From the NCBI RefSeq assembly GCF_006345805.1, contig NC_042997.1:34906001-34970000 (forward strand): a stretch of DNA of 64,000 nucleotides. The letters run 5' to 3'. This DNA comes from Octopus sinensis. Its lineage: Eukaryota. Both the position numbers and the translations under genes were made by a program. The notes beneath the pieces are model-generated. The model was given only the letters and a program-made list of their open reading frames with translations, was not told the origin of the DNA and did not search any database. Positions 1 through 64,000 of the stretch are shown piece by piece (positions within the stretch are counted from its first letter, which is position 1; each line of letters begins with the position of its first letter).

Positions 1-1447
1 GAAAAATTTGCATTATATCTTATAGTATTTTCTTGTTTTCGAAATGATAAAAAATGCTTTCCATTTCATCTACGTTATAAATCAATTATTTGGGAATGTA
101 AAATGAAGTTGTCTGAAGCATAGATACGATATGAATTACATTTTTTATGAGCTGCAAGTCAAAACACCAAGTGAAAACAATTATTAGAATGGTAAAACAT
201 CATTATGAATAGACATACTGCGTTGGATCAGTGATATCCAAAGAGTAACTGAAAGATAAGAATGTTCATTACATAGCATTCATAAACAGTAGTTTTGAAC
301 TGCATAATCAGGTTCATATGAAAAGAGAGCAGAGAATAATGCATACAATTATTTCAGTGAAAGACGTATATTATATATTACATATCATGTGTTATACATT
401 ATATGTTTACATATGTGTTGTGCGTGCATGTGTGTGCATATATATTATATATAAATACTTATATAAATACTTATATAAATACTTATATATATATATATAT
501 ATACGCACATATGCACACACAGACTGTCGGATGTTGTTATACATCGCTTGCCACAATGCGCTTCCGCATCGTTTTAGCTTTTGAAGAATGTCATCCACAT
601 ATATGATACCAACACATATATATATATATAGTTAACATTTATCTTTCTCATACATAATATAAATGTATATAATTTCATTAATTTCTTAACAGTTCGAACC
701 CGTAAGAAGGAGATTCACTGCTATTTCTGATGGAGGAATATTTTCGCCGTAGACAAAATGGTGTAAACACATCATTTCGAAGCGCCCTCTTCCGGCTTGT
801 TGAATGCATGCATTTCGAATTGTTTATCTTCTCATCGGTATCAAACTAACGAAAAGGTGAGGCAACTCCGAATTGACAAAGTGACGAGGTTCCTCTTATA
901 AGGAACCAATAAATGTGTTTCGACTGATGGCGCTTGTCGGTTGCCACGCTGTAGTAAAATACATATAAAAGGCACTAAATAGTGAACGCGATGAATATAA
1001 AGTTCTTATCATTTCAAATATGTCTCGGAAATATCGACTCTTGTCTTGAAGGTTTGATACAGACGAAAAGATAATCAATTCGAAATACGTGTAACCACCA
1101 TTGCGCAAGAGAGCGCGTCGACTAACCACATTGTGTTTGCAGCAAGGATATTTTCCATGACAAACAGCTATGAATAGACTTCTTACGTATTCTAAAATAT
1201 CTCAGACATAGCTTAAACCCGTACACATTTTATATTTATCCCAATCAGTGTTCTGAGTGTCTAATCTGTGTATAATTATATTATTATAACTATATTATAC
1301 CTGCAAAATAATATATACAATATATACACGTATATATATATATATATATATACATAGATGTCTCAATGCATCCGTATATACATAACACCATGTATATATG
1401 TACATATATCATGCATTACACAGACACACATATATACACATACACAC

Positions 1448-1497
<50 letters not shown>

Positions 1498-1501
1498 TAT
1501 A

Positions 1502-2360
1502 CACGATAGGGTACCAGAAAGAAACCGGAATTATGCAGTATTAATTTATTCACTTAGTTTTACATTTTCTCACTTTTATCGCCTTAAAAGTATTATCTAT
1601 TTGAATCAATGATTCGGTTCGGACGTATTTTCCACTGTTCGAAGTAACAAATTGATGCCTTCTAACGCCTCCGTCGATTTTTCCTCATCACTTCCAAATC
1701 TGCAAATTCCGTAGCACCAGTGTTGACCTTCGAGAAAAAGTTTCGGATCAACTTCCAGCTGTCCTTTCAGTTCATGATAGGCATTCAGTTACGACAGCTT
1801 TTGATTGTCTGTTAGCAAGCGCGGTACATATTTTGCTGCAATTCATTTCATACGTAATTCCTCGCTGAAAAGTCATTAGCAGGAGTTCTAGGACACACCA
1901 GTCACATCAACAATTTCGTCAACTGTACGGTGATTGTCCTCTAATTTTTAAGGATATTTTCATTCGTTGAAGATGTTGATGGTCGCCTTGAACGAGGTTC
2001 GTTCTCCAGCGAAAAGTGACCATTCTTCAAGTGTGGAAACCACTTGTAAACGTGTGTTTTGCTTATGACAGCGTCCTTATAAGCTGTTTGGTGCATGACA
2101 ACTGTTTCGGTCACCGTTTTCCCCAACAGTAAAGAGAATTTCAAGGAAGCATGTTGTTTCTTCTTATCAGTCTTCTCAAAAATCGAAGAGCAGCGGGGAA
2201 TCACAGCAAAACAAAAACGCACTATGTGGCAGAAGGACTACTTTCGACGACATCGGTCCGCCGAATGTAGACTAAGTTTCAGACCAAGTGCCAGAAGCCT
2301 GAACTACAGCGGGATTGTCCCACAGAGAACATGTCCGGTTACTTTTATGTACCCTATCGA

Positions 2361-2361
<1 letters not shown>
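1502..2361 (-). mobile_element. Internally deleted mariner DNA transposon with both TIRs and TA TSD
   Basis: TIRs CACGATAGGGTACCAGAAAGAAACCGGA and (rc) CTCGATAGGGTACATAAAAGTAACCGGA, each flanked by TA. Transposase remnants include LKFSLLLGKTVTETVVM..AYKDAVISKTHVYKWF..KNGHFSLENEPRSRRPSTS, ..FSKVNTG, and a C-terminal FEQWK..IDSN..YF.GD. Confidence 0.9.
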
Positions 2362-2439
<78 letters not shown>

Positions 2440-2504
2440 TACACGCATACATGTATATAGACATACATGTGTATTCGTATAAAATTTTCCTAGGGAAATG
2501 TTTA

Positions 2505-2545
2505 CAGTGGCTTCCGATTTCAGCTTGTATGCCTTCATCAGACTG
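2505..2545 (-). ncRNA. Degenerate type-I hammerhead ribozyme motif
   Basis: CAGT-CTGATGA-A-GGC(atacaa)GCT-GAAA-TCGGAAGCC-ACTG: stem I, core and stem II are present, but the cleavage triplet is GCC instead of GUH. Confidence 0.5.
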
Positions 2546-2882
2546 TGCTTTACTTTCGTGTTTATTGGTTTTGTATAGTCTTTGGCAAATAGTTATTTGT
2601 GGGGGTATTATGCGGATGTAAGTGAATGATAATCTGTAGTAGTGTAGACATCCTGCAGATAAGTAGAGAGATAAAGGATGTCAAGAGCAAATTATATATT
2701 TATGCAATATAGCATCATAAATGTGGTGAGGTAATATATATTGGTTTCATGAAGGACATTTGTTATTGCTTATAGATCATCCAGACCAGTAGGTAAAGGT
2801 ATAAACAAATTCTAGTTAGGGTATTCGTCGCTCTTAGACTGTTATTGAGTTTTAATGTTGATAAGTTATAGGTTATACTGTG

Positions 2883-3020
2883 ACTGTGTGGTAAGTAGCT
2901 TGCTTACCAACCACATGGTTCCGGGTTCAGTTCCTTGTTCAAGTGTCTTCTACTATAGTCTCGGGCCGACCAAAGCCTTGTGGGTGTATTTTGTAGAAGG
3001 AAACTGAAAGAAGCCCGTCG

Positions 3021-3087
<67 letters not shown>

Positions 3088-3299
3088 ATTTGTGTGATTA
3101 TGTTTGTCCTCCCAACATCGCTTGACAACCGATGCTGGTGCGTTTACGTCCCCGTAACTTAGCGGTTCAGCAAAAGGGACCGATAGAATAAGTACAAGGC
3201 TTACAAAGAATAAGTATTGGGGTCGATTTGCTCGACTAAAGGCAGTGCTCCTGCATGGCCACAGTCACATGACTGAAACAAGTAAAATAGTAAAAGAGT
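2883..3299 (+). mobile_element. tRNA-derived SINE, family A (internal TA/TG microsatellite)
   Basis: Shares gtgtggtaagtagcttgc..ccacatggttccgggttcag..gaaactgaaagaagcc..ccgatagaataagtac..ggggtcgatttgctcgactaaaggc..catggcc.cagtc..gactgaaac with the copies at 4601, 7332 and 8114. Confidence 0.9.
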
Positions 3300-3526
3300 T
3301 TTTAAACTTATATGAAGAAATGTTTAAAACGGCTATTTTGGTGAAGTTAGGATTGAAGGGACTATGTTGCAATAAGGAAATATTAGAATATTTACCTGTT
3401 CATAGGGAGTCTATTTGTTTCTATATGTTCTTATTATATATGTCTACAAGGTGTTACCTATTCATCCAGATGAATGCATTAAGGATTTTTGCATACATTC
3501 GTATAGATAGATGGATAATACATACA

Positions 3527-3557
<31 letters not shown>

Positions 3558-3614
3558 GTACGTATATAAGTATGTATGTATGTATGTATGTATGTATCTA
3601 AGTAGGTAGGTAGG

Positions 3615-3690
<76 letters not shown>

Positions 3691-3826
3691 CATGCATGTA
3701 TAGGTATCTTTACACGCTGAAAATATGTACATATAAATTGCTTATATATATCATATACTTATATGCATAGGTAAATACATATGCATCTATAAATAATTCT
3801 AATACATATAATTATAACTATATATA

Positions 3827-3875
<49 letters not shown>

Positions 3876-4600
3876 ATATATGCTTACTAATATATGCATA
3901 TTACATATATACATGTAGAAGAACAAAGCAAAATAGAAAACATGTTTGTAAATAGTGAATATTTAAATATTAAAATACATAAAACGTATGCATCTCAAAT
4001 GTTCCTCCAAGTCTGCATTGAGAAGACAATAAACATGATGTATATATATATATATAAAACAAGAAGCGTACATATTGCATGGTTCATGGCCCAAATGCTA
4101 ATGCCTTTTCGAATTTTCATCATATTAATAATGCGTATATATGAACATTTTGGTAGAATTTACTTAAAGTTGTTACACCTTGAATCTTTAAATGAAGATT
4201 AACTTAATCATAATGCATATGTGTGTGTGTGTGTGTGTAAAGAGGGTTCACTGATCTCTGCTGGTGAGAAGGGATGTGTAAGATATACCAGCCTAACGAC
4301 CCTTAAAATTTAAGTAGGTAACTAAACGCCGAGAAAACTTGATACGTCACCAATACAATAAAGGATTTTTAAAAGAATAATTATGGTACGAAAATGCTTT
4401 TACATATCTGCCTCTAATTATATGTGTTGACTGAATACAGTTTATTGAAACAGAAAGGCATTAAAAGGCTATTTGTGATTTTAACCGTATTTGAAAGCAA
4501 CTGTTGTTCAAAACTATCCCTTGGTCCAATCTTTGTGTCTCCAGCTGTCTGTTCTCTATTTATTTCACGTATAGCATACCATATTCTATCTTTTCTATAT

Positions 4601-4808
4601 ACTCTTTTACTCGTTTACTTGTTTCAGTCATTTGACTGCGGCCATGCTGGAGCACCGCCTTTAGTCGAGCAATTCGACCCCGGGACTTATTCTTTGTAAG
4701 CCCAGTACTTATTCTATCAGTCTCTTTTGCCGAACCGCTAAGTGACGGGGACGTAAACACACCAGCATCGGTTGTCATGCAATGCTAGGGGGACAAACAC
4801 AGACACAC

Positions 4809-4839
<31 letters not shown>

Positions 4840-5004
4840 CATATATACGACAGGCTTCTTTCAGTTTCCGTCTACCAAATCCACTCACAAGGCAATGGTC
4901 GGCCCGGGGCTATAGCAGAAGACACTTGCCCAAGATGCCACGCAGTGGGACTGAACCCGGAACCATGTGGTTGTTTAGCAAGCTACTTACCACACAGCCA
5001 CTCC
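4601..5004 (-). mobile_element. SINE family A, near full length, inverted
   Basis: Reverse complement of the 7332 copy along its whole length. Confidence 0.92.
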
Positions 5005-5630
5005 AATATATATATTTAAACACATTTTTTTTTGCTTTAATCTATCTACTCTACTTTCTTTCCTCTCCCTTTCATGTCTTTTGTCCTCTTCTTATCTATC
5101 TCTAAACTAAGACCCAGCATTTTAATCAATAAAATACAAATATATTTATTCTATATATCCATTCTTTAATAATCATACAAATCTAGTACTATGACTTATC
5201 GGTCTTCCATACATTGTATATGTATAAAAAAACAATTTTGTATGCTTGCGTAGAGTTGAAGCATTGGTGAAATCATGATGTTCTGCTCGTCTGGAGAGCT
5301 ACACACCTATATCTGCATTAATTTGTAAATATACAATTGCACAGTGCAATGTGGAAGATGCATATTGGGGCAGAAATGTAAATTAATCTGTCATAAATTA
5401 TCATCATTATTGCACGATGAAGACTACGAAACGGCTGTAACCGTATGGATATCAAATGGGTAAATAAATTTATTCATCTCTTATACCTCTCGACACTTTA
5501 TGGTCTATATCACCCTCATGAAGTAATTTCATCTATTGAATATCCTGAATTTCAGGTGTACACAAAAATACATGCATACATACATAGATACATAGATATA
5601 AATAAATATATATGTATATATCTATGTATA

Positions 5631-5713
<83 letters not shown>

Positions 5714-5772
5714 CTTATTTATTTATATATATATATATATATTTATTTATTTATTTATTTATTATTTATTTA

Positions 5773-6032
5773 GAGTGGTTGTATACTGTCAACATGACAG
5801 TCCCGTAAGGGTAGTACACCACCGCTATTTAGCCCTAGGAAGCATCGACGTTTCTGTCGGCCTTGACACATTTCCTGTGTCCTTATATATTTACGAAGGG
5901 GAGGACACATATATAAGGACACGGGAAATGTGTCAAGGACGACAGGAAGCGTCGATGCTTCCTAGGGCTAAATAGCGGTGAGGTAATTCCCTTACAGGAT
6001 TATCACGTTAAGTTGACAGTATACAACCACTC
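5773..6032. mobile_element. Foldback MITE (almost entirely palindromic), TA-flanked
   Basis: TA-GAGTGGTTGTATACTGTCAAC...GTTGACAGTATACAACCACTC-TA. Inner arms caccgctatttagccctaggaagcatcgacg..ccttatatat / atatataagg..cgtcgatgcttcctagggctaaatagcggtg surround an ~18-nt loop. Confidence 0.88.
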
Positions 6033-6089
6033 TATCGCTACACCATCGCACATATCTCTATGAGATATTTAGAAATTAGATATTTCTGA

Positions 6090-6318
6090 TTTATTTATTT
6101 ATTGTTTATTGGTTTCAGCTCAAAGCCGTGGCCATGCTGGGGCCCTGCTGTTTTGCTACACTGTTATTATTGAAACCTCTTCTGATTTGTGGCATTTGGT
6201 GAATAACGGAGATTGATGTCGCAAACTTCATTTGCACCGCGTGCCGCAAGATAAGTTCATCTGGGAATCTAGACAGGAAGAGATCCAGTTTTGATTTGAA
6301 AACACCTACATCCACTTT
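6090..6318 (-). mobile_element. 5'-truncated LINE 3' end (CR1/L2-superfamily-like)
   Basis: Encodes KVDVGVFKSKLDLFLSRFPDE..SISVIHQ, a typical LINE ORF2 C-terminus. It is followed by CCCCAGCATGGCCACGGCTTTGAGCTGAAAC and an (AATA)n-like tail. Confidence 0.7.
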
Positions 6319-6499
6319 GCATGTATGTATGTATGTATGTATGTATGTATGTATGTATGTATGTATGTATGTATGTATGTATGTATGTATGTATGTATGT
6401 GTGTATGCATGTACGTATGTATGTATGTATGCATGTATGTATGTATGTAGGTGTGTATGTATATATATATATGTATATATATATATATACATATATATG

Positions 6500-6532
<33 letters not shown>

Positions 6533-7331
6533 GTTTATGTGTGTGTGTATGTATGATGCTAGAATAATTGGATAATTAAATAGAATTATAGTCGCAAGTA
6601 TAAAAGATATATAGTTATATTTATCTATGAATCTATCTATCTACCTACGTATCTACCTATCTAAACACTTCTCACACTCTCTGTCTGTTAGCCTGGCTTT
6701 GCCTCTGTCTGTCTGTCTGTTTCTCTCTCTCTCTCTATATATATATATATACATATATATATCATATTCGTATAATATATATATATGTATATATATAAAT
6801 ATTATATTTATTGTACACCCCCGTACGTGTGTACGTGTGTGCATATGTGTCAATATGTATGTGCGTATTGGGGTATGACTTATTCTTAAAACTGCACGAA
6901 GTTAATTTTCATAGAGTAAAGTTTTTTTTTGTGAATGCGAAACCTTCAAACCTCAAAATAACTGATAACGGTATTAAGAAATTTCATAATGAAAAATTTA
7001 TCAGTTTGCCATTTATTAATAAATCTTAAATTCTGATACAGAAAGTTGCAGCTATAGAAAAAAGGTAACGCCATTTCTAAACGGTTAGGTAACCCCTGAA
7101 AAGTATATCTTACTGAACTTTGTATGACGGATTTCTTTTGCAATCATTTCGGGCTTCTCTATATACAACACATCCTAATTGTCATTCTTGCTGAACTAAC
7201 CCCGTCTGAGTTAAACTATTTTGAAAGCTCGTCTGCAATATATGTGAATTATGCTTAATGGTAAGATCAATAACATAATTACTCCATCTAGCGAGAGATA
7301 AATATCATTAAATAAACACAATATATACACA

Positions 7332-7744
7332 GGCGCAGGAGTGGCTGTGTGGTAAGTAGCTTGCTAACCAACCACATGGTTCCGGGTTCAGTCCCACTCC
7401 GTGGCATCTTGGACAAGTGTCTTCTACTATAGCCCCGGGCCAACCAATGCCTTGAGAGTGGATTTGGTAGACGGAAACTGAAAGAAGCCTGTCGTATATA
7501 TGTATATATATATATATATGTGTGTGGGTGGGTTTGTGTGTCTGTGTTTGTCCCCCTAGCATTGCTTGACCACCGATGCTGGTGTGTTTACGTCCCTGTC
7601 ACTTAGCGGTTCGGCAAAAGAGACCGATAGAATAAGTACTGGGCTTACAAAGAATAAGTCCCGGGGTCGATTTGCTCGACTAAAGGCGGTGCTCCAGCAT
7701 GGCCGCAGTCAAATGTCTGAAACAAGTAAAAGAGTAAAAGAGTA
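7332..7744 (+). mobile_element. SINE family A, full length
   Basis: GGCGCAGGAGTGGCTGTGTGGTAAG head, GGGTTCAGTCC B-box-like motif, internal (TA)n(TG)n, and a (GAGTAAAA) tail. Confidence 0.93.
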
Positions 7745-8113
7745 ATATGTTTGTATCTGCTTCTATTAGTTTCTCTAAATCAGCTTTAGACACATTAAGA
7801 GCGACTGCTTGTAAGGCCTAACAAATCGAGAAACATTGAAAAGGTCTAAAGTTGGATTTTTTTATGTTTTCCTGGACATAAACACTTTTTATAAACATTG
7901 CCATAAGCCCAACAAGAAACTTTCCTATATATACAAACAGTCTTGTCACACAACTGTAGTTTTTATAAGATTGATAGCTAACATTAGTAACAAAGTATTC
8001 AGCCTCTCTTCTGCTAAAGAAAGTTTCGAGAAGTCAGCTCACCACTACTACAACAATAGTGACTTTAAGGATGAATTAATACATAATTCCTACTTGCGCA
8101 GGAGTGACTTATA

Positions 8114-8264
8114 GGCGGTGAAGTGGTTGTGTGGTAAGTAGCTTGCTTGCCAACCACTTGCTTGTGGGTTCAGTCCCACTGCGTGGCACCTTGGTCAAGA
8201 GTCTTCTAGTGTAGTCTCGGGCCGACCAAAGCCTTTGGTAGTCAGAAACTAAAAGAAGCCCCTC

Positions 8265-8326
<62 letters not shown>

Positions 8327-8580
8327 ATATATATATATGTATATATATATACATATATGTATATATGTAGTTTGTGTGTCGGTGTTTGTCGCCCCACTAT
8401 CGCTTGACAATCGATGCTGGTGTGTTTACGTCCTCGTAACTTAGAGGTTCGGCAAAATTGACCGATAGAATAAGTACTGGACTAACAAAGAATAAGTTCT
8501 GGGGTAGATTTGTTCAAATAAAGACGGTCTTCCAGCCTGGCCTCAGTCAAATGACTGAAACAAATAAAAGAGTAAAAAGA
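8114..8580 (+). mobile_element. SINE family A, older copy
   Basis: Colinear with the 7332 copy but more diverged, with a longer internal (TA)n. Confidence 0.88.
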
Positions 8581-9385
8581 AAGGAGTATACAACCTCTCT
8601 AATAAAAATACGAATAATGGTAATAGACCTAAAAGTAAACCTAGGAAAGCCGAGAGGCTTTCGTAGACGAGCAGTTTCCAGAAAATCACAGGAACAGGAA
8701 AATATTTAATAGGCAATAGGGAAATTATCATGTAGCTACTGACCCAATATGAATAAGCAACATTAGAGTCGAACAACACAAAGTGCCCACTCTTACTTGT
8801 TACTGTCGAGATCCAGGAACCTGCCAACTCGACCAGTGATGTATCATTACATCCATCATATATGAGGCAGAAGTTCCAGCAACGCTAGATGATAACATAT
8901 TCGATAAGGAGATCTATATCGGTTTTTTTTAAGGTAACTTCAAAAATCGCTATTCTAACCACATAGCTTTCTTCCGACAGAGGCCAGTAAGTTGGCCAGC
9001 CACATATGTGGTTTGGAGTTTTACGTCACACCACCTATGATAAAGTGTAGAATAGTCGAAAAATTCACACCGTATGTCAAAGGATACAAAATGGAAGCTA
9101 TGCGTAGTGGAAAGAACTCCGAAACTTTTTTAGATCTAAGAAATGTATGACACTGCTGAATTCAACATTCAAAATTTTGAGCGGTTGTAAGCTCCATTTC
9201 AAAAGGCACTAATGTATACATATGGAACGTTGGTAAGTAATCCAATCAGCGAAAAGACAAAAATAGTGGGCGGAGCCTAAAGTAAGAAATATACTACCTA
9301 CAATGTTTGTGTTAATGTATGTCATTAATTTAATAATACAAAAAATACTAAAGCTAATATATATGTATATATATATATATATATG

Positions 9386-9432
<47 letters not shown>

Positions 9433-11165
9433 ATGCTTTACATCTATAAACGGTAACGTGTACCGGCTTCAACCTATGATTTTTATTATTGGTTAAACAA
9501 ACATCAAAGTACTATAATGAATGGACAGTGTTAACATTCATTGAAACCTTTTATATCTTTGTTTATTATACGAGGATATAAAAGAAATATATAATTATAT
9601 ACACAAGCAAGTATTAATAATACTGATATGAGTTACGTGTATAAACTGTATGAATCAGTCATAAACAGAATGTTGACTGATTTAATGGTGGATAATGTAA
9701 GCTGTGTAAAGATTACATTTGAAGATAAAAAGAAAAATATAAAAGCTAAAAAAACTTTTGATATCATTCGAAATAGGATTAAATCCCTCTACATAAAGGT
9801 TTGGAATAATGTGTCTATCACACCTTTCTCAAATATTAGGAATGAAGATAATTCATGGCCGCGGTTATGTTCATTCTGAATTTATACATATTTCGTTTCT
9901 TGGCACAAATATTGTTAATGAAGAGTCAGAGAGTTTGAATAGTAGATTTGTTTTATCTCTTTTACAAGAGAATAAAAGGTTTAGCAAAATTTAACTATGT
10001 TAATTTAGATGCCTGAAGATGCAGAGTTGTTGAAAATAATGAAGCGTAACTCATGTACTATGACTTATCTTTAAACGTATAATATTGGCAAAGGTTAAAA
10101 CAAATTCCCGGTAAGGCACTTATAATTACAGTGTTTCGCATTGTGGATGGTACTTATTGTATCGCCTTTTAACTTACAATAAGTAACGCTAGAAGGATTA
10201 GAAGAGAAAATTAAAATGTAGCTAGTTTAAGACAGTAGCTAGTTTAATATAGCTAGTTTAATGTATTTCGCTGAATTCATTATCAGTTGATTTAACCACT
10301 ATCATTATTTCACTATCGGATGACAAAAAGCAATATCATATACATGACCACCGATACAAAAGGAAATGTTGGCCTTCACTATTAGATTGAACCAATTTCA
10401 TTTTGAAATACTTTGGAAATACGTTAACAAATTGCTGATAAGTTTATGGTAGCATACCGAGATAAAGAATAAGAAATGGAAAATAAAGTTTTGGCTGCAA
10501 ATTTAATGAGAACAATAATTTTTGTAGATTACACAGGATTATAGAATAGGATAATTCTTGTATAGTGTACCTTGCTAAAACAAATTGAAGCGGTATTCCT
10601 TATATTTCGGTATGGACAATGGCTGTGTTTAAAATGGATTCCGGGAAAAGAAACCAACTAAATTCAGTTGTAGCAAGATGTAAATTTTCAATTTACAGGG
10701 TTGATATCGCAAGTAAAGCATTTAGCAGTGTGGCCAAAAATCACAATTTCAGTTCAAAATCTATGCTTTATAACACATTAATAAAAAGTGAAATGAAATG
10801 CATACTAAGTTATATCTATAAAAGTTTCTGCTTTAAAGAATCATTAAGATGAAAAAATACACAAAAATATTGCGAATTCATTATATCTGAAAATAAAAAA
10901 GATTTCGGTATAACATCAATAGCAAACAACATTCATAGCAATAGCAAAATTCATAAACAAGATTAATTATCAAAGCAGATTTGTAGCAATAGCAACGACA
11001 ATAGCAATAGAAAACATACACATAGCGAAATTGTAAAGCAAAAGAACTCAATGTTTTGTAAAATAGCAAGAAAGAAAAAAAATAAAAAGAAAAGTTAATC
11101 GTTAGGATATTGGTAAAACATGCAAAATTCATCCAGGCTTAATTATTATATAAAAATCACTGAAT

Positions 11166-11185
11166 GTATATACATGCATATATAG

Positions 11186-11264
<79 letters not shown>

Positions 11265-11275
11265 TGTATATCTTT

Positions 11276-11306
<31 letters not shown>

Positions 11307-11343
11307 TGTGTATGTATACATATTGCATGCATATATATTGTGC

Positions 11344-11382
<39 letters not shown>

Positions 11383-11495
11383 CACAATATACATGTGTAT
11401 AAAGGAAAAGAAAATTATTTCAGTATGAATAAACATTATATATATATATATACATATATATATGTATTTATATACAAATATATATGCATATTATG

Positions 11496-11528
<33 letters not shown>

Positions 11529-11550
11529 GTATATGTATATATATATATAC

Positions 11551-11598
<48 letters not shown>

Positions 11599-11600
11599 AT

Positions 11601-11666
<66 letters not shown>

Positions 11667-11673
11667 ATATATA
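11166..11673. repeat. Long interrupted (TA)n microsatellite array
   Basis: About 500 bp of near-pure AT alternation. Similar arrays lie at 12215-12545, 39096-39320 and 53935-54290. Confidence 0.95.
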
Positions 11674-12229
11674 TGAAGAATACAAGAGTGTGAGAGAGGG
11701 AAAAGCAGTCAGATATTGGTATTCATATAGTAGAACTAAGATATTAAACTGAACAGGGCAGAACGGAACAGACATTTATGAACCATGAGAATAAAGCGAA
11801 ATTGTCGCATTTACAAGAAAGAAATTTACCTATAAATATATTTCAAAGACGTTATATATGCATAGAATGAAACACTGTGTTCGTGGAGAGCATATATATT
11901 AGAACGCTTGTTATATGAAAACCTTCATAGAATACGTAAATACCTTAGCTTTCTGCCTCTCTCTATCTCTTTCTGACGATAATTATATACACATATAAAT
12001 ATAAATATGAATATGAATACAAACACACACACACACAAACCGCACACATATACAGACACACACTCACACAGACACACACACAAACACACACACAAACACT
12101 CGCGCACACGCATATATATTCAACGTGATCAAGCAATTCGTTACTATATATTCTCAGCTCTGTTTCTTGATAACTCTTTGGCGTATTTATGTACAAAATG
12201 ATTATCACATTGAGTGTATATATATATAC

Positions 12230-12292
<63 letters not shown>

Positions 12293-12513
12293 AGTATAAT
12301 ATAACATATATATATATATATGTATATTTATATATATATGTATATATATATTATATATATATATATGTATATGTATATTTATATATTTATATATTTATAT
12401 ATATATGTATATATATATATACATATATATATACACATATATATAACATATATATATATATATATGTTGTGTGTGGTATATATATATATAATATATATAT
12501 ATATATATGTATG

Positions 12514-12545
<32 letters not shown>

Positions 12546-12824
12546 TAAATGTGTTAATTTGTGGCGTACGTTATATTTATCGGAAATTCTGTTTTAGTAT
12601 AAAATTTTTATATTCACCATTACAATTTTTCAGGTAAGTTGTTATAAGGTTTCTTATATGCCTCTTCATAACTTGGAGTATTAAGGGCATTTTTTTTTTA
12701 TCAAATTATCTGAAAAGCTATATTTCGGCGGAAATATAGTTTTCCGTAAAACTTGAATAGGCAGATAACAGAAAGACGAACGTACATACATGTAGACATA
12801 CTACATACATACATACAACATAAT

Positions 12825-12883
<59 letters not shown>

Positions 12884-14779
12884 TATATATATATATTTAT
12901 ATTTTATACATATGTATGTATATATGTGTGTGTGTATCTATTTTTGCATGTATATTACATATTCATGTGCATATATATATACATACATATATACGTCACG
13001 ATCATGTATACGTCTATGTAAAATACCTGTACATGCCTGTTATGCTTATAAACCTTTATATTTAGAAATACACATGTCATAAATATATAGTATAATGTAG
13101 ACGCACGTAAAAATAAACAAGCACATACATATAGAGGAAGACATAAAGTTACTCACAGACATACTCACAGTATATGTATGTATATGTGAGTATGTGATAT
13201 GCAGTATGGAATTAATTGCACACGCATAAAAATAATCTTTTTTCTCTCTGGTTGGCCTCGTGAATGATATTCAATTTGCCAAATAATTTAATAAAGACAT
13301 AGTGATATAGCATATAAAATAAATGAATTAAAATACGTTTTATCGAAAACAATATACTCTCAAATTACAAGATGAATATAAATGATAAGTGACAAGACAT
13401 CTGTATCTTATATTGGTGTTCTGAACGACTTCTGTCAGTTAAAATCATGTTTGATTCCATGTGACCACAACGCTATCAGTTTAAAACTGCAGAGATTCTA
13501 CGTATCTGTTACCTCTGAGTTTCCAAACACGAAATCATAGGCTATTGTCGAATATAAATTACTGAAGGAAATTAGCTACCAAACTGCCGCAAAATAGATG
13601 ATATTTTCATATTCTCACTCATACTAACAACTGTATCTTTATATAGACACACGCACACATTTAGATCCATATATATATACAAGTGTGTGTGTCTGTACGT
13701 GTGTGTACAAGCATACAAACATGTATACATGTACACAGGCACATATATAGCTCATATACGTGTTTGTTTGAGCAAACGTAACTATTAATCCTTCAAACAA
13801 TTTTAAACATTGTACCTATAAATTAAGTGCATCCAATAAATATTATCTCGTAAGTTCAGTCATTTTGAATTACGGAATTAGGAATATACTTAAATAACAT
13901 TCTTTATTGGTGTTAAAAGACTTGTAGTTGCGGCAAGTTAAAGAGTAATTGTAAGCTACCCATAGAATTAAGAATAGTCTTACCTGAAGTTTTAAAGATC
14001 TTGCATAATAGTGTGATAGTCATCACCGTAAAACGTTGTGCTAGCAGAACACATTTTCATTTTCACTCTATAGAGTATTTACTCCAACCAATTCCTAAAT
14101 TTCTCTTCATTGTAATGACTTATGGAAACATTGCGTAGTCAATTTCTGTATTTCTCAAGCCAGAAAGAATTTGTTAAAATAACCAATTTCTTGCATTAAT
14201 CAGGATATTGATATAGAATATATTTTATCCAGTCTCAAGTTATTTCAGACGACATTCAGAAATGGTTTTATAGAAATATACTTAACCTATCTGAATGAAT
14301 CTGGTGAATATATTTTTGATATTATATAACCATATAATTGACTCGTTTGGCTGAGAAAAAAAATAACAGAAAACGTAGTATGATTCAAAAGTAAAATTTG
14401 TTCTTTCTGACAAAAGAAAAATTGAGGAACACAATTTTTTTTCTGTCAAGTCATTCACAGGTAAATTTTTATGCTTCTCAACTGTTGCTCTCCTGCCAAT
14501 CAATTAAGAAAAACTGTTGTTTGTCAGGAGAGACGTGGCCTGTGATAACCATTGAAATGGCGAAGTGCCTACATCAGCTTTAGTAAGGAACCTTCTTCAT
14601 TAAAAACAAATAAATGATTGATCGAATTACCATTATTTGAAGTAACGGCAAAACACTCCAGCCGAATTGATATAATTATGATGAAGAACATGTATTGAGT
14701 AGTTTCCATCTCTCTCTCCCCCCTCTATCTCTCTCTCTATCTCTTTACTACATATATATTCATACCCTCATACATATGC

Positions 14780-14824
<45 letters not shown>

Positions 14825-15276
14825 TATAATATATACATATATATATATAATATATATATATATGGGCACAAAAATATTTGTATAATTTTATATCTGTTGG
14901 TTTCTTTGTGCCATATTTCACTTGTGGAGTAATTCATTTTTACTTTTAGTTTTCTTAAATTAATAAAGAATTTCATAACGTTTAAATTGAAACTCTTACT
15001 GGATTATATTAATTGACATTTTATAACAAGTTTATTTTTTTTATTTGCTAAAATATTTCAATAATGAATTATTGAACTTTACTTTTTAAAAAAGTATTGG
15101 AAATCTGTATTTCATTAACTTATAGGAAAATATGAAACTTTTCCATATGCTAAATCAATATAGCAAATACGCAAACATACATCCTCTTACATACACGCAT
15201 AGTGAGATATACACATACTATGTGTGCATGACTAAAATTATGCTTTTAGTTAAAAGTTTTTCTGTCAATGATTTAC

Positions 15277-15307
<31 letters not shown>

Positions 15308-15322
15308 TATTTACACATATAA

Positions 15323-15370
<48 letters not shown>

Positions 15371-17649
15371 TATGTGTGTGTGTATCTATGTATGTATACA
15401 CAAACACACGTGTGTTCCTTTTCCTCCACTATTTTAGGCATAACAACTTAATAGAAATGATTAGTATTGGTTGAAAATTAGTATACATCACGTTCAAGAA
15501 ATATACTTTGCGTACTTTTATTAACAGTATTGTTATTATCATTGTTATTGCTGCTACTACTAATACTGACATTAAAAAAACAGCTAATTTATATTTTATC
15601 CATATCAGAAAACCAAGCCATTCAATGTTTGAACCTAAATTGCGGAGAACGGAAAATCTTAATTTAAAGTGTAATAGATATAAGAAAATAACCATTATAG
15701 AACGTATTTGAGTTTGGAAACATTGGTACAGATACGTGGTCAACTGAAGTTTTACGATAACAATGATACCCAATGACTGTAAATTATTTTTAATGTGGTG
15801 ACCTCTAGGACCAACTATGAAGGAAAGTTAAAAGGGAAAATAAAATCCCAGTTGCTTCTTGCATTTGGTGTACATTTGTATTTCAATCTGAAGTCATCCA
15901 AATTTTCAGATAAAATACCTAAAATATCTGATTAAACTTGGATGTTTTCAAAGACTGAAATACACTGTACAAAACACAAAAGCTGCATTTATTAAAACCA
16001 TTTCTTTGTGTTGGTTTACACAAGAAATCTTTAGTAAAAAATCAGATTTCGGTTGTACAAAGAAGATCCTATTAATTCATAATTTCTGTGCAATTTTGTT
16101 TTGAAAAAAAAATGAACGAAATATCTCAAAAGATATACAAATATAGATCGGGAATATTCAAACCATTTCATGTTTGCTCATACAAAAATGCATGGGTTTC
16201 TTCTTACATATTTACATAATAAAACACACACAACTAGACACACGTGCACAAACACACACATATATACATATATACATATGTATGTATGAGTGTGTTTATG
16301 TGTGTGATCCTTGGAGCATATTTCTTATTTAAATTATTGATGTAAGATTTCAATAAGATATATGCCCCAAATATTTTCTGCATGTAAAATATGCCTCTCT
16401 ACATTTTTGTATTCGCTTTATATCATTTTAAAGATGATTATTCCCAAGTATAAAACTTCACGAAAGCAAAGTTACAATTTTTCGACATATGCTTGTATAG
16501 TTTCGCCCATAGCAAAATCTTCTTGCAGCAGTAAATTTGGATATTTAAGCGACAAAAAACGTTTGAGCAATCTACCAATTATCAGTTCAATTAACTATAA
16601 CATGTATAATTAAACGATATTAATCTTCTCAAATTAACGCAGCCTGCTAATATAACATTTATATCATCATGAAGTACATGACTACGATCCTAATTACTGT
16701 AGACACATTTGTCAAGACTTCACTTTCTGTAAATTTTCTCCTGCAAACTTTGTAAAATGTTTTATGGACCCGCATACGATGTTTTTCCTTATTGCGTGAT
16801 AAAACGAATGTGAGAATATGTTTATAAGCATACAAGTGCGTATGCATATATATATATATATACAAATGGTTGCGAAGATATTTTCGGAAACACGATCTCA
16901 TAGGTTCACTGCAATGTCTTCAGCAAATATCAGAGTTTATATTCGCGGGGAGATGCATAATTTTTCAATCACATTTGTTTGATGGAATCTGTATATAATT
17001 ACTCATAGAATGTATATAATTACTATAGAGGATAGTTTAGATTATTTATCGACCCCACTATATGGCTCGAACTTCTTTTCGATTGAGAAATGATTAAAAC
17101 AAAAGTTAAATTCGCTCGAATTTGATCTGAAAGAATAAAGAGCTCGTAGAAAATCTACAAATTTAATTCGAAGCTCTAAAAATTCTCTCAACCCATCATG
17201 ATTTTAATGATGTTTAATTTAGGTCAAAAGCTAGTATTCAGAAGGAAGTGAATTAGTTGGCCCAAAGATTCCAATAATTTACTGCTACTTTATTGTCATA
17301 TCTTTCGTAGGCGTGAAAGGTTGGCCTCTTCGTAATATTCCTTTCCCTGCTTCAACCCATGCTATGTTTGGGTATCTTTCAAACTACACCTTGAGCTTGT
17401 GCGTATGGAGTTGTATCTTTCACAAGATTTTTGAAAGATCACCCTGGTACACTGTTTGGGATATGCTTCTCACTTCTCAGTGCAATACAGTTGTACTGCT
17501 TAACTGATGTACGCGCCTAGTCTACGTGTATATTCTTACACTGCACGATTCGAGAAGTCTGACATAATTTCATTCGTTTTAGTGTTCTGCATGCAACGTA
17601 TTGACTTTTATTATTATTATATTATTATTATTATTATTATTATTATTAA

Positions 17650-17860
17650 GGCGGTGACCTGGCAGAATCCTTAGCACGCTGGACGAAATGTTTAGCGATA
17701 TTTCTCCCGTCAGTATGTCTGAGTTCAAATTCCATTAAGGTCGAGTTTACCTTCCATCCTTTCGGGGTGGATAAAATAAATACCAGTGAAACACTGGGGT
17801 CGATAAAATCAACTTATCCCCTCCCCCAATACCGCTGCTCTTGCAGCAAAATTTGAAACC
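17650..17860 (+). mobile_element. tRNA-derived SINE, family B (Nin/Deu-domain-like core) with (ATT)n tail to ~17987
   Basis: GGCGGTGA.CTGGCAGAATC.TTAGCACG head, gagttcaaattcc B-box, and core cctt.catcctttcgggg..gataaaata..taccag. Confidence 0.85.
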
Positions 17861-17876
17861 ATTATTATTATTATTA

Positions 17877-17931
<55 letters not shown>

Positions 17932-19573
17932 CATTATCGTTATTATTATTATTATTATCATTATTATTATTGTTATTATTATTATTGAACATTTTATTTA
18001 TTCTTTTTGATAATTCCATTTTTCGAAGTTTATTGCTACTGGAAACAATACTGTACATTGCATATGTCGAAAAAAGCGGGTCTTCCTTTGCACACGTCCT
18101 TCAAGATCTGATTAATTTCCCAACTCATCTGTATGACCCTAACAAACTGGGTGAGATCTCCTCAATTCTCAAGGGATTATTCCACTTACCTTCACAATCG
18201 AGCCATCAACCATGAAATACAATACTGATCGACTGTGTTAATATTTAGTTCAGATTGCAAAGCGTCAGCCTTTTCTCTATACTTCATCTCATAATAAGAT
18301 TTTACACACGACTGAATATCCTTAGTACTGATTTCATTAGATTTATCCCAACGTTATTTCCGAAAGTACCGTATTCGAAATCCACTAAACAGCAGTTTAA
18401 GCCAAACGTAAAACTTAATTGGGGCTTATTTTATGGACTATAGAATGATGACTGGCTAAATCGTCCACGATTCCGAAGATTTTTACCAAATGATCTGTCT
18501 TCACCTTTGGAGCCATTAGCAATATTTATAGTTCTAGAAAGCTTAAGCGCATTTATGTTAACTATGCCAACATTATGAATTGGTTCAGAAATCCAAAATA
18601 CAAAGTGTATTCATTATTGCCTTTATACTAAGTTCCTGTTTAGAATACATTATTGATTTTCGTTGCCGTTTGGAACATAAGTGGAACATGTATTAACGAT
18701 AAATAATATGACGTTATTTGTGGAGAACATGATTTTATAATTCTCTTATGGTGAGCAATAATTTAAAAGTAATTTACTGTTTTACTCAAAAGCAAATTCT
18801 TATATATCATAGTTTATAACCAGAGCTTGCATTAGACTCTAGGATGTTTAAAAAACTAACTTCAAACTAGGAATAGAGGAATAATATTATTCTGGTCTCC
18901 ACATGTTCGTGACTAGATTAATCTAACACAATATACGACATTCTCTAAAAATCGTATTTCATTTATTTTCTTTCTCTAAATGTTTTACATTATGCAGCAA
19001 CATAGTTATAGTTTTCCAAGGACCGTATTTGTTTACATTGCTTAACGGAAGAATCAGAAAAAGTAATAACAAATTCCTGAATTAAATAAACCGTAGGTAA
19101 CTTCACCATGGTTGGTTCGAACACACACACTAACACCCACCCCACACACAAATGTGCAATAATAACGGGAAATGTGTGCCGATTATTGGTGTCAGGTAAT
19201 GCTATTTACCACGGTATTTAAAGTGAGCCAAAACAATATTGTATCAGACGCTGCTGCTGAAACGATTGATAGAATAAAATATTTAAAGAAAAAAACCTAA
19301 TAGACTATTTTATGATTAATGTAATCACTAGTTGATTCTTAAATATTTTCATTTAATTTTGGCAATCTATTTCTTCCAGAGTTTAGAAAGAAATATAATG
19401 TTATTGTTGTCTGACTTATGGTAGATTCATGTCAACCAGAGAAGGATATAATAGTCTATACCACTATTCGATAACATACTAACATAGTCGATCAGTATTA
19501 CATTAGTACTTACCACAAAATTAGATATGGTACATTCGCATTCCATACATGAGTGTGTACTTGTATATATATA

Positions 19574-19623
<50 letters not shown>

Positions 19624-20794
19624 AATACATATACATACATTCACATATATATATATATATATTTATAAATAATATATATACATACATTCACATATATATT
19701 TAAAAATATATATATATAAATAAATACATATACATACATTCATATATATATATATTTATTTATTTATTTGCATTGTTATGTGATGGTGACTATTGTGCTT
19801 AAATTATTTTTATAAGAGTTGAATATTTAACGATGAAAATCTTTGAAACTGTTAACTGTAGAAATATCCACATGGTTTTCTATATTTTTATTAATTTAAC
19901 GTGAAACAGGCTACAGTGAGAAAATGTCTTAATCAATTGTTTAATGAATATATCTATCTGTTATCTATCTCCAACTACCAGGTGAAGGAAGGAGATTAAA
20001 AATAATTGGTCTGGTGCTACAATAAATTAAGCTTAGCAGAGTATCTGAACTCATAATATATGATTTATTTTTACAAGGTGTAATACATGCATAACCGAAA
20101 ACTTATATATTGTTTCCAGATATCATATGCAGTAAAAGTTTACAGATAGAATTCTATAATTAGACATTCACTTCCAGATAAATATATATCAGGGAATGCC
20201 TGACTTTTGTTATTTGCTACAAAGATCGAAGCAAAGTGCCGTTATATCTCATCGTGATTCATCGTAGTTCAGGTTTCTTGTCGATTCCTGTCAATATGAC
20301 AATAAAGAATCGCAGACAAGGGTACCTTTAGTAGTATTGTTACCAAAACAGCGTCAGAATGTAAAACGTATACCGTAAACATTTAAGTGTAGCAGATCCA
20401 TAAAGGATAGTTATATATCAACAATATGTGTGACTGGAGATCTATTTATAAAATCGAGAGATCCAAGCTTGAAAGCTGTAGCAATTTCTCACACAAATAC
20501 TAGTTGAAAACTATCTTAGTAATCATGGGATTCATTTGTGTCTTCAGCAAATGATATAGCTGTGAAACATCTATATATAGAATATTTGTTGCGCTTCTTA
20601 TATAGACACATTTGTAAACACGATCTATTTCATAGTCACCATTACAATTGCAAATCTTACGTTTCGTATATATATATATGTATATCTAAAAATATGTATA
20701 CACACGTATGTCTTGCCGAATGTTCTCTATTCTGTGGCGTTGGTCTCGAGTTATGTGAAGGAATCAGCGGATGTATGATTTAGAGGAGATGAGT

Positions 20795-20800
20795 ACTCAC
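20795..20800 (-). other. 5' splice site of the nAChR exon
   Basis: AG|GTGAGT consensus right after PLI-G. Homology stops here and the unspliced frame ends 16 codons later. Confidence 0.92.
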
Positions 20801-21342
20801 CTATGAGAGGTAGGACGTCCGATGTCGGTGGCATCTTTTCGGCCACTATCATTAAAAATACAGTCATGGACAGAAGTGTGGTAATCCCCATGGATATTTT
20901 TTCTCCTGAATCAGATGGCATATAAAAGCCGAGCAGAGCCACCAAAGTTATTAAGATACAGGGCATGACCATGTTGAACAAATAAAAAAGCGGGCGTCTT
21001 TTTATTAATATATGATAGTGAATAATGATGTAAGGTTCCTCGCAGCACGAGAAACGAACGACGTGCCGCTTTTGTTGAAAGCCGATCAGGGACCACTCTG
21101 AATTTTCGATGTAGTTTGACATGTCCCCATTGTCTTCACCGTTGGTTAATATATTAACTTGGTATGCGTCGTACGTCCATGACGCAAATTCCATGGAGCA
21201 GTTCTGTTCGTCGAAAGGAAAAAACTTGACATCGATGGAGCATGAACTCTTGAAGATGACCATGGACAACCAGGTGACGTTTCCCTCGCTGGTGACTATC
21301 ACGTTCGTACTGATGGACGATTCGAACGCCTTCACGTCAGCA
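20801..21342 (-). CDS. Internal coding exon (542 bp, phase 2 -> phase 1) of a nicotinic acetylcholine receptor alpha-type subunit, alpha9/alpha10-like architecture
   Basis: Translates to (S)ADVKAFESSISTNVIVTSEGNVTWLSMVIFKSSCSIDVKFFPFDEQNCSMEFASWTY...RFSCCEEPY...RRPLFYLFNMVMPCILITLVALLGFYMPSDSGEKISMGITTLLSMTVFLMIVAEKMPPTSDVLPLI(G). This shows the Cys-loop C-x13-C with FPFD, loop B SWTY, vicinal CC, M1, the GEK linker and M2. Acceptor ttcttttactcttcag|T at 21343/21342; donor ATAG|gtgagt at 20801/20800. Confidence 0.97.
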
Positions 21343-21362
21343 CTGAAGAGTAAAAGAATTGA
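21343..21362 (-). other. 3' splice site and polypyrimidine tract of the nAChR exon
   Basis: Minus strand reads tcaattcttttactcttcag|TGCTGAC, the usual phase-2 intron position before (S)AD in nAChR genes. Confidence 0.9.
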
Positions 21363-21400
21363 TGCAGTAATAAGCGTGTTGTTGTTGCCTCATAGATAGT

Positions 21401-21425
21401 CATGCATGCATGCATACATGCATGC
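21401..21425 (-). promoter_or_regulatory. Cluster of (U)GCAUG RBFOX-type motifs upstream of the acceptor
   Basis: Minus strand GCATGCATGTATGCATGCATGCATG holds 4 TGCATG plus 1 GCATG, 58-82 nt upstream of the 3' splice site. Confidence 0.35.
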
Positions 21426-21881
21426 CTAGATACATACACACGTACATGATACAAACAAACAGAAACACACACACTTACACCTAGTCAGCTGGAACTCATC
21501 GCAGTGTTTAACATATCAGTCCACATGCTTCTATAACTTTTACAGATCGTCTATTTGATATAAAGTGTATGATGATATTAGATTTAAATGCAAATGAAAT
21601 GACTTAATATGACTTTCGTATTAACATCAGTTCTTTCTAATTAGAATTCCTCAACTATATTTAATTGAACGGTGACAAGAATATATATTAATGATGAACA
21701 AATCTAATCTGACTACATCCACTAAGGATACCTACTTACAGAAAAATAATAATCTTTTTTAGTACTACTAATCTATTTTAGTACTTTTTTAGTACTACAG
21801 TAGTCAAATGTGTACATATATATATATAGATGAGAGTGCTATTCTATTACGCGTTTTGTGTTTAAACATACGTGAACACAC

Positions 21882-21931
<50 letters not shown>

Positions 21932-24900
21932 TATATATTACACACATGCGTTTATATACAGCACACACACGCATCTTCACATTTACAACATATATGCGTT
22001 TGTGTATGTATTGTGTGTGTGTGTGTATGTGTGTGTGTGTGAAAACCTGAATTTTTATATCTTTGCGTAGAAACTATTTAATTTTTGTGCTTGTGTGTGT
22101 CATGGTAAATGTATATATAATAAACCTTCATGCACTCACGAATATACACATACGGCTAGTATACGCATATATAGACACACATGGAGACTTCCAGTTAAAG
22201 TAAAGATGTTAATCTTCGAATTTAAATTTAAATTGAAATGTTCCAGAAAATTGCAAAAAGCAAGGGATTTCACGTTCGTGTAAAATATATCTTTTACTGC
22301 ATCATTCTATTTTATTATTATCTTTATTATAAAGGCATATAATTTGGTGTAATGCAAATGGGTCTCCCATTAATTATTACGGCGACAAAATGACTGAATA
22401 TACTGAAGCTAAAGTTAAAATATGAAAAATTAACCAAGTATTTAAGAATATAGAGATTTAATATATTATGTGCTGTCATAGCTGGAAAAGTTAATATTTT
22501 GTTCGTAATTATATGCTTATTAATGTTGCCGTTATGTCGAGATATCTGAGTGACTAGATCTTCCTTTTACAAGCTATGTTTATTTCAATCATAGTCAATT
22601 AACAGAAGTAAGTCATGATCTAAAAGTGGAATATTTGTCATTATTTTTAGAAGGCAGCTAAATGTCGAAAACTACAGTGTGAGATGTAAAATATGAAAGG
22701 TTTAAATCTGAGTCTATGTCATAAGGGGTCTGCAGATGTTCGTAGGGGTGAGACGTATAGCTTATGTCACAGAAATTTTAACTCAGTTCGTGGAAAGATT
22801 TAACTAAATGCTGCAAGCTATTTCTTGCGACAGTATGCCTCTCCACTATCATGAAACACCTATTTACTTAAGACTATTACAGCTTACAATGAATTTGTGG
22901 CGTTAAAAATTTCTCTGTAATTTATTTGATGGAAATGCGAAGAAGTGCGCCTTGAAGTCTCAATTCGATGGATCCTTTTATCGATTCAACTGCTTACAAT
23001 TCCCCTCATTAGCGTGAAATATAAACGCCTCAATTGCATTTCTAATCAGTTATGAGTTGTGAATTAGGCCATGTTTATAGAGTTCTAAAATATTATTTTC
23101 ACTTTAACTCCCTTAGCCTTAATATTTTGTGGGGAAAAGACGCTTGTACTAATGTTGAGGTCTATCCTAAAGGATAAGTCACTTGACTACTATCAACTGA
23201 CGACCTTAAAAATCAGAATGTACAAATCTGTAGAATGATTTTCAAAAATCCTTGTGTAGATTTAACATTATTATTGCAGAACTTCTCCGCAAATGTTTAA
23301 GTTGCAAAATACTCGTATCTGATGTCTATTTAACGAAATGACAAGAAACTGTAAGATTCACATAAAACATTTTTGTTCTCAGAATAAAAAAATCACGAAG
23401 TATCTTATTTTGTTTCTTAAAACTATTATAGCTTAAAAATAATTAGTATTTCATCTTGCTGTGATAAATCCTTCAATCGATAATTTTTTCAAACCCTAAA
23501 TGATACAGAAACCAAGAATGGTCGAATTTTTGCACATCAGACGAATAACTGTGTGTGCGAGAAATTTGATATTTTGCACTCAATTTTGTATTCAATTCCA
23601 TAGCAATAAATACTCAATAGTCCAGTAAACCTATGTTAAATTATGTCCAATTCAGCAGAAATATTTACCCTTGTCTCATAACATTCCTGACTGCTTTTGA
23701 TTTAAAGCAGAATTTAGCTCAAATTCAAACGTAAATGTCGACACAAGAGGAGCTGTACACTACAAAACTAACCTTTAAATTATTTCGGCTGATTATCTAC
23801 AAATGAACATGAGAAATCAAGAAATTCACTTCAGTATCTGAGCACTTTCTTGATTGTTATTTATTTGGACAACTCCGTGCATAACTTCTGAGTGAAGTAC
23901 ATACAATACTTTGTTGAACTTTTTCGGCATACGATATTCATTTCTATGATAATAGTTTGGCTTTTGGGAAAATTCTATTACTTCTTTCCCTAAAAATATT
24001 GCTTCTATTTCAGAAACAAACATTAAAAATCTTTTTGTGGTGCACAGAATTATATAGCATAAAGTCCTCACTCAACCATCTAAACGTGGTTTTCATCTGC
24101 TGATGCAAATGTCTCCTGATTTCTGTAATAGTTTGCAGAAAGGTGTAAACGTCACAAATGCATTTTTTGTCACTGCCATTTATTTATTTCATGTTCATTC
24201 ACTTGAAAGGACACGAAGCTTATCTGTTAGATCTAATACCGATATTGCTAGAGAAAAACAGGTTATATGAGCCATAAATCAAGTTGTACCTCTACATGGG
24301 GTTTAAAAATGAGTTTATGCTGTATATATTTTCATTTATTCTGCAGATGCGATTGGGAAAGATTTTACTCTGAAATATATGTTTCTCATATCGGAATGTA
24401 TATTTTACAATGTGCAGCATAAGTGATAACTGTGGATTTACAAATTCATAAATTCAATAACAGCTCAGTTACTTATATAATCTTCGAAAATTTGTATCTC
24501 ATGAAATAGACCTCAAGAAATTTAGTGCAGTGAAAATGTAAACTTCAATCATTAGACACGTTCTATTCAAGCGTTAGGTATTCGGACTAGGTGACAGCGA
24601 AAATATTTTAAGCCTTTTAATAGCTGAAGCCGTCTTTCCACTTTTAACGGTTCCACAGGGAGGATAGTGAACATTGGTCCCCTAACCAATTATCGTACTG
24701 AGAAATATTTATAACGAAAAGAGGGTAAATTAAATGGCTGAAGCACCATACCGTTTAAAACTACCTTAATTAGTTGACGGCTATGAAAACAAATATGGAA
24801 ACTGCGTCTATTCCAATAACACGAGCTCGTGGTCATTATTCAAATCATTTTACATAATTTCCTGAAAACAAAATACCAATTTCATACAAGAGATATAATC

Positions 24901-25889
24901 ATTTGGATCTATATCACTATACGAGATGTAACCCTTTAGATTAACCCCATTATATTGCTGGTGACTATGTATATCATCCAAGCATTTGTACATTTAAATT
25001 GTTTACTTTTAAAAGGGTGGAATAACTTTAATATATTTCGCTGAAAAATATATATGTGTTAAATTGTGAGAAAGATCCATCAAGCTTTATATCTTTGGCC
25101 AGCAAACTACCATGATTAAAACCAAAACACGAAACAAATTGTAACAAAAACTGAAGAAAAACAGTTTTGGGAAGACAAATCTCTAGCAAAACAATTGCGA
25201 CAAATGGAGAAATATCCGGACTAGAACTCAGCACAGTAGTAAGTAATGAACCACCCTCGTATTTTACGGCGTTACATAATAACTATCCATAGGCTATTTT
25301 TATTGCCGGATTCAGTGTAAGTTATATACATTTGCAGCTGTAGGTTACAAATATGATATATTGTCTGGAGAACGGTACACTTTAATAGATTTCCCCAACT
25401 TTTCCCAGAAAAGCATAAAGCTTCAATATTGTCACGAACACTAAACTCGTTATTGTGTAGTATGTGAATCTGAAAAAGTATAGGAACTATTATAAATGAA
25501 AAGACAGTCTCTAAACAGGAATGAAATCGAAATACTAGATACACCCACGTGGAAGCTTATATTTTAACCTTCTTTATTCGCTTTACAAAAATCAACATAG
25601 GAAACTCATAAAGGTATCGACGTTTCATTTGTTGATTTATATATTTGAAATACAACTATATGATTTAGATATACATGCACCTTATATAACAAATATATAT
25701 ATTTGATATATGTTTCCTACATGTTGGAAATACGATTATGTTATAATGCATACATAAACGATACCTATTGATAAGAACACACACATACAGATATACACAC
25801 AAACAAACACACGCATACACACCAATTTATATATTAATATAAATAAATTTCTGTCTCTCTCTTCTCTCTCTCATATATATATATATATA

Positions 25890-25943
<54 letters not shown>

Positions 25944-27220
25944 TGGGTGTGTAAGTATGTATTATGTATGTAGGATTACAAATAGCGATATTTGCTGACG
26001 TTTACATATCTTAAATATATACTTTAATACGAATGAATAACATTTTTTCCGTTTTGTATTGTTATCATAGAACAAACTATATACATATACTCTTTGGATA
26101 TTGTGTAACAAAAAAGTACGCACATACGTAATTGTAAGTGCACACACATACATAGAGATATACATATCTTTATCTGTATATGTATATATGTAGGTGTGTG
26201 TGTGTGTGTGTGTGTGTTACCTTTCATAAAAGCCATGTTGCACATAATATAACAGAACGTAACAGAACAACTATTCATTTATAGAAGGAACACCTAACAT
26301 GTAAGGGGGGAAGACACAGGCTCACACATGGCCAAAAGGAATGAAGTAATTTCAATAGTAAATGAAATAGAAATACATACGGAAGCATAAAAAAACTGCA
26401 TGGGTCCCACACATACAGGAACTTATATACACTTATACAAATACACACATCAAACATACCTTGCAACACAACGCACATAAACCTTGCATACGTAATATAT
26501 ATAAAGGGAAAACTTGCATACATGAATTAACGTACAATATACCGTTTCGTAAGGAATATATGACAAGCATATCCACCTACATAAACGTATGCATCAATAT
26601 ATGTGTGAGGTATGTATATATATATATATATATATGTGTATGTGTTTGCGCGTGTGTGTATGTGAGTGTATATATATATGTTATAATTTAGAACAAACAG
26701 TGAGTTGTCATTATATTACTCAGAGTTTCAAATGTCGTCAGCTATCATGTTTTTGTTTGTTGTCACATTATTATTATTATTATTATTATTATTAATATAT
26801 ATATATATATATACAGAGAGAGAGAGGGGGGAGAGAGAGAGAGGGAGAGAGAGAAAAATGAACAGTTACATACATGCATATACTACATAAATATGCCGAT
26901 TTATATATGTATATGTATATACATCTATGTGTGTATGTATACATGTAAATATATATGTGTTTATAACAATGTATGTATCTATATCTATACATATATATAG
27001 ATATGCGCGTGGCGTGCACGTGTGTGTGTGTGTGCGTGTGTGTCTGTATTTGCGTTTGCATGTATGTCTATAATCCTGAAGAATGTGATTGGTACTAAAT
27101 ATATTTCTTATTGGGCCATAACACAAATATTGAATAAATATAGGAAAATAAAATATAAGCCCATCGTATTTTAATATATCAGGCAATGATGTAAACTTCA
27201 TAATCCATTTATGATATGTA

Positions 27221-27603
27221 CTAGCAGTATCGCCCGGCGTTGCTCAGGTTTGTAAGGGAAATAACTATAAAGCATTTTTAGAGAGTTATAGCCCAAAAAT
27301 AGCAAAAAAAATGGAAAAAAATTATGGTAAATTTTTTTGAGAGTAAAAAATGTGGAGTTGCGTCCCCTAGACAGTTTGCGGTTTGTGTTTCTAATTCTCG
27401 ACCCCATGTCGAATTTATCGATTTTGTTCAGAACTGGGGGAACTTTTCAAAATTTTCGCTGCGTTAGTTTTGAATTATGACATTGGGCTATGTGTGTGTC
27501 AAGTTTCATCAGAATCGGTTGAAAGCCGTGGTCAGGGTGAGGGTACAAGCAAACAGACACACAGAAACACGCACAGACAAACTGCCGTTTATATAGAGAG
27601 AGA
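27221..27603 (-). mobile_element. Non-autonomous Helitron
   Basis: Minus strand A|TCTCTCTCTATATAAA...CCTGAGCAACGCCGGG-cgatactg-CTAG|T: 5' TC, 3' hairpin plus CTAG, inserted in an AT dinucleotide. Confidence 0.85.
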
Positions 27604-27611
27604 TATATGAA

Positions 27612-27944
27612 GGCGCATGGCTCAGTGGTTAGAGCGTCGACCTTACGATCGTGAGGTTGTGAGCTCGAATCCCGGACCGGGCTGCGTGTTGTGTTCTTGA
27701 GCAAGGCACTTTATTTCACGTTGCTCCAGTTCACTCAGCTGTAGATATGAGTTGCGACGTCACAGGTACCAAGCTGTATCGACCTTTGTCTTTCCCTTGG
27801 ATAACATCAGTGGTGTGGAGTGGGGAGGCTGGTATGCATGGGCGACTGCTGGTCTTCCATAAACAACCTCGCCCGGACTTGCGTCTAGGAGGGTAACTTT
27901 CTAGGTGCAATCCCATGGTCTGTGTCGTGACCGAAGGGGGTCTC

Positions 27945-27947
<3 letters not shown>
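27612..27947 (+). mobile_element. tRNA-derived SINE, family C
   Basis: A box TGGCTCAGTGG, B box GCTCGAATCC, core ttgagcaaggcactttatttcacgttgctccagttcactcagctgtag, followed by (TA)n. Confidence 0.88.
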
Positions 27948-28025
<78 letters not shown>

Positions 28026-28574
28026 CATATATATGTGTGTATTTGTTGGTTTTTTGTATGGCATCTTCTGTATATAGAATGGATAGAATGGTAGATTGTG
28101 GAATTGCAATTCTCATTTCATTGTCTGTATATCTAAATAATTTTGTATATCTAAAGAAATATGTAGATTGAACATAGCGATATTAAGTGTAGTTCAGATA
28201 TATTTATTACTATATCATAGTTCGTGCATGAAAATGTGCCTTTGCACAAGCATGAAATAAAATTTCTTACATCATTTTTAAGTAGATTTTCCAATATTTA
28301 CATATTGCATAACATACTTTTCTAGATGCTCACTTTTCCAAAATAAGAAATTGTCTTAATGACGTGTAGGGAGACTGTATTTCGTTATGCAATCATATTA
28401 TACTACAAACTATATTAAACGTATTTATAAGTAAAATGGAGGAGATTATTTGAGATACAATGTCCTCTACAGGAATTTGTATATCTTACATGATGAATGC
28501 AATAGTGAAATCATGTATTTCATAGTTTATCTATATGTTTCTTCTCATTCGGCTAACCTTCTGAGAAACGTGGA

Positions 28575-28770
28575 ATCTGAGTAGTTTTATATTAAAGAGA
28601 TGAGGAATTATGTCCATTATTTACATCATCTACATTTGGAGGATATCTGTCTATCTCTTGTTTGTTGTTAGCACACCGTTTCGGCTGATATACTCTCAAG
28701 CCTTCATCAGGTGTCTTGGGGAAATTTCGAACCTGAGTTCTCATTCTTAAGGCATTTTTCGATATTGTTG

Positions 28771-28839
<69 letters not shown>

Positions 28840-28916
28840 TTACTACCTAGAATCAAACTTGGAATCTTGGGGTTGCCCATAGCAAATATCGTCAAATGTA
28901 AATGATGTAAATAATG
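28575..28916 (-). mobile_element. Penelope-type pLTR fragment carrying a hammerhead, with an inverted partial duplication
   Basis: Hammerhead at 28670-28716. Segment 28883-28916 is the reverse complement of 28617-28648, across an (ATT)n tract. Confidence 0.6.
28670..28716 (-). ncRNA. Minimal type-I hammerhead ribozyme motif (U16.1 mutated)
   Basis: AGACAC-CTGATGA-A-GGCT(tgagagtatatc)AGCC-GAAACGGT-GTGCT. The core is intact except that the palindromic ACGT stem III reads ACGG. Confidence 0.7.
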
Positions 28917-29573
28917 CGGAATCTGAGGTTTGAGAACCATCAGCCCTGTTGATATTTTTTTCATCCTAACCTTAAAACTTTTGATCTATTAGAATTTACA
29001 TGAAGTATTTAGATTTCAATAAATTATTTGTTCATGTAATTTTGTTTAATGCGCATGACAGACATCGAATCTATTCGACAAATAGTCGATATTTATCTTT
29101 TGAGCCTCCGTGAAGAACGAGTGTCCTACGAGTAGTTTCGTGGTGGCCTATCAACTACTTTAAGCTAGCACTATGCATAGTACTTATTCTCACAAAAAGT
29201 AATTTTTGAAGAAAAGTAATCAGATGAGCTGTGATCCCGGTAGTGAAAGTATATCTGGTTCACATACCATCGATGAGCCTTATCCTCTGTTCCTATGTCA
29301 AATTTTAATTTATAATACATATTACATACTTCATATTATGGTCTCATATGTTAGTGTGTGTGTATGTTTGTGTGTGTGTGAGTGGGTGGGTCGTTGAGCG
29401 TGTGTGTATGTTGCGTATATGTGGAGTGTGGTATGCGTATTTGCTCTGTGTTCATTTCTAAAATATTCCTGCTTTCTAGAGGAAGATCGTATAAAATCCT
29501 CTCTGTCATTTGTGTTCCAGTTTTAGGTGAGAATAAAAGACTCTGAAGACAGTTTTATACTACCTTGCATACG

Positions 29574-29637
<64 letters not shown>

Positions 29638-29905
29638 TTCTATCTTTTCTTTTAATATCGCTCTTTATATGAATGCATATGCACAAAGACATCTACCTAT
29701 ATGCTTGTGTATCTGTGTTTCTGTGTATGCATACACACACACGCGCGTACGCACACACGCATACATACACACACATACACACACACACACATATATATAT
29801 ATATACGTAAAATATATAAGGTAGCGAGTTTTTATTTAAATTTATTATCAGTGGCCTAGCATGTATAGAAAAGTCAATAGACAGCATATTCTGAATATAA
29901 AATAT

Positions 29906-30453
29906 TGTACATTTAAACACAAGAGAAGCTAATTTTAACAGGCAGCTTTACACGCTAGAAGAAGCAGTCAAAAACGACCAAAACCACATTTAAGAGCAAT
30001 TTCGAAAGGAATGAAAAATATAAACTTTTACCTTGTTATTTTTACGATCATACCTAGGTTTCGAATTTTATTGAGCAAATAAAATAATTTGCCGGGCGAA
30101 ATTCTCATCAGTGACTGCGCCATAACATTAACATATAATTTAGACATAAATAACGCGTGTCATCATTATATATGATATTTTTTTAAAAATTCACCGCCGA
30201 AGCGCAGTTTCAAAAAGCAGCAAATGAAAAAATGCCGAACTCATCTTCTGATGAGAATTTCGCCTGGCAAATTATTTTATTTGCTAAATAAAATTCGAAA
30301 CCTAGGTATGACCGTAAAAATAACAAGATAAATGATTTTATTTTTCATTCCCTTCAAAATTGCTCTTAAATGTGGTTTTCCTCATTTTTGACTGCTTCTT
30401 CTGGTGTGTAAAACTGCCTGTTAAAGTCAGCTTCTCTTGTGTTTAAATGTACA
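29906..30453. mobile_element. MITE with ~206-bp terminal inverted repeats
   Basis: Arm 29906-30111 is the reverse complement of 30248-30453 with scattered mismatches, around a 136-bp spacer. Both ends lie in palindromic TGTACA, so the TSD length (TA, GTAC or TGTACA) is ambiguous. Confidence 0.9.
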
Positions 30454-30475
30454 CTATTATATATTACATATATAT

Positions 30476-30536
<61 letters not shown>

Positions 30537-31574
30537 ACATACACACGTACACACATACACACATACAAATACATACATATGTGCGTATACGTATGAGTAC
30601 AATTACAACCCACACACGCATATGTATAAATATATGGTGACATATATAAATAGATATGCATTACAGCGTTCAGATACATGCAATACTATTTTTATATATT
30701 TCTAGGAACCAGTGTTTCGACTTATGTCTTCAACAGTTCCATACAATTTACCACACAGCAGCGTGAGTGCATACGGGGTGAGAAAATATATGAAAAAGTT
30801 ATATGGATTTTGTGCATAACTCTGATGGTTTTGAAGTACAACATTGAATAAATTACATTCGAATATAAACTATTTGTATTTTCATTATGAAACACAACCG
30901 CAATAACACTGGATAAACTAATATACTTCATAAATATAAAGAAAATACAGAAAAAATATTTGTGTGTCTGCTTTCTTTCAAAATATTTGTATTTCTAACA
31001 TTATTTGGAATTTATGAAGCTATAAATTATTCCTCTATGTTATGCTTTAATACCAGTGTAATACCTATTATATATCAAACATAGTCATGTTTGTGGGTTA
31101 AGATGTGTATATGTCTCAACTTTAAAAACAATTATATTTTATTATAGACTAAACAGAATTAGTTTTGACTAAATGTTTTCTATAGCACTCTAAAATTATA
31201 CCCTAGAATTAACTTTGTAGAATTTCATTATACCAAATAGACAAAGCATTTGTAGCCATTGCGAATTATATATTATATAAGTTAATGTAAGCTGCTCTGT
31301 TGTTGATTTATATAGAACCGATATAATTAAAAACATTAAATTACAGGCGACTGTGTGGAAAGCAAAATTTGCAAAATAAAGCTTTTAGAGAAAATGGCCT
31401 TTTATAGAGATACATTATTCACTGAGTGATATATAGTTGTGAAAGTATATTAAAATCACCATTTACACTGAGATAGGTATGGAAATTAAAACAGCTGTTA
31501 TAGAGAAAGTTAATGTCGAAATGGTAACCAGTCACACTAAATGTTTGTACACACACTCATACACAGAGACACTC

Positions 31575-31606
<32 letters not shown>

Positions 31607-33335
31607 TTGTATATATATATATATACACACATATACACATACATGTACAAATATACATGCATATATATGTATATGTATATGTATATATATACTTACCCAA
31701 TAAATATGAGTGAAAGAAACCAAAGTATGTGTATAATAAACGGATGTAATAAATGGTTTTCTCATTGTAGATAGTGCAGGAAATAAATATGAGTGTTTCA
31801 CTTAATGTTACGCCTACTTCGTTTTATTTCGTAAGGGTTATGGGGACAATAAAAACACTCAGTGTTATTATTTGCCGTTTTTAGTTGCTAAGTAATTAGC
31901 ACAATCTTTGCTTTCTCTTTATGTCAGAACTTCGTAAGATGTTTATATTGAATGCTTATGATATTTTCTGGACGAACTATAAGCAAAGATAATATAACCA
32001 AAATAATTAATATTTTATTACATTTAGCTTCAATTCATAATACAGATTTCTGATATTGGCACAAGACCACACATGTCTGAGCTTGGCAACAGTCGATTAA
32101 TTTAAGCATTGTATATGAATAATATTTATTTAATGAACCCAGAAACATGTGATGTAAATTATAGCCGGGCAGTATTCAAATTCAGATCGTAAAACGAGAA
32201 AACTATTCAAAAAAAATTTTCTGTAAGGATGCTCTAGAAATATTTATAGATTCCACAACAAATATTTAGCGCAAAGTGCTTATGTATATTTTATATGCTA
32301 TCTGGCAGAGTCTTTATATCTCTTGACGTTATGTGATTGAGGTGTAAGGAATTTCGGATCAAATTTTGAATACTGCCATGGTGATTTTAAATTAATAGAT
32401 CATGAGTCAGTGCATACGTTTTGATATGGTAATACTAGTATCGTTTTCACCAACAGAAACAGAGGAAGAATTCTTTGTAATACTAAGATTTAAGAAAAAC
32501 AGTATATTTCAAAATTTTAAACATTAAAGTGGAGTATACATATCTACATACACACATATATACGCACACATACACATATACATCTATGTGTTAAATGTTT
32601 GTATGCGTGTGTGTATGGATACACACACGCATATTTATATATAAACACATAAAAACGAGAGGATAGAGAGAAAGACAATTTAAGACAGGGATTGATATAA
32701 ATCATGTCTAATAAACGTTTGATTTGTGCCTGTGTGTGTGTGAGTATACATACATATGTGTGTTTGTGTCCGCGCGTGTGTGTGTTTATGTGTGTATGCG
32801 TGTGTAGTTGCATGTGTGTAAGTGTGTAACTGCATGCATATAGAAATAATCATTGCAAAGAGAAATATATTTTCAGTACTTATTTTTTGAAACGCCGGAA
32901 GGAAATCTCTCATTCATTGCATACTTTGGTTTCGCTTCATTTTGAATATATAATTTCGTAAAAGAATAATAGGAAATAAATTAAAGTGATTCTGCATTCG
33001 ATATAGAATCTTAAATTATTTTATTTTGTATTATCTACTCATTCTATATCTGGAATTTTAACGACCTACTTACAACAAGAATTTTGCTTAATATCGCTAT
33101 ATTCACGAATAATTTTAGAAGTACATATGGACACAAGCATGCGGTATATATACATATATATATGTGCATGTGTGTGCGTGTGTGCATGTATATATAAATA
33201 TATATATGCATATATATGCAGTATGCATGTATGTATCTATCTATCTAACTATCTCTCTCTAACTCTCTCTCTCTATTTATATATACAAATATATACACAT
33301 ATATACATATTTATATATACATATTCATATATACA

Positions 33336-33402
<67 letters not shown>

Positions 33403-35654
33403 TATATACAGTATACATTATGTTTGCGGGACAAAGATATAAAAGGTGTAACAAACAGTATAAAATACTTCTAGAATTGTTAATCCGAACTTGGTATTAT
33501 TTTATTTCAGCAGATATGTCTGTCTTGGCTTAGAGTAGGCGCTTATTTCCTGCCGTTCAAAATTTCTCCCTTTATTTCTCTTTGCTTTTTCTTATTTAAA
33601 ACGCCATATCATTTCCAACACTTTGAAGAGAATCTTAATAATCATTATATCAATTTCTATACAAAATATCATTAAATATTTTCCAAGTTTCTATTCACTT
33701 TCATTTTCAAATTTGATAACCATAATTAGAAACATCATTGTATGCTGTTCATTTCCTTTCGAAATTCTGGATTACGCAAACAGAGAATCAGCATTAGAGA
33801 TGGCTGGAGATTGTAAACTATTAAGATTTGTTGATATTGCTTTTGTTTCTGTAAGGGTTTTAATATTTCTAACAAAAAAGAACAAAAACCTGATGCAAAA
33901 TTATATTCATTTTGTCATTTGTGTTGGGTTGCTGGTTATGTTCAGTCACAGATTATTTCCGATCGAACATACCTGTAAGCGAAAACATTCATTCATTGCT
34001 TTTGTTACAAACATAGTATTTGTAGGACTACATTAGGGTTAGGGTTGTTCATTGTATTTCTTCATTTTTACACAGTAGGTGTGGAATTTAGAAGACCCTG
34101 CTTGATACTAGGCATTTAGAAATGTCTGATAGTTACCATGTCATATGATTAATATGTAAAATAAAATAATTTGACTAAATGTAAAATGTTAATTTTGTGT
34201 ATCTTTCATAGAGATTATTCATGCCTAATCAGCTAGACACATTATAGTGAATCTATAGAGATAATTCTTTCTAGCAAGTGTTAGATACTAGACACCATTT
34301 CTTCTTTTATGGGAGTAAAAATATTTCTTCTCACTTTTGACAGGTTTATTGATGAGTGTTACCTATCTTTTTTTTTTATCAAATAAGTACTTATTCGTAA
34401 TAGTCTATAATATATGTCACTTCAATGTCTATGCAATATACACGCGTATATTTTATATGATTAACAGCATATGAAGCTTGAAATAATTTTCATTTATGAA
34501 GTAGAATGTAATTCCATACATTTTATTTGGACACTTGTTAACAGCATGGAGTTCGTTCGTGGACAGAAAAGGAGAGATTGGCCGAGCTAATTTCAATCCA
34601 ATGTGTCCTCTCTAAAGGTTCTCGGAGATCGTTGGATTAATTAAAACGATAGATTAACTGCAAGAAAGGTAACAGAGTTTCGGCAGCAGCTGGCTCCACA
34701 AATAAATTAGTTATTTCTTCAGCGTTTTATTCATTGCTATACAGTACTAGCTAATATATATATATACCTTTCAACACAAATAGAAATTCATTTATCCAGT
34801 CTATTTACTTAGGTCGTCCATAGTACACCGCTTAATGAGAGGACTAGCTTTCGGTTCTTGTATCTATCATTTCTGTCGTGTATCAACATTGATAATGTAT
34901 ATAAATGCAAGATGTTTATATTTGTCTAGTACATACTGTATCCGCAAAAATGTTAAATATATGTTCTGTATTACAGTTTAGCCTTGACATAAATCACTTA
35001 TAAAGCACAATAAATTTATAAATGTTTAGTTCTTATAGTTACTTATGTCTCGGGTTTTAATAAGGTAACTTCAAATTCTGTACTACTTGACGTCCTCGAG
35101 ACAGGCGAAACTTGAAATCATATTAAATAATTTTGTATAATATAACTAAGCCTACATCTGGCATTCAGAAATTTTATCACTAGATGTATGTTGTTACTTA
35201 TTTCTTAATCTTCTCTCTCATTCTCTCTCTCTCACACACGCACGAGCACACACACACATAGACACACATTCTATCTTTCTCTCACACACACATACATATT
35301 AATAGCTAAATTAACAAAAATCTAAAGGAGTTCACTTTTATGAACGTCGTGTTTTAATGTTTATACAATTATTGAATATTGGTAATACGAAGAATTGTCA
35401 ATTACAAATATTTCAATTCATTTGAAACTTTTCACTTGGTAGAATCACTATCACCCTTTCGCAAGCATTACCTAATGTCAAAATGAAATATTTAAGTATG
35501 TCTATGTACATAAATATATTTCTATTAAATAGAGTTGTGAGAATAAGGACAAAAACTATATTCATCAAAATTTCTTATACATGAATAAACTAAATTAAAC
35601 GAACAAGACAAAATCGCTGTCATAAATCTAATACAAACATACATAGATGCACAC

Positions 35655-35719
<65 letters not shown>

Positions 35720-37004
35720 TGAATGCATGTACGTACATACGTATGTATGTATTTGCGTATGCATGTGAACGTAATATTTGTGGGCATGTGTGTGTCTGTG
35801 TATTGAATAAAGAAAACAATTAAAACATTCCTTTGAAAGATTTCACCATTATGTCAAAAATAGAGAACTGTGTGTAATTACACATTAAAAAAATAATAAT
35901 ATTAGGATTTTTCCTGCTTGTAACAATAAAAAGCATTTTTGTCACAATTGAAATGTAAATTGCTTCGAATCTATACCCAAAACAGTTTCATGAGAAAATA
36001 AAGTGTATTTGTGCTAGGTTAAAATATGATTTCAACGCTCAACAAAATCAGATTATTATCAGAATAACTGGATGAACATGACAATATAAAGTTTGAATTT
36101 ATTGCATTATATGAAATGTTCTCATAATCATAAATATATCAAAAGACTGACTTTATGTTTTCATTGAAACCTTCAATTTCTGATGATTAATATTTTAACT
36201 GTATATACAATCAAATTCCTATTTTCTATAAATCGATTCCATTAAGAATTGAGAATACTAAATATATACTGATTTTGTATGTTCTACGAAAAGTAGTATT
36301 TATATTCGAAACATTAGATCCATAAATATCTCATTAAATGAATAATACTTAATTTAATATGTTATATAATTCTATTTAAAATGTTTAAAAACTGCCAGGC
36401 AAATGGTGGTAAACTTATGGCTTATATATTCATACAGTGGGTATATTAAAAAAATAATAATCTTTTATTGGGTTGGCCTAAAGGAAGCGGGTCTGACTAT
36501 GATCTTCTCATGCCAAACGAGAGTTTGATGTGCTTGTTGTTTTTCTAGTATAGTCGCAGGGCGATTGCTGCAAAACAAGCAGAGAGAGAGAGATGATTAC
36601 CTGACTAGTCTGTTAAAAAGAAAGTGGAATCTTAATGTGAAGTTTGTGCAGTAGACATACAACAGAGGCGACTGAGTTTTCAGACGAGGTTACGGGTAAC
36701 AGCCAGTTCTAACAAGAGAATCACTGAAATAATTATAGAAAATTTTGAGACTTCACGCCGCTTGGTGTGGCTGGAGCGAATCAGCGAGCAGTTTCATGCC
36801 AATAACCCACGTTTTTGATACAATGTAGGATAATTTTATATATTGCAGCATTGCCCACCCAGATTTGAGAGGTGTATTTCCCTGTTAATCTCACTGTAGA
36901 TTTATAAGTTTACAACTGATGCAAGATACTAAAATCCACAATTAAACATATATAAACAACTTTATCCTATGATACAGAAAACAAAGAAACCAAAACTACA
37001 ACTA

Positions 37005-37186
37005 TTGGTTTCAAATTTTCCCCAAAAGACCAGCTATTTCGAGGGAGGAGTAAATCAATTACATCGATCCCAGTGCTTAACTGGTACTTAATTTATTGTC
37101 CCCGAAAGGATGAGTGACAGGGTCGATGAAGTAAGTACTATTTATGCAGTGGAGTCAATAAAATCGATTTACTCCTCACCCAAAAT

Positions 37187-37234
<48 letters not shown>

Positions 37235-37261
37235 AAGAAGAAGAAGAAGAAGAAGAAGAAG

Positions 37262-37293
<32 letters not shown>

Positions 37294-37668
37294 GTGGTAG
37301 TAGTAGTACTGTAGTTAGCACGCCAGGCAAAATGCTTAGCAGTATTTCGTTTGTCCTCACATTCTGAGTTCAAAGTCTGCCGAGATCGACCTTGCTTTCA
37401 TTCTTTCGGGATTGATGCAATCGAGCTACGCCTCCCCCAAAAGTTTGTGGCAAAATTTGAAAGCTCGCAGAATCGTTAGCACGCTGGACGAAATACTTTT
37501 CACCCGTCGCTACGTTCTGAGTTCAAATTTCGCCGAGGTCAACTTCGCCTTTTATTCTTTTGGAATCGATAAATTAAATACCATTGAAACACTGAAGTCG
37601 ATATAATAGACTAGTGCCTTCACCATAATATCAGACCTTGTGCCTTTACTAGAAAGTATTATTATTAG
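37005..37668. mobile_element. Cluster of four SINE family B copies (one minus, three plus) around an (AGT)n(AGA)n tract
   Basis: Minus piece at 37005-37113; plus pieces at 37120-37187, 37312-37465 and 37471-37668. They share gttagcacg..gaaat..ctgagttcaaa..gccgag and the core motif. Confidence 0.8.
37188..37308. repeat. Compound trinucleotide microsatellite (AGT)n(AGA)n(AGT)n
   Basis: Read directly from the sequence. Confidence 0.97.
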
Positions 37669-38819
37669 TGCTGTTGATTTCGTTGTCTGGGTTATGCTGC
37701 AGTGTCTAGCACATTACTGTGTGCCTTGGGCGACTGCATTGAAATTATCTTCTGCAATACGTTTTTAGTGCCTAGTATCAATTTCAAGTCTATTCCCACT
37801 TCGTGTCTCCATTCAATTTTTATTGAATTTAAGTTTTAATCTCTCCTTCAGTGATGCGTCAAAAATATTATTACGTCTAATGACTGCCTTGTTACAATTT
37901 TAAATTCACTTACTTACAAAAGAAATAAAAATGCCTCACTGCCTTAATCATATTATAAGAAGGTGTGCTTTTTAAAGATGTTGTGTTTTGGTAATTTTGT
38001 AATGTCAATTTTGTAAATTTAATAAGTTAATAATCTGTACAATAAAACATTATTCTCACGAATCCATTCGAAGTTTATGAAATTGTTAGATTGATAATGT
38101 TACTGATGTGGCCTAATAAAACTGAAGTATGTTCGTTGTCACTGTACTTGGTGAGGGCCAAATGTATTCCTTGCGACATAGACCCATTTAATTGTTATTT
38201 GATTTAAATTTCGTTTTCATTCGTTTTCAGAAATTTTGTTACAAACGCTAATGAATTTCATTACTTGCTTTATCTCAAATGTTTAAACATTACTATGGTC
38301 ATTTTCTCTAGTTATGAGTAACCATTCTCAATAATATTTTATATATGCTGTGTACGCAGTCATTCTTTAGCTTTGGGGTGAATGTTCTAATATGCATTTT
38401 TGAAAAATCATGTGAAAAGTTTTCTTTTTTGATTTCCCCCTCAATACTGCCAACATGTTTTTAATTATTTCACAATTATTATTATTATTGTGAAGAATAA
38501 TTTGACTGAAACTAAAGTATTTTATAATATATATATAGCTAGACCCATAGTATTCTACTTTATTGTATTTAAGTCATAGACAACTATACGTTAGGGGATT
38601 ATTTTTGTCCAGCACAAAATTTATAATGAAATACCTAGAACTGTAATACTACTTATGGTAAACTAGTACGTTTGATATATCATAAAACACTGAACGATTG
38701 GCACATTCTAAATGCAAATTAATATTTAGTTGGATAGGATCGCAGTGATTGTTTGCTGAACATTCTTGTCAAAAGGAGTTATGAGAATCTCATTTATTTA
38801 TTATTATTATTTTTTTGTT

Positions 38820-38995
38820 ATCAATCTTGTCAATAATGTTGATTAGATTTGATTTATTGTTTTCAGATCAATATTGTCAAAAGAAATTGATTGTATCTCA
38901 TTTATTGCTTTCTGATCAATCTTTTCGAAAACGTTTGATTGGATCTGATTTATTATTTGCTGACCAGCTTCGTAAAAAATAATAATTGGATCTCA
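38820..38995. repeat. Degenerate 47-48-bp minisatellite, about 4 units
   Basis: Units start at 38820, 38867, 38915 and 38963 with consensus ATCAAT.TT.TC.A.AA..TTGATTG.ATCT.ATTTATT..TT.C.G. Confidence 0.75.
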
Positions 38996-39093
38996 GTTCA
39001 ATCCACACATTTATCAAGCTTGTTTAGAAAACGATAAACACGATCCAATCAAATTTGGATAAGATTGAAAGCAATCTCTCTTTCTCTCTATTC

Positions 39094-39304
<211 letters not shown>

Positions 39305-40201
39305 GTGTGTGTGTGTGTGTGTGTTCATATATTCCTGTTATTCAAATTATTCAAATAAACTTAGACAAGCATCCATATCGCATATACAAATACGCATGGT
39401 AAAACCTACGAATATATCCCCTCCTATATATATATATATATATATATATTATTATAACGTGTTTTTTTTTGTCTATGTTTGTGAGCGTAAATATCTTTAA
39501 GCGGAAAGGCTTATTCAGACTTACTATTTTTTAGCCAACAGCTAAATGATTATCAGTTAGAACTCCTTATGAACATCAACATACTTTACATTTCTTATTC
39601 AGAATGCAGTCAGAATTCTTTATTTAAATGATGTATTTTCTGTGTCATTCATATGTCACGAAATTCGTTCAACTACATCCCCGTCAATGGAATTGTCCTC
39701 CCTGTTCTGGGTAGTGTGGTGGGTTTTTCATTGTGGGGGTAACTTCGAATCCAGTTAACTATGCTGTATTTTATTTATAATAATCATTTTACTCTTAAAT
39801 TTAAATCTAAAGCAGAGGATGACGGTTAAAAATTGGTTAAACGTATGTTTAGTATATTACTTTTATATTTTCCTATCATCTGTAGACTCGCATTTTGATC
39901 AATACTCGTATTATTTATGGATTTAATCAAAATTAATTTCTTTAAAGTTATACACTAAACTTCGGTGGGCAGGAAATATGAAATGAAACAAGCGTTCGGC
40001 AAAACTTTCTTGTTTCGTCTCAAATGTTGACAAATGTACTACTTTTAATTCCTGATTCAGGAATGCCTAAAATGTTTCCTAACTTTAAATTCTGTCATAA
40101 TATACAGAATTTATGAGCTGAACTGGTAAGACATAGGTTATGGTATACATTAGTGTCTACAGTTAAATTTACAAAAACTAATACTGATTCGAAATATGAT
40201 G

Positions 40202-40282
40202 ATTTTGTGTATTTTTGAGTTTCCTGATAGAAATTTTGTGTATTGTTGAGTTTCCTGATAGAAATTTTGTGTATTTTTGAGT
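40202..40282. repeat. 31-bp tandem repeat, about 2.6 copies
   Basis: attttgtgtatttttgagtttcctgatagaa repeated with one mismatch. Confidence 0.9.
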
Positions 40283-41062
40283 ATACATGTAAAGAAATAT
40301 AATAAGAGAAAATAATGGAAGAAAAATATCTTTCATAAACAGAACGCAAGTGACAATACAAAGATAATACAAGAAAATATTATCAGAAGGAAAAAAGTAA
40401 GGCCAGATTCTGATTATAAATACACTTTGGGTGGTGGTGACGTGGTAACGTGGTTGGACGATGTTACTATACAGCAGATGCTGACTTCTTCGTACTAAGC
40501 AAACACTTACCAGATCTAACGAACGTTGCCGCTGAAAAATATCTATTTGTTACTTTTATAACTAAGATTTGTACTCAAAAGTACTGATGTTCACTTCGCT
40601 AATTGAATTACTTTTCTCTATTTGCGATAATGTGCGAAAACCTAATTTTTTTTTCTTTACTTATATAACAATAGAAAATTTTTATGCATTGCACGTGTAA
40701 TGTAAGCATATTCAAACGCACTTACGTAGAGCGCAGATAAGATAGGTACAGGTATATAATACTCGATTAAATTTTTCCCTAAATGCTCTACATTGATGAA
40801 CGCAGATGTTGGGAGAAAAGAAAATTTTCTTACGATACTGAAAATTAAACAATAATTGAATTCAAATTTCCATTCTATATTTTCCACAGATCACTAAATA
40901 ATAATGTCTACATATATCCTAACATAGCAAAAATGGAACTGCTCTCCTTTCGTAAATGTAGCAAGAAAAAGGATGTTTCATGGGCATGTGAATGCTACAA
41001 ATCGACATCATATATGTATGCGTGTATGTATGTTTGTATGTATGCATGCACTTTCATAAATG

Positions 41063-41096
<34 letters not shown>

Positions 41097-41121
41097 CTCT
41101 CTCTCTCTCTCTATATATATA

Positions 41122-41168
<47 letters not shown>

Positions 41169-41246
41169 TCAACAGATGAGATCAGAGGAAACTCAATATA
41201 GATTACACCTAATAGTGTATTTTCAGAACAGATTTATATGAAGTAT

Positions 41247-41419
41247 AATAGATACAGGAACCTAACCAGGAGCGGGTATGGGATTTCAGTTCCGATAGCT
41301 GTTCGTGGGGGCACGGAATTACGCAATAATCGTAATGTTGGCAGAGGGAGTGTGCAAAAATTCAGGAATATGCAACCATTAGTGGGGTGCATATACATAC
41401 TACCTTAAATCCGGCCTCC
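41247..41419. mobile_element. Old short MITE-like remnant
   Basis: Starts caggagcgggtatgggatttc and ends taaatccggcctc, a weak TIR of the AGGGGCGGATT type with G-rich subterminal blocks. Confidence 0.3.
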
Positions 41420-41624
41420 ATCTTTAGGATGCGTAGACTGGCATCTAACGTTTAATATCAAAACACAGGGGATTTAAGGTTAGAAATATATTTAAAGAGA
41501 ATAAGTAATAAATGTTTCCCTTATGAGGTGTTTTACGCTAACTACTTAATAATTTCTTATAAAGATTTTATCCTATTTTAAAATATATATATATATTCAT
41601 TATTTCCATCATTATGTTTCTCTC

Positions 41625-41708
<84 letters not shown>

Positions 41709-43263
41709 CATATATATATATATATTTATATATACATATATATATATATATAACTGTAATTATATAATATAAATAAATGATACATAAATATATGTGTGTG
41801 CATATATGCGTATATATGTGTATATATACATATATACCATATACACACACATGTGAGTATGTGTACTGGAAATGTTTCTCATCATGTCAGAAAATATAAG
41901 TTTCATGTTCATCTCTTCATTATAGACACGCTAATTGCTTTGTAGGGATTCATATAGATGATATGTTTCCAAGAATATTACAGTGATTCACATTAAACAC
42001 GCTCATACACACTTTACATACTCTCAAACACAGGAAAAAGGATGTACTTATGTGTGAGTGTGGACATGCATTTATGTATAGATATACACTCTTTTCTGTA
42101 TATGATGCTCTGGTGTGTTTATTAATTATTTCACACACAAGCGCTTTGGTACCTATTTATAAATATATACATATATGTGTGTGTGTACGCGTGTGTGTGC
42201 CTCCGTGTGTGTATGTTTAAATATATATATATATATATTTTATTTATGTATATATATCGGCTTCAACCGACTTTTCTTTTCTATGCATATATTCAAAGCT
42301 TCATAAATATTCATAAATAGATAAAAATATGTAGTGAAACTGAATAGCTACAAGAATTACTCTTCTCTTTAATTCAAAATTTTTCAAACGTAGAGATACA
42401 TGTGCACGCTCATACATAGATACTGCACTAACAACCTAATTATCTAACAACCTACCCACGTATCCTGCTACATATCTTTCTAAACTCATACATGGCAATC
42501 ACACATATATACATAAATGCTTATAAAATATATACATAAATTCATATATGCATACATGTATAGAAATATGCGTGCATGTAATAGAAACGCAGATACATAA
42601 CACACATATATATATACACACACATTCGTAAAATACACATGCACTACATATATACATAGACACATGGTCGAAATCATTTGCCTAGTAGAGGTTAACATAA
42701 TACTGTAGATAAAAAGAAATGAAAATGTACGTAGCTAATGAGAAATCAGAAGTTACAACAACCACACTACAATTAATATTAATAGCCCTGATCATCGAGC
42801 CCTGAGATGAATAACAAACTGCCTCATGACCAATTTTGATAAGCTTCCTATCATAAAACCAGTGAAGATACGACTAATTAGGAAATTGCAATTACAATGC
42901 ATTAATTTAACTGAAAAAAACCCTCATAAACTTTCGAGATTTTTAGCCTGTATTACATGCATAATGATATACATATCTGCATGCATAATTATATGCACAC
43001 ATGCATGCATACATAAATACGTACATATATACAATGTTGTCCAATCATTTTTTTATATATATAAAGGGGTTTGTATGATTGTGTATAGAGGGATATATAT
43101 TATTCAAAGGAATTCCAACTCTGTCTATTTTTTATGTTTTATTTATATTCTTATAATATTAATGTAGGATATAGAATATATAGTATATATAGTAGATATA
43201 GTAAAATGAAATGAAGTTCTGATTGTCTTATTGAATAGATGGAATATTGAATATCAAATATTA

Positions 43264-43309
43264 AGGGACTAGTATACTTTCTTGTATTTAAACAATCTTC
43301 AAGGGCCCT
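43264..43309 (-). ncRNA. Type-I hammerhead ribozyme motif in the Penelope 3' region
   Basis: AGGGCC-C(T)TGAAGA-TTGT(ttaaat)ACAA-GAAA-GTATACT-A-GTCCCT: stem II has 4 bp, stem III is the palindrome AGTATACT, and H17=A. Confidence 0.65.
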
Positions 43310-44470
43310 AGTTGTGACAGGAATGTTGGCTGTCTTTTGTTCTTTATATACGTTCCTGTGGACAGCAATAGTAGTTGTTTGGCTATTTTCAGAAATGATG
43401 ACAGCAGTACATTTTTTGTTTTGGTTAGAGGGATACGAGTTTTAGAAACCAAATAAGATTAATTTAATCATTGTTTGTTAAGCTTGGGTTGGAATTTCTT
43501 AATAAAGTCCTTTTCTCTCAGTTTTCTCTCAATTTCATTCAGGTTGTAAAGTTTATGAAATGGAAATATCATAAAAGTCTTCCGACCACATGTTACGAGA
43601 TGGTTACTCAGTGGTATTTGGCGGACTTCTGGATTTTTAATTTGTTGTCGAATCACACGCGAGCGTTCTGATAGTGCATTACCTGTCTGGCCAACATACA
43701 GTTCTTCACAATTTGGGCATTTGATGCAGTAGATAAAATTTCTGCTTTTGCAGTTCATGTTCGCGTTTGTGAATATTTTCCCTCTTTTGTGTTCATGTAT
43801 GGGCCGGTATGAATTAATTGGCATGTACCGCATCGGCTATCATTGCATTTAGACATTCACTGTCTAAATTTAAGTTTGGTTTATTTAGTAAGAAAATATA
43901 TCTATTGGTTCAAATGTGTGAGGCATAAAATCAGCGCAAGATTTACCGTGAATTTTCATGTATCTATATCTAAATGTCCACACTGAAAGACATTATAATC
44001 TGTTATGGTTTACAGGTAGATAATCAACAGCAATATAGATGCCTTATATAATAATGAAATTCTATTAAACTTTGAGGACAACACATCAAAGGTATCGATG
44101 GTCATATAGAATAATTATATTAGACGCCTTGATCTTGTAGGATTATTTTATATTTTAGGATTTTTATATTGTACATCTTGAAAAGAATGTCTCAGTGGAC
44201 AAACTAGCTTCATTAAAAAGATAATGCGGTGACAGTCCCTAATAATGTAAATGAAGACACATTAGATACAGTAAGAAAATGTATAATACAGACATTCATA
44301 TTTTTCGGATTTATGTCATTTATAACTTAATTCAGAACAACATATAACTTCTAAAATGATAGCACACTACATTGAAGTTCCTCCCTAACACATTAGATTT
44401 CAGCACAGATTTTTATTAGTCCTTTGAAAAAAACTTGTGAAAGGGGTTCTACATTTTTGGTATTTAAGAA
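43264..44470 (-). mobile_element. Penelope-like retroelement remnant: decayed RT, GIY-YIG endonuclease, 3' UTR/pLTR
   Basis: ORF 43833->43468 reads NCKSRNFIYCIKCPNCEELYVGQTGNALSER..H..C..REKDFIKKFQPKLN, a GIY-YIG domain with the PLE CCHH-type motif. A frameshifted LIKI.LKSNV RT-like motif lies near 44400. Confidence 0.85.
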
Positions 44471-44612
44471 CTTTGTAAACACTGTAAACAACTCGAAACT
44501 TTTGGTGGGGCGTGTCTATAATAGAACGGTATCCATGAAACCATCAGATAATTACAGATCAAGACTCAACGATAGAAAAAAGATCGAGTGACAAATGATG
44601 GTTGATGAGGAG

Positions 44613-45204
44613 GTTTCGTAACCATTGCGAGCATAATGATCATGAGAGGATCTTGCCTTCAAGGATACCTTGACCGAAGGACGAAAAGTAATGGCTCCAT
44701 ACATATGGTTACCTATTGATTTCTGTCTTTCGCATTACATAAGCATATCCTTGTATTGCAAATACTAAGTGCATTGTAAATAATAATGTTTCAAGTAAGT
44801 CATTGTCGATTTTCAAAGAAACAACATACACGTTCGGCTGACTTCACCACTGATTCATGCTACACATTTGCTGACAATACCATAACACTATAAAAACACA
44901 CGCACACAGACACCCTATATACAGTAGTTGCCATAATATAAGGGTCAATAAGAACAGGTGAATTGAAATATTTATTATAGAAGATCAACTAAACGTTGAG
45001 ACTATGTGCTATACATGTACTTAGATACATCTAATATCTCTCTTCCGTCAAAATTGCAAGTGAATGGAATGAATACGTTGTAAGTTTCGTAACCATTGCG
45101 AGCATAATGATCATGAGAGGATCTTGCCTTCAAGGATACCTTGACCGATGGACGAAAAGTAATGGCTCCATACATATGGTTACCTATTGATTTCTGTCTT
45201 TCGC
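44613..45204 (+). repeat. 121-bp direct repeat (44613-44733 and 45084-45204), 1 mismatch
   Basis: gtttcgtaaccattgcgagc...ctgtctttcgc is present twice at offset 471; the only difference is ccgaagg vs ccgatgg. Confidence 0.95.
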
Positions 45205-46233
45205 TTCCCCAACTCTACCACTCTGTCACTTATGCTCCTTTCTAATTCGACTAGAATAAACAGATAATCTTCCAAACTTCAACAGCCGAAAATTTAGAGT
45301 CACTTAGAAAACAATGAAAAATGGAACAAGACCAAAAACGAAACCCTTACTACTAATATTTTGTGAACAACTCTTTACTGTCAATGACCTCCTGAATTAA
45401 TGTCTTGTAAAATTATTGGGTACTATTGTTCCATTCTTCTTTCCATAATTCTCAGAGCTCATCTTGGTTTATATGATTTCTCCATCACACCCCATTTCCA
45501 ATAATCTTCCAAACGCTTTCTATATGGTTGAGATCGGGGCTTTGAGGTAGCCAGTCCACGATATCAACCCCTTCATAACTGAAAAATTCTTTGACTCTCT
45601 TCACAGTGTGACAAGGAGCGTTGTCCTCCATGATGATAAGCGGTTGAACTGACGAGGATCGGGGATGTGGGAGGGGATGATATCTAAGAATCTTCTTGTA
45701 GATTTCAGCATTGGCAACCCCTTGTAGACGAATAAGTGAACCAGGACGACCAGTAGATATCACGTCCCATACCATTACACTGACTCCTCCATAGTTCACT
45801 TTTTTCCTTCACACATGCACGAGATAACGTTTCCCCACTTCTTCGTCGTACGTACATCCCACCATCGGAACCAGTCACAATAAACTTCGATGTATCGCTA
45901 AAATGGAAGTGTGATTACCGTTCTTCTGTCTGAATGTTCCAATAATGTAAGATCATAAGAAATAACTCTTAGACCATAAACAATCTTCTAAACAACAAAT
46001 ACATGGGTTAGTAGTTCATTTTTGCCTAAGTGATCCTTAACTTTTGCCAGATGCAATTTGGCAGATTGTTTGTATATTACCTCATAAATTACGAAATATT
46101 TATTCCATTCAGCTGAAATTTTCACAAAGGATAGATATGTGTAATATATCTAGACTCAACGTGTTGTTAATCTTCTACAATAAATATTTCAATACACTTG
46201 TTCTTACATACCCTTATATTATGGCCGTTATTG
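44922..46233 (-). mobile_element. Tc1-family (DD34E) transposon, both long TIRs, TA TSD, defective
   Basis: TA-CAGTAGTTGCCATAATATAAGGGT.. matches rc of ..ACCCTTATATTATGGCCGTTATTG-TA over more than 160 bp. Transposase remnant SDTSKF..YGGVSVMVW..EDNAPCH-x-WLPQSPDLNHIE has 34 residues between D and E. Confidence 0.92.
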
Positions 46234-46524
46234 TATATATTTATATATACTGAAATAGACTTTACCAAGATTCGAACGATGCATGCTGCGAGACTTTTCA
46301 GAACATATCAACTGTGAATGTGTGTATGTATCTGTATATATAGATGTATATTCGTGAGGACAAGACTATGAACGCATAAGTAACAATATAATACATTTTT
46401 GTGCGTGGGTGTGTACATACATATATATATATATATCAATATATATACAATTATATGATTTTATAATTATGTAATTGTATATTTACGTTTATATAATCTA
46501 TGTATATATATATATATATAATAT

Positions 46525-46583
<59 letters not shown>

Positions 46584-47689
46584 TATATATTATGCACACA
46601 CACACAGGCATATACATATGCGTAATATATATATGCAAAGGTGAATTCCAATACAACTGCATGTCACACTTTTGCAATATGTTATTCCACGGCACTTTAT
46701 ATTATGAAAGAAACAATTCGAGCCTCAATAATGACAACATCAAAACCAACAAAGTGTTGCATTTCTACAAAACTCTCTCACTTCTGGAAGAGTGTCATCA
46801 TTCGAGTGGCGATGATTCTGCGTAAAAATTTATAGCATATTAGAACAACAAATAAATGAAGCAAATAATTCGAATGTGGTATGCAGAAATATGTGACAAA
46901 GCTAGAGAGCTAGACAGAGAGTGCAAGAGAGACAGAGAAAGAGAGAGGGAGAGAGAGGGTGGGAAATAGTGAGAGATAGAGAAGTAGTGAAAGAGAGACA
47001 AGGAAAAAGCGGGAGAGACAGAGAGTCTTTGAAAGAAGAGCAAGAAGATACTTAAAACGAGGGTGGGATTTAAAATGAAGTACATGAATTAAACAGTGAT
47101 TATGAATAATGTTCCAATAAATTTAATATGCCTCGTTTGCATCACAAAATAATTTAAAAATATAGGTGCTTGATATAAGTTGTTATGACTCATACGCATG
47201 TCATACTTGTGAACGACATACTGGCGTATATTGTACAATATATAATGTGTATATATATTGTATATACATCTGAGCGTGTACATATAGAATACATGAATTA
47301 CATGTACGTTCACGAGACTCAAATCAAAATATCTCGATGCAGATATGACTAATGCAATGGACAAAGTGCACAACATTACGAAATTGTGCTGCTGCATTGG
47401 CTTAACATCCAAATACATGCAAAAGATCTATACATGCAAGAAAAATAGACATTGGCCCTTGTAGAAGATGACCGAGTCTAAGTTTTATGCGACTCGGTTA
47501 AAACTTGTGGTAAAGAATGTGCTCAGTTTAATTAACCCCCGAAACATGGCTTTTCTGCAAGATTTACATACACAGATGAAAGCAATAATAAGAGTTGTGT
47601 TAGTGGCAAACTGGCTGATTTCCATAAAGATGGAAAAAAATAAGGATCAGCAGATTTCTGAATTAAGATTCACCAAAATTTACCTGTAA

Positions 47690-48580
47690 CACCAGGGAAT
47701 CGTTCACAATTATTATATTAGATTAAAAGAATGAAAAAAGATTTGACTGTAAATCACATGAGGAAGTACAGCTAATTACGAAGAATTTATGATTAAAAGT
47801 ATTTATGTGGACACTAAATAAAATATTTCTTGTTGGAATTTAATGAAGATACTGACTTCAAACGTCGGTGTCACTCAGAGGTGGGTTCTTACACCTAATC
47901 ATATCAAGGAATTTCTAGAATATATTAATATGAAGCCTCTTAGATATTTTAAAGGATGACATAGAATATGATTTAAAAGTTAGAGATACAATAACCCAAC
48001 ATTATGCAAATATAAGAGGAGATGGAATTGAAATATGCTATGAAAACTACAAAGTTAATCAAAATGATAGAGTGGAGGAAATTTAAATATCTAGGAAATA
48101 ATAGAAACGAAAGACTTGAAGTCAAAGAGAACAAAATATCGAACTGTAAATGTGTAAAAGCTTTAGTAAAATTAGAACTATGTTAGAAAACTGAAGACTA
48201 AAATATCACCGAAAATAGTTTTTGAGATCAGTAATTCATTTTAATTGTATTCGATGTTGAGACTGAAACGTTGAAGCATAATCATAGCCTATGAAATGAA
48301 GTGTCGTATTCTTCATACAAAATGCCACATTAACAAAAGTGTTCAGAAAAATGTTTTGGGGAAACAGCGTCTACTATTAACAGGTGGAGAATGAAATATG
48401 TTGGTCATAAAACATGACACCCTGTCCATAATGAATATAGTCACGTATGGACAATCCACGTCTCTGGATGAAAGTGATATAGACAGAACGTACAAGTAAT
48501 AGTTGATAAACATCAAGGAATGGAGAGGAATGGAGATGGTGGAAAACAAATTTAGTTGATGGACTGAAGGGGTGTTCTTT
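47690..48580 (+). mobile_element. Decayed RTE-clade LINE reverse transcriptase fragment
   Basis: Interrupted motifs VEEFKYLG, Y.VETETLK and RWRMKYVGH appear in the order expected for RTE ORFs, with many stops and frameshifts. Confidence 0.65.
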
Positions 48581-50231
48581 TACTGTGATTTGGCTCTCCT
48601 ATCAAAATAATTTGACTGATTGAACTTAAGCCTGTACCGAAAAATGTAAATTAGTTATTTCGTCTTATTCAAGAGTGTTGAATATTAGCTGTTGTGAGGT
48701 TATTTGGAAGCCAGATTTCTTGGCAAGAATTGAACCTAAATACATATATCACGAAGTAATTTTCTGTCAGTAAACTGATCCTGTTTTCTAACACACTTAT
48801 TTGTTATGCTAATCACACACTTTAAAAAACGACGTGTGAATGCAAAAAATATGAATAGGTATCTCTTCTCACAATTGGTTACCAATAAATTTTTATGCAG
48901 AAAAAAGTTTTAAGCTACAGGGAAAATAAAATGAGCGATTAGCATAATGCTATTTCAGTCTTTGATACAAGTATATAATGATTCTCTTTAAAAACAAGTT
49001 CACAGACCAAATTACCTCAGTAAACTGGATATTTACTCATTATTACTTTAAAGAAAGTAAAACGTCAAGTTGCGTTAACAACTCCTTCCTCGCTGTAGCC
49101 AATATACACTCACTGAAACAAATACATGCTCATTAGTCTACCAATTTACTACCTATATTTCACTAATAAATACCGCATGAAATATATTGGGAGAAGAGCA
49201 ATCCTTTAATAGAATAAATTTGCATATTTATTCAAATGAAATCTAATTAACTTCCTTGATCAAATCTTTAAGACTGAATCTACAGATCCCTTCACGATAT
49301 CGTTTACTGATTTCTACATAGCTATAGCGAATATCACTAATTTTACATAGTTCATAAGATAATTACACAGATAACAAAGTTAATGAATTCTCAGCCTTCT
49401 ATTTTCTACCACATTAAAGTTCAAATGAGTCTATTTCGAGACTAATTTCACTTTCATATATGTACAGTTATTATAACGTATTGGAGCTTCTTTTCCTTTT
49501 CTTATTTTGTACTTTCTATATTTTATGCTAAACGCAAATATGCACTCAATTTGTGCTTAGCCTTCTCCAAGCTAAACATGTCTTGTTACCTGACCTATAC
49601 AGACTCATATATGTAAATGCATACATAAGCATACATTATATACATATGTGTATGAGTGTATATACATATGTGTGGGTATGTACGTACGTAGCTATATGTA
49701 TACATACATGCGAACATGTATTTGTGCATATGCATGCAATGTGTGAGAAAGAGATGAATAAATCTAGCTCCTTCTTCGAAACATACTAAAACCCAGTTAC
49801 GTAGCGTCTGCAATAGCATGTAGATTATACTGGTGACTTAGTCCCAATTTCAGACACACTTGCAAGAGCCACCGTTATATTCTATTAATAGTCTAGAATA
49901 TACCATATGATTGACCTGTATGTTAATGCTGGAAAAAAAGATTCTTTAGAAACATTTTGATAAGTATATAATCTTCATTATATATGACTGCAGCGTGGAT
50001 GAGTGGATGACATACGCTTCCCATTGAGAAGAAAACAAAGATCGTCAACTTCACCCAAACATTCGTTTGTTATATTGTAGGAGTGACTCTAAGTGAATAG
50101 GTCGCAGTCAGTTTTGAGCGACGAAAATTTTGACACCATATTCCAAATAAATGTTTTAGTAAAGCTGACAACCTTTTGTGTTTCTGTGTGGCTAAGTTAT
50201 GACGTCCACGTTGCAATAGTGCCATATATGA

Positions 50232-50294
<63 letters not shown>

Positions 50295-50319
50295 TATATA
50301 TATATACATAAGATGGACT

Positions 50320-50580
50320 CTCCAGTCGTTAGACAACGTATGAGAGATCGTTAATTTCTTACCGAACAACCACACAGATAATTTGTTCATAGAAATCATA
50401 TGTTTGTGTAGACACAAGCTCACCCCCTCCATCAAATCGACATTACCTGTATGGGTGCAACGGGTGCGACATGTCGGATGAGGAAATGATCGCAGAGCAA
50501 CGTGGATTGAAGGGTTTTGCGCAAGAGCACACGCAAAGCCCGATCTGAGAACTGAACCTACGTTTTCAGGGACATAAAGT
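50320..50580 (-). mobile_element. tRNA-derived SINE, family D
   Basis: Shares caggtaatgtc.attt.gatgg..acacaaacat.tgat with 53684-53880 and has a tRNA-like head near 50580. Confidence 0.65.
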
Positions 50581-50627
50581 CACCAGCATCCGCTGTCAAG
50601 CGATGGTTGAAGGGACAAACACAGACA

Positions 50628-50665
<38 letters not shown>

Positions 50666-50842
50666 ACACCACACACACACACACACACACACCACACACA
50701 CCACACACACACACACACATATTCACTTCGGGATTCTTTCAGTTTTCTTCTACCAAATCCACTCAAAAGGCCCAAGGCTATAGTAGATGACACTTGCCCA
50801 AATTACCACGGAGTGGGGCAGAACCCGGAGCTCGGAACCACA
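50581..50842 (-). mobile_element. SINE family A, partial
   Basis: ctttcagttt..ctaccaaatccactca..ggctatagtaga.gacacttgcccaa, with an internal (CA)n. Confidence 0.8.
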
Positions 50843-50847
50843 TAGCC

Positions 50848-50882
<35 letters not shown>

Positions 50883-52637
50883 CACTGGATTCATATTTCC
50901 TGCGCTTAACTTAGCCGTCCTATCTTATGGGGTCAGTTGTGATCGAATACTGAAATCCCTATAATCGACTCAGTGTGGTAGTAAAAATGACTATTCATTA
51001 ACGAGCAAACGCCAAACCACGCACACATACCAAGCATACAATCAGCCATCTAAAGTAGCGGGACGCACCATAGATACACGTTGCGATGACATTGTCAGAG
51101 AAACAGAAACAAAAGGAATTCATGGTGAATAAAAACGTTGGGCTACGTCAAGGAGTTAAAATTCACAAGAATTAAAGTTAACCTGTAGACAAAAATTTTT
51201 GCGATTCCAAATCATATCAGTGTTACTGAAATATTATTTGAGCAAAAAGAAATGGAAAAAAGGAAAAAAGGCACGGCACAAGTTCAGTTTGTGAATTTTC
51301 TTTGGAAAAGCAAGAAGATTTGAAACAGATATATACTAGAATAACGATCTGCTTAGTATATTGCTGCTTAATTTATCCCTTGTCATGCATATATACTTAC
51401 TATGTATTGGATTGTGTGTTTTATATATATACTCAAATTACGATATTTTATTCCTGTCCAATAATTCATGGTATCAAGTGATAGCTAAACGTTAATTTAC
51501 GGTTCTGTTTGAAACAAAATTCAAAATAGCTATTTATTTGTTTAGACAGGAAAAAGAAAAAAAAAAGAATAATTTGATTTAACTTCGTAAGAAATTTCAC
51601 ACTCTGAAAATAAATTGGATTTAGTAAGATAAATATGTATTGTTTTACAACAGGTTTAACCAGTTCAGTAACTCACACGCGCACACACACATACACACAC
51701 ACACATGCACACAAGCACACACACATGCTTAACAGGAAGTGTGTGGTCTGTGCATGTGGCTTGCGTGTATTTGCGTATGAATATACGTGCACATGCGTAT
51801 ATATACATATATATATGTCTGTATATTTTAATATACATATAAATATGCGCATATATTTATATACATATGCACATATACGTCTTTATATACGTTATTTACA
51901 CACACATATACAGGCATGTACGTATATTTAACTTAACAGAAGAGTAAGTAGAAAGAAAAAATAAAGTTATCTTAACACTTGTTAAAGTATCGATATGATA
52001 TTTCTTAGAAATATTTTTATTTATATAACTTTCCAGATCTAAAGTGAATATATCCACTAAGATAGTATCTTCAGAAAAAAAAAGAGGCAACAAAAATGAA
52101 AGTTATTACTTTGAAAAAATTATCTGTGGAAATATAAAGTATATTTGCTCGTGAAGATATATATTTGAACGTAACTCACAAAAAGTATATTATAAACAGG
52201 AAAAAATATGTATTCGAATATAACTTACAAAACTGCAGTGCATCTATTAGTAGGTTATAATTTAGTTATCTTTATATCTTAATTGATAATTACTAAATTT
52301 AGGTGATCGGAATGATTAAAACAATTTATATTTTAAAAGTCAAATTTAAATGCAAACGGATAGTAGAGGTGTATATGATAGTATACTGTTAAAATAAATT
52401 AAATTGCTTGGACGAAAATTCAAACTTGATTGTCAATGAGAGAAATATATAATATAATTAAGCAAAATTGCAAAATAAGAACGTATTCGCGGTGTCCTGA
52501 ATCGAATCAGAGTGCATGGGCTAATTGAAGACAGTAGACACTGCATTAAGTTGCATTGTTTTAACGTCTAAAATAAATTTGGACATTACAAAAAATTGAC
52601 GTTAAATGTTGGAGTCATAATACTTTTATTTATATGA

Positions 52638-53100
52638 CTAGCTATTTTGACCCGTGCTTCGCTCGGGTTTTGGTGATGGTGTTGTTTTGTGCGTGTTGTT
52701 TCCTTTTCCCTTTCTTCAATTGTTCGTCTTCTTTGCCTGGCTCTTTTTATTGCCCTCTTCTTTACCCCCCTTTCTTTCCAAAATCCCCCAAATTTTTCAC
52801 CCACAATTAAAGATAACCGACTCTAGCCCCTGCAACACAAAAAGCCACCATTATTCAAACAGCGGAAACTGTCTATCCCATAAAACTCAATTTTTCCCAC
52901 ATTTCTCACCATGGCAACTAAACGGTAGCCTCGAGCGACTTGCAACCCTCCTCACACCATTGCCCACCACATCCCCCCCACCCCAGTGTAAATTTTGGCG
53001 CCAATCCGACCCCATCTACCACCCCTTAAACCGTTCCCATCCCAAAATGAGACAAATGACCAAGAAATCAAACAACTTTTTCGCATTTCAGCTTTATAGA
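52638..53100 (-). mobile_element. Non-autonomous Helitron, second family
   Basis: Minus strand A|TCTATAAAGCTG...CCCGAGCGAAGCACGGG-tcaaaatag-CTAG|T. Confidence 0.8.
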
Positions 53101-53384
53101 TATTGACAACGGGCATCCGGGTATGAAATGTTACGCATTAAAAACTAGGCAGCATTCAAGGAAACATTTCGAAATGAATTCTTTAAAATGATATCTTGGT
53201 TATATACCAGTATCTGTTAAGCATCATGAAGCTTGAAAATCATTCTTTAGTTACTATGTAAATGTTATTCTTCTTTTTCATGCCTTATATGTGTATGAGT
53301 GTGCGTGTGTGTGGTTGCGTGTGTATAAGAGAGCGTGCATGAACGTATTTATACATACACACTCATACACACACACATATATTG

Positions 53385-53880
53385 TGAGAGTTCTTAGCCT
53401 AGTGGTTATGAGGTTGAACTCACGAAAGGTGATTATGCATTTCTTTACTACCCACAAGGGGCTAAACACAGAGAGGACATACAAGGACAGACAAACGGAT
53501 TAAGTCGATTGTATCGACCCCAGTGCGTAACTGGTACTTATTTAATCGACCCCGAAAGGATGAAAGGCAAAGTCGACCTCGGCGGAATATGAACTTAGAA
53601 CGCAGCGGCGGACGAAATACTGCAAAGCATTTCGCCCGGCGTGCTAACGATTCTGCCAGCTCACCGCCGAAAGGGTGATTATGGTTTCCGTAGTTGGGTC
53701 GAGTGGTACATTGAGGTCTGAAGCAAAACAGTTCCTCTCACGCAGCTGTGCGACCAATTAGACACCGTGCAACTGTTCAGGTAATGTCAATTTGATGGAT
53801 GGATTGAAATGATGTACAACACAAACATTTGATCACTAGACAAATCATTTGTGCGGAGAGTTTAGTAAGAAAATGCAGAA
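53385..53880 (+). mobile_element. SINE family D interrupted by a family B insertion
   Basis: tRNA-like head gcctagtggtta at ~53395; the body resumes at 53684. Confidence 0.65.
53438..53668 (-). mobile_element. SINE family B, full length, with 14-15-bp TSD
   Basis: GGCGGTGAGCTGGCAGAATCGTTAGC...GGGTAGTAAAGAAATG, flanked by gaaaggtgattatg (53424-53437) and gaaagggtgattatg (53669-53683). Confidence 0.92.
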
Positions 53881-54081
53881 CAGCTTTCGCACACACACAC
53901 ACACACACACACTAACACACACACACACATCTATATTATGTATGCATATATATATATATATATATGTGTGTGTATATATGTATGTATATCTAGGTATATG
54001 CACAGATTCATATACACACATACATACACACACATATATATATATATATGTATAATATATATATATATATGTGTGGGTATG

Positions 54082-54120
<39 letters not shown>

Positions 54121-54133
54121 GTGTGTAGGTATG

Positions 54134-54171
<38 letters not shown>

Positions 54172-54220
54172 TGCATGTATGTATGTATGAAATATATATA
54201 TGTATGTATACATGTGTGGG

Positions 54221-54262
<42 letters not shown>

Positions 54263-54766
54263 TATATATGTATGTATGCATACATGTATGTATGAGATTG
54301 TTTCCCAACGTGATGCATTATATATAAGAATAAACCATTAGAAAATCAGAAACCTTGCAGTAGTTCGAAGATATTTTAATCCTGTGGCTACTAGATGAAA
54401 ACATATATAGAAATAACCATACAGCTGCCAAATTTTACGAATATACATGAATAATTACCTGTGTTGTCAGTGAATGATTGGGAACTTCCGATGTATGTAC
54501 TGAGATTAATTCATATGTTATTCTGTGTCCTAAAACTGATTCATACGTTACTCTTATAAGATATAGTTTTAATTGGCACTTTGTAGCTAGATTAGGAAAA
54601 TATTTGCCTCCAACTTCAGTGCAATGTCATCAATCTTTGAGTGGGGTAGTTGGTCAAATCGAACCGAAAGCTTGACTGGTAGTTTATATGACTGGCATTT
54701 AGAAGGATAAAGTGAAACTGACCTCGGTGGGATTCTGTCAATCTATCGACCTGGTTCGACGAAATA

Positions 54767-55064
54767 TCTTTATATATAAAAGTCAAGTTGTGTGTCTGTC
54801 TCCTACGATTTAGATTCCTAACTACTCCCACATTTTGTGGTGCAGTTATCATTTTTTTCCATTTTAATGCATTTTTTCGCTATTATATAAGGGACGTAAC
54901 TCTCTAAAAATATCTACGATGAGTCAACGATTTAAAAAACATTTACCATAATTTTTTTCCAATTTTTAATGCATTTGTTTGCTATTTTTTGGCTATAACT
55001 CTCTAAAAATGCTTATATAGTTATTTTCCTTACAAACGCGAGCAACGCCGGGCGATACTGCTAG
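54767..55064 (+). mobile_element. Non-autonomous Helitron sharing its 3' end with the 27221 element
   Basis: A|TCTTTATATATAAAAG...GCGAGCAACGCCGGGCGATACTGCTAG|T. Confidence 0.85.
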
Positions 55065-55353
55065 TTACAGATAAATGACACAACTACCATTCTAATTCAC
55101 AGAAATAGTGAGCGTGTTCTTTAATATACACAAGGGCACATGTACATGTAATCTTAATTTAATATCTCTAAAGTATTGGGTATTTTGAGTGTTTATAGCT
55201 AAGAACCTATCGTTATTTACTTTAGTCCCTTTATGTCAAAATTCCAGTTCTGTCCATGTCAAACTAACCGTTTCTTTTTGTTTGGGCCTAAAGTGAATGT
55301 ACATCAAACGTTTCCGTAATTTAGCTCCTTATACACCATTATAACTATCTGGT

Positions 55354-55735
55354 GGAGGCGCAATGGCCCATTGATTAGGGCAGCGGACTCGCGATCGTAG
55401 GATCGCGGTTTCGATTCCCAGACCGGGCGTTGTGAGTGTTTATTGAGCGAAAACACCTAAAGCTCCACGAGACTCCGGCAGAGGATGGTGGTGATCCCTG
55501 CTGTACTCTTTCACCACAACTTTCTCTCACTCTTACTTCCTGTTTCTTTTGTACCTGTATTTCAAAGGGCCGGCCTTGTCACTCTCTATGTCACGCGGAA
55601 TATCCCCGAGAACTACGTTAAGGGTACACGTGTCTGTGGAGTGCTCAGCCACTTACACGTTAATTTCACGAGCAGGTTGTTCCGTTGGTCGGATGAACCG
55701 GAACCCTTATCGTCGTAACCGACGGAGTGCTTCCA
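55354..55735 (+). mobile_element. tRNA-derived SINE, family E
   Basis: GGAGGCGCAATGGCCCA..TTAGGGCAGCGGACTCG..GGTTTCGATTCC head; 3' part gtgctcagccactt.cacgttaatttcacgagcagg. Confidence 0.85.
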
Positions 55736-56304
55736 TATCACTATCTATATAACGTATTTGTTTCGAATTCAATTATCGATAATTTGATATTTTCTTTAAC
55801 CTTTATGGTTTAGAAGCTAACATTATTTTGCAACATTTCGGGAGACTTGTGTCTAATCTGATTTTTTATAAGGGTTCAGGGAGGGTGCACTTGTATTTTT
55901 TACAAATTAAAATAAGATATGACTCGACAAAAGATAGAATGTAATTCAGATTATTAACGAAAAATGTGAAAATATGGTAACTTTACAAAAATATTTTCCT
56001 TTGAATGAATAGAATAGAAATGAAATCCTTTTTCCTTTTGAAATTAAAATTAATTAGTCTTTGATAAACTGATATAGCTAAACAATTTACAATTTCAGCC
56101 GTTGATATTATCATGGAAACAAATATAAAATTTATGATATTATGTATTATGAATTGCCAAGTGGCTAACATTTAACGCTCTGCTATGTGGGAAATATATT
56201 TTATAACCCCCCACCCCACACACACACATACAAATATATACATATATATATATATATATTATATATATATATATATATTATATATATATATATGTATATA
56301 TATG

Positions 56305-56324
<20 letters not shown>

Positions 56325-56335
<11 letters not shown>

Positions 56336-56448
56336 TTGTTGTCTGTTTCTGTCCCACCACCACCACCATCGCGCGACCACTGATGCTGGTGTGTTTATGT
56401 CCCCGTAACTCAGAGGTTTGGTAAGAAAGACCGATAGAATAAGTTCAA
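56325..56448 (+). mobile_element. SINE family A internal fragment
   Basis: gatgctggtgtgtttatgtccccgtaact..agaccgatagaataag. Confidence 0.7.
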
Positions 56449-56480
56449 GAAAATATATATACACACATATATATGTATGT

Positions 56481-56528
<48 letters not shown>

Positions 56529-57689
56529 AGAGAGTATCTCTGTCAACCTGGAGCGGAAAATGTCCTGCTGGTCACGATAGAAAATAACAATTTACTCGAC
56601 TCCTAAGTAAGAGTTTTGCGTTTTATAGACAATTGTGATACTGGAGTATTTCGCTTGGATTTGAATAGTGTGTAAATTTTGAGTATTTCCAGAAGTATTC
56701 TCAGAAATAATGAACCTTTATAGCTGCTAAAAGATAAAAATAATCCGTACCTTTTTAATGGTTGCTTTAAACTTCGGTGCTTTTCATTTAAATATAATGT
56801 ACATCTTCGTTGGAAATTAATCTGTATTGATATGACCTTTTCACGATATTCCAAATCGTGGAATCATTTTTATATCAACTATCATTTTAATTTCCTGCCT
56901 ATTCAATGCAAAGATTTATAATCAACATTATCTCTATAATTCTTTCCACTAGCCTGAATGTAAAACTAGATAAAGAATCTAGCCACCGAAAATAACATAA
57001 ATGTAAGCGCAAAATAATTAAATAATTAACCAACCTAACTAAATAAGACCGTGTGCACCGCCTCGCTAGGCGTTCATAGTACATTTTGTTTCATGGTCAA
57101 AAAGCCAATCTCCTAACCATTAACTACATCTCCAAAATGAATTGGGTTTAGTTAGCAAGCGTATAATCGACTTGGTTTGTAGTATGGTTATAAAGGCTAC
57201 ATCATGAACATGGTAATGCAGATTTTCTGCTATTTAATGATTCAGTAGTGTAGAAACCCAAGCGCAGGATATTCAATTTATGCAGTATAAGGATATGTAC
57301 GCGTAATATCTAAAGCTCTCCTCACTGCTCTGGAATCTAGAAAATTATCTAAGATTTGCTGTGACCTTTAATCCAATATTGACATCAATATTAAAATGAA
57401 TACTATTAATTTGGCTTCGTATTAGAATGTCCTCTATTCATTCATAAACGAGAATGAAATACTTTTCAACACTTACATCATAAGCTAAAATGGTGCGAAT
57501 TACGGAAGCTAAAGTAGTGCGCGAAAGTGCACTTCCCTCGTCTAGCGAAACACCATTGTATAAAGCTGCCCTGTATAAAGACGGTTGTTGAGCAATTTCC
57601 TACAATGTTGATAGTTATACTATAGAGAGATTCAGAAACAACCAAACAAGGATATTTAAAAGTATCAGCAAATACACACACACTGGCGC

Positions 57690-57743
<54 letters not shown>

Positions 57744-58079
57744 ACACACAACACACACACACACGCACAATTCTTTTAAAGAAAAGATATTAGATCAAAG
57801 CCAGAAGGAAACCAGTTCTTTAGAGTCAGCCAAGCATAAGCATATACGCCTCAGTTAAGAATTTCATCGGAGTCAGAAGGATATTCAGCTACTGTGTACC
57901 AGGATCTTTAGGAGAGTGGAGTATAATTTCTTTACTTGATGTGTGTGAAGGTAACTTTTTTGTATGAAGATCTTAGATCGAATGTTTTGTTGTAAAGTAA
58001 AGAGAGCTTAGAAGATGGGTTTGGGCTTTTTATGTTAAAAAGTAGCAGTTTAATTGTCCTGATTAACTTTAACTTGAGT

Positions 58080-58700
58080 GTCATTTGCTGGAAAAGTGAC
58101 AAATTATCTGGGTAGTAGACAAGTACTATAGTTACGATTGAGCTTCGTGGTTGTAGGACTAATACTCATTTTAACTGGCAGGCAGCATACTTGTGTGTTT
58201 ACATATCTCTTTAAAACCTGCCAGTAAGTATTTAGAGTAATAGGCATTTTTGGCCGAGCCTTAATAATATTAATTCTGTGGTTGGAAGATTTCCAGTCAG
58301 TATGTGAATATGGGTTGAATAGAAATTTCAGGTTGTGCAGTTGTAATGTTTTTAGCAGATACAATGTAACTAGTGTAGATGTCAATGTGATTGTGGTATA
58401 AAGGTCAGTAGTTCACTTCAAATCAAAAGAACTTGTTTCGGTGATATTCCTTATCCTGGGTGATTTCATTATTCTGGTATTCATTAAACATATCTTATAG
58501 GTGTCTCGGTGAAGTGTCTAGAAGAAGTCAATCCTAAAAATTTATGTCTGGACCCTTAATGTACTCCTGGAGCAACAAATGAATGGGGTGCAAGGATATC
58601 ACTTTTCAGAAATCGTGTATTCGTTAGAAAATTTGCATTAAAGAAGTAGTTTTCTTGTCTATTTTCTTATTACATCTGTTTGCACGCCTGTAATTACATG
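58080..58700 (-). mobile_element. Possible decayed LINE APE-endonuclease region
   Basis: FNPYSHTDWKSSN and ITLNT loosely resemble the FNAHH..WGS..N and LN..PT APE motifs; heavily degraded. Confidence 0.3.
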
Positions 58701-59042
58701 CCCAATCTTAATTGTTTCATTTGTATTTTTTTCATATTACGTTAACTTTGTGCGTTAACTATAGCCTTGTCTATTTTACTTCAGTCCAAAATATGTTTAT
58801 TAACCTTTTGACACTTTCTAATTAATTCTACCAGTTAAAAACAAAGCAACTTTTTTTGTGTTTTATTTATGTAAGAATGAAAACTTTAATAATTGCCTAA
58901 CATAATCTTCCGTATATTGTTGTACACTTAACCTCCTGATCTGCTACACCGTAACTAAACTGCCCTGGGTATTTTCAACTCTATTCTATATTGTCTAAGC
59001 CTTTTGCTGGTAGATTTTTCTGTCAACACACTGGCATTCTTT

Positions 59043-59225
59043 AAGGTGACGAGCTGGCAGAATCGTTAGCACACCGGGCAAACTGCTTAGCGGCATTTCG
59101 TCATCCATCGCTTCATCTTGAGTTCAAATTCCGCCGAGGTTGACTTTACCTTTCCTTATTTCGGAGTCGATAAAATAAGGACCAGTGGCGCACTGGGGAA
59201 CATGTAATAAATTTAACCCCTATCC
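59043..59225 (+). mobile_element. SINE family B
   Basis: gagctggcagaatcgttagcac.ccgggc..gagttcaaattccgccgagg..gtcgataaaataag.accag. Confidence 0.85.
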
Positions 59226-59377
59226 AGCAATTACTAACCGTATACGAAAATTTTAAATGAGTATACTGAGATTCTGACACCAGTAATCTTTTTATAGAAT
59301 GTAACCTGCAACACTGCCATAAGCACATAAACAGCTGAGGGACACACAGAGACATATATAACTAAACATTCCTTTGG

Positions 59378-59525
59378 TTATGATCACGTGGGATGCAGTT
59401 GATCTGATCAGCGGAAGGGCCTGCTCGTAAAAATGAACGTGCAAGTGACTGAGCATAGTACAAACGCCCCGCCAGGAAACGAACTCACGACCGTGAGTCG
59501 AATATGCTAACCATGAGCCTTCCCC
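59378..59525 (-). mobile_element. Short SINE: tRNA head joined directly to the family E 3' tail
   Basis: rc reads ggctcatggttagcatattcgactcacgg..gagttcgtttcc, then atgctcagtcacttgcacgttcatttttacgagcagg. Confidence 0.65.
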
Positions 59526-59557
59526 CCACACACACATACACACACATTTAGACAAAC

Positions 59558-59601
<44 letters not shown>

Positions 59602-59623
59602 ATATAAGTCTATATATTATATA

Positions 59624-59661
59624 TCTTTCTGTCGAAGAGCGTAGGCTCAAAACGTAAAAGA
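59624..59661 (+). ncRNA. Minimal type-I hammerhead ribozyme motif, core-mutated, in a pLTR-like repeat (to ~59735)
   Basis: TCTTT-CTGTCGA-A-GAGC(gtag)GCTC-AAAACGT-A-AAAGA: stems I and II are perfect and the ACGT palindrome is present, with A6>U and G12>A. Confidence 0.7.
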
Positions 59662-59808
59662 CTTTTTCTATTCCTGAGCACTATACTAATACATTTGTTT
59701 GTACTCCACCTGCCTTCGTCTTTTGTTTATTTTCGTAAACTTTCTCTTTATATATGTATATATATATATATATACTTTCTCTCTTTATGTATATATATGT
59801 ATGTATAG

Positions 59809-59874
<66 letters not shown>

Positions 59875-62314
59875 GCGTGTGTATGCGTGTGCTGGCGCAC
59901 GTTTGTTCAGATAGTATTTGTTTGCGAATGTGTTTACCTAGTATAGTCATAATTCCTCTCGTATACTAAATATTTTGATTAAATTTATGCTGTTTTTTTA
60001 GATACATTCAAGGGCATTTATTTCTGTTTCGACAGCTAAATATGAAGGATGTAGTACATGATTGGCAAGTTTGAAATACTTCATACTGTTCAATGAAATT
60101 GGGAAAATGTAAGAAATCTAAAATATAAAATAATCCAATAATAGTTTTATGACCGGAACTGAAGCAATTATATACTCTAGTTCTGAATAAAGTAGAGTGT
60201 TTGAATTTGGAAGTGAGATGTAAATGTTTCTTCAAAGATAAAAACGGCAATAAGTTCAAAACAACAACAAAAACTGATGCAATATATTCTATCTGTAGAG
60301 AGACAATATTTCATGTCAAAATAAATAAACGAATAATGAAGAAATGATAAAAATAATTTATAAATGTATACTTTTTTATTGCAAAAACGGAGATTAGAGT
60401 GACATTTGAAACCAAAGAATATTTAAATAAATTCTGTCAAATTCGGTAAACTTTATAATTATATTTTCCTTTCAATTTAGAATTGAATTTATTTCATCGA
60501 TATTGATAAACAAAATTTGTTGATGTAATATGTTGTCTACATAAGGTTAATGTAAAACTGTATCTGTATCTTCATCTTTGGAAATTAATATATCTGCACG
60601 ACATGTTTACAAATGGTAATATAAACTATATTATGGTTTATCTCAATATTATTTTTTCTTTCAGAAAAAAATCTATTGACTTCAGTGAGTTTAACAAATT
60701 TCTCGGTGCTTGAGGAAAGGCATTCAGTTATTCAATTTACAAATGTTAATGATTAAAAGCATGAGAAGAGATGAACGTGACAAATACATAAGGTTTCCTT
60801 CTTCACTTGCAAATACGATAGCTTGTACTCTTTCATTGAGAGACAGATAACACACAGCAACAATCTGGACCTAGCTAAATAGTGGTAAAGCAAATATTAA
60901 TCAGTTCAGGTACATTAAAACTTATGGAAAAAAGTTCACACTTCGCTTTCTCTAGTTGCAAGTGGTTAGGAAAAAATTCTCCATTGGATACTAGTCAACT
61001 TTTTTCAGTCATTCTATTTTCTCTCCTCATAAAGAAACAGGAATAATAGGACATGCCTACACTTGTATATATATTGACTAATTATTGGATAATTGTTGTA
61101 ACACCTCAATCAGTCAACAATTTGATTATTCTATCGAATTTACCATGGTAGCAGAGTTATATAAAAATGATCCGCAGCTGAAATTCCCAAAAAATAATTA
61201 TCCCTATCACTTTGTACAAACAAATCCTAAGTTTCCTTTTTCATATGTTCATCCAGTGAATAAAAAACTGAAATTCTTTCTCAATCATAGCTTACTTCCC
61301 TTTCTTTCATGAAGATGAGGTTCTGTTTCCAACGGTCCTGCAGATTACACAGCTGCTTAGTTACCCTTCAAAATGATATACATACCAAGGAGAATAACTA
61401 TGCTAAGTGTTCATGATTTTATTAGTATTTAATAGTATGAAATTGTAAAGATAGTTTCTAATAATGCTAATTTACATTAGAGCTTTCTAATAGGAGATTA
61501 AATAAATTCCATTCCTCCTTTCCATTTCTCAGCTACGTTCATTTCCAGTGAGTTAGACTGAATAGCACCGGTGTGAATCATCCTCATTGAATGATTAAAT
61601 ATCAGAGGCTAAATCACAATAGAACAGAAACCGATAATATCGCTATGATATTCACAATAAGTCATTCTCAGAATAGATTTCAACTTAATTACTCGTATGC
61701 TCATGTTATTGGATTACAGAATATATTGTGACTCTTGACTGACTGTGGAGTTTATTACTGTCACTCCTATTCCTTTTCATCTTTATGTTTTCCCCTTTGT
61801 GTAATCAACCTACCCTTAGTACATACTAAAAACGAACTGCTAACTAAAATAATACTAGATATATTTCATAGAAATTTGCGGTTAGCTATAAAAAGAAACA
61901 GATATATGTTGTAGAGGGTCCCACTCTTTTCTGGGTTGTAGGCCTACTATGGCACTCTGTTTGGTATGACAGTCAGGCAAATGGGTGCTTTTTGAAGGCG
62001 TTTCTTTGAAAGTTTTTCGAAGGGGATCCTGCTAGAAGATTCCTGTGAACTCTTGTGAGAAACCGACTCCTTTACACTTTCCAAATATAATAAAAATATA
62101 ATAAAAATTAGTACACCCAATGCCCAATTGCCCTGTTCTGGTGCACTTTGGTCTAAACTCTATACCATCCATCATTTCTTCATTGCACGAATCTCACATC
62201 CTTTACCTCTCCAAGACACAGATTTTGTGCTCCTGTCTTTAATCCATTCCCTCTTCCAGACAGTACCTTTATTCAGAATTGGTCCTAAAATATCTTGTCC
62301 ACGTTTTCGTAGAT

Positions 62315-62361
<47 letters not shown>

Positions 62362-64000
62362 ATAGATGTATGTAACCTAGATACGGAAAGCATAGCTTCT
62401 TGTTATGTTGTTACTCAGATTCAAATTCCCGCATCACTCGAAATGCTAGATTTTACTATCACTAAACCTCTTTCATGTCAGATGGATATCGTTAGCATAG
62501 ATTCTTAGAGTTTGACCCTTTACTTCAAAACGAGAAACTACTTCAGCCCACCAAAATCACAAAACCAATTGAAACGAATCATGTGAAACAAACCATAGAA
62601 TACGGATCCTACAATTAGGACTGTACAGCTGCGATGCACAGGAGATTTTCATACGATAACCATAGAAATAACACGTGACTTCTTGACATGAAATTTCTCA
62701 TAGACACATTCCATCCTCAGGTCCAAAACCGGGCTGTATCATCTTACCTTTTCTACATATTCTGCAATATTCTATGCTCTTCAGTACTGGTAGGCCATGT
62801 GCTATCGCTACTCTGGCACTTATGCCTGACACGTCGATCTTTCTATTATCCCGTACAGCTAATACTCAAACCAAGGTTCAGTGTTAACACTACATCCAGT
62901 CCTTCTTACGCAGAGCGTCGACCCTCTAGAAATTCTATTATTTGCTGACCTTTCCTGCATTCCTCGACTCTTAGCAGTTTAAGTGAACGTTAATGATATC
63001 AACTTCAATCTTATGAAGTCTGCGTGATCCAGGACACTGCCCCTTCTTCGAAAGTTCATGAACAAAATGGTTTGCAAATGTTTGTATTCAAGTTATGAAT
63101 ATTCAATTCTCAGTGTATAAATGAATATATGAGTTACTTAATATATTCACTTTTACACTGGCAATTTTCTCAAATCTGGTGTACTTATTGGAATGGTTTT
63201 ATTTGTTATTCGTTTCCTAATACGGTTTCAACTGACTAGATTTCATAAAATCAAAAACGTTTGCAGCACGTTAATTTAATGTATCTTTATTTTATTTTAT
63301 TTTATTTCACCAATTATGAATTTTTTAGTATTGTTCATATTGTCTTTGTTTTTTGATGTTGTTCCTTGGGTTTAAAGAAATTCATTTCTGTAATTTATTT
63401 TTATATTTAAAGCTTTTAAAACATCTTTTATTTTGGTTTGGCATTAACATCGAAATATTTAAAAGTATGTTTTTTCTTTCCAACCTCACCATTGTTTTTG
63501 TTTTGTATTAGCGGTCGTCTTACTTTTGTTGTCATAATTGTGTTTCTCGTTTTTGGAAGTTATATTAAGCCTGACCTAGCAATTTCTATACATTTGCAAT
63601 AATGCTTTTTAAAGTTTGTTCCTTACGCACTAAATATATAGTTTTCATAATATGGAACGTCGACGACACAAGAGAACCGAAAATAATCCACATTGCTACG
63701 TAGTCTGACTACTCAACAATATTTAGAAATGAAAATTAAAATTAATAACATAAAAAAAATAGTGATACATAACAAAAATGAAATACATAAAAATAACGTT
63801 TGTATAGGATATAAAAGCGACGAATAAAATTCGAAATGTGAAGAAAGGAAATAAAAAGTAATAAAATAATATAAATGAACAAGAACAAGATGTGTGTATG
63901 TATGTATGCTTGTGTATATATACATACATATATATGTATGTATTTGTGTGTCTGTATTTTACATATACGTATGTGTTTTAGTATAAAAGCTTGAGGCAAA

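What the first reader, a model, noticed from the sequence alone, without database searches (positions are those of the whole stretch)
21018..21191. nAChR alpha subunit with the whole Y190/K145/D200 gating triad changed while CC, TrpB and the cation pore are intact
Seen: loop C reads RFSCCEEPYIII and the post-Cys-loop strand reads CSMEFASW. By motif alignment to muscle alpha1 numbering, Y190 is F (TTC, 21053-21051), K145 is E (GAA, 21191-21189) and D200 is I. W149, Y198, the vicinal Cys pair, E-1' (GEK), L9' and E20' are retained, with no stop or frameshift. Known: Y190, K145 and D200 couple ACh binding to gating, and Y190F alone strongly impairs activation. alpha9 lacks K145 but keeps Y190 and D200. 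Cephalopods have an expanded set of atypical nAChR-derived chemotactile receptors that generally lack the vicinal cysteines. Inference: this may be an intron-containing, CC-positive subunit with altered ligand specificity, either a candidate intermediate between canonical nAChRs and cephalopod sensory receptors or a non-principal subunit. A-to-I editing cannot restore any of the three residues.
Basis: partly seen in the sequence, partly recalled or inferred. Interest (0 to 1): 0.8.

Follow-up and report, generated by a model that had tools for sequence, protein, structure and literature searches.

The report
Octopus dopamine-gated channel DopC1 exon
The odd-looking "acetylcholine receptor" exon belongs to the octopus gene DopC1, which 2025 preprints already describe as a channel opened by dopamine rather than acetylcholine, and its three unusual residues are shared by the same gene in all the molluscs sampled.

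Summary
One 542-bp exon on the minus strand (window 21342-20801) encodes the Cys-loop through M2 of a nicotinic-type subunit. It has E at K145, F at Y190 and I at D200. W149, Y198, the vicinal Cys pair and the cation pore (GEK, L9', E20') are kept.

It is not a new atypical acetylcholine receptor. Seventeen published in-situ (HCR) probe halves designed against Octopus DopC1 (LOC115218923) lie inside this exon, and all match the window with 0 mismatches. Three of them cover the three variant codons. Two junction probes stop matching at the exon ends.

Courtney et al. (bioRxiv 2025) showed that DopC1 forms a homomeric dopamine-gated cation channel (EC50 7.6 uM) that does not respond to acetylcholine or nicotine.

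The residue changes are old. All 36 members of a well-supported mollusc clade (chiton, gastropods, bivalves, cephalopods) have F190, F or I at 200, and no K145. Dopamine-gated Daphnia relatives keep K-Y-D, so the triad does not set ligand choice.

The exon is under strong purifying selection (dN/dS 0.03).

The links to chemotactile receptors and to a non-principal subunit are not supported. The gene is already known. The only new point is that the mollusc clade lacks the triad, which the literature does not mention.

The parts
20801..21342 (-). Single coding exon (542 bp) of Octopus DopC1. It covers loop E, the Cys-loop, loops B, F and C, M1, M2 and the start of the M2-M3 linker. The first base completes an AAT (Asn) codon and the last base starts a GGC (Gly) codon.
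   Evidence: Open frame. Pfam LBD plus membrane domains. Alignment to the orthologue's mRNA L001 stops at the exon ends. 17 DopC1 HCR probe halves match with 0 mismatches and 2 junction probes match up to the ends. The exon is a GC island, 0.42-0.44 against 0.15-0.33 in the flanks.
21343..21362 (-). 3' splice acceptor: pyrimidine-rich tract TCAATTCTTTTACTCTTCAG ending in AG (21344-21343).
   Evidence: Sequence. The probe ...CTGTACAATAAT|GCTGACGTGAAG places the junction here.
20795..20800 (-). 5' splice donor GTGAGT.
   Evidence: Sequence. The probe CGTCCTACCTCTCATAG|GCTTGTAT matches 17/17 bases up to 20801 and then diverges.
21198..21242 (-). Cys-loop, C128 to C142 (CSIDVKFFPFDEQNC).
   Evidence: Invariant in all aligned relatives.
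21189..21191 (-). GAA = Glu at the position of muscle alpha1 K145.
   Evidence: Covered by the probe encoding CSMEFASW with 0 mismatches. The mollusc clade has E/D/N/S/Q/H/R here, never K.
21165..21179 (-). Loop B, W-T-Y-D-A: W149 is kept, followed by the Asp reported as critical for catecholamine gating in Daphnia DopC1. Ala replaces the usual Gly.
   Evidence: The D188N result and the remark 'all but one dop-LGIC (alanine)' come from the Daphnia preprint.
21042..21053 (-). Loop C, F-S-C-C: Phe at Y190, the dop-LGIC-typical Ser at the X of YXCC, and the vicinal cysteines.
   Evidence: The probe encoding VVRFSCC matches with 0 mismatches. Ser is invariant in the 8-sequence alignment. All 36 clade members have F.
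21024..21032 (-). Y-I-I: Y198 is kept, and Ile (ATT, 21026-21024) sits at D200.
   Evidence: The probe encoding PYIIIHYH matches with 0 mismatches. Other molluscs of the clade have F here, and nemerteans have I or M.
21264..21269 (-). Loop E Leu-Ser (within TWLSMVIF): a hydrophobic residue where alpha9/10 have Asp, plus the adjacent Ser conserved in dop-LGICs.
   Evidence: Ser is 90% conserved in the family against 12% in outgroup nicotinic-type proteins. Literature.
20919..20993 (-). M1 transmembrane helix (PLFYLFNMVMPCILITLVALLGFYM).
   Evidence: Pfam Neur_chan_memb starts here. Alignment to alpha7.
20838..20903 (-). M2 pore helix from E-1' (GEK) to E20', with L9'. This is a cation-type pore.
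   Evidence: Cation selectivity was measured for DopC1 by ion substitution.

Best explanation
The exon is the large ligand-binding and pore exon of DopC1 (NCBI gene LOC115218923) of the common octopus (Octopus vulgaris / O. sinensis). The rest of the gene lies outside the window, beyond introns of more than 20 kb (downstream) and more than 42 kb (upstream).

DopC1 is a pentameric Cys-loop channel of the alpha9/alpha10-like nicotinic branch. According to published oocyte recordings, five copies assemble into a homomeric cation channel. Dopamine opens it (EC50 7.6 uM), noradrenaline and adrenaline do so more weakly, and acetylcholine and nicotine do not.

The protein keeps most of the nicotinic aromatic box (W149 and Y198 here, Phe at 190; W55 and Y93 are seen in the 94%-identical orthologue), the vicinal cysteines, and a cation pore. 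It also carries the residues reported as dopamine-channel hallmarks: Ser between F/Y190 and CC, Asp after SWTY in loop B, and Leu-Ser in loop E.

The E145/F190/I200 state is not a recent cephalopod change. K145 is absent from the brachiopod, bryozoan, annelid, nemertean and mollusc members sampled, while rotifers and ecdysozoans keep it. Y190F and the loss of D200 characterise the whole molluscan DopC1 clade and the nemertean copies.

Shown here: the gene identity, the clade-wide residue pattern, and purifying selection. Taken from the literature: the ligand, ion selectivity and homomer formation. Inferred: the K145-D200 salt bridge and Y190 hydroxyl switch of muscle receptors are dispensable in this family and are replaced in molluscs by a hydrophobic F190/(F or I)200 pair.
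For: Identity. All 17 probe halves from the DopC1 (LOC115218923) HCR set that fall inside the exon match the window exactly, 425 of 542 exon bases. Two junction probes match up to 20801 and 21342. The same probes show 0-9 mismatches against the orthologue mRNA L001.

Function. Courtney et al., bioRxiv 10.1101/2025.04.02.646353, report dopamine EC50 7.6 uM, cation selectivity, and no ACh or nicotine response.

Family. The hit P0073 is DAPPUDRAFT_55424, which that paper lists as dopamine-gated. A careful ML tree with the three trait columns masked gives the whole family 100/99 support and the 36-row mollusc clade holding the window 100/99.

Residue census. All 36 clade members have F190 and F or I at 200, and none has K145. 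Nearly all arthropod members have K-Y-D.

Selection. dN/dS is 0.03 at dS 1.1 against the mRNA of a related cephalopod, which also has F190 and I200.

Dop-LGIC hallmarks are present.
Against: The functional data come from preprints and were not tested here. The probes may have been designed from the same reference assembly as the window, so their exact match proves gene identity but does not independently prove sequence accuracy. Accuracy instead rests on the orthologue transcripts and on the clade-wide pattern. Only one exon is visible, so the intactness of this particular gene copy beyond the window is inferred. The public protein search did not return the octopus protein itself; the nearest hit was 94% identical.
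Confidence: 0.93

Rival explanations
1. An acetylcholine-gated nAChR alpha subunit whose gating triad has drifted, giving a weak or altered cholinergic receptor.
For: The best solved-structure matches are alpha7, alpha6 and alpha3 chains (E 1e-53 to 1e-51). The CC pair, W149, Y198 and the cation pore are kept. NCBI names relatives 'alpha-10-like'.
Against: The gene is DopC1, and oocytes expressing it gave no ACh or nicotine response. Daphnia, Apis and Aplysia relatives are also monoamine-gated and not ACh-gated.
Confidence: 0.03
2. A transitional form between canonical nAChRs and cephalopod chemotactile receptors (CRs).
For: The gene is from a cephalopod and has a modified binding site. One loop-C position became hydrophobic (I200).
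Against: The same residue pattern occurs in chiton, gastropod and bivalve orthologues, so it predates cephalopods. The exon is flanked by long introns, whereas CRs are described as intronless. A phylum-wide phylogeny lists DopC, CR and CR-like as separate clades. No chemotactile-receptor chain is among the 60 best solved-structure matches, which run down to muscle gamma and epsilon subunits. I did not build a joint tree with CR sequences.
Confidence: 0.01
3. A mainly accessory or complementary-face subunit that works in vivo in heteromers, for example with the second octopus family member DopC2, which gave no current alone.
For: Molluscs carry two family lineages: one with F190 and hydrophobic 200, and one mostly with Y190/D200 (heterobranch gastropods in it have F190). 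Octopus DopC2 is expressed in the optic lobe but is silent as a homomer. The complementary-face residue W55 is kept in the orthologue.
Against: DopC1 alone gives robust dopamine currents, so it supplies a working principal face. I could not confirm that DopC2 (LOC115215511) is the Y190/D200 paralogue. Co-assembly has not been tested.
Confidence: 0.15
4. An assembly or sequencing error, or a decaying pseudo-exon.
For: Only one exon is visible in 64 kb of AT-rich, microsatellite-laden sequence.
Against: dN/dS is 0.03. The splice sites are intact. Transcript assemblies carrying the orthologous protein (20 contigs; the 8 fetched come from 8 different sequencing runs) have F190 and I200. All 36 clade members share F190. 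The expressed clone of this gene is functional.
Confidence: 0.01

Closest known systems
Octopus vulgaris/sinensis DopC1 (LOC115218923), dopamine-gated cation channel (Courtney et al., bioRxiv 10.1101/2025.04.02.646353)
   Same: It is the same gene. Every probe half of its HCR set that lies in this exon matches the window exactly, and the junction probes define the same exon ends.
   Different: Nothing differs at the sequence level over the 425 bases covered. The paper does not comment on the K145/Y190/D200 positions (one search found no mention of loop C or the binding pocket).
Daphnia magna Dm-DopC1/DopC2 (D. pulex DAPPUDRAFT_55424 = P0073) and Apis mellifera DopC1
   Same: They are in the same family (100/99 support) and 64% identical over the exon. 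They share Ser in Y/F-S-CC, SWTYD and the loop E Leu-Ser, and have a cation pore. The D. magna and Apis channels are reported as homomeric catecholamine-gated channels.
   Different: P0073 (DAPPUDRAFT_55424) keeps the full K145/Y190/D200 triad. Reported dopamine EC50 is 84 uM for Dm-DopC1 against 7.6 uM for octopus DopC1.
Vertebrate alpha9/alpha10 and alpha7 nicotinic receptor subunits
   Same: They share the fold, Cys-loop, vicinal cysteines, W149, Y198 and the GEK/L9'/E20' cation pore. Alpha7 chains are the best solved-structure matches. Alpha9/10 are described as the closest vertebrate homologues.
   Different: They are gated by acetylcholine. They have Tyr at 190 and Asp at 200, lack the Ser of Y-S-CC (alpha9/10 have Gly) and the loop B Asp, and alpha9/10 have Asp where DopC has the loop E Leu.
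Second molluscan family lineage ('alpha-10' of Octopus bimaculoides P0028 and Argonauta P0022; probably DopC2)
   Same: 73% identical over the exon, with the same domain layout and pore. K145 is also absent (Q).
   Different: It keeps Y190 and D200. It forms a separate mollusc clade. If it is DopC2, it gives no homomeric current; that equation is inferred, not shown.
Cephalopod chemotactile receptors (CRs)
   Same: They are nicotinic-derived pentameric channels of cephalopods with non-cholinergic ligands.
   Different: CRs are described as intronless, with a remodelled hydrophobic pocket, and as forming their own clade that is predominantly cephalopod. This exon has introns, a CC pair and orthologues across molluscs.

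Membership tests
Cys-loop pentameric ligand-gated ion channels, nicotinic branch | Neur_chan_LBD followed by the Neur_chan_memb domain | tested here: met
   Pfam E 9e-31 and 3e-21, both above the curated cut-offs.
Cys-loop pentameric ligand-gated ion channels, nicotinic branch | Cys-loop: two cysteines separated by 13 residues, with the FPFD core | tested here: met
   CSIDVKFFPFDEQNC, window 21242-21198.
Alpha-type nicotinic subunit | Vicinal cysteines in loop C | tested here: met
   TGC TGC at 21047-21042.
Acetylcholine-gated nAChR principal subunit | Full aromatic box and triad: Y93, W149, Y190, Y198 plus K145 and D200 | tested here: not met
   W149 and Y198 are present. Position 190 is F, 145 is E and 200 is I. 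Y93 lies in an exon outside the window and is present in orthologue P0001.
Acetylcholine-gated nAChR principal subunit | Current evoked by acetylcholine or nicotine | not testable with these tools
   Reported as absent for this gene in oocytes.
DopC / cationic dop-LGIC family | Orthology or identity with a functionally characterised member | tested here: met
   17 of 17 in-exon DopC1 probe halves match exactly. The window is in one 100/99 clade with DAPPUDRAFT_55424.
DopC / cationic dop-LGIC family | Ser at the X of the loop C (Y/F)-X-CC motif | tested here: met
   TCG at 21050-21048. Invariant in alignment A1.
DopC / cationic dop-LGIC family | Asp directly after SWTY in loop B | tested here: met
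   GAC at 21170-21168. Invariant in A1. D188N nearly abolishes responses in Dm-DopC1.
DopC / cationic dop-LGIC family | Hydrophobic Leu/Phe plus adjacent Ser in loop E, where alpha9/10 have Asp | tested here: met
   TTG TCC at 21269-21264. Ser is 90% conserved in the family against 12% outside it.
DopC / cationic dop-LGIC family | 'Pair of loop C tyrosines / YXCC' stated to be conserved in dop-LGICs | tested here: not met
   The window and all 36 members of the mollusc clade have FSCC. The statement therefore does not hold for molluscan DopC1, so this is not a true defining feature.
DopC / cationic dop-LGIC family | Dopamine-evoked cation current | not testable with these tools
   Reported for this gene: EC50 7.6 uM and a reversal-potential shift in Na-free solution. 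The cation-type pore motif GEK...E20' is present.
Cephalopod chemotactile receptors | Intronless gene | tested here: not met
   The exon is bounded by AG and GT. The orthologue mRNA alignment and the junction probes stop at its ends, and neighbouring exons are more than 20 kb and more than 42 kb away.
Cephalopod chemotactile receptors | Membership of the predominantly cephalopod CR clade | tested here: not met
   The nearest relatives are chiton, gastropod and bivalve proteins. The literature separates the DopC and CR clades. I did not build a joint tree with CR sequences.

The most novel reading that the evidence does not exclude
The molluscan DopC1 lineage dismantled the classical K145/Y190/D200 binding-to-gating triad long ago: the Lys is missing from most spiralian members, and Tyr became Phe and Asp became Phe or Ile in the mollusc lineage. 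Octopus DopC1 nevertheless gates robustly, and with a roughly ten-fold lower reported dopamine EC50 than triad-intact Daphnia DopC1. If the substitutions contribute to that sensitivity, or reveal an alternative hydrophobic coupling between loop C and the beta7/beta10 strands, the two natural variants would form a ready-made pair for studying how agonist binding is coupled to opening in nicotinic-type channels. The literature I could read does not mention this and states that the loop C tyrosine pair is conserved in these channels.
Probability: 0.35. Interest if true: 0.45.

Novelty: already known. Interest (0 to 1): 0.25.

Why it matters
The answer is already published: it is a fast, ionotropic dopamine receptor that drives excitation in the octopus optic lobe.

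This analysis adds three modest points:
- An exact genomic anchor for the main binding and pore exon.
- Evidence that the E/F/I state is a clade-wide feature of molluscan DopC1, not a cephalopod novelty.
- The observation that dopamine gating occurs with the nicotinic triad either intact (Daphnia) or fully replaced (octopus). The triad is therefore neither required for gating nor the determinant of ligand choice in this family.

Tried and rejected
- Search for the other exons. tblastn of the window with a human alpha7-like probe and with the full-length orthologue P0001 found only this exon. A weak hit at 45733-45632 (E 0.06) was not reproduced with P0001 and I dismissed it.
- The word-indexed protein search needed a padded query, because an exon-sized query excludes full-length relatives. 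It returned no octopus copy of the gene; the nearest hit was the unnamed transcript protein P0001 at 94%. Species identity therefore came from the literature probes.
- The 50%-clustered representative search added outgroups but no names.
- The preprint's supplementary alignment is truncated as stored and lacks the octopus sequences. I therefore could not confirm that DopC2 (LOC115215511) is the Y190/D200 paralogue, or which Aplysia protein is LOC101853763.
- A scan for family-specific residues within the exon gave only six positions. Among them only the loop E Ser has literature support, and none explains the ligand choice.
- I skipped structure prediction, because the tool returns no coordinates from which contacts among residues 145, 190 and 200 could be measured.
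- tRNA and Rfam scans of the window were empty.
- The Jiao et al. 2019 and alpha9/alpha10 review papers contain nothing on these positions.

Full report
**What is in the sequence**

On the minus strand, window 21342-20801 is a 542-bp exon. A pyrimidine tract ending in AG precedes it, and GTGAGT follows it. Its 180 complete codons are open. They carry the end of the Pfam neurotransmitter-gated channel ligand-binding domain (E 9e-31) and the start of the membrane domain (E 3e-21).

The exon contains the following, in order:
- the Cys-loop, CSIDVKFFPFDEQNC
- loop B, CSMEFASWTYDA
- loop C, RFSCCEEPYIIIHYH
- M1
- an M2 reading GEKISMGITTLLSMTVFLMIVAEK

HMMER alignment to solved human alpha7 chains (E 1e-53) confirms the equivalences with K145, Y190 and D200. 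A-to-G editing cannot regenerate any of the three residues.

One limit applies. Only this exon of the gene lies in the 64-kb window. The flanking introns exceed 20 kb on the downstream side and 42 kb on the upstream side. The exon stands out as a GC island (0.42-0.44) in AT-rich, microsatellite-laden intron sequence.

**Is it a live gene?**

The closest public protein is P0001 (467 aa, 94% identical). It is known only from transcript assemblies of sequencing runs. Its mRNA aligns to the window at 85% nucleotide identity, and the alignment stops at the exon ends. Nei-Gojobori dN/dS is 0.03 at dS 1.1, which indicates strong purifying selection. P0001 also has F190 and I200, but Gln at position 145.

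**What gene it is**

A literature search led to Courtney et al. (bioRxiv 10.1101/2025.04.02.646353). They expressed 41 Octopus vulgaris Cys-loop channels in oocytes. They found that LOC115218923, which they named DopC1, forms a homomeric cation channel with these properties:
- It is activated by dopamine (EC50 7.6 uM), noradrenaline and adrenaline.
- It does not respond to acetylcholine or nicotine.
- It is expressed across optic-lobe layers.

Their supplementary probe list for DopC1 allowed a direct test.
- All 17 probe halves that fall inside this exon match the window with 0 mismatches. Three of them encode CSMEFASW, VVRFSCC and PYIIIHYH.
- The probe spanning the downstream junction matches 17/17 bases up to 20801. 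The probe spanning the upstream junction (LYNN|ADVK) fits the start of the exon at 21342.
- Probes for other exons match nowhere in the window.
- The same probes show 0-9 mismatches against the P0001 mRNA, so P0001 comes from another cephalopod.

The window is therefore the O. vulgaris/sinensis DopC1 locus.

**The family and the history of the three residues**

A padded-query search returned about 120 relatives that are 60-80% identical over the exon. They come from molluscs, annelids, nemerteans, brachiopods, bryozoans, rotifers, priapulids, nematomorphs and non-insect arthropods. Most are named 'alpha-10-like' or 'ligand-gated ion channel 4-like'. One of them, DAPPUDRAFT_55424 (P0073), is listed as dopamine-gated in the preprint's supplement.

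I built a careful maximum-likelihood tree with the three trait columns masked. The whole family has 100/99 support, and the window falls in a 36-sequence clade made up only of molluscs, also with 100/99 support.

| Group | 145 | 190 | 200 |
|---|---|---|---|
| Mollusc clade holding the window (36 sequences) | never K (E/D/N/S/Q/H/R) | F in all | F, or I in the two cephalopod rows |
| Nemerteans | D or W | F | I or M |
| Annelids | L or V | Y | mostly D (H and T in two rows) |
| Second mollusc lineage (includes Octopus and Argonauta 'alpha-10') | L/Q/T/W/H | Y, except heterobranch gastropods, which have F | mostly D |
| Arthropods | K | Y | D |
| Rotifers | K | Y | D |

On the tree, position 190 needs only three Y/F changes.

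So the Lys is missing from the brachiopod, bryozoan, annelid, nemertean and mollusc members sampled, and the Tyr and Asp changed before the mollusc classes split.

**How it works**

The gene encodes a principal, homomer-forming subunit. It keeps W149, Y198, the CC pair and a cation pore. W55 and Y93 are kept in the orthologue.

A second preprint, on Daphnia DopC1 mutagenesis (10.1101/2025.10.31.685654), gives hallmarks of dopamine-gated members of this family:
- a Ser between Tyr190 and the CC pair
- an Asp right after SWTY (D188N nearly abolishes responses)
- a hydrophobic residue plus a Ser in loop E, where alpha9/10 have Asp

All of these are present in the window exon.

P0073 (DAPPUDRAFT_55424) has an intact K-Y-D triad, and the D. 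magna channels were recorded as dopamine-gated and not ACh-gated. The triad is therefore not what switches the ligand, and octopus DopC1 shows it is not needed for gating either. I infer, but have not shown, that in molluscs a hydrophobic F190/(F or I)200 contact replaces the salt bridge and hydroxyl switch. That preprint states that the loop C tyrosine pair is conserved in these channels. This does not hold for the molluscan DopC1 clade.

**Rival explanations**

- A cholinergic alpha subunit is contradicted by the recordings.
- A bridge to chemotactile receptors is contradicted on four counts. The clade spans the mollusc classes sampled. The gene has introns, whereas CRs are described as intronless. 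Published phylogenies place DopC and CR in separate clades. No CR chain appears among the 60 best solved-structure matches.
- A purely accessory role is contradicted by homomeric function. Co-assembly with DopC2 remains open, because DopC2 is silent on its own. I could not verify that DopC2 is the Y190/D200 paralogue.
- Assembly error or pseudogene is excluded by selection, transcripts and the clade-wide pattern.

**Verdict**

However, it belongs to a gene whose unusual ligand was published in 2025, so it is already known. The residual interest is modest. The literature I could read does not note that the molluscan DopC1 clade has lost the whole triad. Octopus and Daphnia channels form a natural pair for testing whether the triad matters in this family.

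Noticed in passing
window 43468-43833 (-): A 121-aa ORF with a GIY-YIG nuclease domain (Pfam PF01541, E 3.7e-5, just above the curated cut-off) lies inside the upstream intron. It is probably a remnant of a mobile element.
   Followed up: partly
window 5576-5762, 6321-6555, 11167-11674, 12217-12544, 17861-17986, 39097-39304, 53946-54277: Long (TA)n, (ATGT)n, (ATAT)n and (ATT)n microsatellite arrays of up to about 500 bp. They account for most of the long 'YIYIYI' and poly-Leu ORFs in the window. Overall GC is 31.6%.
   Followed up: partly
L001-L008 (mRNA contigs encoding P0001): The nearest public protein is an unnamed transcript-only orthologue from another cephalopod (94% aa, 85% nt, dS about 1.1). 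It has Gln rather than Glu at position 145, so even within cephalopods that position is not fixed. Its species was not determined.
   Followed up: partly
P0008, P0010, P0018-P0021 (heterobranch gastropods, second family lineage): Aplysia, Lymnaea, Bulinus, Biomphalaria, Candidula and Elysia proteins of the other mollusc lineage independently have Phe at 190 while keeping Asp or Glu at 200. Y190F therefore arose more than once in the family (three Y/F changes on the tree).
   Followed up: partly
literature vs window 21042-21053: The Daphnia DopC1 preprint states that dop-LGICs keep the YXCC motif and the loop C tyrosine pair. Octopus DopC1 and all 36 molluscan clade members read FSCC instead.
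   Followed up: yes
window 21165-21167: Ala occupies the post-Trp 'Gly' position of loop B (SWTYDA). [quoted passage not shown] The chiton orthologue P0013 also has Ala there.
   Followed up: partly
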